A stretch of DNA of 38,394 nucleotides, from positions 1 through 38,394 of the forward strand of contig BJHB01000001.1 of the NCBI GenBank assembly GCA_014191415.1, in the 5' to 3' direction. How positions within the stretch are numbered: the first letter of the stretch is position 1; the number at the start of each line of letters is the position of its first letter. Made by a program: the position numbers and the translations under genes. This document shows, piece after piece, positions 1 to 38,394 of this stretch. The notes beneath the pieces were generated by a model, which was not told the DNA's origin, did no database searches, and saw only the letters and a list, made by a program, of their open reading frames with translations. This DNA is from Chloroflexota bacterium. GTDB lineage: Bacteria > Chloroflexota > UBA11872 > UBA12225.

Positions 1-48
1 CGCGCCCGCGTCTCGGTAATCCTCCCCGAAGACGCAACAACCCGGGCC

Positions 49-645
49 ATGGCAATCCGGTCCGTCCCAATCCTCGACGCCGTTCCAGCTTCCAGTGAAC
101 TCGCTCTCCTTCGGACGTTCGACGAACGCCCCCCTACCGTTGTCTTCCACGCGCAGGACTGGGGCCACCCTGCCGACACGGCGCACGCGGATGCTCCAAG
201 CGGGGCAAGGCTCATCGAAAGCTTCACGATCAACGCCGACCTGCATCGTCATCTTGCCGAGGGCAACCTACGACGGCGAACATTCCTGGGCCAACTGACC
301 GCACCGGCACGTGCACTCGCTCACCATCCAGATGCGCGGATTGGCGCTGCGGCCGCCGATGCCGTCAATCGTTCGGGATATAGCCTCCGCGACCGTCCGG
401 CAGGACGCCGTAATCAGGAGACCAGTGGCACCGTTCGGCTTGCTACCGGAAGATACGTCCCGACCCTCGGGTGGCGACGTCTGGGCAACGCATCACTAGC
501 CGAGTGTGCTCTCGCGCGCTACGGGGCGCATGGCATTACAATCCAGGCCTTTGATGGCACGGTATCTGGACGGATTGGCACCGCCCTCAGCGCGCTTGAA
601 GGTGCCCTGCTCGCCCGGTTGGGCCTCTCCACCGAAGACCGCTAG
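49..645 (+). CDS. hypothetical protein (weakly supported ORF)
   Basis: Only uninterrupted long ORF here (198 aa, ATG). No recognisable motif and no SD upstream. The Arg/Ala-rich composition is compatible with a GC-driven spurious ORF. Confidence 0.25.
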   Translation: MAIRSVPILDAVPASSELALLRTFDERPPTVVFHAQDWGHPADTAHADAPSGARLIESFTINADLHRHLAEGNLRRRTFLGQLTAPARALAHHPDARIGAAAADAVNRSGYSLRDRPAGRRNQETSGTVRLATGRYVPTLGWRRLGNASLAECALARYGAHGITIQAFDGTVSGRIGTALSALEGALLARLGLSTEDR

Positions 646-743
646 GCTCGGCACAGTCTCCATCTTCAACTGGATCCGGATCAACGCGACACCCATCACG
701 TTCCGTGGTGCCGTCAAGGGTCGCGTGGCATCCAAGTCGGCGC

Positions 744-1034
744 CTACGTATAGCCGCCGTGAACGCGTTCGACGTCCAGGATGTCCCGTAGATGGTCACC
801 GGCCGCACGGACTTTCCAGAAGAGTTCACTATCCAGGTGTTCAAGCATTCCGTACGCGCCAATGCCAACCGCAAGGGTATGGACGCGTCCCAGAAGCTTC
901 TCAGCCTCGGTAATCGCGATCAGCATGTCGCCAAGTGCGCGGTACACCTCAGGGTCATCAAGGGGCAGCAAATCGTCATCGGACACCGCAGGAGCATAGC
1001 GGATGCCGCGCCGCGTTCGCGGCACTGCGGCCAA
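744..1034 (-). CDS. hypothetical protein
   Basis: 96-aa ORF (TTG in ORF track) with balanced acidic, helix-like composition (DDPEVYRALGDMLIAITEAEKLLGRVH...), unlike the neighbouring Arg/Cys/Trp-rich frames. No family recognised, no clear ribosome-binding site. Confidence 0.35.
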   Translation of the reverse strand: MAAVPRTRRGIRYAPAVSDDDLLPLDDPEVYRALGDMLIAITEAEKLLGRVHTLAVGIGAYGMLEHLDSELFWKVRAAGDHLRDILDVERVHGGYT

Positions 1035-1072
1035 AAAGACGCTAAAATGCGGCCGACCAATTCTCGCGGCAT

Positions 1073-1636
1073 GTGAGCGGCCATCCGAGTGCCGCGCATC
1101 TTCCCAGGGTCGGTTCCATCAATATTTCTGTGGGGACGGTTCCAGTCATGCCAGAGATCGGTCGTGCCGAAGAACTCGAACGTGTCACCTTGGACCTGTC
1201 CCGATCCGAACTGGATGACCTGATCATTCATGTGAGGACCGGTACCCGACTCCGACCGGGACAACCTCGTCAACAGCGCCTGCTTGCCAAATTGAGGGGC
1301 TTCGGATCATCACAAACCGATGGCGATGACGAACCAGATACGGCCGTTTGCCCACTCGAACGCGACACACCCGATGACGTGGGGTGGCTTGCCGGATGGG
1401 TGCACGGCCGTCTGCACGAACTGACCGATGGCGATGACCGTGCCGTCGTGTGGAAGCAAGCGCACCTCGTGCGTTTCCTCCTCGGCCGGATGCATGACTA
1501 CTTTGCCGAGCAGGACCAACAGACCCTTGCAGTCTCTGCCTTCATGGCCGAAGGACAAGTTGCGCACATCGCACGCTACTTGGAGCACGCCGCCTCATGC
1601 GATGCCGATGAGCTTCGTGGGAGCCGGCGCGCCTGA
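1073..1636 (+). CDS. hypothetical protein (mutually exclusive with the antisense ORF 1310..1588)
   Basis: 187-aa ORF with GTG start and no SD. The C-terminal ~100 aa look protein-like; the N-terminal part is Arg/Pro/Gln-rich. It is in exact antisense codon register with 1310..1588(-), so composition cannot separate the two. Confidence 0.25.
   Translation: MSGHPSAAHLPRVGSINISVGTVPVMPEIGRAEELERVTLDLSRSELDDLIIHVRTGTRLRPGQPRQQRLLAKLRGFGSSQTDGDDEPDTAVCPLERDTPDDVGWLAGWVHGRLHELTDGDDRAVVWKQAHLVRFLLGRMHDYFAEQDQQTLAVSAFMAEGQVAHIARYLEHAASCDADELRGSRRA
1310..1588 (-). CDS. hypothetical small protein (alternative to 1073..1636 +)
   Basis: 92-aa ORF with a GTG start preceded by GAGG 4 nt upstream (tGAGGcggcGTG). 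It ends in two consecutive TGA codons (1310-1312, 1307-1309). Protein-like composition, no family recognised. Confidence 0.3.
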   Translation of the reverse strand: MLQVACDVRNLSFGHEGRDCKGLLVLLGKVVMHPAEEETHEVRLLPHDGTVIAIGQFVQTAVHPSGKPPHVIGCVAFEWANGRIWFVIAIGL

Positions 1637-1786
1637 CCACAAGGGTCGGGACGCCTTCCCACTTCCCGCCCCGGCAACCCTTCGGCAGACCCATGTCCCA
1701 GAGGTTGCCAGGTGCGCGTGGGGGTCAGGATTGGGGGTCTGGCGTTCCCCAGTCCTGACCTTCACCTTCTTTCTCGCCGGGACGGA

Positions 1787-2731
1787 TCAGTAGCCCCCGT
1801 GCTTGTCCACAACGTTGTGCAGTGGCTGTCCCGAGACAAACCGCTTGACATTCTCGAGAAGCACCTCGTAACGCCGGTCCTCCTCGTGTGAACCAACCCC
1901 TGCCGTGTGCGGGGTCAGGATCACGTTGGGCATTCCCCAAAGTGGATGGTCGGAAACCAGTGGTTCAACCTCGAACACATCAAGGGCCGCGCCGGCAAGA
2001 TGACCCGATCCGAGTGCCTGAACCAAGGGATCCAACAAGACAACACGTCCCCGGCCGATATTGATGAAGTACGCACCTTGTTTCATCAGTGAAAACCGTT
2101 CGGCGTTGAACAGGCCACGGGTCTCGGGTGTCTCAGGTGCGCAGACCACCACGAAATCACTCTCGGCAAGTAGGTCATCCAGACGGTCAGGCCCCCACAA
2201 CGCATCCACCTCAGGCGGACATTCGGTGAGCCGAGGGTCCGTCGCGATGATCCGCATGCCGTGCGGACGCGCGCGTCGGGCGACCCCGGCACCAATTCCT
2301 CCCAGACCGACAATGCCCAACGTCATGCGGGGCAGGTCCAGAACCTTGACCTCGTCAAAGGCCCATCGTCGTTCGAGTTGACGCCGGATCATCGAATGAA
2401 GGTCCCGGGCAAAGCACAGGATGTAGCCCAGGACCTGATCCGGGATCATGTCGTGGAAGATGCCACGCATGTTGGTCACGACCACCGGATGGGCCTGCAG
2501 CTCCGGGAAGAAATAGCGTTCCAGACCAGCCATGGGGGTCTGAATCCATTGAAGATTCCGGGCACCCGCAAGGATGCGAGGGGACATCGCACCAAAGAAC
2601 GCATCCGCCGTGGCCACCAACGCAACCGCCTCATCCTCTACAGACGTGGTCTCGACAGTAATGTCGGGAACATCTGTGCGAAGGCGCGGTGCCCAACGAG
2701 GGCCATCTGGCCCATACAGGACTATCTGCAC
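1787..2731 (-). CDS. D-isomer-specific 2-hydroxyacid dehydrogenase family (PGDH/GyaR-like), NAD-binding
   Basis: Rossmann motif GIVGLGGIGAGVARRA. Family motifs NIGRGRVV, LDVFEVEPL and TPHTAG are present. GTG start with AAGGAG 7 nt upstream. Confidence 0.9.
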   Translation of the reverse strand: MQIVLYGPDGPRWAPRLRTDVPDITVETTSVEDEAVALVATADAFFGAMSPRILAGARNLQWIQTPMAGLERYFFPELQAHPVVVTNMRGIFHDMIPDQVLGYILCFARDLHSMIRRQLERRWAFDEVKVLDLPRMTLGIVGLGGIGAGVARRARPHGMRIIATDPRLTECPPEVDALWGPDRLDDLLAESDFVVVCAPETPETRGLFNAERFSLMKQGAYFINIGRGRVVLLDPLVQALGSGHLAGAALDVFEVEPLVSDHPLWGMPNVILTPHTAGVGSHEEDRRYEVLLENVKRFVSGQPLHNVVDKHGGY

Positions 2732-2752
2732 GGCAATCTCCTTGAAGGTTGG

Positions 2753-3181
2753 TCAGGCGTGCAGGCGACGTTCGAAGAACTCGACCGGATTGCCCTCTGG
2801 ATCCGCAACGAAGCAGAGTTTCGCAGTAGCCTTCGGCCACTCCATCGACAACGGGCCTGCGGTGATCGCCACCCCATGCGCGGTCAGGTATGCAACCCAA
2901 TCATCAAGGTCTGGAACCAGCAGTGCAAGATGCTGGATGCCTGCATGGTTTCCCGCCGGTCGCATCGGTTCGTAGTGCGGGTTCCCGATAAGTTCGATGT
3001 ATCCCGCTTCTCCCATCTCAAGCAGGACAAGCGTATTGCCTGACCCGGCGATGACACGGTCAAACTCGGGCAGTCCAAGCAAGTCGCGGTAGAACGCCAA
3101 TGCAGCGTCAAGGTCACGAACGCGGATCCCGACATGTTCGGTCTTGAGAACGGGGGGAGGGCCACCCTGAGCCATCGTCAT
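2753..3181 (-). CDS. VOC / glyoxalase-bleomycin resistance-dioxygenase family protein
   Basis: N-terminal HVGIRVRDLDAALAFYRDLLGL motif and a second beta-alpha-beta module (GIQHLALLVPDLD). ATG preceded by GAGGAG. Sits 21 nt upstream of the dehydrogenase, so probably an operon. Confidence 0.85.
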   Translation of the reverse strand: MTMAQGGPPPVLKTEHVGIRVRDLDAALAFYRDLLGLPEFDRVIAGSGNTLVLLEMGEAGYIELIGNPHYEPMRPAGNHAGIQHLALLVPDLDDWVAYLTAHGVAITAGPLSMEWPKATAKLCFVADPEGNPVEFFERRLHA

Positions 3182-3251
3182 TGTCTCCTCGTCGCATCAC
3201 GATCAGCGTGAAGCGCGTGGTGAGGGTACCCGGCATCCGGACAGGCGAGAC

Positions 3252-3284
3252 AAAAAAATCCGGGTTCCACATACTGGAACCCGG
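3252..3284 (-). terminator. intrinsic terminator after the YVTN gene
   Basis: Perfect 10-bp stem (3260-3269 / 3275-3284, CCGGGTTCCA...TGGAACCCGG) with a 5-nt loop. Followed on the minus strand by U7 (plus-strand A7 at 3252-3258). Confidence 0.85.
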
Positions 3285-3312
3285 CGACTTTCTTCGGCTG
3301 AGAACTGAGGTC

Positions 3313-4590
3313 TCAGTCGCGTGTTGGAATGGTCCGGGCCACCCGGCGTCGCACCAAAGCGAGAACCAGTCCAAAGCCAATACCGGCACCGGCATAGGGG
3401 AGGTAGGTGAGTGGGTCGGGTCCGGCCCAAACCGATCCGTCACCGGTATTCGGCATGCTCTTCGGCAGGACCGATGGCCCCGAAGCACCCGTGCCTCGTG
3501 AAACCGCTTCCGAAGCACCCCCCACCACCGCACCCGACGGGGGCTTTGAACCCTGTGCCTGTGGTGCCGGTCCGGCGGGACGCGTTGCCGGAACCATCTG
3601 GACTGGTGCTACCGCAATCGCGATTGGTCGCGAGCCGACATTCACGATCTTGGACTGTTCCAGACGAGCCATGTTGATCACCGAGACGGTGTTGTCCTGG
3701 TTGTTCGCCACATACCCGAAAGCACCGTCCGGTCCAATCGCGATACCCACCGGTCGCTTGCCAACCGCAATCGTCGCAACCGCCTTCCGTGAAGCCGGAT
3801 CGACGACCGTGACATCATTCGAGATGCTGTTGCTGACGAAAATCCGCCCATCGGGCGCAATCGTCAACCCGAGCGGGGTCAGCCCAACGGGTACCGACGC
3901 GGCAATCTTTCCAGAAGCGACTTCGACGATCGCCAGTGAATTTGTCTCAGGAACAACGGCGTAGAGGGTGCCACCGTCGGACGTCAGTGCCATGGCAACA
4001 ACTGGATTACCCATTGGGATTGGAGCACCGACACGGTCGCCATCGTCAACCGGATAGACGTTGGAATTGCCTTCGAGTGCGACGTAGGCCCGGTTGCCTG
4101 ACCGGTTCGCAACGAGGGCGATCGGCTTGCCGGGAACCTGAACGGCCTTCACCCGGGCACCCACCGCGTCTATGGTCACGATCTCACTACCTGGACCCTC
4201 GGCGACCATTGAAAATGTCGCATCGGCCGGAGCCACGACCGCTTCAGGTGCCTTGCCAACCCGCGTCGTGTTCGAAACCTGATAGTAGTCGCGGTCAATC
4301 GCCGAGACCGTCCCATTGCCACGATTGGCCACGAACGCGATACGTCCGTCCGGCGTAACGGCAACCCCACGAGGCGCAGGACCAACGGGCACGGTCACAA
4401 GGACCGTATTGCCGACATGTTCGATGACCGAGACAGAACCCGATCCTTCATTGGCCACATAGACCGTGCCAACGCCATTCGCTCCTGCCGGCAAGGCCGG
4501 GAGACCAGCCGCTGCCAGGCCGGCAACTGCAGCCAGCACCATTCCGGCACGCGTGATCTGTGCCCGCACAAAGCGTCCGTTTCGCGCCAC
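3313..4590 (-). CDS. secreted YVTN-type beta-propeller repeat protein with C-terminal sortase sorting signal
   Basis: N-terminal signal-like segment (MVLAAVAGLAAAGLPALPAGA). At least 5 repeats of the pattern P.G.A..PDG...YVAN...N.VSVID. C-terminus is MPNTG (3442-3456), then a hydrophobic stretch (AGAGIGFGLVLALV), then RRRVAR. GTG start with GGAGGAAG upstream. Confidence 0.8.
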   Translation of the reverse strand: MARNGRFVRAQITRAGMVLAAVAGLAAAGLPALPAGANGVGTVYVANEGSGSVSVIEHVGNTVLVTVPVGPAPRGVAVTPDGRIAFVANRGNGTVSAIDRDYYQVSNTTRVGKAPEAVVAPADATFSMVAEGPGSEIVTIDAVGARVKAVQVPGKPIALVANRSGNRAYVALEGNSNVYPVDDGDRVGAPIPMGNPVVAMALTSDGGTLYAVVPETNSLAIVEVASGKIAASVPVGLTPLGLTIAPDGRIFVSNSISNDVTVVDPASRKAVATIAVGKRPVGIAIGPDGAFGYVANNQDNTVSVINMARLEQSKIVNVGSRPIAIAVAPVQMVPATRPAGPAPQAQGSKPPSGAVVGGASEAVSRGTGASGPSVLPKSMPNTGDGSVWAGPDPLTYLPYAGAGIGFGLVLALVRRRVARTIPTRD

Positions 4591-4636
4591 GGTCTTCCTC
4601 CACCGATGAACCGAATGAGCGGGTCACCGAGCTACT

Positions 4637-4993
4637 TCAGGATACCTGCGAAAGCAATGCACTCAAAGGTGCGTTGGGATCGCCGGTATCTATTGGAGCG
4701 GGCGACCCAGTCGCACGCGCCTGTTGGGCATCAAGTTCGTACAAGAACACCAGAAGTTCGGCAATCGCCGTGTACAAGGCTGGCGGTATTGCCTGACCGA
4801 CCTCGAGATGAGAAAGGGCCATGGCGAGTGCCGGATCATGCTCGACAGGAACACCATTCGCCTCGGCCATCGCCACGATTTCGTCGGCAAGGAACCCCCG
4901 ACCGGACGCGGCAATCACCGGGGCCTCGGCGCGACCATTCGAACCCGGAGTCCACGGTAGCCCTCCGCGCAACGCAACCGCGACTTTTCTCAT
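4637..4993 (-). CDS. free-standing FlhB C-terminal-domain-like protein (EscU/YscU/HrcU family, YlqH-like)
   Basis: 118 aa matching the FlhB C-terminal fold pattern: KVAVAL....APVIAASGRGFLADEIVAMAEANGVPVEHDPALAMAL...GQAIPPALYTAIAELLVFLYELD. No transmembrane domain and no NPTH autocleavage motif. Confidence 0.85.
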   Translation of the reverse strand: MRKVAVALRGGLPWTPGSNGRAEAPVIAASGRGFLADEIVAMAEANGVPVEHDPALAMALSHLEVGQAIPPALYTAIAELLVFLYELDAQQARATGSPAPIDTGDPNAPLSALLSQVS

Positions 4994-5089
4994 TGAATCG
5001 CTGTCTTACTCATCCTATGGTCGGCAGAAACGTGAACCTCTGCAGTGGCATCAGGCCTCGCCACGCACATTCCGGAAACTCGCCTTCAC

Positions 5090-7285
5090 TTACAAGCCCA
5101 TGTCAACCCGGCGGACCACGGCACGTCCGGCATCAGACGGCGCAACCACGAGCGGCCGATAGTCCAGTCCTTCCACGGAAAAGCCTGCACCTCGAAGCCG
5201 GTCAAGCAAGCCATCACCATTCTGTTGCAGAAGTGCGTAGGTGTCCTCCCGATCGGCAGTCAACCGGCAGCGCAAGCTAGTGCCAATGATTCGGATGTCG
5301 GCACCGACGCGACCGAGAGATTCCATATCGAGACGCATCCGGGCGTGCAATCCCGTACTCGACTCTTCCGGTCCATCCTGCCGACGCCCGCCATCCCGCC
5401 AAACTGCCAACTCAAGCGTAGTCAACTGTCCAGCGAATGCCAACGGAATGGAAAAATTCAGCGCATCACCCGGAGCTGGGATCGGGATATTGGTCGGAAA
5501 CGCAGCCGGAGTGCCATCTGGTCGCACGCCAGCGGTGGTGGAGGCCGGCGTGCCTGCGGTGGTGCCCGCCGGAGATTGCCCAGTCGATGGTTGGGCATCC
5601 CAGCCACCACGCGACAGCGTCGCCGAGTTTCCGAGTTGCTGGTATTCCAGCCGGTCATGAAGGACACGGGCAAGCATCGCCGCGGGCGTGCCTCCTCCAC
5701 GGTCCGGGGTCCCCGCAGTCTGCCCCGCAAGTGTCTGCGGGTTAGGTGGCGGACTTGCCATCGTTGAGGACGTCGGCCCCGGCGCCGTCGGCAAGCTCGA
5801 AGCGCCACTGCCCCCAAGCATCGTCAGCAGGGCACCAAGCACCGTCCGCGCATCCGCACCCGCGGTTGCCCATGTCCCAACACCGATCGGGATTGCACCC
5901 ATCATCGCGATTGGCAAGGGTGGCAACGCGCCTGGCACCGGTATTGCCGGAACACCGGTTGCGGAGATGCCAATCTGCAGTGGGGGCGGTGTTGCCTGAC
6001 CGACTGTCGATGCCGTGCGCGTACCGCCCCCAATCGAACCCGTGGCTCCCTCCACGGTACCGACTGACCCAACCTGCACCCCGCCAGACCCAACCACCGA
6101 TGTCGCACCTGTGCTCAACGATGGGGCAGGTAGCGGACCCGCTTGCGAATCCCCCGCCGGCAAACCGGTCGGAAGCGTGGCCGGTGCAACCGATCCCGTT
6201 GCGACCGCCGCACTCGAACCATTGGCACCTGCCCCGGTAGCAACCGCCTCACTCGCCCCTGACGAATCGACCGCCATCGCAATTAACCGGGCCAGACGCG
6301 CCTCCGGTGCACCCTGCAACACCGATACAACCCGTTGCAGTTCGGATCCCGTGGGCGACTGCACCACCATCGACGCAAGCAGGCGCATCAGCGCGCCTCG
6401 AGTTGTCTCACCGGGCACACCGCCGAGAGTGCCGGTAGCCACCTGACCGGGCAACGTTCCGGGCGTTGCACTTCCGGAAGACCCTCGTGAACCGCCACGC
6501 GAGCCTTCAGTTGCACCATCCAAGGAATAGTCAAGCGCGCCAGGCGGTGCACTGTCTATCGCGACGATAAGTTCTCGGAAGAGGTCTCCCATCGGGGCCG
6601 CAACCGCGCCAGACGCCCCCGCCCCACGTGCCAACGAAGCACTTCGCGCCGTAACCGGGATCCCGCGCAGCATGGCATCGACCGCGCCGCGGGCGTTTGT
6701 CAGTTCCTGGCCACTGTCGCGCGCCACCACAGCCCGCAGCGCCACGATCGTTTCGCGCGTCAGGGGTTGACCGCGTTCGACGAGCGCAGTGACAACCGCC
6801 CGGGTCGCCGGCGTGTCGGGCAGGTCGAGCGCCCGAAGGACCGCACTGGGATCGAGCGGCGCCGTAGGGGTGCGGGCAGGCGACCCACCCCCCTCCACCA
6901 ACCTCAACACGAGACGCTCAGCCGATACCGTGGAGACAGATAGGTTGACTACCTGGCCCTCGTGCAGTCCATCTGGAACCTCGGCCGCGACCCGCTGGCC
7001 ATCCATGAGCAAGAGGGCGCGGCCCGCCGCTGCATCTGTCACAAGGACCTGCGCAGAGATCTGCTGACCCACCCGAAGGTTCTGGAATGGAGATGCGCCG
7101 GCACCATTCAGGCCTGTCCCGGCAATCGGGGGGATCCAAAGGACGGCGGGCGAAGAAGCACTGATTGCGCCGACCCCGCCGACCAAACCAGGTGCGGATG
7201 CCGTGCCCGAACCGACAGACACCCCGCCGCTACCGAGGCCGGGGGTCGTCCCGGACAACCCCCGGGAGGAACCCGTGGAACTCAT
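5090..7285 (-). CDS. FliK-like protein (second hook-length-control paralog), Gly/Ala/Ser/Thr/Pro-rich
   Basis: The C-terminal ~100 aa resemble the Flg_hook domain (FSIPLAFAGQLTTLELAVWRDG...LHARMRLDMESLGRVGADIRIIGTSLRCRLTADREDTYALLQQNGDGLLDRLRGAGFSVEGLD). Long low-complexity centre. ATG start without an obvious SD. Confidence 0.65.
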   Translation of the reverse strand: MSSTGSSRGLSGTTPGLGSGGVSVGSGTASAPGLVGGVGAISASSPAVLWIPPIAGTGLNGAGASPFQNLRVGQQISAQVLVTDAAAGRALLLMDGQRVAAEVPDGLHEGQVVNLSVSTVSAERLVLRLVEGGGSPARTPTAPLDPSAVLRALDLPDTPATRAVVTALVERGQPLTRETIVALRAVVARDSGQELTNARGAVDAMLRGIPVTARSASLARGAGASGAVAAPMGDLFRELIVAIDSAPPGALDYSLDGATEGSRGGSRGSSGSATPGTLPGQVATGTLGGVPGETTRGALMRLLASMVVQSPTGSELQRVVSVLQGAPEARLARLIAMAVDSSGASEAVATGAGANGSSAAVATGSVAPATLPTGLPAGDSQAGPLPAPSLSTGATSVVGSGGVQVGSVGTVEGATGSIGGGTRTASTVGQATPPPLQIGISATGVPAIPVPGALPPLPIAMMGAIPIGVGTWATAGADARTVLGALLTMLGGSGASSLPTAPGPTSSTMASPPPNPQTLAGQTAGTPDRGGGTPAAMLARVLHDRLEYQQLGNSATLSRGGWDAQPSTGQSPAGTTAGTPASTTAGVRPDGTPAAFPTNIPIPAPGDALNFSIPLAFAGQLTTLELAVWRDGGRRQDGPEESSTGLHARMRLDMESLGRVGADIRIIGTSLRCRLTADREDTYALLQQNGDGLLDRLRGAGFSVEGLDYRPLVVAPSDAGRAVVRRVDMGL

Positions 7286-7405
7286 GGCGCCACGTCACGA
7301 TCTGTGCGCCGCACCTGTGACGGACGCACAACCTCAGGGATTGCCAACGAGAGCCGCGAGTTTGATTCCAACCACGAATGTAATCGAGTCATGATTGCCA
7401 TGACC

Positions 7406-8122
7406 TCACTTGCGCAAGGCTCGGACGACCACTCGCGAGTCGTATCGCCGAGAAACCGGATTCCACTTGCCGCCGCAGGTGATAAGCGTCAATCCGTAGG
7501 CGACGATAGGTTCAAACACAACCTTCGGCGCAGCCCCGTCTGCCGGAAACTCTCGATGCCACTCAACGTCGTACTTGTGTTCCACACCATCCGCCCCGCG
7601 AATGATCACCGGATCCCCAGACTTGGCCGAGGCGAGTTTGTTGAACACACCCGGCGCCCCCTGCCAGTCAAGATGCCCGGCCAGGATCGAGTTTCCCCGT
7701 AGCCCCGGGCGCGGGCTGTACTCAAACCACCCGATCTCCCCCGCGCGCTTTGGCACGTCCATCGAACCGTCATTCGTCAGACCAACCGCCACGACCGGCG
7801 CATCAACGCCGATCGACGGGATTGCCATGTACAGGGGCAACTCAAGGTGATCTATCGTCTTCGCCTTGGCGGTACTCGACCACGTCTTGATGCCAGGCAC
7901 CGGTGTCGGCGCGGGGGCACTCGCAGTCTGGGTGGCTGGAGCCTTCCGCGACCAAGGCAGGCCATCTCGAACAACCAGCACGCTACCCGCACCGAGAAGC
8001 GCTGCAAAACCCGCCGATCCGCCGACTAGGGCACGGCGTGTCCGCTTGTCATCCCATCGGGACGGCGGAGGCGTGGGTGTCGTCTGTTGGTCGGTCATTG
8101 CCATGGATGGCCCACGCCGCAT
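7406..8122 (-). CDS. membrane-anchored sortase (class E/F-like transpeptidase)
   Basis: Candidate catalytic residues: His in ILAGHLD, TLITC motif in LTLITCGG, Arg in SRVVVRALR. N-terminal TM anchor (ALVGGSAGFAALLGAGSVLVV). The ORF-track TTG start at 8206 lies inside the flgE terminator U-tract. In-frame ATGs at 8122, 8104 and 8098 are more likely, but none has a clear SD. Confidence 0.8.
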   Translation of the reverse strand: MRRGPSMAMTDQQTTPTPPPSRWDDKRTRRALVGGSAGFAALLGAGSVLVVRDGLPWSRKAPATQTASAPAPTPVPGIKTWSSTAKAKTIDHLELPLYMAIPSIGVDAPVVAVGLTNDGSMDVPKRAGEIGWFEYSPRPGLRGNSILAGHLDWQGAPGVFNKLASAKSGDPVIIRGADGVEHKYDVEWHREFPADGAAPKVVFEPIVAYGLTLITCGGKWNPVSRRYDSRVVVRALRK

Positions 8123-8203
8123 GACGCCATGCGGTTGAACCCTTTCCACAAGTATCGGGTGCAATCTCAGGGTCTGAAGTGGCGGAGCCCTTGTTGAAGG
8201 CAC

Positions 8204-8245
8204 CAAAAGCCGACGGGCGCCACCTCCGAGGAGATGGCGCCCGTC
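8204..8245 (-). terminator. intrinsic terminator after flgE
   Basis: Perfect 11-bp stem (8212-8222 GACGGGCGCCA / 8235-8245 TGGCGCCCGTC) with a 12-nt loop. On the minus strand it is followed, after 3 nt, by UUUU (plus-strand A4 at 8205-8208). Confidence 0.65.
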
Positions 8246-8289
8246 TATTACGCTGCTTCCCGCGATGACGCCCGCGGAGGCGGGGGCTA

Positions 8290-9999
8290 CTACCGCTTGA
8301 GGTTCACGAGGTCCTGAAGCATTTCGTCGGACGTCGTGATGATGCGGCTGTTGGCTTGGAAGCCACGCTCGGCGCGGATCATGTCGGTGAACTGCACCGA
8401 GAGGTCGACGTTCGACAACTCGAGCTGACCACCGTTGATCTGGCCACGCGATCCGGCACCCGGGACACCGACCTGCGGGATGCCCGAGTTCGCGGATTCC
8501 GACATGAGGTTCTGGCTGACAAGCGAGAGGCCGCTTGGGTTCGCGAAGGTGGCGAGGGCGATCTGGCCGAGGGCCTCCTGCACACCATTGGAATACGAAC
8601 CGGTGATCACCCCGTTGGAACCGACCGTGAAGGAGGTCAGGGTGCCCGTCGGGTGCCCGTCATTCTCCACCGCCGAAACGGTGTTGCCATCCTGCAACTG
8701 GGTCATCCGGGTGAAGTCGAGCAGAAGCTGCTGGCCCTGCGCCTGACCGTTGGCGAAGTTCAGGGTGACGCGCGACCCCGTCAGATCAGTAGCCGACACT
8801 GGTGCCGTTGCCCCGGCCACGGTTGAGGTCGTAGCCGCCTGGAACTTGCCACTCGGGTCGAAGGAAACGAACCCGAATGCCTGTCCGGCCGTCGCGTCAG
8901 CCTTGAGGTTGGTACCGGCGTCAAGGTTGGCAACGGTCCACTTCCAGGTGTTTGAGCCGACCGCCGGGGTGACGCCGGTCGCTGTTGGCACCTGCTTCTG
9001 GAATTTGACCGTGAGCTCGTGAGCCATGCCTAGGGTGTCGTAGGCGACGATCGAGGTGGTCATGGACTCAAGACCGGTCGAGGCACGTCCCTTGAGTGCA
9101 GCGCCCAGTTCGAGGTTCGAGCTGGGGGAGGAACCGAAACTCAACGCCTTGGCAGCCTTGAAGACGAGACCGCCTTCAGCCGAGACGCTTGCCGAGTCGG
9201 AAGCGGTCACCTGGATCACATCCGTCTCGCCACCGGCGGTCAATGCGGCGTTGACTGCCGCCGCCACTGCCGTCGCCAAGTCGGCGATGGTCGACGCATT
9301 CTTGGTGAGCGCGGTCGAAATGGTCGCGTTGTAGGTCTTTCCACCATAGGTGAAAGTCAGCGCATCGGTGGCGGTCGTTGCGAACGAGATCGCACTTGCA
9401 ACCGTGGAACTCTCAACGACGCCGGACGAAACGAGGTCGGTCGATGACCCGTTCAGGTTCCCGTTGAAGGAGACCATCGAAGAAGCCTTCGCATTGACAC
9501 CCGCACCGAGCGGGATGGTCAGCGGGGCCGACGGAGGCATCGCCGAGTTGATGACCTTCTGACCCGAGGCATTCGTCTCAGCCACCCAGCCGTTGACACG
9601 AAGACCCGTAGAAGGTGAGATCAGCGCACCGGTGCTATCAAGATCGAACGCACCGTCACGGCTGTAGAACTTGCGGTAGCCGTCGGTCATGATGAAGTAG
9701 CCGTCACCGGAGATGGCCATGTCGGTCAGCTTGGAGGTGTTGCTCAGGACACCCTGGGTGTTGAGCTTGTCCACACCGGAGATGGCCATGCCGAGCCCGA
9801 TCTGGATGCTGTCCTGTCCACCGGAGCCGATGGCCCCAGGGATCGAACCGCGGATGGTCTGGGCGAGCAACGTCTGGAACGTGACACGGCTGGACTTGAA
9901 GCCAGTGGTGTTGACGTTGGCGATGTTGTTGGAGATGACGTCCATCATGGTCTGATGGTTCTTGAGACCACTGATGGCTGAGTTCATTGCGCGCAGCAT
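8290..9999 (-). CDS. flgE: flagellar hook protein FlgE
   Basis: N-terminal rod/hook motif MLRAMNSAISGLKNHQTMMDVISNNIANVNTTGFK. C-terminal GGQLELSNVDLSVQFTDMIRAERGFQANSRIITTSDEMLQDLVNLKR. Large Ala/Thr/Ser-rich central domain (569 aa). Confidence 0.95.
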   Translation of the reverse strand: MLRAMNSAISGLKNHQTMMDVISNNIANVNTTGFKSSRVTFQTLLAQTIRGSIPGAIGSGGQDSIQIGLGMAISGVDKLNTQGVLSNTSKLTDMAISGDGYFIMTDGYRKFYSRDGAFDLDSTGALISPSTGLRVNGWVAETNASGQKVINSAMPPSAPLTIPLGAGVNAKASSMVSFNGNLNGSSTDLVSSGVVESSTVASAISFATTATDALTFTYGGKTYNATISTALTKNASTIADLATAVAAAVNAALTAGGETDVIQVTASDSASVSAEGGLVFKAAKALSFGSSPSSNLELGAALKGRASTGLESMTTSIVAYDTLGMAHELTVKFQKQVPTATGVTPAVGSNTWKWTVANLDAGTNLKADATAGQAFGFVSFDPSGKFQAATTSTVAGATAPVSATDLTGSRVTLNFANGQAQGQQLLLDFTRMTQLQDGNTVSAVENDGHPTGTLTSFTVGSNGVITGSYSNGVQEALGQIALATFANPSGLSLVSQNLMSESANSGIPQVGVPGAGSRGQINGGQLELSNVDLSVQFTDMIRAERGFQANSRIITTSDEMLQDLVNLKR

Positions 10000-10187
10000 G
10001 GGAGGTTCCTTCCAGAATGGTTCATGCGTGCTGCGTCGCGGAAGCGCGTGGTCCAGGCCCGCCGGATGTCATCCGGTCGTGCAAGCCTCCCTTGCGGGTC
10101 CAGCTGTCCATGGTCCTCGAGCCGCTGCGAAGCATCTGTAAAAAGTTGCGCTGGGCTGTGCGTGCCTTGGTCACGTATCCGGTGACG

Positions 10188-10694
10188 TCAGGCAGTTGGC
10201 GCATCCTTGCCACCGGCAATCACCACACTGTCGATCTGGGTGAAGACGCTGTCGGACATGCGGTCCGCCCCAACGGCCGTGATGACCGTCCGGTTCTTCA
10301 CACTTACGACGAATGCGAGATCGTCGAGCAGGATGAGCGATTCCTTGCCTCCTTTAAGGCCAGCCTTGTCGACCGCGGCGGCCAGTTTGGCGAGTGACTC
10401 CGGTCCAAGTTCGACCGACGCCTGTGCCAACCGTTGCTGTGCGTGAGCCGAGAACCGAACCTGCGACACCGGTGGGACTTCCGGAATGGCGGGAATGGAC
10501 GCGGGAACACCCATCGGCAGCACCGATGGAACAGCTAGGCTTTCCTGGAGCACCTGGTCGAACGCAAGGCCGATTTCCCCCCCGGGTTGCACCGGGCGAG
10601 CCGCAGGGGCACGCTCTACCGGGGCGTTTCCCCGGCTTCGCGCAATGCCCAGTAGGCCTGCGTTCGCGTTGTAATCCGTCATGGTTCTTTGCAC
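10188..10694 (-). CDS. flagellar operon protein (TIGR02530-like, typically between flgD and flgE)
   Basis: C-terminal half VRFSAHAQQRLAQASVELGPESLAKLAAAVDKAGLKGGKESLILLDDLAFVVSVKNRTVITAV matches the conserved pattern of this family. Position between flgD and flgE fits. Start uncertain (GTG 10694 or ATG 10682). Confidence 0.7.
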   Translation of the reverse strand: MQRTMTDYNANAGLLGIARSRGNAPVERAPAARPVQPGGEIGLAFDQVLQESLAVPSVLPMGVPASIPAIPEVPPVSQVRFSAHAQQRLAQASVELGPESLAKLAAAVDKAGLKGGKESLILLDDLAFVVSVKNRTVITAVGADRMSDSVFTQIDSVVIAGGKDAPTA

Positions 10695-10740
10695 ACGCTC
10701 TCATTCCGACTGCCCTTCCTGAGGCAGACGGCTGGTGTTG

Positions 10741-11325
10741 CTACCCGATTGGCGCGGTGCCCTGTGTCGTGGTCGTCGTGCCGTTGGATGACGACGAGCT
10801 TCCCGTTCCTGAGACGGTGGCTGGTTCGCCCGGCATGAGAATCCTGGACACATCGCTGAGTGCCACCTCTTCGGTGCCAATGCGAAGCATCGGCTTGCCG
10901 CTGACCATGGTGACAGCTCGCACCTCGCCGGTGATGACGCCCTCAGCGCCAAATGCCTGAACTTGGCGACCGAGCAGGAGATTGGCATCAGTCATTTGCT
11001 GCGCTGTTGCGAGCTGCTGGATGCCCTTGTTGACCTGCTGCATCTGCTCGAGGCTGTTGAATTGCGCCAACTGGGCAATGAACTCCTTGTCCTCCATGGG
11101 CTTCATGGGATCTTGGTTGCCCATCTGAGCGAGGAGAAGTTTCATGAAATCGTCTTTGCCTAGACCGTTGGCTGTGCCATCGAGGGATTGCTTGGCCTTG
11201 GCTGCCGAGGTTGCGGCAGTCGAGGGGAGGCCGAGCTTGGCGCGCGTCGCGTCGTCAAGCAGTTTCGGCTTCGCCACAGTCCCAAGACCGGACCCGTTCA
11301 GCATTGAAGAGATTGGAGAGGGCAT
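10741..11325 (-). CDS. flgD: flagellar hook assembly/capping protein FlgD
   Basis: FlgD signature KDDFMKLLLAQMGNQDPMKPMEDKEFIAQLAQFNSLEQMQQVN. Start moved to ATG 11325, which has AAGGAG 6 nt upstream. The ORF-track start 11370 would overlap fliK. Confidence 0.9.
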   Translation of the reverse strand: MPSPISSMLNGSGLGTVAKPKLLDDATRAKLGLPSTAATSAAKAKQSLDGTANGLGKDDFMKLLLAQMGNQDPMKPMEDKEFIAQLAQFNSLEQMQQVNKGIQQLATAQQMTDANLLLGRQVQAFGAEGVITGEVRAVTMVSGKPMLRIGTEEVALSDVSRILMPGEPATVSGTGSSSSSNGTTTTTQGTAPIG

Positions 11326-11353
11326 CGGCGCTCCTTGGTTTCTGGTTGCCCGG

Positions 11354-13621
11354 TTAGTCCGGACGACCAATGGTTCCCGGGTTTGTCACGGTTGCTGACG
11401 CCAACGCCCGGCGTCCGCCATACGCTCCAAGTCCCGCACTGACCCGCGATTGCACCCCGAGGGCACGCGTCACGCTTGAAATCGATTCCCCGGACGCACG
11501 AAGGTTCTCGCTTCCGGCATCGGTTGCGGTCGGCGCTGCCAGCGGTGCCACCACTGGTTGCACGTCGAACGGTTGCCCGTTCTGATCGAAGTAGACCCTG
11601 CCAAAGAAACTGTTCGCCCACTCGCGCCCGCCGTCGCCGGCTTCGGATTGAGGTCCAGCCTGATCGGACCCCCTCTGGGTTCCCTGTTCTCCCTGCCGAC
11701 TGGGCTGCCTGCCCGCCTGGTCATCAGTCCGCTCGCGCAGACCCACATCCATGCGCTCCAGTCTGAGTCCGGCCTCGCCAAGCGAAGCACGCAACTGGGG
11801 CAGGGCCGTCTCAAGCGCCTTGCGTGCCTCGGGGGTCGAGGTGGTGAGATCCACACCGATCGATCCCTGGCGCAGCGTAAGGCGAATGGTCAGTGGTCCG
11901 AGATTTTCCGGCGAAAGCCGGAGAGTGAATTGGCGTGCCTCGCCGGCACCAGTCAGACGCGCGACACGCACGAGGACTGGGGCGACCTGATCATGCAACT
12001 CATCACCGAACGAAGTGCCCGGTGTGGTGCTGGTCGCGGACGCGACATCTGCCAGATTTGAACGCGCCGCCGACTGCATTCCTGAGCCGGTAGCGCCTGC
12101 TGAACCGGTTGTGCCAGAACCAGTCACGGGAGCAGCCGGGGCCGCTTGGACGTCATCGCCATCAACTGCCGACGCCTGAGCGCCTGCACCTGATGCGCCT
12201 GCCGCACCCGAAACAGCTGAGACCATCCCTGCCTGCAAGGTCGGTACGCCCTCTGCATCGCCCGAGGCAAGCCCCGGATCGGCGATACCAGACGCATCGA
12301 CACCCGCTACCCGTTGGCCCGTCCCTGATGACGCAACTGGCGCCACGATTGGCACCACCGTCGCAACACCTGCCTCAGCCACGGCAATGACGGCCGCGCC
12401 TGACGCATCGGAGAGTGCCGCCGTTGCCGCCACCGGAGTGGCGGTGACCACGTCGGCAACCTCAGCCTGAGCCTGAGCCGCTGCAACCGAAGCCTGAGCG
12501 GGCGCGGTTGCCACTGGGGCCTGCGCCTCCTCGTCAGCCGCGGTTGCCAAGGCCGATGCCAAAGCGCCAAAGACACCTGCACCATCCAGTGACACGCCAC
12601 CTGTCGTCAGGTCCGTCGGCACGATGGCCGGGGCGGAACCGTCGACGGTCAACGTGGCACCCATCTGGCGCAGCGCGACGAGCAACCCGGCAAGGGACGT
12701 CTGATCGGAAGGAGTACCGGTCAGCGTGGGCATCTCCGGAATCGTGCCGTCGAAGGCACTCGTCAGGAGCATTCCCAGTTCAACCGTTCCCGATCCGCCA
12801 GTCATTGCCTCGGCGACCTGCCCCAAAAGAACCTGGATGGCATTCGACAAGGCAGGGGCCACTTCGGCGATGGCCCCGTCAATCGCGGCCGGATTGCCGG
12901 TAGCCACGGCCTGTTCAATGCGGTGGGACGCCGCGTCAACCGCGCCGGCAGCATTCGCCGGTGTCATGACGGGAGATCCACCACTTGAACGAGACTCGGA
13001 ACCACCCGACGAAACGGTCGGATCTGGGCGCGCTGACGCCTGCACCGAGGCCTCTCCTGCGCTCCGCGCCGCTGCGTTATCGGCAAGGCGATCCGCCGCG
13101 TCGGCCTTGACCTGCCGGGCGCGTTCAAGCGCACGGGAGACCCGACCAACCGACCTCATCGCACTCGCGACGTCACGTCGGAGCGAACTACTTCGAGACC
13201 GCGACGCATCCGACCCTTGGGAGCCGGAAGCTGGACCCGCCTGGGGTATTCCCTCATTCGAGGGCAATTCGTGGGCGCTCGAACTGCCAACGGTTGCCTG
13301 TGGCGCCAGACCCGCCACGACGGCATCCCGGGTTTCCGACTGGCCTCGGCCGACCCGGGAAGAGACGATGCGCGCAAGCACGGAAGCAAAGCGCGGCCGA
13401 TTCCCGGCGACCGAACCCAATCCACTACTTGGCGAACCTGTCGCGTCGCCACTTGCGGTCGCCGACTGCACACCACCCGGGCCAACGCCCGAGGCACCGC
13501 GCACACCTGAAACCGCCTGCAACGCACGAGCGGACAACGCGCTCCCTCCCAACCCCGAGAGCGCAAGACTCTCATGGGCTGCCGAAGCACCCTTGCCCAA
13601 CGATGGGACAGACCTGCCCAT
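11354..13621 (-). CDS. fliK: flagellar hook-length control protein FliK
   Basis: Flg_hook domain FTLRLSPENLGPLTIRLTLRQGSIGVDLTTSTPEARKALETALPQLRASLGEAGLRLERMDV. Ala/Ser/Gly-rich N-terminal ruler region. Start set to ATG 13621 with AAGGAG 6 nt upstream (ccgaaAAGGAGcgaatATG). The 13759 extension is Arg/Trp/Cys-rich. Confidence 0.85.
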   Translation of the reverse strand: MGRSVPSLGKGASAAHESLALSGLGGSALSARALQAVSGVRGASGVGPGGVQSATASGDATGSPSSGLGSVAGNRPRFASVLARIVSSRVGRGQSETRDAVVAGLAPQATVGSSSAHELPSNEGIPQAGPASGSQGSDASRSRSSSLRRDVASAMRSVGRVSRALERARQVKADAADRLADNAAARSAGEASVQASARPDPTVSSGGSESRSSGGSPVMTPANAAGAVDAASHRIEQAVATGNPAAIDGAIAEVAPALSNAIQVLLGQVAEAMTGGSGTVELGMLLTSAFDGTIPEMPTLTGTPSDQTSLAGLLVALRQMGATLTVDGSAPAIVPTDLTTGGVSLDGAGVFGALASALATAADEEAQAPVATAPAQASVAAAQAQAEVADVVTATPVAATAALSDASGAAVIAVAEAGVATVVPIVAPVASSGTGQRVAGVDASGIADPGLASGDAEGVPTLQAGMVSAVSGAAGASGAGAQASAVDGDDVQAAPAAPVTGSGTTGSAGATGSGMQSAARSNLADVASATSTTPGTSFGDELHDQVAPVLVRVARLTGAGEARQFTLRLSPENLGPLTIRLTLRQGSIGVDLTTSTPEARKALETALPQLRASLGEAGLRLERMDVGLRERTDDQAGRQPSRQGEQGTQRGSDQAGPQSEAGDGGREWANSFFGRVYFDQNGQPFDVQPVVAPLAAPTATDAGSENLRASGESISSVTRALGVQSRVSAGLGAYGGRRALASATVTNPGTIGRPD

Positions 13622-13862
13622 ATTCGCTCCTTTTCGGATGCATGGCAATCGCAACGCCAGCGGCGCCACGGCTTGCCGGAACCAACCGACCATTTCCCAG
13701 GATGACCTGGCCGGTCTTCGACCCACGCATCTGTCCCTGTCCGCGTGAATCGCCCCCACAACCTATGGGGATCAGAACCGCTCAACCCGCAATCCCGGAC
13801 GTGCCGCGATTGCTCCGGAGTGACCCAACTCTGATCCCGATAGACTCGTGTGCTTCTATTCA

Positions 13863-13893
13863 GTTATACCATACGCCCCGGCCATTCTGTCCA
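13863..13893 (-). promoter_or_regulatory. candidate sigma-70-type promoter upstream of fliK
   Basis: On the minus strand: TGGACA (13888-13893), 19-nt spacer, extended -10 TGgTATAAC (-10 hexamer at 13863-13868). The spacer is long and this is a pattern match only. Confidence 0.2.
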
Positions 13894-13999
13894 GCCATCG
13901 ATTGCCACGCTGACGCCGCTGGCTTCCTCCGACGCCACACGCCAAGGCTTCCACTGAACATCAGATAAAAGCTCCCTCTGGACAGCCCGCAAAGGGCAC

Positions 14000-14470
14000 C
14001 AGGCGCACATCCATGTCACCTGCGGTTTCCACTTGTGCCATCCTTGGCATTCCGGGGATAACGTCGCACCTGCGACGCACCACCAACCGCGCCATCCATG
14101 CAGCGGCCAGCCACTCCGCATCCTTGCGGACCAACGTCGCCTGGAGGCCGAGCCGGAGATCAGTTTCCCGACCTCAAACACCACCCCTGGACAACGCCAC
14201 TCCCTTGCCACCAGCCATCCATGGCCACGCTTTGTCGCGTCCCGTCATGGGTTGACAACAATCCGGCACATCCCGGTCCCGGAAAATCGCGCGCTCTGCC
14301 CCCCAACCGTCTCCGGCCTGGCAACCACGCTCAGGCCCGACCCTCCATGGCCGGACCAGGGCTTCAATGCCCAAGTTAGGTGCGGACCATTCCTTCGGCC
14401 CGTCTACCCGGCTGGCACATCCTTGAGCCAGACCCCGCCTGCCCAGCCGTCCGTGGCCGGGCAATCCATC
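14000..14470 (-). ncRNA. candidate structured RNA with multiple hairpin-loop A(A/U)GGAUG motifs (CsrA/RsmA-binding-like); boundaries unknown
   Basis: No credible ORF in this stretch. Seven GGAUG on the operon-sense strand (plus-strand CATCC at 14008, 14039, 14093, 14119, 14216, 14268, 14418). Six of them sit in loops of 4-6 bp hairpins. The motifs occupy all three codon phases. The sense strand is strongly G-rich. Confidence 0.35.
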
Positions 14471-14537
14471 GACATCACCAACACCACTCTGCGCCTGACA
14501 GGGCGCACTCGATGACATGCCAGTGATTCGTGCTGTG

Positions 14538-14555
14538 AAAAAACACTAGTAAGTG
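14538..14555 (-). terminator. weak terminator-like element directly after the flgB stop
   Basis: On the minus strand: CACU-uacu-AGUG (4-bp stem, 14544-14555) followed by U6 (plus-strand A6 at 14538-14543). The stem is too short for confident termination. Confidence 0.2.
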
Positions 14556-14987
14556 CTAGCGCCTGCCCTCGTAGATCGCCTGGCGCAACTGAGCAAACTT
14601 GAGGTTGGTGAACGTTGTCGCTGCCGAGAACTGAAGCTGTGTCTCTGCAAGGCGAACCATCTCGCGGTCCACGTCGACGTTGTTCCCATCGTTCCGGTAC
14701 GTCAAGCCGTCCTGAACCTGGGACTTCGCCTGAACCAATCCGACGTCCTGCCTAAGGGCCCCACCAGGCATGTGCGCGCCATCAGTGACGACCATCTGGA
14801 AGTCATCAGCAACCGGGCGGAGGACCGCCGCCTGCAGTTCTTGCTCAAATGTCACTTCAGCCGACTTGAAACCTGGCGTATCGATGTTGGCAACGTTGTT
14901 GGTAATCGCCTTGCTTCGGAGGCTCAAGCCGTCAAGCGCCTTGGTAATGGCGCCGAATGCATAGTCGTTGCGGATGAGATTTGGCAT
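14556..14987 (-). CDS. flgB: flagellar basal-body rod protein FlgB
   Basis: N-terminal LSLRSKAITNNVANIDTPGFKSAEVTFEQEL. C-terminal DGNNVDVDREMVRLAETQLQFSAATTFTNLKFAQLRQAI. Both are typical of FlgB. Confidence 0.9.
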   Translation of the reverse strand: MPNLIRNDYAFGAITKALDGLSLRSKAITNNVANIDTPGFKSAEVTFEQELQAAVLRPVADDFQMVVTDGAHMPGGALRQDVGLVQAKSQVQDGLTYRNDGNNVDVDREMVRLAETQLQFSAATTFTNLKFAQLRQAIYEGRR

Positions 14988-15006
14988 GGTTCAACTCCCC
15001 GTTCGT

Positions 15007-15651
15007 CTACGAGCCGGCCCGACGCAACTGGTCGCGCGTCTGAAGGACCTTGCGGACATAGTTCTGCGTCTCGGCAAACGGCGGCGTGCCACCGTACTTC
15101 TCTACCGTTCCCGGACCCGCGTTGTAGGCAGCCAACGCCTTGGTCACGTCACCACCAAAGCGGTTCAGCATTTGCCGGAGATACCTGGCCCCACCGGTCG
15201 CGTTCTGCATCGGGTCAAAGGAGTCGATGACCCCGACGGATCGCGCCGTGCCGTCCATCAACTGCATCAGGCCCTTGGCTCCGGCGTGCGAGACGGCGTT
15301 TGCATTGCCCCCCGATTCCACCTTTGCCACGGCGCGGACCAGGTCCGGATCAACCCCCTCACGGGCAGCGGCGGCCCTGAGTTCATCTTCGAAGCGCCCG
15401 ACCACCGGGTTGGCAGACCCGGGACCGCGCGCAATGTCCCCGGCTCGGGTGGACGGCACCACTGCCATGGTGCTGTCCACCCGCGGCCGGATAGGGAGGG
15501 AGAAGGAAACACCGAGGCGGCGGGCACGGTCAAGTGCCGCTTGCACGAACGTCGCGTGGATGGTCCGGAGTGCGCTGCCATCGCTCACCGGACCGGCGAC
15601 GTCGTACGACCGTCTCGACAGGCTGTCCGAAAGTGGCCCTGTCGTTCCCAT
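15007..15651 (-). CDS. SLT-domain lytic transglycosylase embedded in the flagellar operon
   Basis: SLT motifs AVAKVESGGNANAVSHAGAKGLMQLM (catalytic Glu-Ser) and AAYNAGPGTVEKYGG. ATG overlaps the fliJ stop (TAATG at 15649-15653). No N-terminal hydrophobic signal. Confidence 0.85.
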   Translation of the reverse strand: MGTTGPLSDSLSRRSYDVAGPVSDGSALRTIHATFVQAALDRARRLGVSFSLPIRPRVDSTMAVVPSTRAGDIARGPGSANPVVGRFEDELRAAAAREGVDPDLVRAVAKVESGGNANAVSHAGAKGLMQLMDGTARSVGVIDSFDPMQNATGGARYLRQMLNRFGGDVTKALAAYNAGPGTVEKYGGTPPFAETQNYVRKVLQTRDQLRRAGS

Positions 15652-16163
15652 TACTGCATCCCTCCGACGGAAACCGTGAGCGACGGCATCGAACTGCCGG
15701 ACTGCGCGGCCAACTGCCTCGCCTCCAGACCGTGTCTCATCACCGCCATCTCATCGATTTCCTTCATCTCGCGTACCTGCTCGAGGCGCTTGAAGTCGGC
15801 CAATTGCTTCTCTCGCAACCGGTCGAGTGCCTTCCATGCCTGCATCGCCGCCACTAATTCCTGCCGACGTTGCTCGACACGCGCCTCAGCGCGCGCCACC
15901 ACCTGCGTCTGCCGGTCAATCTGCACCTTGATGACATCAAGGAACCGAAGTCCCAGTTGGAGGTTCTCCATGTCTAGGATTCCCTCGTGCTGAATCACCT
16001 CCAGATGGTCAACCGTACGCTCCTCATCCTCCTGGAACCCCCGCAGCGTCGCCTGTTCCCTGAACAGGCCTCCCTGCGATTCGCCAAAGGCAACCTTCGC
16101 AAGATCTTCCAGGCGCTTGCGGTGCTCCAGCACCGTCTGAAGCCGAAAGACAAACCGTGCCAT
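15651..16163 (-). CDS. fliJ: flagellar export chaperone-like protein FliJ
   Basis: 170-aa coiled-coil protein beginning MARFVFRLQTVLEHRKRLEDLAKVAF. Located directly after fliI, as in the canonical fliH-fliI-fliJ order. Confidence 0.8.
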   Translation of the reverse strand: MARFVFRLQTVLEHRKRLEDLAKVAFGESQGGLFREQATLRGFQEDEERTVDHLEVIQHEGILDMENLQLGLRFLDVIKVQIDRQTQVVARAEARVEQRRQELVAAMQAWKALDRLREKQLADFKRLEQVREMKEIDEMAVMRHGLEARQLAAQSGSSMPSLTVSVGGMQ

Positions 16164-16189
16164 TGCCCTGACGAACTCCCGTCCCCGTC

Positions 16190-17572
16190 CTACACATTCA
16201 TGAACATGCGCTGAAGTACCTCGACCGCCCCCTCGAAGTCGGTGACGTCCTCGGCATCCTGGCGCAGGTACTCACGAACCCGTGGCATCATCGCCAAGGC
16301 GAAGTCGATCGCGGGATTGCTCCCAGATGCATACGCCCCGATGTTGATCAGGTCGCGGGCACTGGCGTACGTCGCCAGCACCTCACGCAGCAATCCTGCT
16401 GAGTGCTTGTGGGCAGGTGAAACCAGTTCGCTCATCAACCGCGAAATGCTTTGCAGGATGTCGATCGATGGGTAGTGATTCTCGGCAGCCATCTCGCGTG
16501 ACAGCACGATGTGGCCATCGAGGATCGATCGCACCGCGTCGGTGATCGGTTCCTGAAGATCGTCCCCCTCCACCAGGACGGTGTAGAACCCGGTTACGGT
16601 TCCGTTTGCCGAAGCACCGGTCCGCTCCATGAGCCGTGGCAGCATCGCGAAGACCGACGGCGTGTACCCACGCGTCGCCGGTGGCTCACCAATGGTGAGA
16701 CCCACTTCCCGCTGCGCCATTGCAAAGCGCGTGACCGAGTCCATCAGGAAGGAGACATGCATGCCCCCCTCACGGAAGTACTCGGCAACCGACGTCGCAA
16801 CCCACGCCGCCTTGACCCGCACCAGCGCCGGCTGGTCGGAGGTAGAGACGATCACGACCGACCGACTCAGTCCTTGCGGACCAAGGTCGCGTTCGATGAA
16901 CTCCCGCACCTCTCGACCTCGCTCACCGATGAGCGCGATCACGTTGACGTCGGCCGCTACCCCGCGGGCGATCATGCCCAGCAGGGTGCTCTTCCCGACA
17001 CCGGACCCAGCGAAGATGCCTAGGCGTTGGCCTCGCCCGCAGGTCAGCATCCCGTCAATTGCTCTCACCCCCGTTGGCAGCGGTTCGGTGATACGCGCAC
17101 GTGACAGGGCTGCCGGCGGGGCGTTTCCAACCCCGAAGCGTCGCCCGCTGATCGGACCCTTGCCATCGATCGGCCTCCCCAGACCATCGATGACACGCCC
17201 GACAAGGGCCGGACCGAGTACCAGGGAAAACCCACCGCCGGTGGCAACGACGGTGGAACCCGGGGAGATGCCACTCATCTCCCCGAGGGGCATGAGAACC
17301 ACGCGATCCCCCCGGAACCCGACGACTTCGGCGATGATCGCCTCGCCGCCTCGCGCCGGATGAACCTCGCAGATCTCACCGACCTCGCACACCAGTCCCT
17401 CGGCCTCTACCGTCAACCCAATGACCTGCACCACCTTGCCGGCGCACCGGAAGGTGTCGATGTCATCAAGCGTGTGTCGGTATCGCCCGAAGTCGAACTC
17501 CGCTCCTTGAGAGGCTGGCAGTGCCTCTGCATCAAGCCCAGTCAGTGGTCCGGTCAGTAAGGAAGACGTCAT
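16190..17572 (-). CDS. fliI: flagellum-specific ATPase FliI
   Basis: Walker A GSGVGKST and Walker B-like VSFLMDSVTRFA. F1/T3SS-ATPase-like sequence throughout. ATGA overlap with the fliH stop. Confidence 0.97.
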   Translation of the reverse strand: MTSSLLTGPLTGLDAEALPASQGAEFDFGRYRHTLDDIDTFRCAGKVVQVIGLTVEAEGLVCEVGEICEVHPARGGEAIIAEVVGFRGDRVVLMPLGEMSGISPGSTVVATGGGFSLVLGPALVGRVIDGLGRPIDGKGPISGRRFGVGNAPPAALSRARITEPLPTGVRAIDGMLTCGRGQRLGIFAGSGVGKSTLLGMIARGVAADVNVIALIGERGREVREFIERDLGPQGLSRSVVIVSTSDQPALVRVKAAWVATSVAEYFREGGMHVSFLMDSVTRFAMAQREVGLTIGEPPATRGYTPSVFAMLPRLMERTGASANGTVTGFYTVLVEGDDLQEPITDAVRSILDGHIVLSREMAAENHYPSIDILQSISRLMSELVSPAHKHSAGLLREVLATYASARDLINIGAYASGSNPAIDFALAMMPRVREYLRQDAEDVTDFEGAVEVLQRMFMNV

Positions 17573-18405
17573 CGCGAGCCACCCCCGTCATCGATCGTGA
17601 CGCCGGTAAGGCCAGAGAAGGCTGAACTGACGCGTTCCAGCTGCGTCTCAAGACGACCGTCAACTGTTCCGCGTCGTGTCTCAACAACCAGGCCGATCCG
17701 CTCGATTGACGCGTCCGGAACAATCTCCAGTCCCCTGTTCGCGTAACTCACGGCGACCTGCCGCAGCGTGTCACCGAGAAGTCTGATCGTGTCGGGATGA
17801 ATGCGTACCCGAATCCCATCCTGGGCAGTCACGCGCTTGAGCGCCTCGGATACGAGCCCATGCATGATCTCGGGCCGCGCCTGCACCTCTGAATGGATGA
17901 TCTTCCGCGCAACCTCGACGGCCACGCCAACGACATCCGGTTCCGCCTCAGCGATCAGTTGGGCACGGTCAACGCGCGCCTGCATCGCCATCTTCATGGC
18001 AATCTCAAGGTGACCCGCAACTTCGGCAAGCCCTTGGGCATGCCCCTCGGATCGCCCCTCTTCCCGCGCCGCCTCAACCTTTGCTTCCTGCTCGGCCAGG
18101 AAGCGCCTCGCCTCTTGCAGGGTGTAGATCGTCTCCCCTACCTCATCAATGCGTCGCTTGGCCTCAGCGATGGTCTCGGCAACCTCCGCCTTCGCGTCAG
18201 CAATCAGCGTCTGCGAGTCGGCGTGCGCCTTCAACCGCTCAGCTCGCGCCTCCCCGAACAGGCGTTCGGCAGCGGCGTTCAGGTCCACCGTGCGCCGGCG
18301 CCTCTCGATCGTGGCTTCCAGCGCGGCGGCACTTTCGGCCGACCCGATGGCTGCCCGAACGACCAGCGCCTGCGACTGGATGTCCGGCCCCTTGAGAACA
18401 CTCAT
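17569..18405 (-). CDS. fliH: flagellar assembly protein FliH
   Basis: Coiled-coil Ala/Glu-rich N-terminal part and FliH-like C-terminal domain (IVPDASIERIGLVVETRRGTVDGRLETQLERV). Sits between fliG and fliI. Confidence 0.8.
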   Translation of the reverse strand: MSVLKGPDIQSQALVVRAAIGSAESAAALEATIERRRRTVDLNAAAERLFGEARAERLKAHADSQTLIADAKAEVAETIAEAKRRIDEVGETIYTLQEARRFLAEQEAKVEAAREEGRSEGHAQGLAEVAGHLEIAMKMAMQARVDRAQLIAEAEPDVVGVAVEVARKIIHSEVQARPEIMHGLVSEALKRVTAQDGIRVRIHPDTIRLLGDTLRQVAVSYANRGLEIVPDASIERIGLVVETRRGTVDGRLETQLERVSSAFSGLTGVTIDDGGGSR

Positions 18406-18408
18406 GGC

Positions 18409-19482
18409 CTACTTGAACTCCTCGCCACCGCCGCGTGCGATGACGATTTCCTCGTTCTGCTCGAGACGACGCACCACGGCGACGACCTTCTGCTGGGCCT
18501 CCTCGATGGCCGAGAGACGCTGCGGACCCATGATTTCGATGTCGTCCTTCATCTGGACCGCCGACCTCGACGACATGCCCTTGAAGAACTTGACCCGCAT
18601 CTCCTCCGAAGCACCACGCAACGCCAGGGCAAGGTCCTTGCCGTCGCACTCACGCACGATCTTCGGCATGTCGCGGTCACCGAGCCTCATGATGTCGCTG
18701 AAGACAAACATGTTCTTCTGGACTTCGTCAGCAAGCTCGGGCGCCATCTCTCCCAGCGCATCCATGATGAACTTGGTATTTCCGGGATCGCTCTTCTGCA
18801 GCAAACTGACCACATGCTGAACCCCGCCCGAACGCTCCAGGGAGCCGGCACTGAGCGATGCGAACTTGAGGCGAAGCAGACGCTCCACCTCGCGCACCAC
18901 GTCAGGCGATGTCCGGTCCATCATCGCGATCCGCATGGCAACCTCAGCCTGGATGTCACTTGGAAGGGCGGACAGCACGGAGGCCGCCTGCACCGGGTCC
19001 AGGTACGCGATGATCATCGCGACGGTCTGGGGATGCTCGGTCTTGATGAAGGCGATCAGCTGGCTCGTCTCAGCCTTGCGGAGGAAAGCAAACGGTGGCG
19101 TGGTTGCCTGCGTGGTGAGACGGCTAAGCATCTCGTTTGCACGGTTAGGCAAAAGGGTCTTGTTGAGGACGTGACGCAGGAAGGGCAGGCCTCCGGCAAC
19201 ACCACCCTCGTCACCACCGAGCTGTTCCGCGACTTCGTCAAGGATCGCGTCAGCAACATCTGCGGACAGGTATCGCTGCTTGTGGATCTCAAGCGCAATG
19301 CGCTCGACATCATCCTCTGGCATGTTCTTGAGGATGGCGGTTGCCGCCTCCTCACCAACCGCGATCAGGAAAGCCGCAACCCGCTCATGACCGGTCAAGC
19401 CGGAAAGCGGACCAATCCGCGTCCCACTCCCTGAAGGGCCCGGCAGTGCGGGTAACGCTGTTGTCGTTGATGTCGCTGCCAT
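18409..19482 (-). CDS. fliG: flagellar motor switch protein FliG
   Basis: FliG pattern throughout: ERVAAFLIAVGEEAATAILKNMPEDDVERIALEI..., MFVFSDIMRLGDRDMPKIVRE..., QQKVVAVVRRLEQNEEIVI. Confidence 0.95.
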   Translation of the reverse strand: MAATSTTTALPALPGPSGSGTRIGPLSGLTGHERVAAFLIAVGEEAATAILKNMPEDDVERIALEIHKQRYLSADVADAILDEVAEQLGGDEGGVAGGLPFLRHVLNKTLLPNRANEMLSRLTTQATTPPFAFLRKAETSQLIAFIKTEHPQTVAMIIAYLDPVQAASVLSALPSDIQAEVAMRIAMMDRTSPDVVREVERLLRLKFASLSAGSLERSGGVQHVVSLLQKSDPGNTKFIMDALGEMAPELADEVQKNMFVFSDIMRLGDRDMPKIVRECDGKDLALALRGASEEMRVKFFKGMSSRSAVQMKDDIEIMGPQRLSAIEEAQQKVVAVVRRLEQNEEIVIARGGGEEFK

Positions 19483-19645
19483 GTCTCTGCCTCGGTGTCG
19501 TCGCGTGTGAGTTTGAGTGCCGCGTGCATGCGCTCCGGTTCGGCGTTACCGACCGAAGCTGGAACCGGACTGCAGAAGCCCGTCACAGCGACCGGCGTTC
19601 AACCAGCCTCCCTGACGGGGCACTGCCCTGGGTGAGAGTGACCCG

Positions 19646-21400
19646 CTAGCTGGCTCCCGCCATCGCGCTGTCAATTGCCATCCACTTGCTCAGTGTCTCG
19701 CCGATCAGCGCAGGCTGCTCCATCGCCAGGCGACGGACTTCCTCGCGACGACGTGCCCGCTCCGATGGGCTCAGTTGCCTTGAGCGAACCCGGGCCGACT
19801 CGTACTTGGCACGTTCCTCAGGAGCCATTGACGCCAGCACATGAGGAGGCAGCTCTGCCCCATCACCGCTCATGAGGGCCGAGATCTGTGCCTCGATTGC
19901 CTCAGGTGACTGGAGCGCTGCAACTCCACCCTTGCCGTCCGGAAGGAGGCCGGCACCGTCGACGCCACCGGCAGCTGCGGCACCGGATGGGCGGATGCTC
20001 GCTGACAACATCCGGAAGAGAAGCGCCATGCCGATCAGTGCAACCACCAACCCGCCGGCCTTCACACCCATCTGGATGAGGTCGTTCTGACGCGCCTGGG
20101 CGGTCTCGTCCTCGATCGTCTTGGCAAGGTTCGCCGACATCGTCGTGTCGAACGGCACCGTCACCACCGCGATCTGGTCACCACGCGCTGGCTGGAGGCC
20201 GACCGCCGCCGAAACTGCCTGCGTAAGCTGCTCGGCCTGGATGTTCTGCACCGCCTGGTCGATCATGACCGCGATGCCGACGTTCTTGAGCTCGCCCGGA
20301 GCCCGGGAGATTGCGCGCTTGTCGCTCGAAACCTCGTAGTTTGAGGTCACTTCAGACTTCTGATAGCTGGAAGTGCCACCACCAGCCCCGCCGGCGGCGC
20401 CTGCCTGGTAGGTGGGGATGTTGGCCTGAGTGCCCGGAACCCCGCCAGCCGCCGCCTGGGCATCAGCGCCCTGACCGGCAAAGCTCTCACGGGTGTCCTT
20501 CTGGCTGCGAGTCTGGGGCTGGAGCGTGCCGGGGGAGAAGGTTTCAACCTTCTGCTCAACCACATCCCAATCGAGGGCAACCGTGGCCTTCACCACCGAC
20601 CGGCCCTTGCCAATCGCCTGGTCGAGGAGGTTCTGGACCTTGCGCTCGATCTCCAGCTCCCGTTGGTGCTGGATTTCGACCCGCATGCTCGCCTGCTTGT
20701 CACGAGCTCCATCCGCCGAATCTGACTTGCCGAGGGTGTTCCCTGCGGTATCGACGACACCGACGTTCTCAGGCTTCAGGCCCTCTACCGACCGTGACAC
20801 CAGAAACTTGACTGATGAAATCTGATCGTCGGTGAGCTTGGCACCCGCCTTGAGCTTCAGAACAACACTGGCGCTTGCATCTCGCTGCTGAGCGGCGAAC
20901 AGGCGATCCTGTGGGAGGACAAGATGAACCCGCGCCTGATCAACTGCGCTGAGACGCCCGATGGTGCGCATCAACTCACCTTCCAGTCCACGCTGGTAGT
21001 TGAGTTTCTGCGCAAAGTCGGTGATGCCGAGGTTGCTTCGATCGAAGACCTCCATGCCGACCACCCCGACACCGCTGCCGTTTGGCAGACCGGCGCTGGC
21101 GAGCTGCAGGCGGAGATCCGCGGCTTGCTCATTCGGAACCCGGACGGTTGAACCGCCATCGGTGATCGAATACGTGACCTTGAGTTCACGCAACTTTCCC
21201 ACCACGGCTGCTGCATCAGGCTCGGCCAGGTTAGTGTAGAGCGGCACCGTTGCCGGTGCCTGCAGATACACGAATGCTGCGAAGAGCGCGGCAAAAACCG
21301 CCACTGCTCCGACAACAAAACCTAGCTGGCGTCCCCGTCCCATGCCTGCAATGGCTTGGGGCAGATCCCTGAACGGTTGACTCATGCCTTCGCTGTTCAC
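19646..21400 (-). CDS. fliF: flagellar MS-ring protein FliF
   Basis: N-terminal TM helix, then YTNLAEPDAAAVVGKLRELKVTYSITDGGSTVRVP and LNYQRGLEGELMRTIGRLSAVDQARVHLVLP. C-terminal TM helix. GTG start with GGGAGG 5 nt upstream. Confidence 0.95.
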   Translation of the reverse strand: MNSEGMSQPFRDLPQAIAGMGRGRQLGFVVGAVAVFAALFAAFVYLQAPATVPLYTNLAEPDAAAVVGKLRELKVTYSITDGGSTVRVPNEQAADLRLQLASAGLPNGSGVGVVGMEVFDRSNLGITDFAQKLNYQRGLEGELMRTIGRLSAVDQARVHLVLPQDRLFAAQQRDASASVVLKLKAGAKLTDDQISSVKFLVSRSVEGLKPENVGVVDTAGNTLGKSDSADGARDKQASMRVEIQHQRELEIERKVQNLLDQAIGKGRSVVKATVALDWDVVEQKVETFSPGTLQPQTRSQKDTRESFAGQGADAQAAAGGVPGTQANIPTYQAGAAGGAGGGTSSYQKSEVTSNYEVSSDKRAISRAPGELKNVGIAVMIDQAVQNIQAEQLTQAVSAAVGLQPARGDQIAVVTVPFDTTMSANLAKTIEDETAQARQNDLIQMGVKAGGLVVALIGMALLFRMLSASIRPSGAAAAGGVDGAGLLPDGKGGVAALQSPEAIEAQISALMSGDGAELPPHVLASMAPEERAKYESARVRSRQLSPSERARRREEVRRLAMEQPALIGETLSKWMAIDSAMAGAS

Positions 21401-21568
21401 CGGCGCCTCCCACGGACTTTGACAATCGACACCCTGTCGAGCGTTCTCGACTCAGGGCCAGGACTGCCCGCAACAACCGCATCCGCCACTTGCCTCGCTA
21501 ACCAACATCTTGGTTGCGGTGCCGTCAGGTCACGTGGCAGCGTGACCCCACCGGCGGACGCGAGTTGC

Positions 21569-21937
21569 CTAGATCTGCATACGAACGACTTCCTGATACG
21601 CCTCAAGCAGCTTGTTCCGGACCTGGACAGCCAACCCGAATGAAAGGTTTGCGCTCTCCATGCCGATCAACACTTGATGAAGGTCAACCGATTCGCCGGC
21701 GACGAGTTTGGCAGCCTTGTCGTCGGCGGACTTGAACGCCTCGTTGGTGTCCTGCAGTGCATTGGCGAGGACGGTCGCGAACGACTCCATCACACCCTTC
21801 GCCGGAGGACCAGACTGCACGCCGGGCAGTGCCAGGTTCGCCACATTTGCGGCGGCCGGGACAACACCACGCGCCACCCCAGCCCCATAAGACCCGCTGA
21901 TCCCTGGCGGCATAATCGCCGGCAACGTCATGTCCAT
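21569..21937 (-). CDS. fliE: flagellar hook-basal body complex protein FliE
   Basis: C-terminal FKSADDKAAKLVAGESVDLHQVLIGMESANLSFGLAVQVRNKLLEAYQEVVRMQI is typical of FliE. AGGGAG upstream of the ATG. Confidence 0.85.
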   Translation of the reverse strand: MDMTLPAIMPPGISGSYGAGVARGVVPAAANVANLALPGVQSGPPAKGVMESFATVLANALQDTNEAFKSADDKAAKLVAGESVDLHQVLIGMESANLSFGLAVQVRNKLLEAYQEVVRMQI

Positions 21938-22027
21938 CGCATCGATCTCCCTTCAGTGCAGGTACCGGTCTGTCTCGCCGTTCGTGTGGTCCATTCCCGT
22001 GGCAGCGGTTCAGAACCCCGACGTGAC

Positions 22028-22504
22028 TTACCGGCCGATTTCGAGTGCCTTGCTGGCCATCGCCTTGGCTGCGTTGAGCGCGGTCACGTTTGCCTCGTAG
22101 GCGCGGGTTGCCGACAGCATGTCGGCCATCTCCGTCACCGGATCAATATCGGGATACGAGACAAATCCCTCGGTATCGGCATCCGGATGGTCGGGTTCGA
22201 AGGCCCGCTTTGCGGGACGCCCATCAGGACCGACCGACGTCACCTGGACACCGTTCCCGACCCCCCGGCCGGATCCGGACGGACCCGCCGATGGGACGTT
22301 CACAATGCCATGGGCAAGCAGGATCGTCCGGAATGGCGTCGTTTCCTGCCGTGACCCGAATACGACCTGCTGACGGCGGTACGGACCACCCTCAGCCGTG
22401 CGTGTCGTGTTCATGTTCGCGATGTTGTTCGCGATCACGTCGGTGCGGAGCCTCTGCGCAGTTAGCGCCGACCCTGCAATCCGTAGTGCATTGAAGAACG
22501 ACAT
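22028..22504 (-). CDS. flgC: flagellar basal-body rod protein FlgC
   Basis: MSFFNALRIAGSALTAQRLRTDVIANNIANMNTTRT... and C-terminal VSYPDIDPVTEMADMLSATRAYEANVTALNAAKAMASKALEIGR. Start set to ATG 22504 with GGAGG 5 nt upstream. Confidence 0.93.
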   Translation of the reverse strand: MSFFNALRIAGSALTAQRLRTDVIANNIANMNTTRTAEGGPYRRQQVVFGSRQETTPFRTILLAHGIVNVPSAGPSGSGRGVGNGVQVTSVGPDGRPAKRAFEPDHPDADTEGFVSYPDIDPVTEMADMLSATRAYEANVTALNAAKAMASKALEIGR

Positions 22505-22588
22505 TCGTGCCTCCGACCGCAAATCTCACACCGACAAATCGCGTGGTGTGCCCTTGCGGAGAAGCATAGGTGTGGGGGTTGTCCGCCT

Positions 22589-22665
22589 CTATCGGGGATT
22601 CCCCTATAGGCCGTCCGTCGTATGGTGGAGAGACCGGGAAACTGGTCGGAAATCACCTGATTTCC
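22589..22665 (-). promoter_or_regulatory. two palindromes in the flgC upstream/leader region
   Basis: 22589-22609 is CTATCGGGGA-T-TCCCCTATAG (10-bp arms, 1 mismatch). 22648-22665 is GGAAATCA-CC-TGATTTCC (perfect 8-bp arms). Both lie between the upstream terminator and the flgC SD. Confidence 0.3.
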
Positions 22666-22873
22666 CCTGAATCTTCCCGTCCACACCCCTACCGGACCCT
22701 GCGTGAACACCGTTCCCGCCCCATGGCGATCAAGATCACCAGGCACGATGCGGGGTGGGCGATGATCGCCAATCAACCCGTCAGATCGCAACGGATCGCC
22801 ACTTCGATACCCAGACCGGAACGCGCCGATGCTGCTTGATGGCGCACGGAAGGTCGTTGGTCACTGATGGCGC

Positions 22874-22908
22874 ATCAAAACAAACAGGCCGCCTCAATGA
22901 GGCGGCCT
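22874..22908 (-). terminator. intrinsic terminator after the coiled-coil repeat gene
   Basis: Perfect 10-bp stem (22886-22895 AGGCCGCCTC / 22899-22908 GAGGCGGCCT). Followed on the minus strand by a U-rich tract (GUUUGUUUUG, plus 22874-22885). Confidence 0.75.
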
Positions 22909-22934
22909 GGCGCAAACTGGGGGGTTGCAGTTGA

Positions 22935-24800
22935 TCAGGCGTCGGTCGTCAGGTTGAGGACGCCGTCGATATCGCTGACAAATCGCAAACGAACTCCATC
23001 AAGCTTGGTGAGGCGTCCACGGAGGGGCACCACTACCTTGTGGGAGATCTCAAGCGTGAGGATCCCGCGCTCATACCCGTTTGCCTTCGCCTCACTGACC
23101 CCATCAACCTGCGCAATCGTGCGTTGCAGGGCCAATGCGCGGGAGAACCCGGGAACTCCGGCAATGACCACCGTAGTGCGCACCATGGCGTCCGGATCAC
23201 TGCCTTCCGGAACCTCCACGTGATGGTCATCATCGGCTTGATCCGAATCAGGTTCGGGTACCTCAGGGCCACCCTCGTCCGTGATGTCTTTCATTGCAGA
23301 GTCGACAAGGTCGCCATCCGGTGACGTGTGTTCGGCTGCCTCCTCGGCGTGTTCCTCGGGAGCTTTCTGGGCTTCGGCTTGGGCGGCCTCTTCGGCAGCG
23401 TGCTGGGCGGCCTCTTCGGCAGCGTGCTGGGCGGCCTCTTCGGCAGCGTGCTGGGCGGCCTCTTCGGCAGCGTGCTGGGCGGCCTCTTCGGCAGCGTGGC
23501 GTGCGGCCTCTTCGGCAGCGTGGCGTGCGGCCTCTTCGGCAGCGTGGCGTGCGGCCTCTTCGGCAGCGTGGCGTGCGGCCTCTTCGGCGGCGTGGCGTGC
23601 GGCCTCTTCGGCGGCGTGGCGTGCGGCCTCTTCGGCGGCGTGGCGTGCGGCCTCTTCGGCGGCGTGGCGTGCGGCCTCTTCGGCGGCGTGACGCGCAGCT
23701 TCCTCAGCCGTCCGGCGTGATGCCGCGTCCGCCTCGTGGCGGGCGGCATCCTCAGCGGCGCGTCGGGCGCCTTCCTCGGCCGCGTGGCGGGCCGCCTCTT
23801 CCGCAGCGTGACGCGCAGCTTCCTCGGCTGTCCGGCGTGATGCCGCGTCCGCCTCGTGGCGGGCAGCCTCCTCAGCGGCACGACGGGCGGCATCCTCGGC
23901 CGCGTGGCGGGCCGCCTCTTCCGCAGCCGCTCGCGCGGCCGCACGTTCCGCCTGTGCCTGGGCATCGGCGGCCGCCCGATCGGCGGCAGCGCGTTCAGCG
24001 ATAGCCCGCGCCTCGGCAACCGCGCGCTCAGCCGCCGCAACGTCAGCGGAGATGCTCGTGGAAGCTCGGGCCGGAGCCGACCGCGTCCCCTGGATACCAC
24101 TCACCAAGCTGCTCAGGGTAGCCTCTGTCGCGGCTCCGCCCGATTGCTTCGGTGGCAGGATCCCACTCAGGCTGCCGCGCAGCGACTGGATCTGGCTGTT
24201 CAGGAAGTTGTCAATCATCCCCTGTATGTGCCCGACACGCTCCTCAAGGGCGCGCGCTTCCTCTTCCAGTTCGTTCTTCCGCGTCTGCGCACGCGAGATC
24301 ATCAACTCAACCGCGTTGGCAGCCTCGGACCGGAACTTGTCGATGTCCGCGATCTCGATCGCCCGCCGGTTGGCGAGCTCCTCATCCATCTGCTCGCGGC
24401 GGATCGTGTGTTCGGTATCCAGCGCCGCAGCCTTGCGGCTCAGCTCCTCTTCCTGAATGCGGAGGCGAACCGAAAGCTCGGTCTCCTGCTCGGTCCGCCG
24501 GCGATTGAACTCTTCCTCGAGCTCGTGACGGGTCCGGCGAAGTTCGCTGATCTCCTCAAGAAGACGGAGACGGTCGGCTTGCAGGCGACGCATGTACGCG
24601 TCGGCATCCTTCTCGACATCACTGCGAATGTCGGCCGCGCTCCGCAAGGCATACGAGATCTCATCCCGGATTGCCCGCTCCATGCGGTCGTACAGCTCCA
24701 ACCGGCGCCTAGCCCAGTCGTGCGTGATCCGCAGTTCCTCGGCAGATGCCTCGGGGGTGGAACCGCCACCCTTGGTCTCGTCACGTTCGCCTTGCGTCAT
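22935..24800 (-). CDS. coiled-coil protein with AEEAA(R/Q)HA octapeptide tandem array and a small globular C-terminal domain
   Basis: 621-aa ORF. ATG with GAGG about 8 nt upstream. N-terminal ~200 aa have heptad-like Arg/Glu/Leu-rich coiled-coil character. Central Ala/Glu/Arg/His repeats. The C-terminal ~90 aa are non-repetitive (VVIAGVPGFSRALALQRTIAQVDGVSEAKANGYERGILTLEISH...). No family recognised. Confidence 0.75.
   Translation of the reverse strand: MTQGERDETKGGGSTPEASAEELRITHDWARRRLELYDRMERAIRDEISYALRSAADIRSDVEKDADAYMRRLQADRLRLLEEISELRRTRHELEEEFNRRRTEQETELSVRLRIQEEELSRKAAALDTEHTIRREQMDEELANRRAIEIADIDKFRSEAANAVELMISRAQTRKNELEEEARALEERVGHIQGMIDNFLNSQIQSLRGSLSGILPPKQSGGAATEATLSSLVSGIQGTRSAPARASTSISADVAAAERAVAEARAIAERAAADRAAADAQAQAERAAARAAAEEAARHAAEDAARRAAEEAARHEADAASRRTAEEAARHAAEEAARHAAEEGARRAAEDAARHEADAASRRTAEEAARHAAEEAARHAAEEAARHAAEEAARHAAEEAARHAAEEAARHAAEEAARHAAEEAARHAAEEAARHAAEEAAQHAAEEAAQHAAEEAAQHAAEEAAQHAAEEAAQAEAQKAPEEHAEEAAEHTSPDGDLVDSAMKDITDEGGPEVPEPDSDQADDDHHVEVPEGSDPDAMVRTTVVIAGVPGFSRALALQRTIAQVDGVSEAKANGYERGILTLEISHKVVVPLRGRLTKLDGVRLRFVSDIDGVLNLTTDA
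23382..23926. repeat. in-frame tandem repeats: 24-bp unit x12 perfect (+1 variant), then 120-bp unit x2
   Basis: The 24-bp units form three blocks of four identical copies: GCGGCCTCTTCGGCAGCGTGCTGG (23382-23477), ...CAGCGTGGCGT (23478-23573) and ...CGGCGTGGCGT (23574-23669). A variant unit follows (23670-23693). The 120-bp copies are at 23687-23806 and 23807-23926, differing at a few positions. Confidence 0.95.
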
Positions 24801-24964
24801 CGTCTTCGCCTCTTCCCGCCGGTCGTCTCTTCCCCGGCCAGGTGCTCTTCCGTCACCACGGCACCCAGGCGCGTGCCGTGGCTGTGGTGTGGACTTCTCA
24901 GTTCAGGTGCCTTGACTGATCCGCCTCGCCGACGTGGCACCTATCTTATGTCACATTGTCATGG

Positions 24965-26143
24965 TCAGCGAGGCCCTACAACCACCCGGACCCCATTGAT
25001 CACCATCCGTTCCCCAACCAGAACCTCCACCGCAGCCCCGGACAGTTCTCCGGTTCTCGCCTCGATTGCATACCGGCCAGGCAGAACATCCGCCATCCGC
25101 CACCGACCGATCTCATCAGCCTCCATTTCAATCACCCCCGAAGGACCGGCTGCCCTCACCTTCGCTCCCGGCACGGGGATGCCTGTAACGCCGACCACAA
25201 CCCCAGAAATCCCGCTCCCGGCAACCACCGGCCCCGCCCCAGCCACCACCCCCGGTGGGGTCGCCACCCGCGGCGCTTCCGGCGCCGTCGTCGGGATTTC
25301 CACCATCTCAGCCTCAGCGGGGTCCGCCGGCGCCTCTTCCTCTATTGCAACGTTCGCCGAGTCCTCCGCATCGCCATCTGGTGGCTCCGACGGTGGAGCA
25401 AAGATGAGCGACGCGATCATGACCAGTGCGCCAATCGCAATGAGAAGCCGGACCCACCTCGCCCCACCCGTGGAGGCCCCAGCACCCGACCTTCGCGTCC
25501 CGGTCCCTGTCTCCAGATCACCTTGGGGATCGTCAGCCTCGTCCGGATCAATCCCACGATCCCTCGTGACTCCCAACGCATCGGAGGCCGAACGTACTCG
25601 CAATCCGTCTGACCCAGCTTTTACACCGCCTTGACCATCGGCACCGGAAGCACCCCCCGGCACCAAGTTGGTGGTGAGCAGTTCATCGTCGTCAAGCGCG
25701 TGACCGCCGGTCCCGCCGTCATCGCCCAGTCCCGCCACATTGCGATCTGTCTCGATTGCCCGACGCAAGGCCTCCGAACCACCCACATGGACGACGCCGT
25801 CAAGCGACCGCAATCCAGACCCACCGTCGGACGGCCGGTATGCCAGCACAATCGTGCCAATCGAAGCGGCGATTGCGACGATCTCGCGCGGAACTTCGGT
25901 GCCGATGACCACGACAACGTCCGGACGCACCCGGGTGATCGAATTTCCGATCGCAGATACGTCGAACTGCACGATCGGATCGTGGCCCCACGACTCAAGG
26001 TCGGCGGCGACGTCAGCAATCTCATCCAGGTCGTCACCGACGAGAAAGACCAACGGCGGGCTCACGGGTTCTGTCGCCGAACCACCGTCTGGAGGCGTGT
26101 CGGTCCCATTCGGAACCGATACGATCGTCGCCCCGCTCACCAA
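24965..26143 (-). CDS. membrane protein: receiver-like N-terminal domain, one TM helix, C-terminal carboxypeptidase-regulatory-like (CarboxypepD_reg) beta-sandwich
   Basis: The N-terminus resembles a CheY-like fold (VFLVGDDLDE...PDVVVVIG...TIVLAY), but the phospho-acceptor position looks non-canonical. TM helix WVRLLIAIGALVMIASLIFA. C-terminus GVVVGVTGIPVPGAKVRAAGPSG...GRWRMADVLPGRYAIEAR. TTG/GTG start with GGAGGG 8 nt upstream. Confidence 0.65.
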   Translation of the reverse strand: MVSGATIVSVPNGTDTPPDGGSATEPVSPPLVFLVGDDLDEIADVAADLESWGHDPIVQFDVSAIGNSITRVRPDVVVVIGTEVPREIVAIAASIGTIVLAYRPSDGGSGLRSLDGVVHVGGSEALRRAIETDRNVAGLGDDGGTGGHALDDDELLTTNLVPGGASGADGQGGVKAGSDGLRVRSASDALGVTRDRGIDPDEADDPQGDLETGTGTRRSGAGASTGGARWVRLLIAIGALVMIASLIFAPPSEPPDGDAEDSANVAIEEEAPADPAEAEMVEIPTTAPEAPRVATPPGVVAGAGPVVAGSGISGVVVGVTGIPVPGAKVRAAGPSGVIEMEADEIGRWRMADVLPGRYAIEARTGELSGAAVEVLVGERMVINGVRVVVGPR

Positions 26144-26218
26144 TAGCCCGACCCTCCGGCATCAATGCCAGTTACGCGCAACCGCAAAACTCAACTCGGA
26201 TCGGTCGGTTCGCATTGT

Positions 26219-26272
26219 CTGACAGTCGCTAACAGGCTGTCAGACGCCAAACCACGTACGTGACAGTCGCTA
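26219..26272. repeat. 12-nt direct repeat TGACAGTCGCTA (x2) plus 7-bp inverted repeat in the divergent intergenic region
   Basis: TGACAGTCGCTA occurs at 26220-26231 and 26261-26272. CTGACAG (26219-26225) and CTGTCAG (26237-26243) form an inverted repeat. Confidence 0.6.
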
Positions 26273-26350
26273 CAAGGATACCGATTTCCGTCACCTAGCA
26301 AGCCACTCGGGACATCTCACCATCAGAGAGGCCCGACGTATCGCTTGCAA

Positions 26351-26378
26351 TTGTCAAATATGTCAACCTTGCTATATT
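26351..26378 (+). promoter_or_regulatory. candidate sigma-70-type promoter for ctaA
   Basis: TTGTCA (26351-26356), 16-nt spacer, TATATT (26373-26378), about 95 nt upstream of the ctaA start. Pattern match only. Confidence 0.4.
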
Positions 26379-26472
26379 GGTCGGTTGAACAGACATCACC
26401 CGTTCATCCGGTACGCTCGGAGTAGCGACCCCGCCACCATCACCATTGACTTGCCGTCCCAGGAGTGTCCTC

Positions 26473-27516
26473 ATGGTGAACCTACTCCACATCATCCCGC
26501 CGGGGGAAACAATCAGGCCGGGTGCCGTCGGCGTGAGACGACTCGCATGGACGGCGCTTGCCATAAATATCGTGGTCATCCTGTGGGGCGCCGTCGTTCG
26601 CGCCACCGGTTCTGGCGCCGGCTGCGGTAGTCACTGGCCCCTTTGCAATGGCGAAGTCATCCCGCCGTCCCCATCAATCGGCACGCTGATCGAGTTCTCC
26701 CATCGGCTCTCAAGTGGTGCCACGCTTCTGGTGACGGCCGCCTTGGTGTGGTCGGTGTGGAAGGTTTTCCCACGCGGTCATCGCGCCCGGCTCGGCGCCG
26801 CGCTCTGCGCTGTGACGATGATCGTGGAGTCCCTCCTCGGTGCCGGACTGGTGCTCTTGCGCCTCGTGGCGGAGAACCAGTCCATTGCCCGGGGATGGTG
26901 GGTGGGTGCTCATCTAGTCAACACTCTCCTCCTCCTCGGTGCGTTCACGATGACCGCGGTCTGGGTGAGCGGTACCGGGGTGCCCGCCATGCCCCGATCC
27001 CCGGGCCACGCACTCAGGCTTGCAGCGGTCGGCGCCGCCTTGCTCTGCGTCATCGTGACCGGTTCCAGCGGAGCGATCACGGCCCTCGGCGACACCCTAT
27101 TTCCACCGGAAACGCTGGCGATTGGCCTCGCCCAGAAGGATGATCCGGAAGCACACCCGTTCGTCCGGCTCCGACTGTGGCACCCGACGTTTGCGATTGC
27201 CACGACCATCGCCCTGGCAGTCAGTGGCCCGGCATTGGCAACGGCGAGTGCGTCGCGCCGGGCATCGCGTCTGGCATCGGTCGTGACGCTTCTCTGCCTC
27301 GCCCAGCTTGGGGTAGGGGTGCTCAATGTGCTCCTGCTTGCCCCGGTGGCAATGCAGCTGGTGCATCTGGCGATAGCCGACCTGATCTGGATCAGTGCCG
27401 TCTGGATGACCCTTGAAGCCATGGCAGGGTTCGCACATCCAGTACCGGAGACCGAAGAACCGGAGACTGGCCAGACACTTCGTCAGGAAGAGCCAGCGCT
27501 CTCCCGTTCAAGGTAG
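26473..27516 (+). CDS. ctaA: heme A synthase (COX15/CtaA family)
   Basis: Signature VRATGSGAGCGSHWPLCNGEVIP and multiple TM helices with conserved His residues. Start set to ATG 26473 with AGGAG 7 nt upstream (ORF track gives TTG 26446). Confidence 0.85.
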   Translation: MVNLLHIIPPGETIRPGAVGVRRLAWTALAINIVVILWGAVVRATGSGAGCGSHWPLCNGEVIPPSPSIGTLIEFSHRLSSGATLLVTAALVWSVWKVFPRGHRARLGAALCAVTMIVESLLGAGLVLLRLVAENQSIARGWWVGAHLVNTLLLLGAFTMTAVWVSGTGVPAMPRSPGHALRLAAVGAALLCVIVTGSSGAITALGDTLFPPETLAIGLAQKDDPEAHPFVRLRLWHPTFAIATTIALAVSGPALATASASRRASRLASVVTLLCLAQLGVGVLNVLLLAPVAMQLVHLAIADLIWISAVWMTLEAMAGFAHPVPETEEPETGQTLRQEEPALSRSR

Positions 27517-28358
27517 TCGCGCAGGGCCTCCTGCCACGGACGGGGAGACACGATGTCCGCGTCGCGCAGGGCACCATGCGCCAGGACCGAATACCGGGGA
27601 CGAGGCGGTCCGGACGGCAAATCGGCCAACCTGGATGGTGTCAGATCGGCCCGGATCCCAGCTATTGCGAAGATGGCCTCGGCAAACCCGTACCAGCTGC
27701 ACCATCCGCGATTCGTGACGTGGACGGTCCCCGTCACTCCCGCCTCCAGTAATCGAACAACGGTCGATGCTGCGTCTGGCGCGTAGGTTGGCGAATGAAA
27801 CTGGTCGGCGACGACCCGCAACGGCTTGCCTGCCCGTGCATTGGCAAGCATGGTGCTCACGAAGGTCGAGTTTCCCTTGGCGCGACTGCCTCCGATATCG
27901 AAAAGGCTTGCAACCCTCACGATAAGGTGCTTCGGTGTCGATGCCCGCACCAGCGCTTCACCGGTCGCCTTGGAGATGCCATACACCGAACGGGGATTGA
28001 CCGGATCATCCTCGCGATACGGTCTGGTGGCATCGCCATCGAACACGTAGTCGGTGCTGACCGTGACACAGGTACTTCCCCGCGAGGAGGCGTGATCGGC
28101 CACGACACGTGCCCCCAGCGCATTGACCCGCAGCGCCATCACCGGATCTTCCTGTGCCGGGCCGTGCCAGACCGTGGCATTCACGACCACGTCATGCGGG
28201 ACGGCCAAGGCATTGCCAACACTGGCCACATCGGTTACGTCCACGTCTGAATGACCGAGGCCGATTGCGTGCCAACCGGGCGTTGCCTCGACCGCACGCA
28301 TCATTGCGCGGCCAAACTGACCCGTCGCCCCGATCACCACTACGGTCAGCCCGCTCAT
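27483..28358 (-). CDS. rmlD: dTDP-4-dehydrorhamnose reductase (RmlD/RfbD-like SDR)
   Basis: GATGQFG NAD(P)-binding motif, VSTDYVFDG, and catalytic region PVNPRSVYGISKATGE. Start set to ATG 28358 with GAGGAGG about 5 nt upstream. The ORF-track extension to 28529 is Arg/Cys/Trp-rich and overlaps the upstream gene. Confidence 0.88.
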   Translation of the reverse strand: MSGLTVVVIGATGQFGRAMMRAVEATPGWHAIGLGHSDVDVTDVASVGNALAVPHDVVVNATVWHGPAQEDPVMALRVNALGARVVADHASSRGSTCVTVSTDYVFDGDATRPYREDDPVNPRSVYGISKATGEALVRASTPKHLIVRVASLFDIGGSRAKGNSTFVSTMLANARAGKPLRVVADQFHSPTYAPDAASTVVRLLEAGVTGTVHVTNRGWCSWYGFAEAIFAIAGIRADLTPSRLADLPSGPPRPRYSVLAHGALRDADIVSPRPWQEALRDYLERESAGSS

Positions 28359-28401
28359 CTGGCGCCTCCTCACATCACAATCGGCAAGGCAGCCGGTCCG
28401 G

Positions 28402-29946
28402 TCACTGCGAGGCAACGACAGGCGGTGGAACCAACGTGTCGTCAGAACCGCCACCTTCGAGTTCGCGGGCCGAGGCCAGCATACGGGCATGCACCGCCGC
28501 ATCAACCTGCCCGAGACTTGAGAACGCACGCGCCAACACCTCGAACATCATCACAGGCGCAGTCGGCACATCAACCACGGGCGCAAGCGTCTCAAGTGCC
28601 TCGTTTGCTGCCCCAGCGTCAACCAGGAGACTCGCCAGGGTCACTCTGGTCTGCAGGAATTCCGGGTGGTCCCGGAGCGTCGCGTAAAGAAAGTCATACG
28701 CTTGTTGGATGTCACCGCTTGAACGCTGCAACTCGCCGCGCCACGCGCAGACCGCGTCTCGCGGCCCATGGACCGCAAGGAAACGATCAAGGATTCCCAT
28801 CACTGCCGGTGTGTCGTCAGACAGTGCCGATGCATATCCAAGCAAAGCATCCGCCTGGTCTGGCGCCTGGTCAAGGACCATCCGGTAGGCACGGAGCGCC
28901 TCGCGACGGTCTCCAAGCCGGATCGATGCCTCGGCAAGTCGTTGCCAAACAGACGTGGCCTGCCCGTAGATGCCGAGCACCCGCCGTATTGCCCCAACCG
29001 CCTCATCCACCAGTGGATGGGCGCCTGACGATGCCGGATGGTCCGGGAGGGTCTCTGCCAAGGAACTGGGGGAAGCATCGAACTCCATCAGCAGGCGCGC
29101 CAGGTGCTCCACAGAACTGGTGACAAACCGCGCCGGGCGGGGTTCAGCCAGTGCCTCGGCGACGGACAGGCGCAACCAACGCAGCGCATCGACCGGGTGG
29201 CCATCGGTGATTGCGTGCTGCCCAAGTTTGAATGCGTAGTACCCCCCAGCCCGGGTCCGCTGGTAAGCATGTTCAAGCAGCGACTGGTTCCGCGCCGATT
29301 TCCGTTGCAGCGTTTCGCGATCGACCGCATAGCCGAAGTGATCGATCAACGGCGCATCCGCGTCGATGTATTCCATATCCGGCCCGGTCCATGAACCGTC
29401 CGTCATCACGGTCTCATGGACGTCGCCGACCCAACACACACCCGGGAGCCGCCGGAACAGCCTCGAACCACGATGGACCGTTGGCGCATCCGCGATATCC
29501 GACCCTTCCCTTGCCGGCCAGTAACTGCGGACCGGCAGGGCAAAACAGGTCGCACCGCCATGTGCGGCATATTCGTGGACGACTTGGCGAAGCGCCGAGG
29601 CGGTCTCCGCTTCAAGAACTTCATCGCCATCGAGTTGCAGGACCCAGTCCGCAGTCGCGAGACCAAGGGCAGCGTTGCGGGCCCCTGCAAAATTGTCACA
29701 CCAAGCAAAATGGCCAACCCGTGCGCCAAACGACTCGGCAATCTCCACCGTCGCATCGGCCGAACCAGTGTCAACGACCACCATCTCGTCAACCCACGGC
29801 ACGGCACTCGCAAGGCATCGTTCCAGGTTCGATGCCTCGTCACGCACGATCATCACCAAGGCAATGCGCTCACCAGGTGCCGTGGCAACCCACGAACGGA
29901 GGCGTCCGCGGATCAGCCCGGTTGCATCTCCCGGCGGCACGGTCAT
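28402..29946 (-). CDS. GT2-family glycosyltransferase fused to TPR-like helical repeats
   Basis: N-terminal GT-A domain (IALVMIVRDEASNLERCL...VVVDTGSADATVEIAE...QLDGDEVL, with a DxD-like motif). The C-terminal ~300 aa are Ala/Leu-rich TPR-like repeats. ATGA overlap with the upstream paralog. Confidence 0.85.
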   Translation of the reverse strand: MTVPPGDATGLIRGRLRSWVATAPGERIALVMIVRDEASNLERCLASAVPWVDEMVVVDTGSADATVEIAESFGARVGHFAWCDNFAGARNAALGLATADWVLQLDGDEVLEAETASALRQVVHEYAAHGGATCFALPVRSYWPAREGSDIADAPTVHRGSRLFRRLPGVCWVGDVHETVMTDGSWTGPDMEYIDADAPLIDHFGYAVDRETLQRKSARNQSLLEHAYQRTRAGGYYAFKLGQHAITDGHPVDALRWLRLSVAEALAEPRPARFVTSSVEHLARLLMEFDASPSSLAETLPDHPASSGAHPLVDEAVGAIRRVLGIYGQATSVWQRLAEASIRLGDRREALRAYRMVLDQAPDQADALLGYASALSDDTPAVMGILDRFLAVHGPRDAVCAWRGELQRSSGDIQQAYDFLYATLRDHPEFLQTRVTLASLLVDAGAANEALETLAPVVDVPTAPVMMFEVLARAFSSLGQVDAAVHARMLASARELEGGGSDDTLVPPPVVASQ

Positions 29947-31442
29947 GCCTGGGACGCCTCGTCAACCTGGTCCGTTGGGGGTTCCCGGAGCAACCGGGCA
30001 ATTGACCGGGCGTTTGCCCCATCCTCGGCAGACCCAGCGGCTTCAAGCGCATCCGCAAGGTCGTCATAGACTTCCGGTGGCACATCCGCAAGATCGAGCA
30101 GCGGGGCCAATGCATTCACCGCCCCGGTCGTCTCTCCGGCGCGACGCAACAGTCCCGAAAGCGCCCGCCTCAACGCCACGTCTCCCGGAATCCGTCTTAC
30201 TGCAGCATCCAGGCGATCGTAAGCGGTCTGCACCTGGCCCGTCTGTTCCTCGGCGATTGCCAGTGCGCGGATGATCAATGGGTGCGACGGTGCATCGATC
30301 AGCGCCTGCGCCAGTGATGCCCGCGCGTCGGCCGGGCGCTTGAGTTCCAGGTATGCCTCACCCATTCCGTACAGCGCACGCCATCCGGCACTGCCACGGT
30401 CAATCGCGCCAACGACTGGCATGTCACGTCGCGACCTCGCCTCCTGGAATGCAATGAGTGCGCGGTCTGGCGCACCCGACCCAAGGAGTGCAAGCCCGAA
30501 CTGGGTCCAGAGGGGAGGGTGGTCAGGACACACGGTGGTGCCCCGCTCTCCGGCAACGACCGCAGCCGACACATTGCTCAATGCAAGATGCGCCGCGATC
30601 AGCGTACGGTACGTGTCAGCGAGGTTGGACCCACCGAGTGGTCCGCGAGAGGCGTGCCCGGATGCGCTCAGTTCGAGCGCCCGCTCTGCCGAACCCACGG
30701 CACCGGCGTAGTCAGCATCCGTCACCAGATGCTGGGCATGCTTATAGAATAGGTAGGCGTCGTCAGCGTCGGCCGCAATTGCCGCGTCGAGCATCGCGCC
30801 GTTTCGGCGCACCTTGTCGCGCGCTTCCATGATTGCGGGTTTGTAGCCAGTGTGGGTCACCAACACGGAATTGGTTGGCATCACCCCAATCGTTGAACCC
30901 GTCGGCGCCACAAGCGACTCATGGATGCGTCCTGCAAATTCCAAACCAGCTCCGTGCTGCCAGAGCCGGATCTGCAGGTCATCAGTGACACCATGGGCCG
31001 TCTCGCTACGCACGACCATGGTGTACGCCCGCGGACGGTTGTCCGGACCACGTCCTTCGGCAACGAGTTCGCGGATGAATTGGGCGCGCGATGGTTCCAG
31101 GCTCTCATCGGCATCGAGGAACAGGACCCACTCGCCAGTTGCCAAGGACAACGATGCATTCCTCGCTATCGCAAAGTCGTCACACCACGCAAAGTGGCCA
31201 ACTCGGGCACCGTAGCTTTCAGCGATCGCAATGGTCCCGTCACGGCTCCCCGTATCAACGACCACGATCTCGTCGACCCATCGTGACGCACTGGAGAGGC
31301 ACTGGCCAAGCATTGCCTCCTCGTCACGCACGATCATGCAAAGCGTGATGCGCTGCCCCGGAGGTGTTGTGTCCCACGACGCCATTCGCCCGCGCGAAAC
31401 GCCACCTGAACCCGGCTCGTCCGCGCGCGTGCCTGCCGACAT
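29943..31442 (-). CDS. GT2-family glycosyltransferase fused to TPR-like helical repeats (tandem paralog)
   Basis: GT-A domain ITLCMIVRDEEAMLGQCL...VVVDTGSRDGTIAIAE...FLDADESL aligns closely with the downstream paralog. TPR-like C-terminus. ATG with GGGGAG about 8 nt upstream. Confidence 0.85.
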   Translation of the reverse strand: MSAGTRADEPGSGGVSRGRMASWDTTPPGQRITLCMIVRDEEAMLGQCLSSASRWVDEIVVVDTGSRDGTIAIAESYGARVGHFAWCDDFAIARNASLSLATGEWVLFLDADESLEPSRAQFIRELVAEGRGPDNRPRAYTMVVRSETAHGVTDDLQIRLWQHGAGLEFAGRIHESLVAPTGSTIGVMPTNSVLVTHTGYKPAIMEARDKVRRNGAMLDAAIAADADDAYLFYKHAQHLVTDADYAGAVGSAERALELSASGHASRGPLGGSNLADTYRTLIAAHLALSNVSAAVVAGERGTTVCPDHPPLWTQFGLALLGSGAPDRALIAFQEARSRRDMPVVGAIDRGSAGWRALYGMGEAYLELKRPADARASLAQALIDAPSHPLIIRALAIAEEQTGQVQTAYDRLDAAVRRIPGDVALRRALSGLLRRAGETTGAVNALAPLLDLADVPPEVYDDLADALEAAGSAEDGANARSIARLLREPPTDQVDEASQA

Positions 31443-31697
31443 GTCATTGCTCCCCGCACCTCCCGGGCGTTCGCCAACGGGTCGGAGGGCAAGTCTACGA
31501 AACTCAGGGGATTATTCGCCCTCGTACCCCTGAATACGGGGCGTTTACACGACCGATGATGAACGTGAACGTAATCGCACTGGGGCTCCGGAAGCACCGG
31601 GACCACTCACAGAGAACGGACACCGAAAGTCTGGCCGGACAATCGTAAGTCCCCTGGCCGCACCAGTTAGATTTCGCGCCAAAGGCGCACGTTTCCT

Positions 31698-31742
31698 TGT
31701 GGCATGGAGGTCACAGGGCCGCAGCGATAGGGAGATCCGGCA
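31698..31742 (+). promoter_or_regulatory. flagellin 5' leader with two GGA elements (hairpin-loop GGA plus GGA in the SD)
   Basis: UGUG-GCAUGGAGGU-CACA hairpin (31698-31715, GGA at 31706-31708). SD AGGGAG at 31729-31734, 8 nt before ATG 31743. Confidence 0.35.
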
Positions 31743-32642
31743 ATGGCTTTGCGTATCAACTACAACCAAGCGTCCTCACAGGCGCAGCGTGGGGTTTCTG
31801 GGGCACAGAACTCCTTCTTCAGCGCGATCTCGCAGCTTTCGAGCGGATTGCGGATCAACAAGGCAGCCGATGACTCTGCCGGTCTGGCTGTCAGCGAGAA
31901 GCTCAAGAACCAGGTTCGTGGTCTCAACCAGGCCCAGCGGAATGCCCAGGATGCGATCAGCCTCCTGCAGACCGCCGAAGGCGCACTCAACGAGGTGCAC
32001 AGCATCCTCGGTCGGATGCGTGAGCTGGCCGTGCAGTCGGCGAACGACACCCTGACCAATTCCGACCGTGCCCACATCCAGAACGAGGTCAACTCGCTCC
32101 TTTCAGAGGTCGACCGGATCGGCAATTCCACCCAGTTCAACAGCATCCAGTTGCTGAACGGAGATGCTTCAGGTCCCTTGAACCTCGCAGGGTTCACCTT
32201 CCATGTCGGTGCAAACACTGATGTGCCGACTGCCTCGAACGAGATCGCGTTCACAATCGGCGACTCCGCCCTTGGCTACACTGGTGGCACAAATGGTGTG
32301 ATCAACTCGACGACCTTGGCGGGTGTCAATGCGCTTGCGACGACGGGTGTTGCAACCCAAACCGACGCGAACGCAGCCATCGCCACGATCGACACCGCGG
32401 TTGAAGCCGTATCCGGCTACCGTGGCGCCATCGGTGCGATGCAGAACCGCCTCGAGAGTGCGATCAACAGCATCGGGGTCGCAGCTGAGAACACCGGCGC
32501 CGCGAACAGTCGCATCCGCGATGCCGACGTTGCCCAGTCTGTCTCGGAGATGATCCGCAGCCAGATCCTCCAGCAGTCATCGATGGCGGTCCTCGCCCAG
32601 GCCAACCAGGCTCCGCAGTCCGTCCTCCAGTTGCTCAAGTAA
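31743..32642 (+). CDS. fliC: flagellin
   Basis: Conserved N-terminus MALRINYNQASS...LSSGLRINKAADDSAGLAVSEKL...LQTAEGALNEVHSILGRMRELAVQSAN. Conserved C-terminus MQNRLESAINSIGVAAENTGAANSRIRDADVAQSVSEMIRSQILQQSSMAVLAQANQAPQSVLQLLK. Short Ser/Thr-rich variable domain (299 aa total). Confidence 0.97.
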   Translation: MALRINYNQASSQAQRGVSGAQNSFFSAISQLSSGLRINKAADDSAGLAVSEKLKNQVRGLNQAQRNAQDAISLLQTAEGALNEVHSILGRMRELAVQSANDTLTNSDRAHIQNEVNSLLSEVDRIGNSTQFNSIQLLNGDASGPLNLAGFTFHVGANTDVPTASNEIAFTIGDSALGYTGGTNGVINSTTLAGVNALATTGVATQTDANAAIATIDTAVEAVSGYRGAIGAMQNRLESAINSIGVAAENTGAANSRIRDADVAQSVSEMIRSQILQQSSMAVLAQANQAPQSVLQLLK

Positions 32643-32718
32643 GAGTTGACTGACCCGACCGGGAGGGACGGGTGGACGCCTCTGCACCAGTGCCCACCGC
32701 TGCCACGGTGAGAGCATC

Positions 32719-32763
32719 ACGACCGGCCCAGCGAACATGATGTTCGCGGGGCCGGTCGTGTTT
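32719..32763 (+). terminator. intrinsic terminator after flagellin
   Basis: Long hairpin. Outer 11-bp stem 32719-32729 ACGACCGGCCC / 32749-32759 GGGCCGGTCGT. Inner 8-bp stem GCGAACAT/ATGTTCGC. Followed by GUUU, a short U-tract. Confidence 0.65.
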
Positions 32764-33025
32764 CCCGCGGGCACGAAGCGCCTGACCGATCAAGTGCGTA
32801 ACAGACCTCGTGTACGGCCTCACCCTACCGGGCGTGTTCATGGTCTGCTCACCATGCGCATGCTATGTTTCACCTTGACAGGTCACCGGATGGTTGAGGA
32901 ATTTCTATGCCGGATTACGGGTGAGTGGAGTTGGGTCGCCCCCTCGCTCGAAACGGAACGGATTACCCGGGCAGCTCACGATACTGTTGCGCGTACGATC
33001 ACACACATCACTCAGGAGACGACCG

Positions 33026-33301
33026 ATGGTTACCAAGAAAGATCACGAGCTCGACCTGCAGGCCGCCGACCACCACCGCAAGGCTGCGCATCACTTTGAA
33101 GTCGCCGCACATGAGCACATCAAGGCGGCAGCGGCCGATGAGCACGACGACCATGTGACTGCCGCTCACCATGCCCACCTGGCTTACGGGCACCAGATCG
33201 AAGCTGTGCGCCACGCCGAGATTGCAGCCGTCAAGGAAGAGCACTCGGATCCCGATGACGAGGACCATGGCAAGCCAGAGGACCACGTCGCGGATCACTG
33301 A
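33026..33301 (+). CDS. small His-rich helical protein (paralog A, 91 aa)
   Basis: ATG 33026 with GGAG 8 nt upstream. About 19 of 91 residues are His, in HHxxAAxH-type spacing (ADHHRKAAHHFEVAAHEHIKAA...AAHHAHLAYGHQIEAVRHAEIAA), with an acidic tail. Conserved against paralog B mainly through synonymous changes. Confidence 0.7.
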   Translation: MVTKKDHELDLQAADHHRKAAHHFEVAAHEHIKAAAADEHDDHVTAAHHAHLAYGHQIEAVRHAEIAAVKEEHSDPDDEDHGKPEDHVADH

Positions 33302-33664
33302 GGCCATGTCGGTGCACGGTCAGGTCGACTGACCTCCGTGTCATAGCCATTGAGCTGAACCCCCGAGGCACCTTTCTGGCTCGACCCGCCAGGATTTGGA
33401 CCCGGGGGTTTCTGTTTCCCTGGTCTCTAGTGGTTCCCGGTTCACCCCTGGACCCTGCCAGTCACGTTACCCATTTGGGTTGATCGGGCATCAGGCTTGC
33501 AGTTGGTGTATCTTGCAGATGTTCTTATGGGGGTTTCCACGTCAGTATGTGCAACTCGTCAAAAGTTTTCCATGGGCCCTTGGGCCGGGTTCACGGGAAT
33601 CGTGTTGACCGCCTAGATTGACAACAGCGGAATCCCTCTAAATTGAACTTCCGGGAGAATGACA

Positions 33665-33940
33665 ATGGTCACCAAGCGTGAACACGAACTGGACCACGAC
33701 GCCGCCGATCACCATCGCAAGGCAGCCCACCACTTCACCGTCGCCGCCCACGAACACCTGAAGGCCGCCGAGGCCGATGCGCATGACGATCATGTCGGCG
33801 CCGCCCATCATGCCCATCTTGCGTACGGTCATCAGATCGAAGGCATTCGCCATGCCGAGATCGCAGCCGTCGAGGAAGAGCATGCCGATCCTGAAGACGA
33901 GGATCACGGACACCCCGAGGATCACGTCGCCGATCATTGA
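33665..33940 (+). CDS. small His-rich helical protein (paralog B, 91 aa)
   Basis: ATG 33665 with GGGAG 7 nt upstream (the ORF-track ATG 33659 is too close to the SD). Same length as paralog A. By hand alignment, 15 substitutions in 91 aa. Confidence 0.7.
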   Translation: MVTKREHELDHDAADHHRKAAHHFTVAAHEHLKAAEADAHDDHVGAAHHAHLAYGHQIEGIRHAEIAAVEEEHADPEDEDHGHPEDHVADH

Positions 33941-34013
33941 TCAACCAACGCGGTGACAACCCCGGCCAACTTTCCGGACCCACCGCAATGGAGCACTGCA
34001 ACTCCTTGGGGAT

Positions 34014-35339
34014 ATGCCGGATTGGCCCGACACGGCATATCCCCAAGGGGTGACTCTTTCATACGGTGAAGCAACCATCGGCGGCACTTCTGACATGCCC
34101 TCCCGGTACGCCGTACCATTCCCCTCAATGCCGCCCGCCACACCCCCGCCATCGAACGGCGAACTGCCAGACACCCACCCAGGCGATGACGCCGGTGGTC
34201 AGTTCGAGGAACATCCCCTGACCGGTGAGTGGTCGGCGTCGCCGGCAACATTTCTTGAGGTCCTCGCCGAGGCACCACCAGGTGCGACGATCGAACTCGG
34301 CGCGGGCGTGTACCGCATTCCCGCCACCGTCAATTTCCGTCGGCATGCCTTCCTGATCGGCGCGGGCAGTACACGGACCCGTCTGGAATCCACTGGGCCG
34401 GGCCCGGTCCTCCGCCTCGCTGAGAGTGCCGCCCTAGCCCTGCGTGATCTCACAATCGCGGTGGTCAATGACGCGCCCGGCAATGTCATCGAAGCGACCG
34501 ATGGTGCACTGATCATGGAGCGCGTGCGCGTGACCGGTGCGCGAGGACGCCGGAACACCTCAACCCCAGATACACCTGACGACGCCTCGCCGGAGCCCGG
34601 ATATGGCTTGGTGGTCGGTGGCGCAGTGTGGGCGACGATCACGAGTTGCCAGTTCGACGGCAACGAAGCCGGCGGCATCTGCGTGCGTGATGCGTGCGCC
34701 CCAACCATCGTGGACATCCAGACCGAAGGCGGAACCGCAGGGGTCGTCTTTTCCGGCCAGAGCGCCGGGGCACTGACCCGTTCACGGTGCATTGGTGCCG
34801 CCATCGGGATCCTCGTCCTGGACCGTGCCCGGCCTGTTCTGGACGCGAACACGTGCCGCGCGAACACCCATACTGGCATCGCCTACCGGCTTCTCGCTAC
34901 CGGTCTCGCGCGTGCCAACGACTGTTCGGACAATGGGTCTGCCGGGATCTGGGTCGGTGATGCGGCCACCCCAACACTCGAGAGCAACCAGTGTCGGGGC
35001 AACCGCACGGCGGGCATCGTGTACCGACGGGCATCCGGTGGCATCGCCGTCGGGAACAGTTGCACCGGCGGGGCCATTGCCGGCATCTGGATAGGGGAGG
35101 GCGCGTGTCCCGAACTCGAGTCGAACCGGTGCGAAGCGAATGGCACCGGCCTCTCCTACACCGAATTCGGGGCCGGCAGTGCCCGCGGGAACATCTGCGC
35201 GGCAAACTCCCTCTTCGGCATCAGTGTGTCCGTACTGGCTTCACCGGTCCTGGAAGCGAACGACCTGTCCGGCAATGTCCTTGGCACCATCGTCGACCAC
35301 CGCATGCCTGACTCCGGTGCCCTGATCGTCCCGAACTGA
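34014..35339 (+). CDS. right-handed parallel beta-helix repeat (PbH1/NosD-like) protein
   Basis: The C-terminal ~250 aa show ~22-aa repeats of the form N.C..N...GI.V......P.L..N (e.g. NDCSDNGSAGIWVGDAATPTLESNQCRGNRTAGIVY...). The Pro-rich N-terminus has no obvious signal peptide. Start uncertain. Confidence 0.75.
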   Translation: MPDWPDTAYPQGVTLSYGEATIGGTSDMPSRYAVPFPSMPPATPPPSNGELPDTHPGDDAGGQFEEHPLTGEWSASPATFLEVLAEAPPGATIELGAGVYRIPATVNFRRHAFLIGAGSTRTRLESTGPGPVLRLAESAALALRDLTIAVVNDAPGNVIEATDGALIMERVRVTGARGRRNTSTPDTPDDASPEPGYGLVVGGAVWATITSCQFDGNEAGGICVRDACAPTIVDIQTEGGTAGVVFSGQSAGALTRSRCIGAAIGILVLDRARPVLDANTCRANTHTGIAYRLLATGLARANDCSDNGSAGIWVGDAATPTLESNQCRGNRTAGIVYRRASGGIAVGNSCTGGAIAGIWIGEGACPELESNRCEANGTGLSYTEFGAGSARGNICAANSLFGISVSVLASPVLEANDLSGNVLGTIVDHRMPDSGALIVPN

Positions 35340-35396
35340 CCGGGAACGCGCCACGTACCGCCACACGCTAGAGTAGAGGCGAACCTCCGGGGTTAC

Positions 35397-36989
35397 GTGA
35401 CCGTTTCGTCCATCCCGGAAATGACTGGATCGAGATCGATGACACCACCTGCGACCGCAACGGTGCGACTGGCCTCTGTCCGCCTTCGCCATCCCGTTCG
35501 GAACGAACCGGCGCATGTCTTTACCCATGACGCCTGGCGTGACGCCGCCCGGACCCTCCTGCGTCACCGTCGTGGGGTTGAGATCGTTCACGCAATCCAG
35601 TCAATCGGTCCCACCGCGCAACCGGATGTCGCCGCACACCTGGCACGCGTCGCCACCACGATTCACGGCGAGTCCCGACGTGCCCACGGACTGGCGTGGT
35701 GGTGGACCGGAGTCGGGGTTGTCGCCACACTCCTGGTTGCCTGGTTCGACTCGCTCACGGACCTGCTGACCGCCCTCACGGCAACCGGCGGCGCCGCGTT
35801 CACCGTAACGATCGGTCTGATCCCCGCAATCTTGGCATGGCGTCACGCGTGGGGCCACGCCTCAAGGGCACGTGATGCCGGTGCAGTCGCGCGAGCGATC
35901 GGCAGTGCGCGGGTGCGTCGGTCGCAAGTGCTTGACGAGGGAAACGAGGATGTCGATGCCTTCGGCCGTGAATACCTTCCGTCGTTGACTGAACTCGACA
36001 ATATCGTCTCACGTCTGCCGGAAAGCCCGCTTGAAGCGTGTTCACGAGCCGCGGCTCTCGCCCTCACGATCAGTCGAGGGGCGTCGAGGCACGGATTGGC
36101 ACCTGTTGCTGACGCCTATCACGAGCTGTACGTGATCCTCAGCGTTGCGGACATCCAAGGGGTACGGACCGAACAGTCCGGCGGAATGCTCGCCGACTCT
36201 CGTGTCAGAACCCTCTTGCGTCGGGCCTTCGGGACCATCCAGTCCGCGCTTGCGCCCTTCAGCGTCTCCGGAAGCGTCAGATCATCACTCTTCATGCCAC
36301 TTGCGGGAGCCTCCGCAGCCTCTTTAGCCATCGTGGTGACCACCTTCGTCACCGGCCTGTTTGTCGTGGCACCAGACACCGCAGTGATCATCGAACTGCC
36401 GGAAGCACGCCTCGCGCGGGGCCTCGAGTCCATGGGGCTTGATGCCGCGTTACTCGGCCTTGACAGCCGCGCTCGGACTGTCATCCGCGAACCCGGCATC
36501 CAGAACACCTGGCCACCCCCGTTCGCCGACAGACGCGCTGTTGCCATGGGCGAACAGTTCACCGCTGTACGTGCCATCGTCACGCAAACCGGACCGGACT
36601 CATTCACCGTGATCCAGATCCGGGTGCGGTTCCGGATCACGGACCTGGCCCAATGGGCACGCTACGACACTGGAGGGTCCGGCCCAGTCCGTCTCGGACG
36701 CGCAATCTCCAGCGAACTCCAGGGGCGCCTTGAGGTGCAGAACCGCGATCTGGTCCAACGCGCATCTCGCGACCCCGCGCTCGCTCAAAACCCTCGCGTT
36801 CTGATGCGCGAGGTGGAACAAGTCATGGTGGCACAACTGCCTGCCATCCTGAACCAGTTCAACGTCACGATCGGCTCAAGTGACGCGGCCCGTGAGGCCG
36901 GTGTGCGCGTGGAACCGATCCGGCAGGCAGATATCCGCCTGGATCGCAATGTGACCGCAGGGGCCTCCGGCATCCAGGTATCCCCCTAG
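35397..36989 (+). CDS. hypothetical membrane protein, possible SPFH/band-7-like C-terminal domain
   Basis: 530-aa ORF (GTG start, no clear SD). Three hydrophobic helices (LAWWWTGVGVVATLLVAWF, GGAAFTVTIGLIPAILAW, ASLAIVVTTFVTGLFVVA). The segment after the third helix (AVIIELPEARL...FTVIQIRVRFRITDLAQWARY) is reminiscent of SPFH domains, but the assignment is tentative. Confidence 0.5.
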   Translation: MTVSSIPEMTGSRSMTPPATATVRLASVRLRHPVRNEPAHVFTHDAWRDAARTLLRHRRGVEIVHAIQSIGPTAQPDVAAHLARVATTIHGESRRAHGLAWWWTGVGVVATLLVAWFDSLTDLLTALTATGGAAFTVTIGLIPAILAWRHAWGHASRARDAGAVARAIGSARVRRSQVLDEGNEDVDAFGREYLPSLTELDNIVSRLPESPLEACSRAAALALTISRGASRHGLAPVADAYHELYVILSVADIQGVRTEQSGGMLADSRVRTLLRRAFGTIQSALAPFSVSGSVRSSLFMPLAGASAASLAIVVTTFVTGLFVVAPDTAVIIELPEARLARGLESMGLDAALLGLDSRARTVIREPGIQNTWPPPFADRRAVAMGEQFTAVRAIVTQTGPDSFTVIQIRVRFRITDLAQWARYDTGGSGPVRLGRAISSELQGRLEVQNRDLVQRASRDPALAQNPRVLMREVEQVMVAQLPAILNQFNVTIGSSDAAREAGVRVEPIRQADIRLDRNVTAGASGIQVSP

Positions 36990-37414
36990 CGCCGTGCGCA
37001 TCTGATCTCCCCAGAGACACTTCGTCACCGACCCAACATGCTTTTCGGACCGTCGCACCGGTCACTGGGCTACACTCCAGATGTGCCGTGACGACGCCAC
37101 CCGATGCGTTCGAGAAACCAGACTTGCCCAGCGCCGCCGAACCCACTCTTGATGGCAAGGCCACTGCAACCAGCGCTGATGGGCCGGCTACTGCATTGCC
37201 TGATCAGCATGCGGCCCCAACGGTCACCGGACCTTTGCCGGTCGTCGCGTCACCGGCGCCGGCGTCATCCTCCGGGTCGACTGCCGGGCCCGGCACGTTC
37301 ACAATCCTTCCGCCCGTCATGCCGGTGGCCTCAAGGGGCAACGCCGACCCGCTGTTGACCGTGCGGCAGTTACCCAGATCCGAGACGGCCCGCCTCACAC
37401 CCATCCCCTCGCGA

Positions 37415-38394
37415 ATGCCGTTGCCTTCTGCCGATCACGAAGCAACGATCAACTCCCTCAGCCAGCGGCGAAACGAAACCGCAGGTTCCATTCTGAGGCG
37501 CGCCCGCCTGCTTCGGCGCCTCGCCCTTACCGACGTGGCGGCTGCAACACGAATCCGTTCCGAATACCTTGCGGCCATCGAGGACGAGACGGCCGGCGTC
37601 CTCCCGCCGGGCAGGTACGCAATCAGCCTCCATCGGAGCTACGCGATCTTTCTTGGCGTGCCCCCGGATGACGTGGTCCGTCTCTACACAAGCCAGCAAA
37701 AGCGACGAGACCGCTTTGCATCAATGTTCGGTGCCCGGGTCTCGGTCCAGGTCTCGCGTACTGCCCTCGGGGTGGCACTCTTCCTGATCGGGATCGCCAT
37801 CGCGATCAGTGCCTGGTACTTCGTCATGCGTCCACTCAGTACCGAACCCGATGTGGCGTCGGCGCGCGCGCTGGCACAGGCAACCTTCTTGCCAGGCACA
37901 ACGGCAACAGGAACGCCCGGGCCAGGCACGAGCCCGGTGCCGTCCACCCCGATCATCGCCCGGACCGTCGCTCCATTCACTCCGATCGCTTCCAACACGG
38001 CACCGCCGACGCCGGTACCCGCAACCCCGGCGCCCTCGCCGATCCCTGCAACCGAGACCGCCATCCCGCCGACTGCCGTGCCTCCGACCGCCATCCCCGA
38101 ACCAAGCCCTCGCCCTCCGTCGGGCCCGCGAACCAGATCAATCGTGCTGACCTACACTGATGACAGTTGGACGCGAGTGGTTGTCGACGGAACACTGCAA
38201 TTCCAGGAAACCATCCCCCGCGGCCAGACACGGATCTACGAGGGCACGACCTTTTCCGTGCGGGTTGGACACGGAGGCGCGGTCAGCCTCGTCGCCTTTG
38301 GCGAGGACCGCTGGATCCTGGGTGGAACAGGACAGGTCGTCGACCTCAACCTGGACATCAACGTACCCTGCCGCGTGGGCACGCAGCCCCGTCC
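37415..38394 (+). CDS. rodZ: RodZ-like cytoskeleton protein (HTH, TM helix, Pro/Thr-rich linker, DUF4115-like C-terminus), 3'-truncated by the window edge
   Basis: Hand-translated frame (not in the ORF track because no stop is reached). HTH-like ILRRARLLRRLALTDVAAATRIRSEYLAAIEDETAGVLPPGRYAISLHRSYAIFLGVPPDDVV. TM helix ALGVALFLIGIAIAISAWYFV. Pro/Thr-rich linker. C-terminal IVLTYTDDSWTRVVVDGTLQFQETIPRGQTRIYEGTTFSVRVGHGGAVSLVAFGED. The frame stays open upstream to about 36990, so the start is uncertain (ATG 37415, ATG 37319 or GTG 37088). Confidence 0.7.
   Translation, partial: MPLPSADHEATINSLSQRRNETAGSILRRARLLRRLALTDVAAATRIRSEYLAAIEDETAGVLPPGRYAISLHRSYAIFLGVPPDDVVRLYTSQQKRRDRFASMFGARVSVQVSRTALGVALFLIGIAIAISAWYFVMRPLSTEPDVASARALAQATFLPGTTATGTPGPGTSPVPSTPIIARTVAPFTPIASNTAPPTPVPATPAPSPIPATETAIPPTAVPPTAIPEPSPRPPSGPRTRSIVLTYTDDSWTRVVVDGTLQFQETIPRGQTRIYEGTTFSVRVGHGGAVSLVAFGEDRWILGGTGQVVDLNLDINVPCRVGTQPR

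Follow-up and report, generated by a model that had tools for sequence, protein, structure and literature searches.

Described systems nearest to the locus

Dedicated sortase-substrate pairs are familiar from Gram-positive bacteria, with class B SrtB and IsdC, and the class E and F sortases of Actinobacteria, as examples: a membrane-anchored sortase with a His-Cys-Arg triad adjoins a secreted protein carrying a pentapeptide, a hydrophobic segment and a basic tail. No part of any flagellum is known to be covalently attached to the wall by a sortase. Envelope-located, Sec-dependent accessories are encoded in the flagellar clusters of diderm bacteria, as the P and L rings (FlgI, FlgH), the H and T rings and the E ring of FlgY (PMC13023049) attest; Chloroflexota are without flgH and flgI (PMC10284905; bioRxiv 10.1101/366732). 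Little is understood of the way in which the rod crosses the wall of single-membrane bacteria that have no P and L rings and is supported there, or of the signal by which such cells register that it is through.

Two further systems bear on what follows. In Pseudomonas putida, fliK2 and flhX form a single FliA-dependent operon of unknown role (bioRxiv 10.1101/2021.08.29.457346), in which a FliK paralogue recognisable only by its C-terminal Flg_hook domain is followed by a small protein equivalent to the FlhB C-domain, the latter also represented by Helicobacter pylori FlhX (HP1575). The surface-layer YVTN protein of Methanosarcina mazei (1L0Q), an S-layer subunit, combines a seven-bladed beta-propeller with PKD domains.

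A four-gene unit behind flgE

The locus that we describe comes from an uncultured lake Chloroflexota bacterium, whose assembly amounts to 3.66 Mb and is 83% complete. The window is the whole stretch that was analysed, 38,394 nucleotides in length. The features that matter here are as follows.

8290-9999, minus strand: flgE, hook protein (Pfam FlgE_D2, Flg_bbr_C, Flg_bb_rod, LlgE_F_G_D1); upstream neighbour, outside the unit
8212-8245, minus strand: GC-rich 15-bp hairpin behind flgE whose U tract is weak; a terminator or attenuator
8153-8179, minus strand: promoter-like motif CTTCAG-N15-CCGATA, 48 nt upstream of ATG 8104; its -10 element is sigma-28/FliA-like
7406-8104, minus strand: membrane-anchored class-F-like sortase (Pfam Sortase and NCBIfam); reading frame open to TTG 8206
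5090-7285, minus strand: fliK2, a second FliK-like protein (731 aa) whose C-terminal domain is of the T3S4/Flg_hook type
4637-4993, minus strand: flhX-type protein (118 aa) corresponding to the part of FlhB past the autocleavage site, its C-terminal domain
3313-4590, minus strand: predicted Sec-secreted, seven-bladed YVTN beta-propeller (425 aa), followed by a disordered linker and, at the C-terminus, a sorting signal
3442-3456, minus strand: MPNTG pentapeptide, the predicted sortase cleavage motif (LPNTG in sister genera)
3334-3402, minus strand: hydrophobic segment LPYAGAGIGFGLVLALV and basic tail RRRVAR
3250-3284, minus strand: intrinsic terminator of the unit, a 10-bp stem (3260-3284) followed by U7 (AUUUUUUU); z = -5.0

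The initial annotation had proposed that four genes on the minus strand, in the order sortase, fliK2, flhX, propeller, form a unit after the hairpin behind flgE and that a strong terminator closes it. The unit is real, with all of its elements at or near the positions first assigned to them, and the terminator is canonical. The genes are spaced by 46-120 nt, and translational coupling is absent. The hairpin behind flgE (-40.7 kcal/mol over a 67-nt stretch, z = -5.1) is followed on its 3' side by only four U (GGCUUUUGG), and an equivalent hairpin is present behind flgE in G012, a genome of the same family. The arrangement had also been put forward as one not previously described, and we found no description of it in the literature searched.

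The sigma-28 (FliA) consensus is TAAA-N15-GCCGATAA. The motif upstream of the sortase gene matches it in the -10 element, CCGATA, and in the 15-nt spacing; the -35 element is CTTCAG, where the textbook sequence is TAAA. Each locus that covers the region upstream of the sortase gene (G000, G001, G003 and G004 of genus g1, G007 and G012 of genus g4) has the exact motif a single time and in the same position, so that it is kept in six species of two genera. A relaxed form, CTYMWG-N15/16-CCGATA, has 10 matches in the genome, which is not above a rough chance expectation of ~9; four of these precede flgM, flgL, a flagellin gene and the sortase gene under discussion. The weight of the motif lies solely in its placement upstream of flagellar genes and in its conservation.

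The four proteins

The sortase reading frame (7406-8206) matches Pfam Sortase (PF04203) at 9.6e-20, with 71 bits against a cut-off of 26.6. Translation more likely starts at ATG 8104 or 8122, because TTG 8206 abuts the hairpin and the orthologues begin near MAMTD. A hydrophobic segment, RRALVGGSAGFAALLGAGSV, lies at the N-terminus, and H144, C210 (in LTLITCGG, which holds the TLITC active-site motif) and R224 are invariant across 10 aligned Chloroflexota sortases. A sequence search of the PDB with the enzyme gave no match at E <= 1e-3. Class F (NCBIfam NF033748) is its best-scoring class, at 119 bits under a curated cut-off of 166, with class E at 30 bits; the sortases of flagellar clusters that were examined all score best as class F too, at 105-139 bits and below the same cut-off. 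That score sets the enzyme somewhat apart from the Gram-positive pairs, as do the pentapeptide, MPNTG in this genus, and the placement of the pair in a probable flagellar operon, where the known pairs belong to loci for iron uptake, pili or sporulation.

Such an enzyme had at first been taken for a housekeeping-type sortase. Housekeeping enzymes serve, one to a cell, many dispersed LPXTG or LAXTG substrates; this assembly, 83% complete, holds two sortases and two sorting signals, pairwise adjacent. The sortase is class-F-like and dedicated, rather than housekeeping.

The Flg_hook domain of fliK2 (PF02120; residues 643-708) scores 48.1 bits against a cut-off of 29.8 (1e-12); the canonical fliK is a separate gene (11354-13759) that precedes flgD. 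The flhX-type protein matches Pfam Bac_export_2 with 54 bits against 24.4 (2e-14), over profile positions 269-334 of 335 only, and TIGR00789 (flhB_rel) with 67 bits, under the cut-off of 117. It begins at the position after the FlhB autocleavage site, and a full-length flhB is found elsewhere in the genome, on contig C152. The operon of P. putida is FliA-dependent, and the pair found here lies behind a sigma-28-like motif. It differs from the Pseudomonas and Helicobacter examples in belonging to a single-membrane phylum and in having a sortase on one side and an LPxTG-type propeller on the other, partners that have not been reported there. The module provides a first hint, from genomic context, of what fliK2-flhX may do.

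The propeller scores 138.6 bits against TIGR02276 (cut-off 27.85), with five repeats. Basic residues at its N-terminus lead into a hydrophobic stretch that ends with AGA|NG. Residues 39-333 of the AlphaFold2 model form 28 strands with pLDDT above 90, flanked by low-confidence regions (1-38 and 334-425). The best Foldseek match is the archaeal S-layer propeller 1L0Q (E 2e-25), which has the same seven-bladed fold, with 30% identity and an rmsd of 1.9 Å over ~300 residues; both proteins would be extracellular and, as far as is known, non-enzymatic. The PKD domains of the archaeal protein have no counterpart here, where a single propeller is followed by the disordered linker and sortase signal. 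To the ring accessories of diderm flagella the propeller bears no relation of sequence or fold; the likeness would be a possible functional analogy only. After MPNTG come another 42 residues, LPYAGAGIGFGLVLALV and RRRVAR among them, and the protein that carries this tripartite ending also has a signal peptide; position 1 of the pentapeptide is M, not L, and none of the NCBIfam LPXTG-anchor models matched the propeller at E <= 0.01.

A six-frame scan of the whole 3.66-Mb assembly yielded just two C-termini of the type [LM]PxTG plus hydrophobic segment plus basic tail, each beside one of the two sortase genes, which makes the pairing of sortase and propeller more than chance and supports the earlier view of them as a plausible enzyme-substrate pair. 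The propeller had also been called the only visible substrate. That is so within the window; genome-wide there is a second candidate, an MPATG protein with a sortase of its own on contig C3. A 232-aa reading frame on contig C81, beside flagellin genes, that combines RPRTS with a transmembrane segment and a basic tail was judged not to carry a sorting signal.

Conservation and loss

The genomes compared are metagenome-assembled, fragmented and phylogenetically non-independent. Within them, the linkage to flagellar genes holds in four genera of the family, and related arrangements exist in four other Chloroflexota families. The order sortase-fliK2-flhX-propeller is kept in g1 (G001, G003, G004), g4 (G012, G007, G013), g3 (G006) and g2 (G005); in G007 a TAXI-TRAP transporter operon on the opposite strand lies between flgE and the sortase gene, with the four genes still together. 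Three genomes without flgE (G002, G008, G009) are also without close orthologues of the sortase and propeller. In a fourth genome without flgE, G010, the sortase is retained beside a remnant of fliK2, flhX and the propeller are gone, and the neighbour of the sortase is a different, LPATG-containing protein. The intact module is absent from non-flagellate relatives. That the G010 sortase survives without flagella beside an LPATG protein implies that it is not strictly propeller-specific.

Class-F-like sortases are also found in flagellar clusters of families f18, f33, f44 and f53, with LPxTG propellers of the same clade, differently placed, in two of the four. In G117 (f18) the sortase follows an SLT/M23 gene, and the flagellar cluster that contains it also has fliK2-flhX-propeller (LPKTG), the propeller stopping eight residues past LPKTG without a membrane segment; G084, of the same family, has a free-standing fliK2-flhX-propeller triad with LPKTG, a transmembrane segment and a basic tail. 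In G271 and G112 (f33) a flgE-like gene and the propeller (LPNTG, as read in G271) precede sortase-cheW. Family f44 has flgE-fliK2-flhX and then a convergent sortase in G307, and, in G171 of the same genus, a sortase whose coordinates place it next to an flhX-type match; a propeller was not detected in f44. In f53 (G235, G257) the order is sortase-motA-motB, and the genes upstream of the sortase in G235 were rejected as substrates, being ParB- or methylase-like. Another protein must therefore be the client of the sortase there.

The YVTN propeller family is generic and very large, and three of the four best phylum-wide matches (G095, G072, G163) were not seen beside flagellar genes. The neighbourhoods of G095 and G163 were inspected (G072 was judged by its contig only) and these two were discarded as flagellar-linked, their neighbours being a kinase in one case, and a sigma/anti-sigma pair with a glycosyltransferase in the other. 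Since these two matches lie in non-flagellar contexts, similarity by itself fails to define the flagellar clade. The tree and an N-terminal motif do: a branch with an SH-aLRT of 93 separates 11 flagellar-linked propellers from 44 generic YVTN proteins, and the flagellar-linked propellers read here have ANG[IV]G[ST]xYVxN in common, right after the signal peptide. A propeller homologue with a precomputed FlaG match, P0112, was set aside; it sits in an eCIS-type locus, not a flagellar one.

A wall-anchored accessory of the flagellum?

The interpretation towards which we lean is that the unit is a late flagellar operon with a sigma-28-type promoter, in which the sortase anchors the propeller to the wall as an accessory sited in the envelope near rod and hook; cleavage, wall anchoring, FliA dependence and any flagellar role are what we infer from genomic context. 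The sortase, fliK2, flhX and propeller genes would be transcribed late from their own sigma-28 (FliA)-type promoter. The propeller would be exported by Sec through its N-terminal signal peptide, and the hydrophobic segment and basic tail at its C-terminus would keep it membrane-bound until the class-F-like sortase (His-Cys-Arg triad, TLITC) cut MPNTG between T and G and joined the threonine to a peptidoglycan precursor. The product would be a seven-bladed YVTN propeller held covalently on the wall by a flexible linker, about 60 residues in length. It would be made along with FliK2 and FlhX, export-switch paralogues that form a known yet uncharacterised pair, and from its place on the wall would work with the flagellum in a single-membrane cell devoid of P and L rings, most likely as an accessory in the envelope around or beside rod and hook. 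Against this interpretation count the hairpin that sets the unit off from flgE, the gaps between its genes, the departure of the -35 element from TAAA, the generic character of YVTN propellers, the sortase in f44 and f53 that must have another client, the one in G010 that outlasts the flagella, the G117 propeller with no membrane segment after LPKTG, and the fragmented, non-independent genomes. A bolder proposal, which we think unlikely, would make the propeller a structural part of the basal body and so the first sortase-dependent flagellar component: either a collar or bushing that takes, within the peptidoglycan, the place of the absent P and L rings, or, in a cell that has no outer membrane, a wall-side landmark that FliK2 and FlhX would read to time an export switch such as that from rod to hook.

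The neighbourhood might, on the other hand, say nothing of function, the unit being an ordinary surface-protein cassette, S-layer-like or adhesive, that is adjacent to motility genes or co-regulated with them and contributes no part to the flagellum. It would be unsurprising, then, that the best structural match is an archaeal S-layer domain, that a strong hairpin separates the unit from flgE, that related propellers occur in non-flagellar contexts, that non-flagellate G010 keeps the sortase with another LPATG protein, and that class-F-like sortases are found in 116 of 401 Chloroflexota genomes, far above the 52 with FlhB-type matches. We give this account a rather low probability, however. 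At least five families show the linkage, with gene orders that differ locally, a pattern that speaks against a chance adjacency that was simply inherited; the fliK2-flhX-propeller triad moves as a unit, as in G084; a promoter motif of flagellar type is conserved upstream of the sortase gene; and it is the non-flagellate relatives from which the intact module is missing. Quite improbable, in our judgement, is a flagellar-cluster sortase whose main client is some other wall-anchored protein, with the propeller a lineage-specific extra client that has an unrelated surface role. The sortases of f44 and f53, which lie in flagellar clusters, the former in a family where the propeller was not found, would suit it. 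In the present genome, however, the fliA-flgF-flgG operon (contig C32) encodes no LPXTG protein, the genome's two RskA_C-domain proteins lack a sorting signal, and the whole-genome scan of the 83% complete assembly gave no third signal; in f1 and f33 it is the propeller, not another protein, that stays beside the sortase.

The recurring link across related families points to a wall-fixed flagellar accessory, probably of an undescribed kind. Sortase, putatively wall-anchored propeller and FliK2-FlhX together supply concrete candidate genes for both questions raised at the outset, that of the rod's passage through and support by the wall and that of the signal that the wall has been cleared.

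Position 1 of the sorting motif

The initial annotation had read an MPxTG-type specificity of the sortase from MPNTG. Orthologous propellers beside orthologous sortases (52-58% identical) carry LPNTG, and distant ones LPKTG or LPNTG, so that MPNTG is a genus-level change of L to M rather than the mark of a specialised enzyme; M at position 1 of the propeller's motif is confined to this genus. The second substrate family retains MPATG across two genera, and M would thus be accepted at position 1 in the family, with no special property of this particular enzyme. Sortase biology is extended in two respects, by a class-F-like branch in Chloroflexota and by the apparent acceptance of M at the first position of the sorting motif.

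The four-gene unit

The window is contig C1 of a Chloroflexota MAG of 3.66 Mb (G+C 62%, completeness 83%); the public genomes closest to it are MAGs from lakes, with labels such as 'Chloroflexi bacterium UBA2235'. The initial annotation had placed genes for a sortase, a FliK-like protein (here FliK2), an FlhB C-domain protein (here FlhX) and a YVTN propeller between the hairpin that follows flgE and a terminator, and it is borne out in every particular: the four genes, the MPNTG tail and both flanking hairpins lie at or near the positions it had given.

Features of the flagellar hook block and the adjoining unit
11354-13759, minus: fliK, first gene of the hook block
10741-11370, minus: flgD, in the hook block after fliK
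10188-10694, minus: 'Flagellar_put' gene of the hook block, between flgD and flgE
8290-9999, minus: flgE, last gene of the hook block, followed by the hairpin
8212-8245, minus: 15-bp GC-rich hairpin after flgE (-40.7 kcal/mol, z = -5.1), with only four U following
7406-8206, minus: sortase ORF (Pfam Sortase, 71 bits); start likely ATG 8104 or 8122
5090-7285, minus: fliK2, second FliK-like protein (Flg_hook, 48 bits)
4637-4993, minus: flhX, 118 aa, the FlhB C-terminal domain (Bac_export_2 profile positions 269-334; flhB_rel, 67 bits)
3313-4590, minus: YVTN propeller, 425 aa (TIGR02276, 138.6 bits)
3442-3456, minus: MPNTG, sorting pentapeptide of the propeller
3250-3284, minus: canonical terminator, 10-bp stem followed by U7

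The propeller ends ...LPKSMPNTG-DGSVWAGPDPLTY-LPYAGAGIGFGLVLALV-RRRVAR-TIPTRD. AlphaFold2 models its residues 39-333 as 28 strands in seven four-stranded blades (pLDDT > 90) and leaves the signal peptide (1-38) and the linker with the sorting signal (334-425) unstructured; among solved structures the closest is 1L0Q, a YVTN propeller from an S-layer protein of Methanosarcina (30% identity, rmsd 1.9 A). Elsewhere in the window, the plus-strand ORF at 1073-1636 has clear orthologues adjoining the module in two relatives, G006 (locus L027:3-323) and G010 (locus L029:8396-9418), and is therefore the real gene of an antisense ORF pair.

Two sortases and their probable substrates

The unit's sortase carries a membrane segment at its N-terminus, and its His144, Cys210 (LTLITCGG) and Arg224 are invariant in all ten aligned Chloroflexota sortases. 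It had been described as housekeeping-type, a label that the class HMMs do not uphold: class F is the best NCBIfam class, at 119 bits (below the curated cut-off of 166), and class E scores 30 bits, so that the enzyme is class-F-like and not a class A or E housekeeping one. The assembly, 83% complete, holds only two sortase genes, and a six-frame scan of all its ORFs for C-termini with [LM]PxTG, a hydrophobic stretch and a basic tail likewise gave two, the propeller and a secreted ~190-aa MPATG protein on contig C3. The latter (tail MPATG, a TM segment and RRRVIASRG; no match in Pfam or NCBIfam) has its stop codon 70 nt 5' of the second sortase gene, which lies directly downstream (C3:30430-32425, minus, for the two). 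Each of the two sortases thus has one substrate next to it, as is the rule for dedicated pairs. The propeller, originally put forward as the only visible substrate, is indeed the only client visible for the unit's sortase, but the MPATG protein carries a second signal in the genome. A 595-aa ORF on contig C29 (ending at 12952, plus) has the C-terminus ...APGWLEPVTGAGIGLVLAGSLAVTAWVLRRIDVR, in which TG runs directly into the hydrophobic segment, perhaps a sorting tail of the PEP-CTERM-like or another non-sortase type.

An MPxTG-type specificity had also been proposed for the unit's sortase. Orthologous propellers of sister genera carry LPNTG (G012 and G007, 66-68% identical; G006, 44%) inside the same four-gene unit, adjoining sortases 52-58% identical to the studied one, and more distant propellers have LPKTG (G084, G117) or LPNTG (G271). 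Among the genomes read, a propeller signal that begins with M is therefore confined to the studied genus (g1), and MPNTG is a local variant. The second substrate family retains MPATG in two genera, g1 (G004, G002) and g4 (G012), and its pairing with the second sortase is kept in both, including the non-flagellate G002. This family thus accepts M at position 1, and the residue does not single out the flagellar-operon sortase as an enzyme of special specificity. 'MPXTG' was not found in the literature searched. Just 5' of the MPATG protein of G012, a paralogue (locus L047, contig C62, 441-1034, plus) ends in ...AAAPNTNDSARTISITG, a hydrophobic stretch and RLRQRQRQRR; this odd APNTN-type tail may be a further sorting-signal variant.

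Conservation and flagellar linkage

The order sortase-fliK2-flhX-propeller is kept in four genera of the studied genome's family: g1 (G001, G003, G004), g4 (G012, G007, G013), g3 (G006) and g2 (G005), with flgE directly upstream wherever the contig reaches far enough to show it. In G007 an opposite-strand TAXI-TRAP transporter operon (solute-binding protein, small protein, fused permease; L026, C1, 10455-14095) separates flgE from the sortase and the four genes are still together, which argues for an autonomous unit rather than the tail of a flgE transcript. Four family members have no flgE match (G002, G008, G009, G010), and the first three also have no close orthologue of either the sortase or the propeller. 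In G010 flhX and the propeller are gone, and the sortase remains beside an N-terminal remnant of fliK2 and a flagellin-like gene, with a different, 307-aa LPATG protein upstream of it. This decayed flagellar locus (L029, C1, 9786-17685), in a genome without a flgE or flhB match, also retains a long coiled-coil protein.

Homologous sortases were found in 116 of 401 Chloroflexota genomes and FlhB-type matches in 52; coordinate comparison and reading of loci revealed further linked loci with other gene orders, extending the flagellar linkage to four more families. G117 (family f18) has the order fliI, SLT/M23, sortase, fliK, flgD, two flgE, a GT2-TPR gene, fliK2, flhX and propeller (...ALPKTG), the last stopping eight residues past LPKTG with no membrane segment. 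An AbrB/MazE-like small gene follows it directly (L040, C459, 19380-19750), and a toxin-antitoxin module inserted here may have truncated the propeller, unless the assembly is in error. In G084, of the same family, a fliK2-flhX-propeller triad stands free, with a complete LPKTG signal. G271 and G112 (f33) have fliK, flgD and a flgE-like gene, then an opposite-strand propeller (LPNTG in G271), then sortase-cheW; in G112 the flgE-like gene and the propeller are separated by a 695-aa DnaJ-domain protein (L044:6477-8564). G307 (f44) has fliK, flgD, flgE, fliK2 and flhX, then a convergent sortase; in G171, of the same genus, sortase and flhX-type matches are adjacent by coordinates. G235 and G257 (f53) have sortase-motA-motB. 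Class F is the best class for all these flagellar-cluster sortases of other families.

In a maximum-likelihood tree a branch with SH-aLRT 93 separates 11 flagellar-linked propellers from 44 generic YVTN proteins, which were taken from the best matches of a search of 5.8 billion proteins. In the flagellar-linked propellers read, the signal peptide is followed at once by the shared motif ANG[IV]G[ST]xYVxN. Similar propellers do occur outside flagellar contexts (G095 and G163, the strongest phylum-wide matches, and homologue P0112).

The arrangement had been called undescribed, and we found no description of it in the literature searched (sortases with flagellar clusters, fliK/flhB, Chloroflexi, class F substrates). 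Each part belongs to a known kind (dedicated sortase-substrate pair, fliK2-flhX pair, YVTN propeller); new in print is the conserved way in which a flagellar operon combines them.

A candidate late promoter

The stretch from the flgE hairpin to the start of the sortase contains the motif CTTCAG-N15-CCGATA (8153-8179), whose 3' half fits the sigma-28 -10 element, GCCGATAA. The exact motif is present once, at the same place, in each of the six fetched loci that cover the region upstream of the sortase (G000, G001, G003, G004, G012, G007), with no second occurrence within them, and is retained in G007 despite the different upstream neighbour. The degenerate form CTYMWG-N15/16-CCGATA has ten matches in the studied genome, about the number in a rough chance estimate; four are directly 5' of the sortase, flgM, flgL and a flagellin gene (the last three at C32:3857-3884, C32:7065-7091 and on C81, minus, ahead of the flagellin gene that ends at 3422). 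It is a candidate FliA-type promoter consensus by which the lineage's late flagellar regulon could be defined, and on this in silico evidence the four-gene unit would belong to that regulon. In Pseudomonas putida a fliK2-flhX operon of unknown function is FliA-dependent (bioRxiv 10.1101/2021.08.29.457346). In the studied genome a 525-aa DnaJ-domain protein (C13:3033, plus) also has the promoter-like motif in front of it; with the DnaJ-domain protein of the G112 cluster in view, this may be another lineage-specific flagellar-cluster gene.

What the propeller may do

Chloroflexota lack flgH and flgI (PMC10284905; bioRxiv 10.1101/366732). We think it probable, with some reserve, that the unit is expressed as a late flagellar operon, that the propeller is exported via Sec and then linked covalently to peptidoglycan by the sortase, and that, so fixed, it would serve the flagellum of a cell without P or L rings. 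That it acts as a collar or bushing, or as a wall landmark for a FliK2/FlhX-dependent switch, is a good deal more speculative.

The main rival, a generic surface-protein cassette merely adjacent to the flagellar genes or co-regulated with them, seems rather unlikely. We hold it quite improbable that another protein is the principal flagellar client of the sortase: the fliA-flgF-flgG operon of the studied genome contains no small RskA_C-like LPXTG protein and neither of the genome's two RskA_C proteins carries a sorting signal, and the propeller is therefore the only client visible in this lineage.

Follow-up and report, generated by a model that had tools for sequence, protein, structure and literature searches.

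The 934-nt spacer between flgB and fliK (13622-14555, minus strand, which is the operon-sense strand) in a flagellar cluster of a freshwater Chloroflexota holds an array of 15 short hairpins that display GGA in their loops, and this motif array is real and beyond chance. On balance, the spacer is probably a multi-site CsrA-binding RNA of CsrB-like, non-homologous design, which lies within the operon mRNA and acts as a CsrA sink; we infer that CsrA is present in the organism and that it binds to the array. The window, i.e., the whole stretch of DNA that was analyzed (38,394 nt), is a lake contig of an uncultured member of class UBA2235. Our preferred reading places the array inside the operon, as a segment upstream of a fliK leader that is conserved in its own right, in the following setting:

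22885-22909, minus strand: canonical intrinsic terminator ahead of the flgC leader (11-bp stem, then UUUGUUUUGA)
14556-14987, minus strand: flgB, which codes for a 143-aa rod protein and precedes the spacer (Pfam Flg_bb_rod, 4.2e-06)
14480-14555, minus strand: variable segment that follows the flgB stop codon and contains a long imperfect hairpin (alignments of relatives)
13879-14479, minus strand: array of 15 short hairpins, most of them G+C-rich, that carry GGA in the loop (folding)
13860-13867, minus strand: A(C/U)AACUGA box at the boundary of array and fliK leader (AACUGA invariant across three lineages)
13622-13877, minus strand: structured fliK leader of about 270 nt, distinct from the array (alignment and predicted pairing)
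11354-13621, minus strand: fliK, coding for 755 aa, followed by flgD and flgE (Pfam Flg_hook, 4.5e-19)
8212-8245, minus strand: canonical terminator after flgE (15-bp stem, then a U-run)

The terminator at 22885-22909 marks where the transcription unit with the array begins, and the one at 8212-8245 is likely its end. Because these canonical terminators bracket flgC to flgE, the spacer array most likely sits on the same transcript as the flgC-to-flgE operon, and since no terminator lies between them, the array and the fliK leader appear to share one transcript. A scan of 13300-15100, with the promoter search confined to sigma-70-type sites, found neither a sigma-70-like promoter nor an intrinsic terminator in the spacer. 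The segment that directly follows flgB (14480-14555) is variable in 57% of its columns among 12 close relatives and is missing in loci L005 and L009. A U-run after the flgB stop codon was considered as a terminator and rejected because it follows a stem of only 4 bp and is not kept in L002, L003 and L092.

The preliminary description of this DNA had counted seven GGAUG pentamers on the minus strand of the spacer, and our recount returns the same number. Six of the seven form CA[AU]GGAUG (14418-14425, 14216-14223, 14119-14126, 14093-14100, 14039-14046 and 14008-14015), and these octamers occupy all three phases, as had been claimed (start coordinates modulo 3 of 1, 0, 2, 0, 0 and 2). The related GGAAUG, GGAUUG and AUGGAGGG (14341-14348) motifs lie where they had been placed, and the only coordinate in need of correction is a plus-strand CATCC given as 14268, which is at 14269. 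The earlier estimate of about one GGAUG expected per spacer was too low: 5000 dinucleotide-preserving shuffles of the spacer expect 3.4, and GGAUG alone is thus about 2-fold enriched, with 233 of the 5000 shuffles reaching seven. The longer motifs are far more extreme. CA[AU]GGAUG occurs six times compared to 0.11 expected and is absent from the opposite strand, CANGGA nine times compared to 1.5, and ANGGA 14 times compared to 4.6, none of these counts being reached in any of the 5000 shuffles. ANGGA in the loops of hairpins of at least 4 bp was found 13 times on the sense strand (1.8±1.3 expected, 0 of 1000 shuffles) and not once on the antisense strand of the spacer, and the density of loop-displayed ANGGA in the spacer is the highest of the whole window. 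The motif count against shuffles had been set beforehand as a test, and both CA[AU]GGAUG and loop-displayed ANGGA exceeded every shuffle.

Six hairpins had been named earlier, and each folds alone as described; nine further hairpins of the array also fold alone. The core of about 415 nt proposed before does hold the array, but its true extent is wider (about 13879-14479). The hairpins, all on the minus strand, are:

14439-14464, minus strand: H1, UUGCCCGGCC-ACGGAC-GGCUGGGCAG (-18.9 kcal/mol alone, z -4.9; pairs kept in relatives)
14412-14431, minus strand: H2, CUGGC-UCAAGGAUGU-GCCAG (folds alone; pair retention)
14383-14402, minus strand: H3, CGGGCCG-AAGGAA-UGGUCCG (G-U to G-C changes in relatives)
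14334-14357, minus strand: H4, GGUCCGGCC-AUGGAG-GGUCGGGCC (-16.3 kcal/mol, z -3.9)
14305-14318, minus strand: H5, GGCC-GGAGAC-GGUU (folding; pair retention)
14262-14283, minus strand: H6, UCCGG-GACCGGGAUGUG-CCGGA (folding; pair retention)
14212-14227, minus strand: H7, UGGCCA-UGGA-UGGCUG, holding CAUGGAUG (folds alone; pair retention)
14156-14175, minus strand: H8, GAGGUCG-GGAAAC-UGAUCUC (one compensatory C-G to U-A change)
14115-14130, minus strand: H9, UCCGCA-AGGA-UGCGGA, holding CAAGGAUG (z -4.4)
14082-14111, minus strand: H10, GCUGGCCGC-UGCAUGGAUGGC-GCGGUUGGU (folds alone; pair retention)
14036-14049, minus strand: H11, UGCC-AAGGAU-GGCA (folds alone; pair retention)
14000-14022, minus strand: H12, CAGGUG-ACAUGGAUGUG-CGCCUG (folds alone; pair retention)
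13962-13980, minus strand: H13, CAGA-GGGAGCUUUUA-UCUG (folding; pair retention)
13911-13937, minus strand: H14, UGGCGUCG-GAGGAAGCCAG-CGGCGUCA (compensatory changes in two pairs)
13879-13897, minus strand: H15, UGGCU-GGACAGAAU-GGCCG (folding; pair retention)

Eight of the 15 hairpins are of the CANGGANG type, and the median spacing of the sites is about 30 nt. The minimum free energy of the array is -287 kcal/mol (z -3.5) compared to -211 kcal/mol (z -1.7) for the other strand. The motifs match the published CsrA/RsmE recognition element, as the preliminary description had stated: SELEX gave RUACARGGAUGU with GGA in a hexaloop (PMC7652899), and CANGGANG hexaloops are known as a presentation of CsrA sites (PMC4894983). 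In H12, 9 of the 10 positions of ACAUGGAUGU agree with the SELEX consensus (consensus from PMC7652899).

By using flgB as the query to collect syntenic loci, we found the CANGGANG hairpin array between flgB and fliK in every relative with FlgB at least 72% identical. In seven lineage representatives, there are 5-9 copies of CANGGANG per spacer compared to 0.3-0.7 expected (0 of 1000 shuffles each). Spacer length and sequence differ between lineages despite the kept design of the array: the array-bearing spacers span 515-939 nt, the full-length ones being 515, 613, 616 and about 937 nt in addition to two that are truncated by the contig, and the number of units changes through gain or loss of whole hairpins. 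In relatives with FlgB at most 56% identical, the array is absent or weak, and most of them have only a leader of about 107 nt. The array is under purifying selection. The fraction of variable columns is 0.14 for GGA cores, 0.21 for loops, 0.26 for stems and 0.41 for linkers, and GGA cores, loops and stems thus vary less than the synonymous sites of flgB (0.45 at third codon positions). Pairing is retained in 96% of cells in 12 close relatives compared to 25-45% for slid controls, and in 91% of cells across the diverged lineages compared to 25-47% for controls. Covariation in syntenic loci had been suggested earlier as a check, and its outcome is divided: pair retention and one-sided changes support the structure, many of the latter being G-C to G-U changes that are possible on the minus strand only, but strict two-sided covariation is rare within the array (3 pairs in group A, 1 in the diverged groups, counted on a hairpin structure derived from those same sequences, few of which are diverged). 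The A(C/U)AACUGA box, which borders the array on its 3' side, was considered as a promoter and rejected because its spacing to the next conserved block varies by 5 nt between lineages.

An array upstream of a fliK leader had been envisaged in the preliminary description, and this part of the idea stands, but the separate conserved leader had gone undistinguished. Its elements are:

13760-13846, minus strand: long-range helix around a small hairpin domain (RNAalifold columns 32-52/98-118 and 69-74/80-85)
13719-13752, minus strand: fliK-leader hairpin (-14 kcal/mol, z -3.5; stem covaries A-U to G-C)
13627-13633, minus strand: fliK Shine-Dalgarno AAAGGAG, which includes GGA (conserved in all lineages; AUG at 13621-13619)
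13605-13612, minus strand: UCUGUCCC, fliK codons 4-6 (exact complement of the leader-loop GGGACAGA)

Compensatory changes are present in 17 of the 69 predicted pairs of this leader, and its variable columns amount to 16% overall and 10% in the last 156 nt, compared to 45% at synonymous sites. The core of the long-range helix pairs GGGAUCAGAG (13829-13838) with UUCUGAUCCC (13768-13777), and the helix shows compensatory U-A to C-G and C-G to G-C changes. The hairpin at 13719-13752 carries a near-invariant 14-nt GGA loop, GGACAGGGACAGAU (13729-13742), to which the loop of H15 is similar, and we propose from complementarity that GGGACAGA in the leader loop may pair with UCUGUCCC in the fliK start region. 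The FliK N-terminus MGRSVPSLGKG is conserved, and the lengths of the indels before the AUG are not divisible by three; an upstream GUG start at 13759 was rejected because indels of 5 and 10 nt precede the AUG. With a GGA over the Shine-Dalgarno and an upstream GGA-loop hairpin, the fliK leader has the features of a CsrA-controlled leader. Outgroup relatives without the array have a GGGACA-loop hairpin and a AAAGGAAAGGAGG Shine-Dalgarno before fliK, and the control of fliK therefore looks ancestral.

A second candidate target in the window is the flagellin leader, which holds the following elements:

31695-31718, plus strand: hairpin CCUUGUGGC-AUGGAG-GUCACAGGG, with CAUGGAGG in the hexaloop (-13.3 kcal/mol)
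31729-31735, plus strand: flagellin Shine-Dalgarno AGGGAGA (GGA 25 nt downstream of the hairpin GGA; AUG at 31743)

The hexaloop AUGGAG of this hairpin is identical to that of H4. The arrangement is like that of the B. subtilis hag leader, in which the sites BS1 and BS2 act together with a CsrA-FliW-flagellin partner switch (PMC7652899, PMC13443453): both have a GGA hairpin and a Shine-Dalgarno GGA, here 25 nt apart, and the array units resemble copies of the BS1-type hairpin. They differ in that no RNA antagonist is known in the hag system, whereas in the window's lineage it is FliW and CsrA that were not found in the available sequence. Hairpins of the array-unit type also occur in flagellin leaders adjoining fliW-csrA in locus L165 (CCGCC-ACGGAC-GGCGG) and in the Limnochordales locus L167 (GCCGGC-ACGGAG-GCCGGC). 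These two genomes are unrelated to the window lineage.

The spacer is a non-coding structured segment of a rod/hook operon mRNA that most likely runs from flgC to flgB, through the spacer, and on to fliK, flgD and flgE. If the array is a CsrA sink, each pair of neighboring loops, about 30 nt apart, would bind one CsrA dimer, and therefore several dimers could be held per transcript; an mRNA would thus have a sink of the CsrB/RsmZ kind within it. During transcription of the hook-basal-body operon, the array may draw CsrA off its other targets, the obvious competitor being the flagellin mRNA because it has the same hairpin and a GGA Shine-Dalgarno; the array might also raise the local CsrA concentration on the fliK leader. 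We likewise infer the number of dimers bound, the titration of CsrA and the direction of the effect on fliK. Co-transcription of a sink with the hook genes would free flagellin translation early, which has no obvious fit with the Bacillus checkpoint logic.

The design has counterparts among known RNAs. Like CsrB/CsrC and RsmX/Y/Z/W (Rfam CL00106), the array consists of many short GGA-loop hairpins in variable number, with 4.2-5.6 GGA per 100 nt compared to 6.0 in E. coli CsrB. Its motif is CANGGANG, whereas that of CsrB is CAGGAUG, and no Rfam family reached its gathering score in the window or in L005, L009 and L095 (best RsmW, 18.6 of 52 bits). CsrB-type RNAs are stand-alone genes, whereas the array lies inside a flagellar operon and lacks a promoter and a terminator of its own. 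The dual-function flaA mRNA of Campylobacter jejuni has a counterpart in the Salmonella fim leader. The flaA leader also titrates CsrA (PMC4894983), and it is like the array in that CsrA sites, predicted ones in the array, lie on a flagellar mRNA, in its CANGGANG hexaloops and in its tie to flagellum assembly; unlike the array, with about 15 hairpins over 600 intercistronic nucleotides upstream of fliK, flaA has two hexaloops in flagellin's own leader.

Instead of titrating CsrA to any meaningful extent, the array may act in cis only, with bound CsrA or another factor controlling the translation, stability or elongation of fliK-flgD-flgE. We regard this as rather unlikely, even though the array directly adjoins the structured and strongly conserved fliK leader, which itself carries a GGA-loop hairpin and a GGA Shine-Dalgarno, array-less outgroups keep such a hairpin and Shine-Dalgarno before fliK, and the spacer has no promoter or terminator. 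CsrA-controlled leaders such as those of glgC, pgaA, cstA and hag have 2-6 sites, which in the glgC, pgaA and cstA type lie within about 100-230 nt. The spacer is like the latter in having GGA sites upstream of and overlapping the Shine-Dalgarno, but its array has about 15 sites that extend over 600 nt and is followed by a structured leader as a separate element, the nearest array site being about 260 nt from the Shine-Dalgarno. This number is far above that of known leaders, the site density is near that of CsrB, and the way in which lineages gain or lose entire hairpins suits a function that depends on copy number better than it suits a precise switch.

A free-standing sRNA, either with its own promoter and 3' end or processed from the operon transcript, e.g., by cleavage at the A(C/U)AACUGA box, is improbable. 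Its architecture and GGA density would resemble those of CsrB/RsmZ, there is a weak RsmW match (E = 2.2), the array ends on its 3' side precisely where the conserved, single-stranded AU-rich box lies, and a stable hairpin follows the last GGA unit in L009 and L005. But sigma-70-like promoters in or upstream of the spacer and intrinsic terminators were not found, in a genome that has canonical ones, and in L005 and L009 the first hairpin begins about 20 nt past the flgB stop codon, so that any promoter would have to lie within the coding sequence. Among the three forms considered in the preliminary description (free sponge, flgB 3'UTR and fliK-flgD-flgE leader), the intra-operonic placement is favored, and the free sponge is the least supported since the spacer has no promoter-like site or terminator.

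Whether CsrA is the ligand depends in part on its gene. Neither csrA nor fliW was found in the 38-kb window, in its left-hand contig extension L161 (which carries gidA, gyrA and moaC) or within ±6-10 kb around flgB in same-lineage relatives; for csrA, the E. coli and B. subtilis proteins served as tblastn queries, and an HMM made from 26 CsrAs was run on six-frame translations of the window and of every collected locus. The protein at the right edge of the window gave no record from which to extend the contig on that side. Protein-database searches with a CsrA sequence, a CsrA profile and FliW, and look-ups of individual contigs, gave hits in Limnochordales, other Firmicutes and unlabelled loci only, with no hit labelled Chloroflexota, and the csrA-fliW loci have a tetranucleotide correlation with the window of at most 0.89 compared to 0.97-0.99 within the lineage. 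The literature consulted gives no csrA call for the window's clade; csrA is reported among Chloroflexota MAGs including the TK10 clade, in a source that does not specify which MAGs carry it (PMC11650866). A different RNA-binding protein as the ligand, or Shine-Dalgarno mimics (AAGGA, GGAGG) that hold the 30S subunit or its anti-Shine-Dalgarno, with CsrA uninvolved, would agree with csrA not being found in the sequence searched, with the Shine-Dalgarno-like loop motifs and with the G-rich spacer RNA (plus-strand GC skew of about -0.26). We nevertheless hold such a ligand to be quite improbable: the conserved core is CA-N-GGA-N-G, presented in hexaloops or in tetraloops closed by an A-U pair, and this is the geometry published for CsrA/RsmE (PMC4894983, PMC7652899), which is more specific than a likeness to Shine-Dalgarno sequences, and the same hairpin type is found in the flagellin leaders beside csrA-fliW in the two other genomes.

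That the spacer is non-functional, as a decayed gene in which ORFs of 114-115 aa can be drawn or as a local pile-up of REP-like palindromic repeats whose number varies by recombination, is very improbable, because the two longest sense-strand ORFs (114 and 115 aa) have no Pfam match, consistent with the earlier description of the spacer as non-coding; a check for a decayed gene gave no protein-family match and no frame-preserving evolution, the indels between relatives being 1, 2, 4, 5 and 10 nt and not multiples of three; the outgroup spacer is only about 107 nt and therefore no gene is missing; REP/BIME-like palindromes are dispersed with a conserved stem, whereas the array hairpins are confined to the spacer among about 1 Mb of loci examined and have conserved loops and varying stems; and variation is lower in the GGA cores and hairpins than at synonymous sites.

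A CsrA sink in this operon would bear on how CsrA control is distributed among bacteria. In the literature consulted, two anticorrelated solutions are described, namely sponge sRNAs that antagonize CsrA, reported only in Gammaproteobacteria, and the FliW protein in other flagellated lineages (PMC4894983, PMC7652899); the earlier statement that a multi-site RNA antagonist is not established in flagellated Firmicutes-type systems agrees with this literature. The host of the array is a Chloroflexota with a Firmicutes-like flagellar cluster, a lineage type anticorrelated with sponge sRNAs (PMC4894983, PMC7652899). As its design is known only from the sponge RNAs of a distant bacterial group, the array may be an independently evolved flagellar RNA control. 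We suggest, tentatively, that it could be the first CsrA RNA antagonist outside Gammaproteobacteria, evolved independently in freshwater Chloroflexota via multiplication of a flagellin-leader-type hairpin, and an RNA-based checkpoint beside or replacing the FliW switch. If so, RNA sequestration of CsrA would have arisen more than once, and duplication of a target-mRNA hairpin would be suggested as the origin of a sponge RNA. The CsrA sink would be physically tied to flagellar gene transcription, and transcription of the hook-basal-body genes would itself set the level of free CsrA, thus timing flagellin and FliK synthesis. The array also offers a defined RNA element for annotation in a lake lineage that is abundant but uncultured.

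The hairpin array in the flgB-fliK spacer (13622-14555, minus strand) is real, and we confirm and extend its preliminary description, which was made from the sequence alone. Against 5000 dinucleotide-preserving shuffles, a control which that description had called for, CA[AU]GGAUG (6 observed vs 0.11 expected) and ANGGA (14 vs 4.6) are enriched beyond every shuffle, whereas the GGAUG pentamer alone is marginal (7 vs 3.4; reached by 233 of the 5000). On the sense strand, 13 ANGGA motifs fall in loops of hairpins of at least 4 bp (1.8±1.3 expected; 0/1000 shuffles), on the antisense strand none does, and the spacer scores highest of all window regions by this measure. Fifteen hairpins were defined (13879-14464). 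All nine hairpins folded in isolation, including the six originally named, are predicted to form the expected stem-loop, with either an A(C/U)GGA(C/G) hexaloop or an A-U-closed NGGA tetraloop; the original motif positions are all correct except for one CATCC, which is at 14269 and not 14268. Predicted folding energy is -287 kcal/mol for the sense RNA (z -3.5) vs -211 for its complement (z -1.7). The median spacing of sites is 28-34 nt, and GGA occurs 4.2-5.6 times per 100 nt vs 6.0 in E. coli CsrB by the same measure.

The spacer had also been called non-coding, and this holds: a coding or decayed gene is ruled out because a Pfam search of its 114- and 115-aa ORFs gave no match, because indels are not in triplets (1, 2 and 4 nt among close relatives; 5 and 10 nt in distant ones, reaching right to the fliK AUG), and because the spacer is only ~107 nt in Chloroflexota outgroups (FlgB 51-56% identical), so that no gene is missing. 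At another Chloroflexota locus (L006 4443-4540; FlgB 56% identical), a different structured leader occupies the same position, namely a long inverted repeat of three GTAGGCA units and their complement.

The window is nearly the entire 39.9-kb metagenomic scaffold (ENA ERZ28619560, MEHR18-4…scaffold_218), and its FlgB shares 99% identity with its counterparts in 'Chloroflexi bacterium UBA2235' and lake MAGs. UBA2235 also names a GTDB class of Chloroflexota included in a flagellar-protein phylogenetic analysis of the phylum (PMC10284905), and flagellar genes are reported from the freshwater Chloroflexi clusters CL500-11 and TK10 (PMC6169038). When genomes and metagenomes were scanned with FlgB, 160 loci were obtained, among which the array is kept wherever FlgB is at least 72% identical and is absent or weak at 56% or less. 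Three lineages bear it: the window group (95-99%), L005/L095/L094/L004 (~73%) and L009 (72%). Spacer lengths vary (515, 613, 616 and ~937 nt) and array sequences are barely alignable from lineage to lineage; ANGGA occurs in loops 7-14 times per spacer vs 0.9-2.1 expected, and CANGGANG 5-9 times vs 0.3-0.7 (never reached in 1000 shuffles for any of seven representatives). Compared with the L005 array (6450-6580), that of L095 (9098-9130) is short of ~80 nt, the missing stretch lying exactly between two identical CCCGGCACGGAUGCCGGG hairpins, which points to loss or gain of units by recombination between repeats.

Across the 15 hairpins in 12 distinct close relatives, standard pairs are found in 96% of cells vs 25-45% with partners slid by 1-3 columns, and in diverged lineages in 91% vs 25-47%, although the structures were derived from the same sequences and both-sided covariation within the array is sparse. 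Most pair changes among close relatives are G-C to G-U or G-U to A-U, with both-sided changes in 3 pairs. Variable columns are least frequent in GGA cores (fraction 0.14), followed by loops (0.21), stems (0.26) and linkers (0.41), compared with 0.45 for third positions of flgB codons in these sequences. The lower variability of the hairpins shows that they are under purifying selection, strongest on the GGA cores, with linkers drifting near-neutrally.

Genes of the minus strand are arranged in the order flgC, fliE, fliF, fliG, fliH, fliI, fliJ, SLT transglycosylase, flgB, spacer, fliK, flgD, a small flagellar ORF and flgE. The features relevant here are:
22909-22885, minus strand: textbook terminator before the flgC leader
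13860-13867, minus strand: A(C/U)AACUGA box, conserved and single-stranded, at the boundary of array and fliK leader
13719-13752, minus strand: fliK-leader hairpin, covarying stem with near-invariant loop GGACAGGGACAGAU
8245-8212, minus strand: textbook terminator after flgE
31690-31745, plus strand: flagellin leader, with the hairpin CCUUGUGGC-AUGGAG-GUCACAGGG, a CAUGGAGG hexaloop, at 31695-31718
31743-32642, plus strand: flagellin gene, 17 kb away from the spacer

Neither a sigma-70-like promoter nor an intrinsic terminator was found in the spacer, and the first hairpin of L005 and L009 begins ~20 nt past the flgB stop codon. Most simply, the array would be transcribed within the flgC-to-flgE operon. 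The A(C/U)AACUGA box lies where the spacer, elsewhere G+C-rich, is AU-rich, and processing could take place there; a promoter is unlikely because the box is not at a fixed distance from the following conserved block (5 nt of variation).

Several other features of the cluster deserve mention. The operon does not begin with flgB, the sole copy of which (14556-14987, -) comes after fliJ and the transglycosylase gene (15007-15651), and flgC is preceded by a non-coding leader of ~360 nt (22523-22884, -). Directly upstream of the operon, a gene ending in a canonical terminator encodes a protein of 621 aa (22935-24800, -) that has no Pfam match and contains a long tandem series of AEEAARHA-like repeats. 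Immediately after the flgE terminator is a sortase-domain gene (7406-8206, -); next come a gene for another FliK-like (Flg_hook) protein, 731 aa long (5090-7285, -), and a short ORF similar to the C-terminal part of FlhB only (4637-4993, -). Such genes are an uncommon addition to the flagellar cluster of a bacterium that lacks an outer membrane. Downstream of flagellin are two paralogous 91-aa histidine-rich ORFs (MVTK…HELD…HH…; 33026-33301 and 33665-33940, +), each with its own upstream region.

The last ~270 nt of the spacer (13622-13877) are a separate conserved fliK leader, which the preliminary description had not distinguished. This leader is alignable across all three array-bearing lineages and variable at 16% of columns (10% in the last 156 nt). 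RNAalifold predicts 69 pairs, 17 with compensatory changes, including a long helix that pairs GGGAUCAGAG with UUCUGAUCCC and encloses a small hairpin; the fliK Shine-Dalgarno is AAAGGAG. Array-less outgroups also have a covarying hairpin before fliK, with an apical GCGAAAGGGACAGCG, and their fliK has an AAAGGAAAGGAGG Shine-Dalgarno. The loop GGGACAG(A) (13729-13742, -) is exactly complementary to (U)CUGUCCC in fliK codons 4-6 (13605-13612, -), in the clade with the array as well as in the outgroups without it (L007, L096-L100, downstream of flgB). The predicted duplexes have energies of -11 to -19.5 kcal/mol, reached in 0.1-1% of loop shuffles. Pairing of the loop with the start region could gate fliK translation, but it is not proven because both sides are invariant and thus show no covariation.

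As for the ligand, the loop consensus CA-N-GGA-N-G agrees with the published CsrA/RsmE element, given as RUACARGGAUGU by SELEX, where AC/GU closes a six-base loop containing GGA (PMC7652899), and as 'CANGGANG-containing apical hexaloops' (PMC4894983). The flagellin-leader hairpin of the window, 25 nt before the Shine-Dalgarno AGGGAGA, has the same loop as array hairpin H4 (14334-14357, -), and hairpin and Shine-Dalgarno site together reproduce the arrangement of two sites described in B. subtilis hag. When 101 nt of this leader are folded, the MFE structure has an upstream UUUCCUU paired with the Shine-Dalgarno in competition with the hexaloop hairpin, and the leader may be two-state. At L165 (MAG DCUX01, 50% GC; SLH-domain protein in the cluster), flagellin lies immediately downstream of fliW-csrA and its leader has CCGCC-ACGGAC-GGCGG before AAGGAGG. 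At the Limnochordales locus L167, flagellin is ~0.9 kb downstream of fliW-csrA with a DUF6470 gene between, and its leader hairpin, GCCGGC-ACGGAG-GCCGGC, is near-identical to array unit 1 of L005 and L009. From these three leaders, the array units look like multiplied copies of a flagellin-leader CsrA hairpin. A csrA gene was not found in the window, in 10 kb past its left end, or in the ±10 kb around the flgB genes of relatives, and protein searches and contig look-ups for csrA-fliW returned loci of other taxa only (composition checked). CsrA is present in most phyla (PMC13443453), and csrA ORFs are reported in a Chloroflexota MAG set that included TK10, without attribution to particular MAGs (PMC11650866).

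The array shares the design of the CsrB/RsmZ sponges. Membership of that type fails because Rfam gave no match and because the array, unlike those sponges, is not an independent gene. The original interpretation is supported in part: the loop consensus fits a CsrA-binding RNA, and of the forms proposed the free sponge fares worst. In its action, the array would most resemble a CsrA sink carried on an mRNA. The nearest precedent is the two-hexaloop leader of C. jejuni flaA (PMC4894983), relative to which the array is scaled up ~seven-fold and sits upstream of fliK instead of at flagellin. Reviews describe Csr sRNAs as a gammaproteobacterial feature anticorrelated with fliW (PMC7652899, PMC4894983), and our literature search found no report of a comparable array.

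Among other explanations, a purely cis-acting leader is possible, if rather unlikely. A free or processed sRNA is improbable: the A(C/U)AACUGA box would offer a cleavage site for processing, and the promoter and terminator expected of a free sRNA are missing from the spacer. Binding of a ligand other than CsrA seems slightly less probable still. Non-functional repeats are very improbable, since array-type hairpins are not dispersed, with no array elsewhere in any of the compared loci. On balance, we favour an intra-operonic, multi-site CsrA-binding RNA, which would act as a CsrA sink within the flgC-flgE operon mRNA and would also contribute to the control of fliK.
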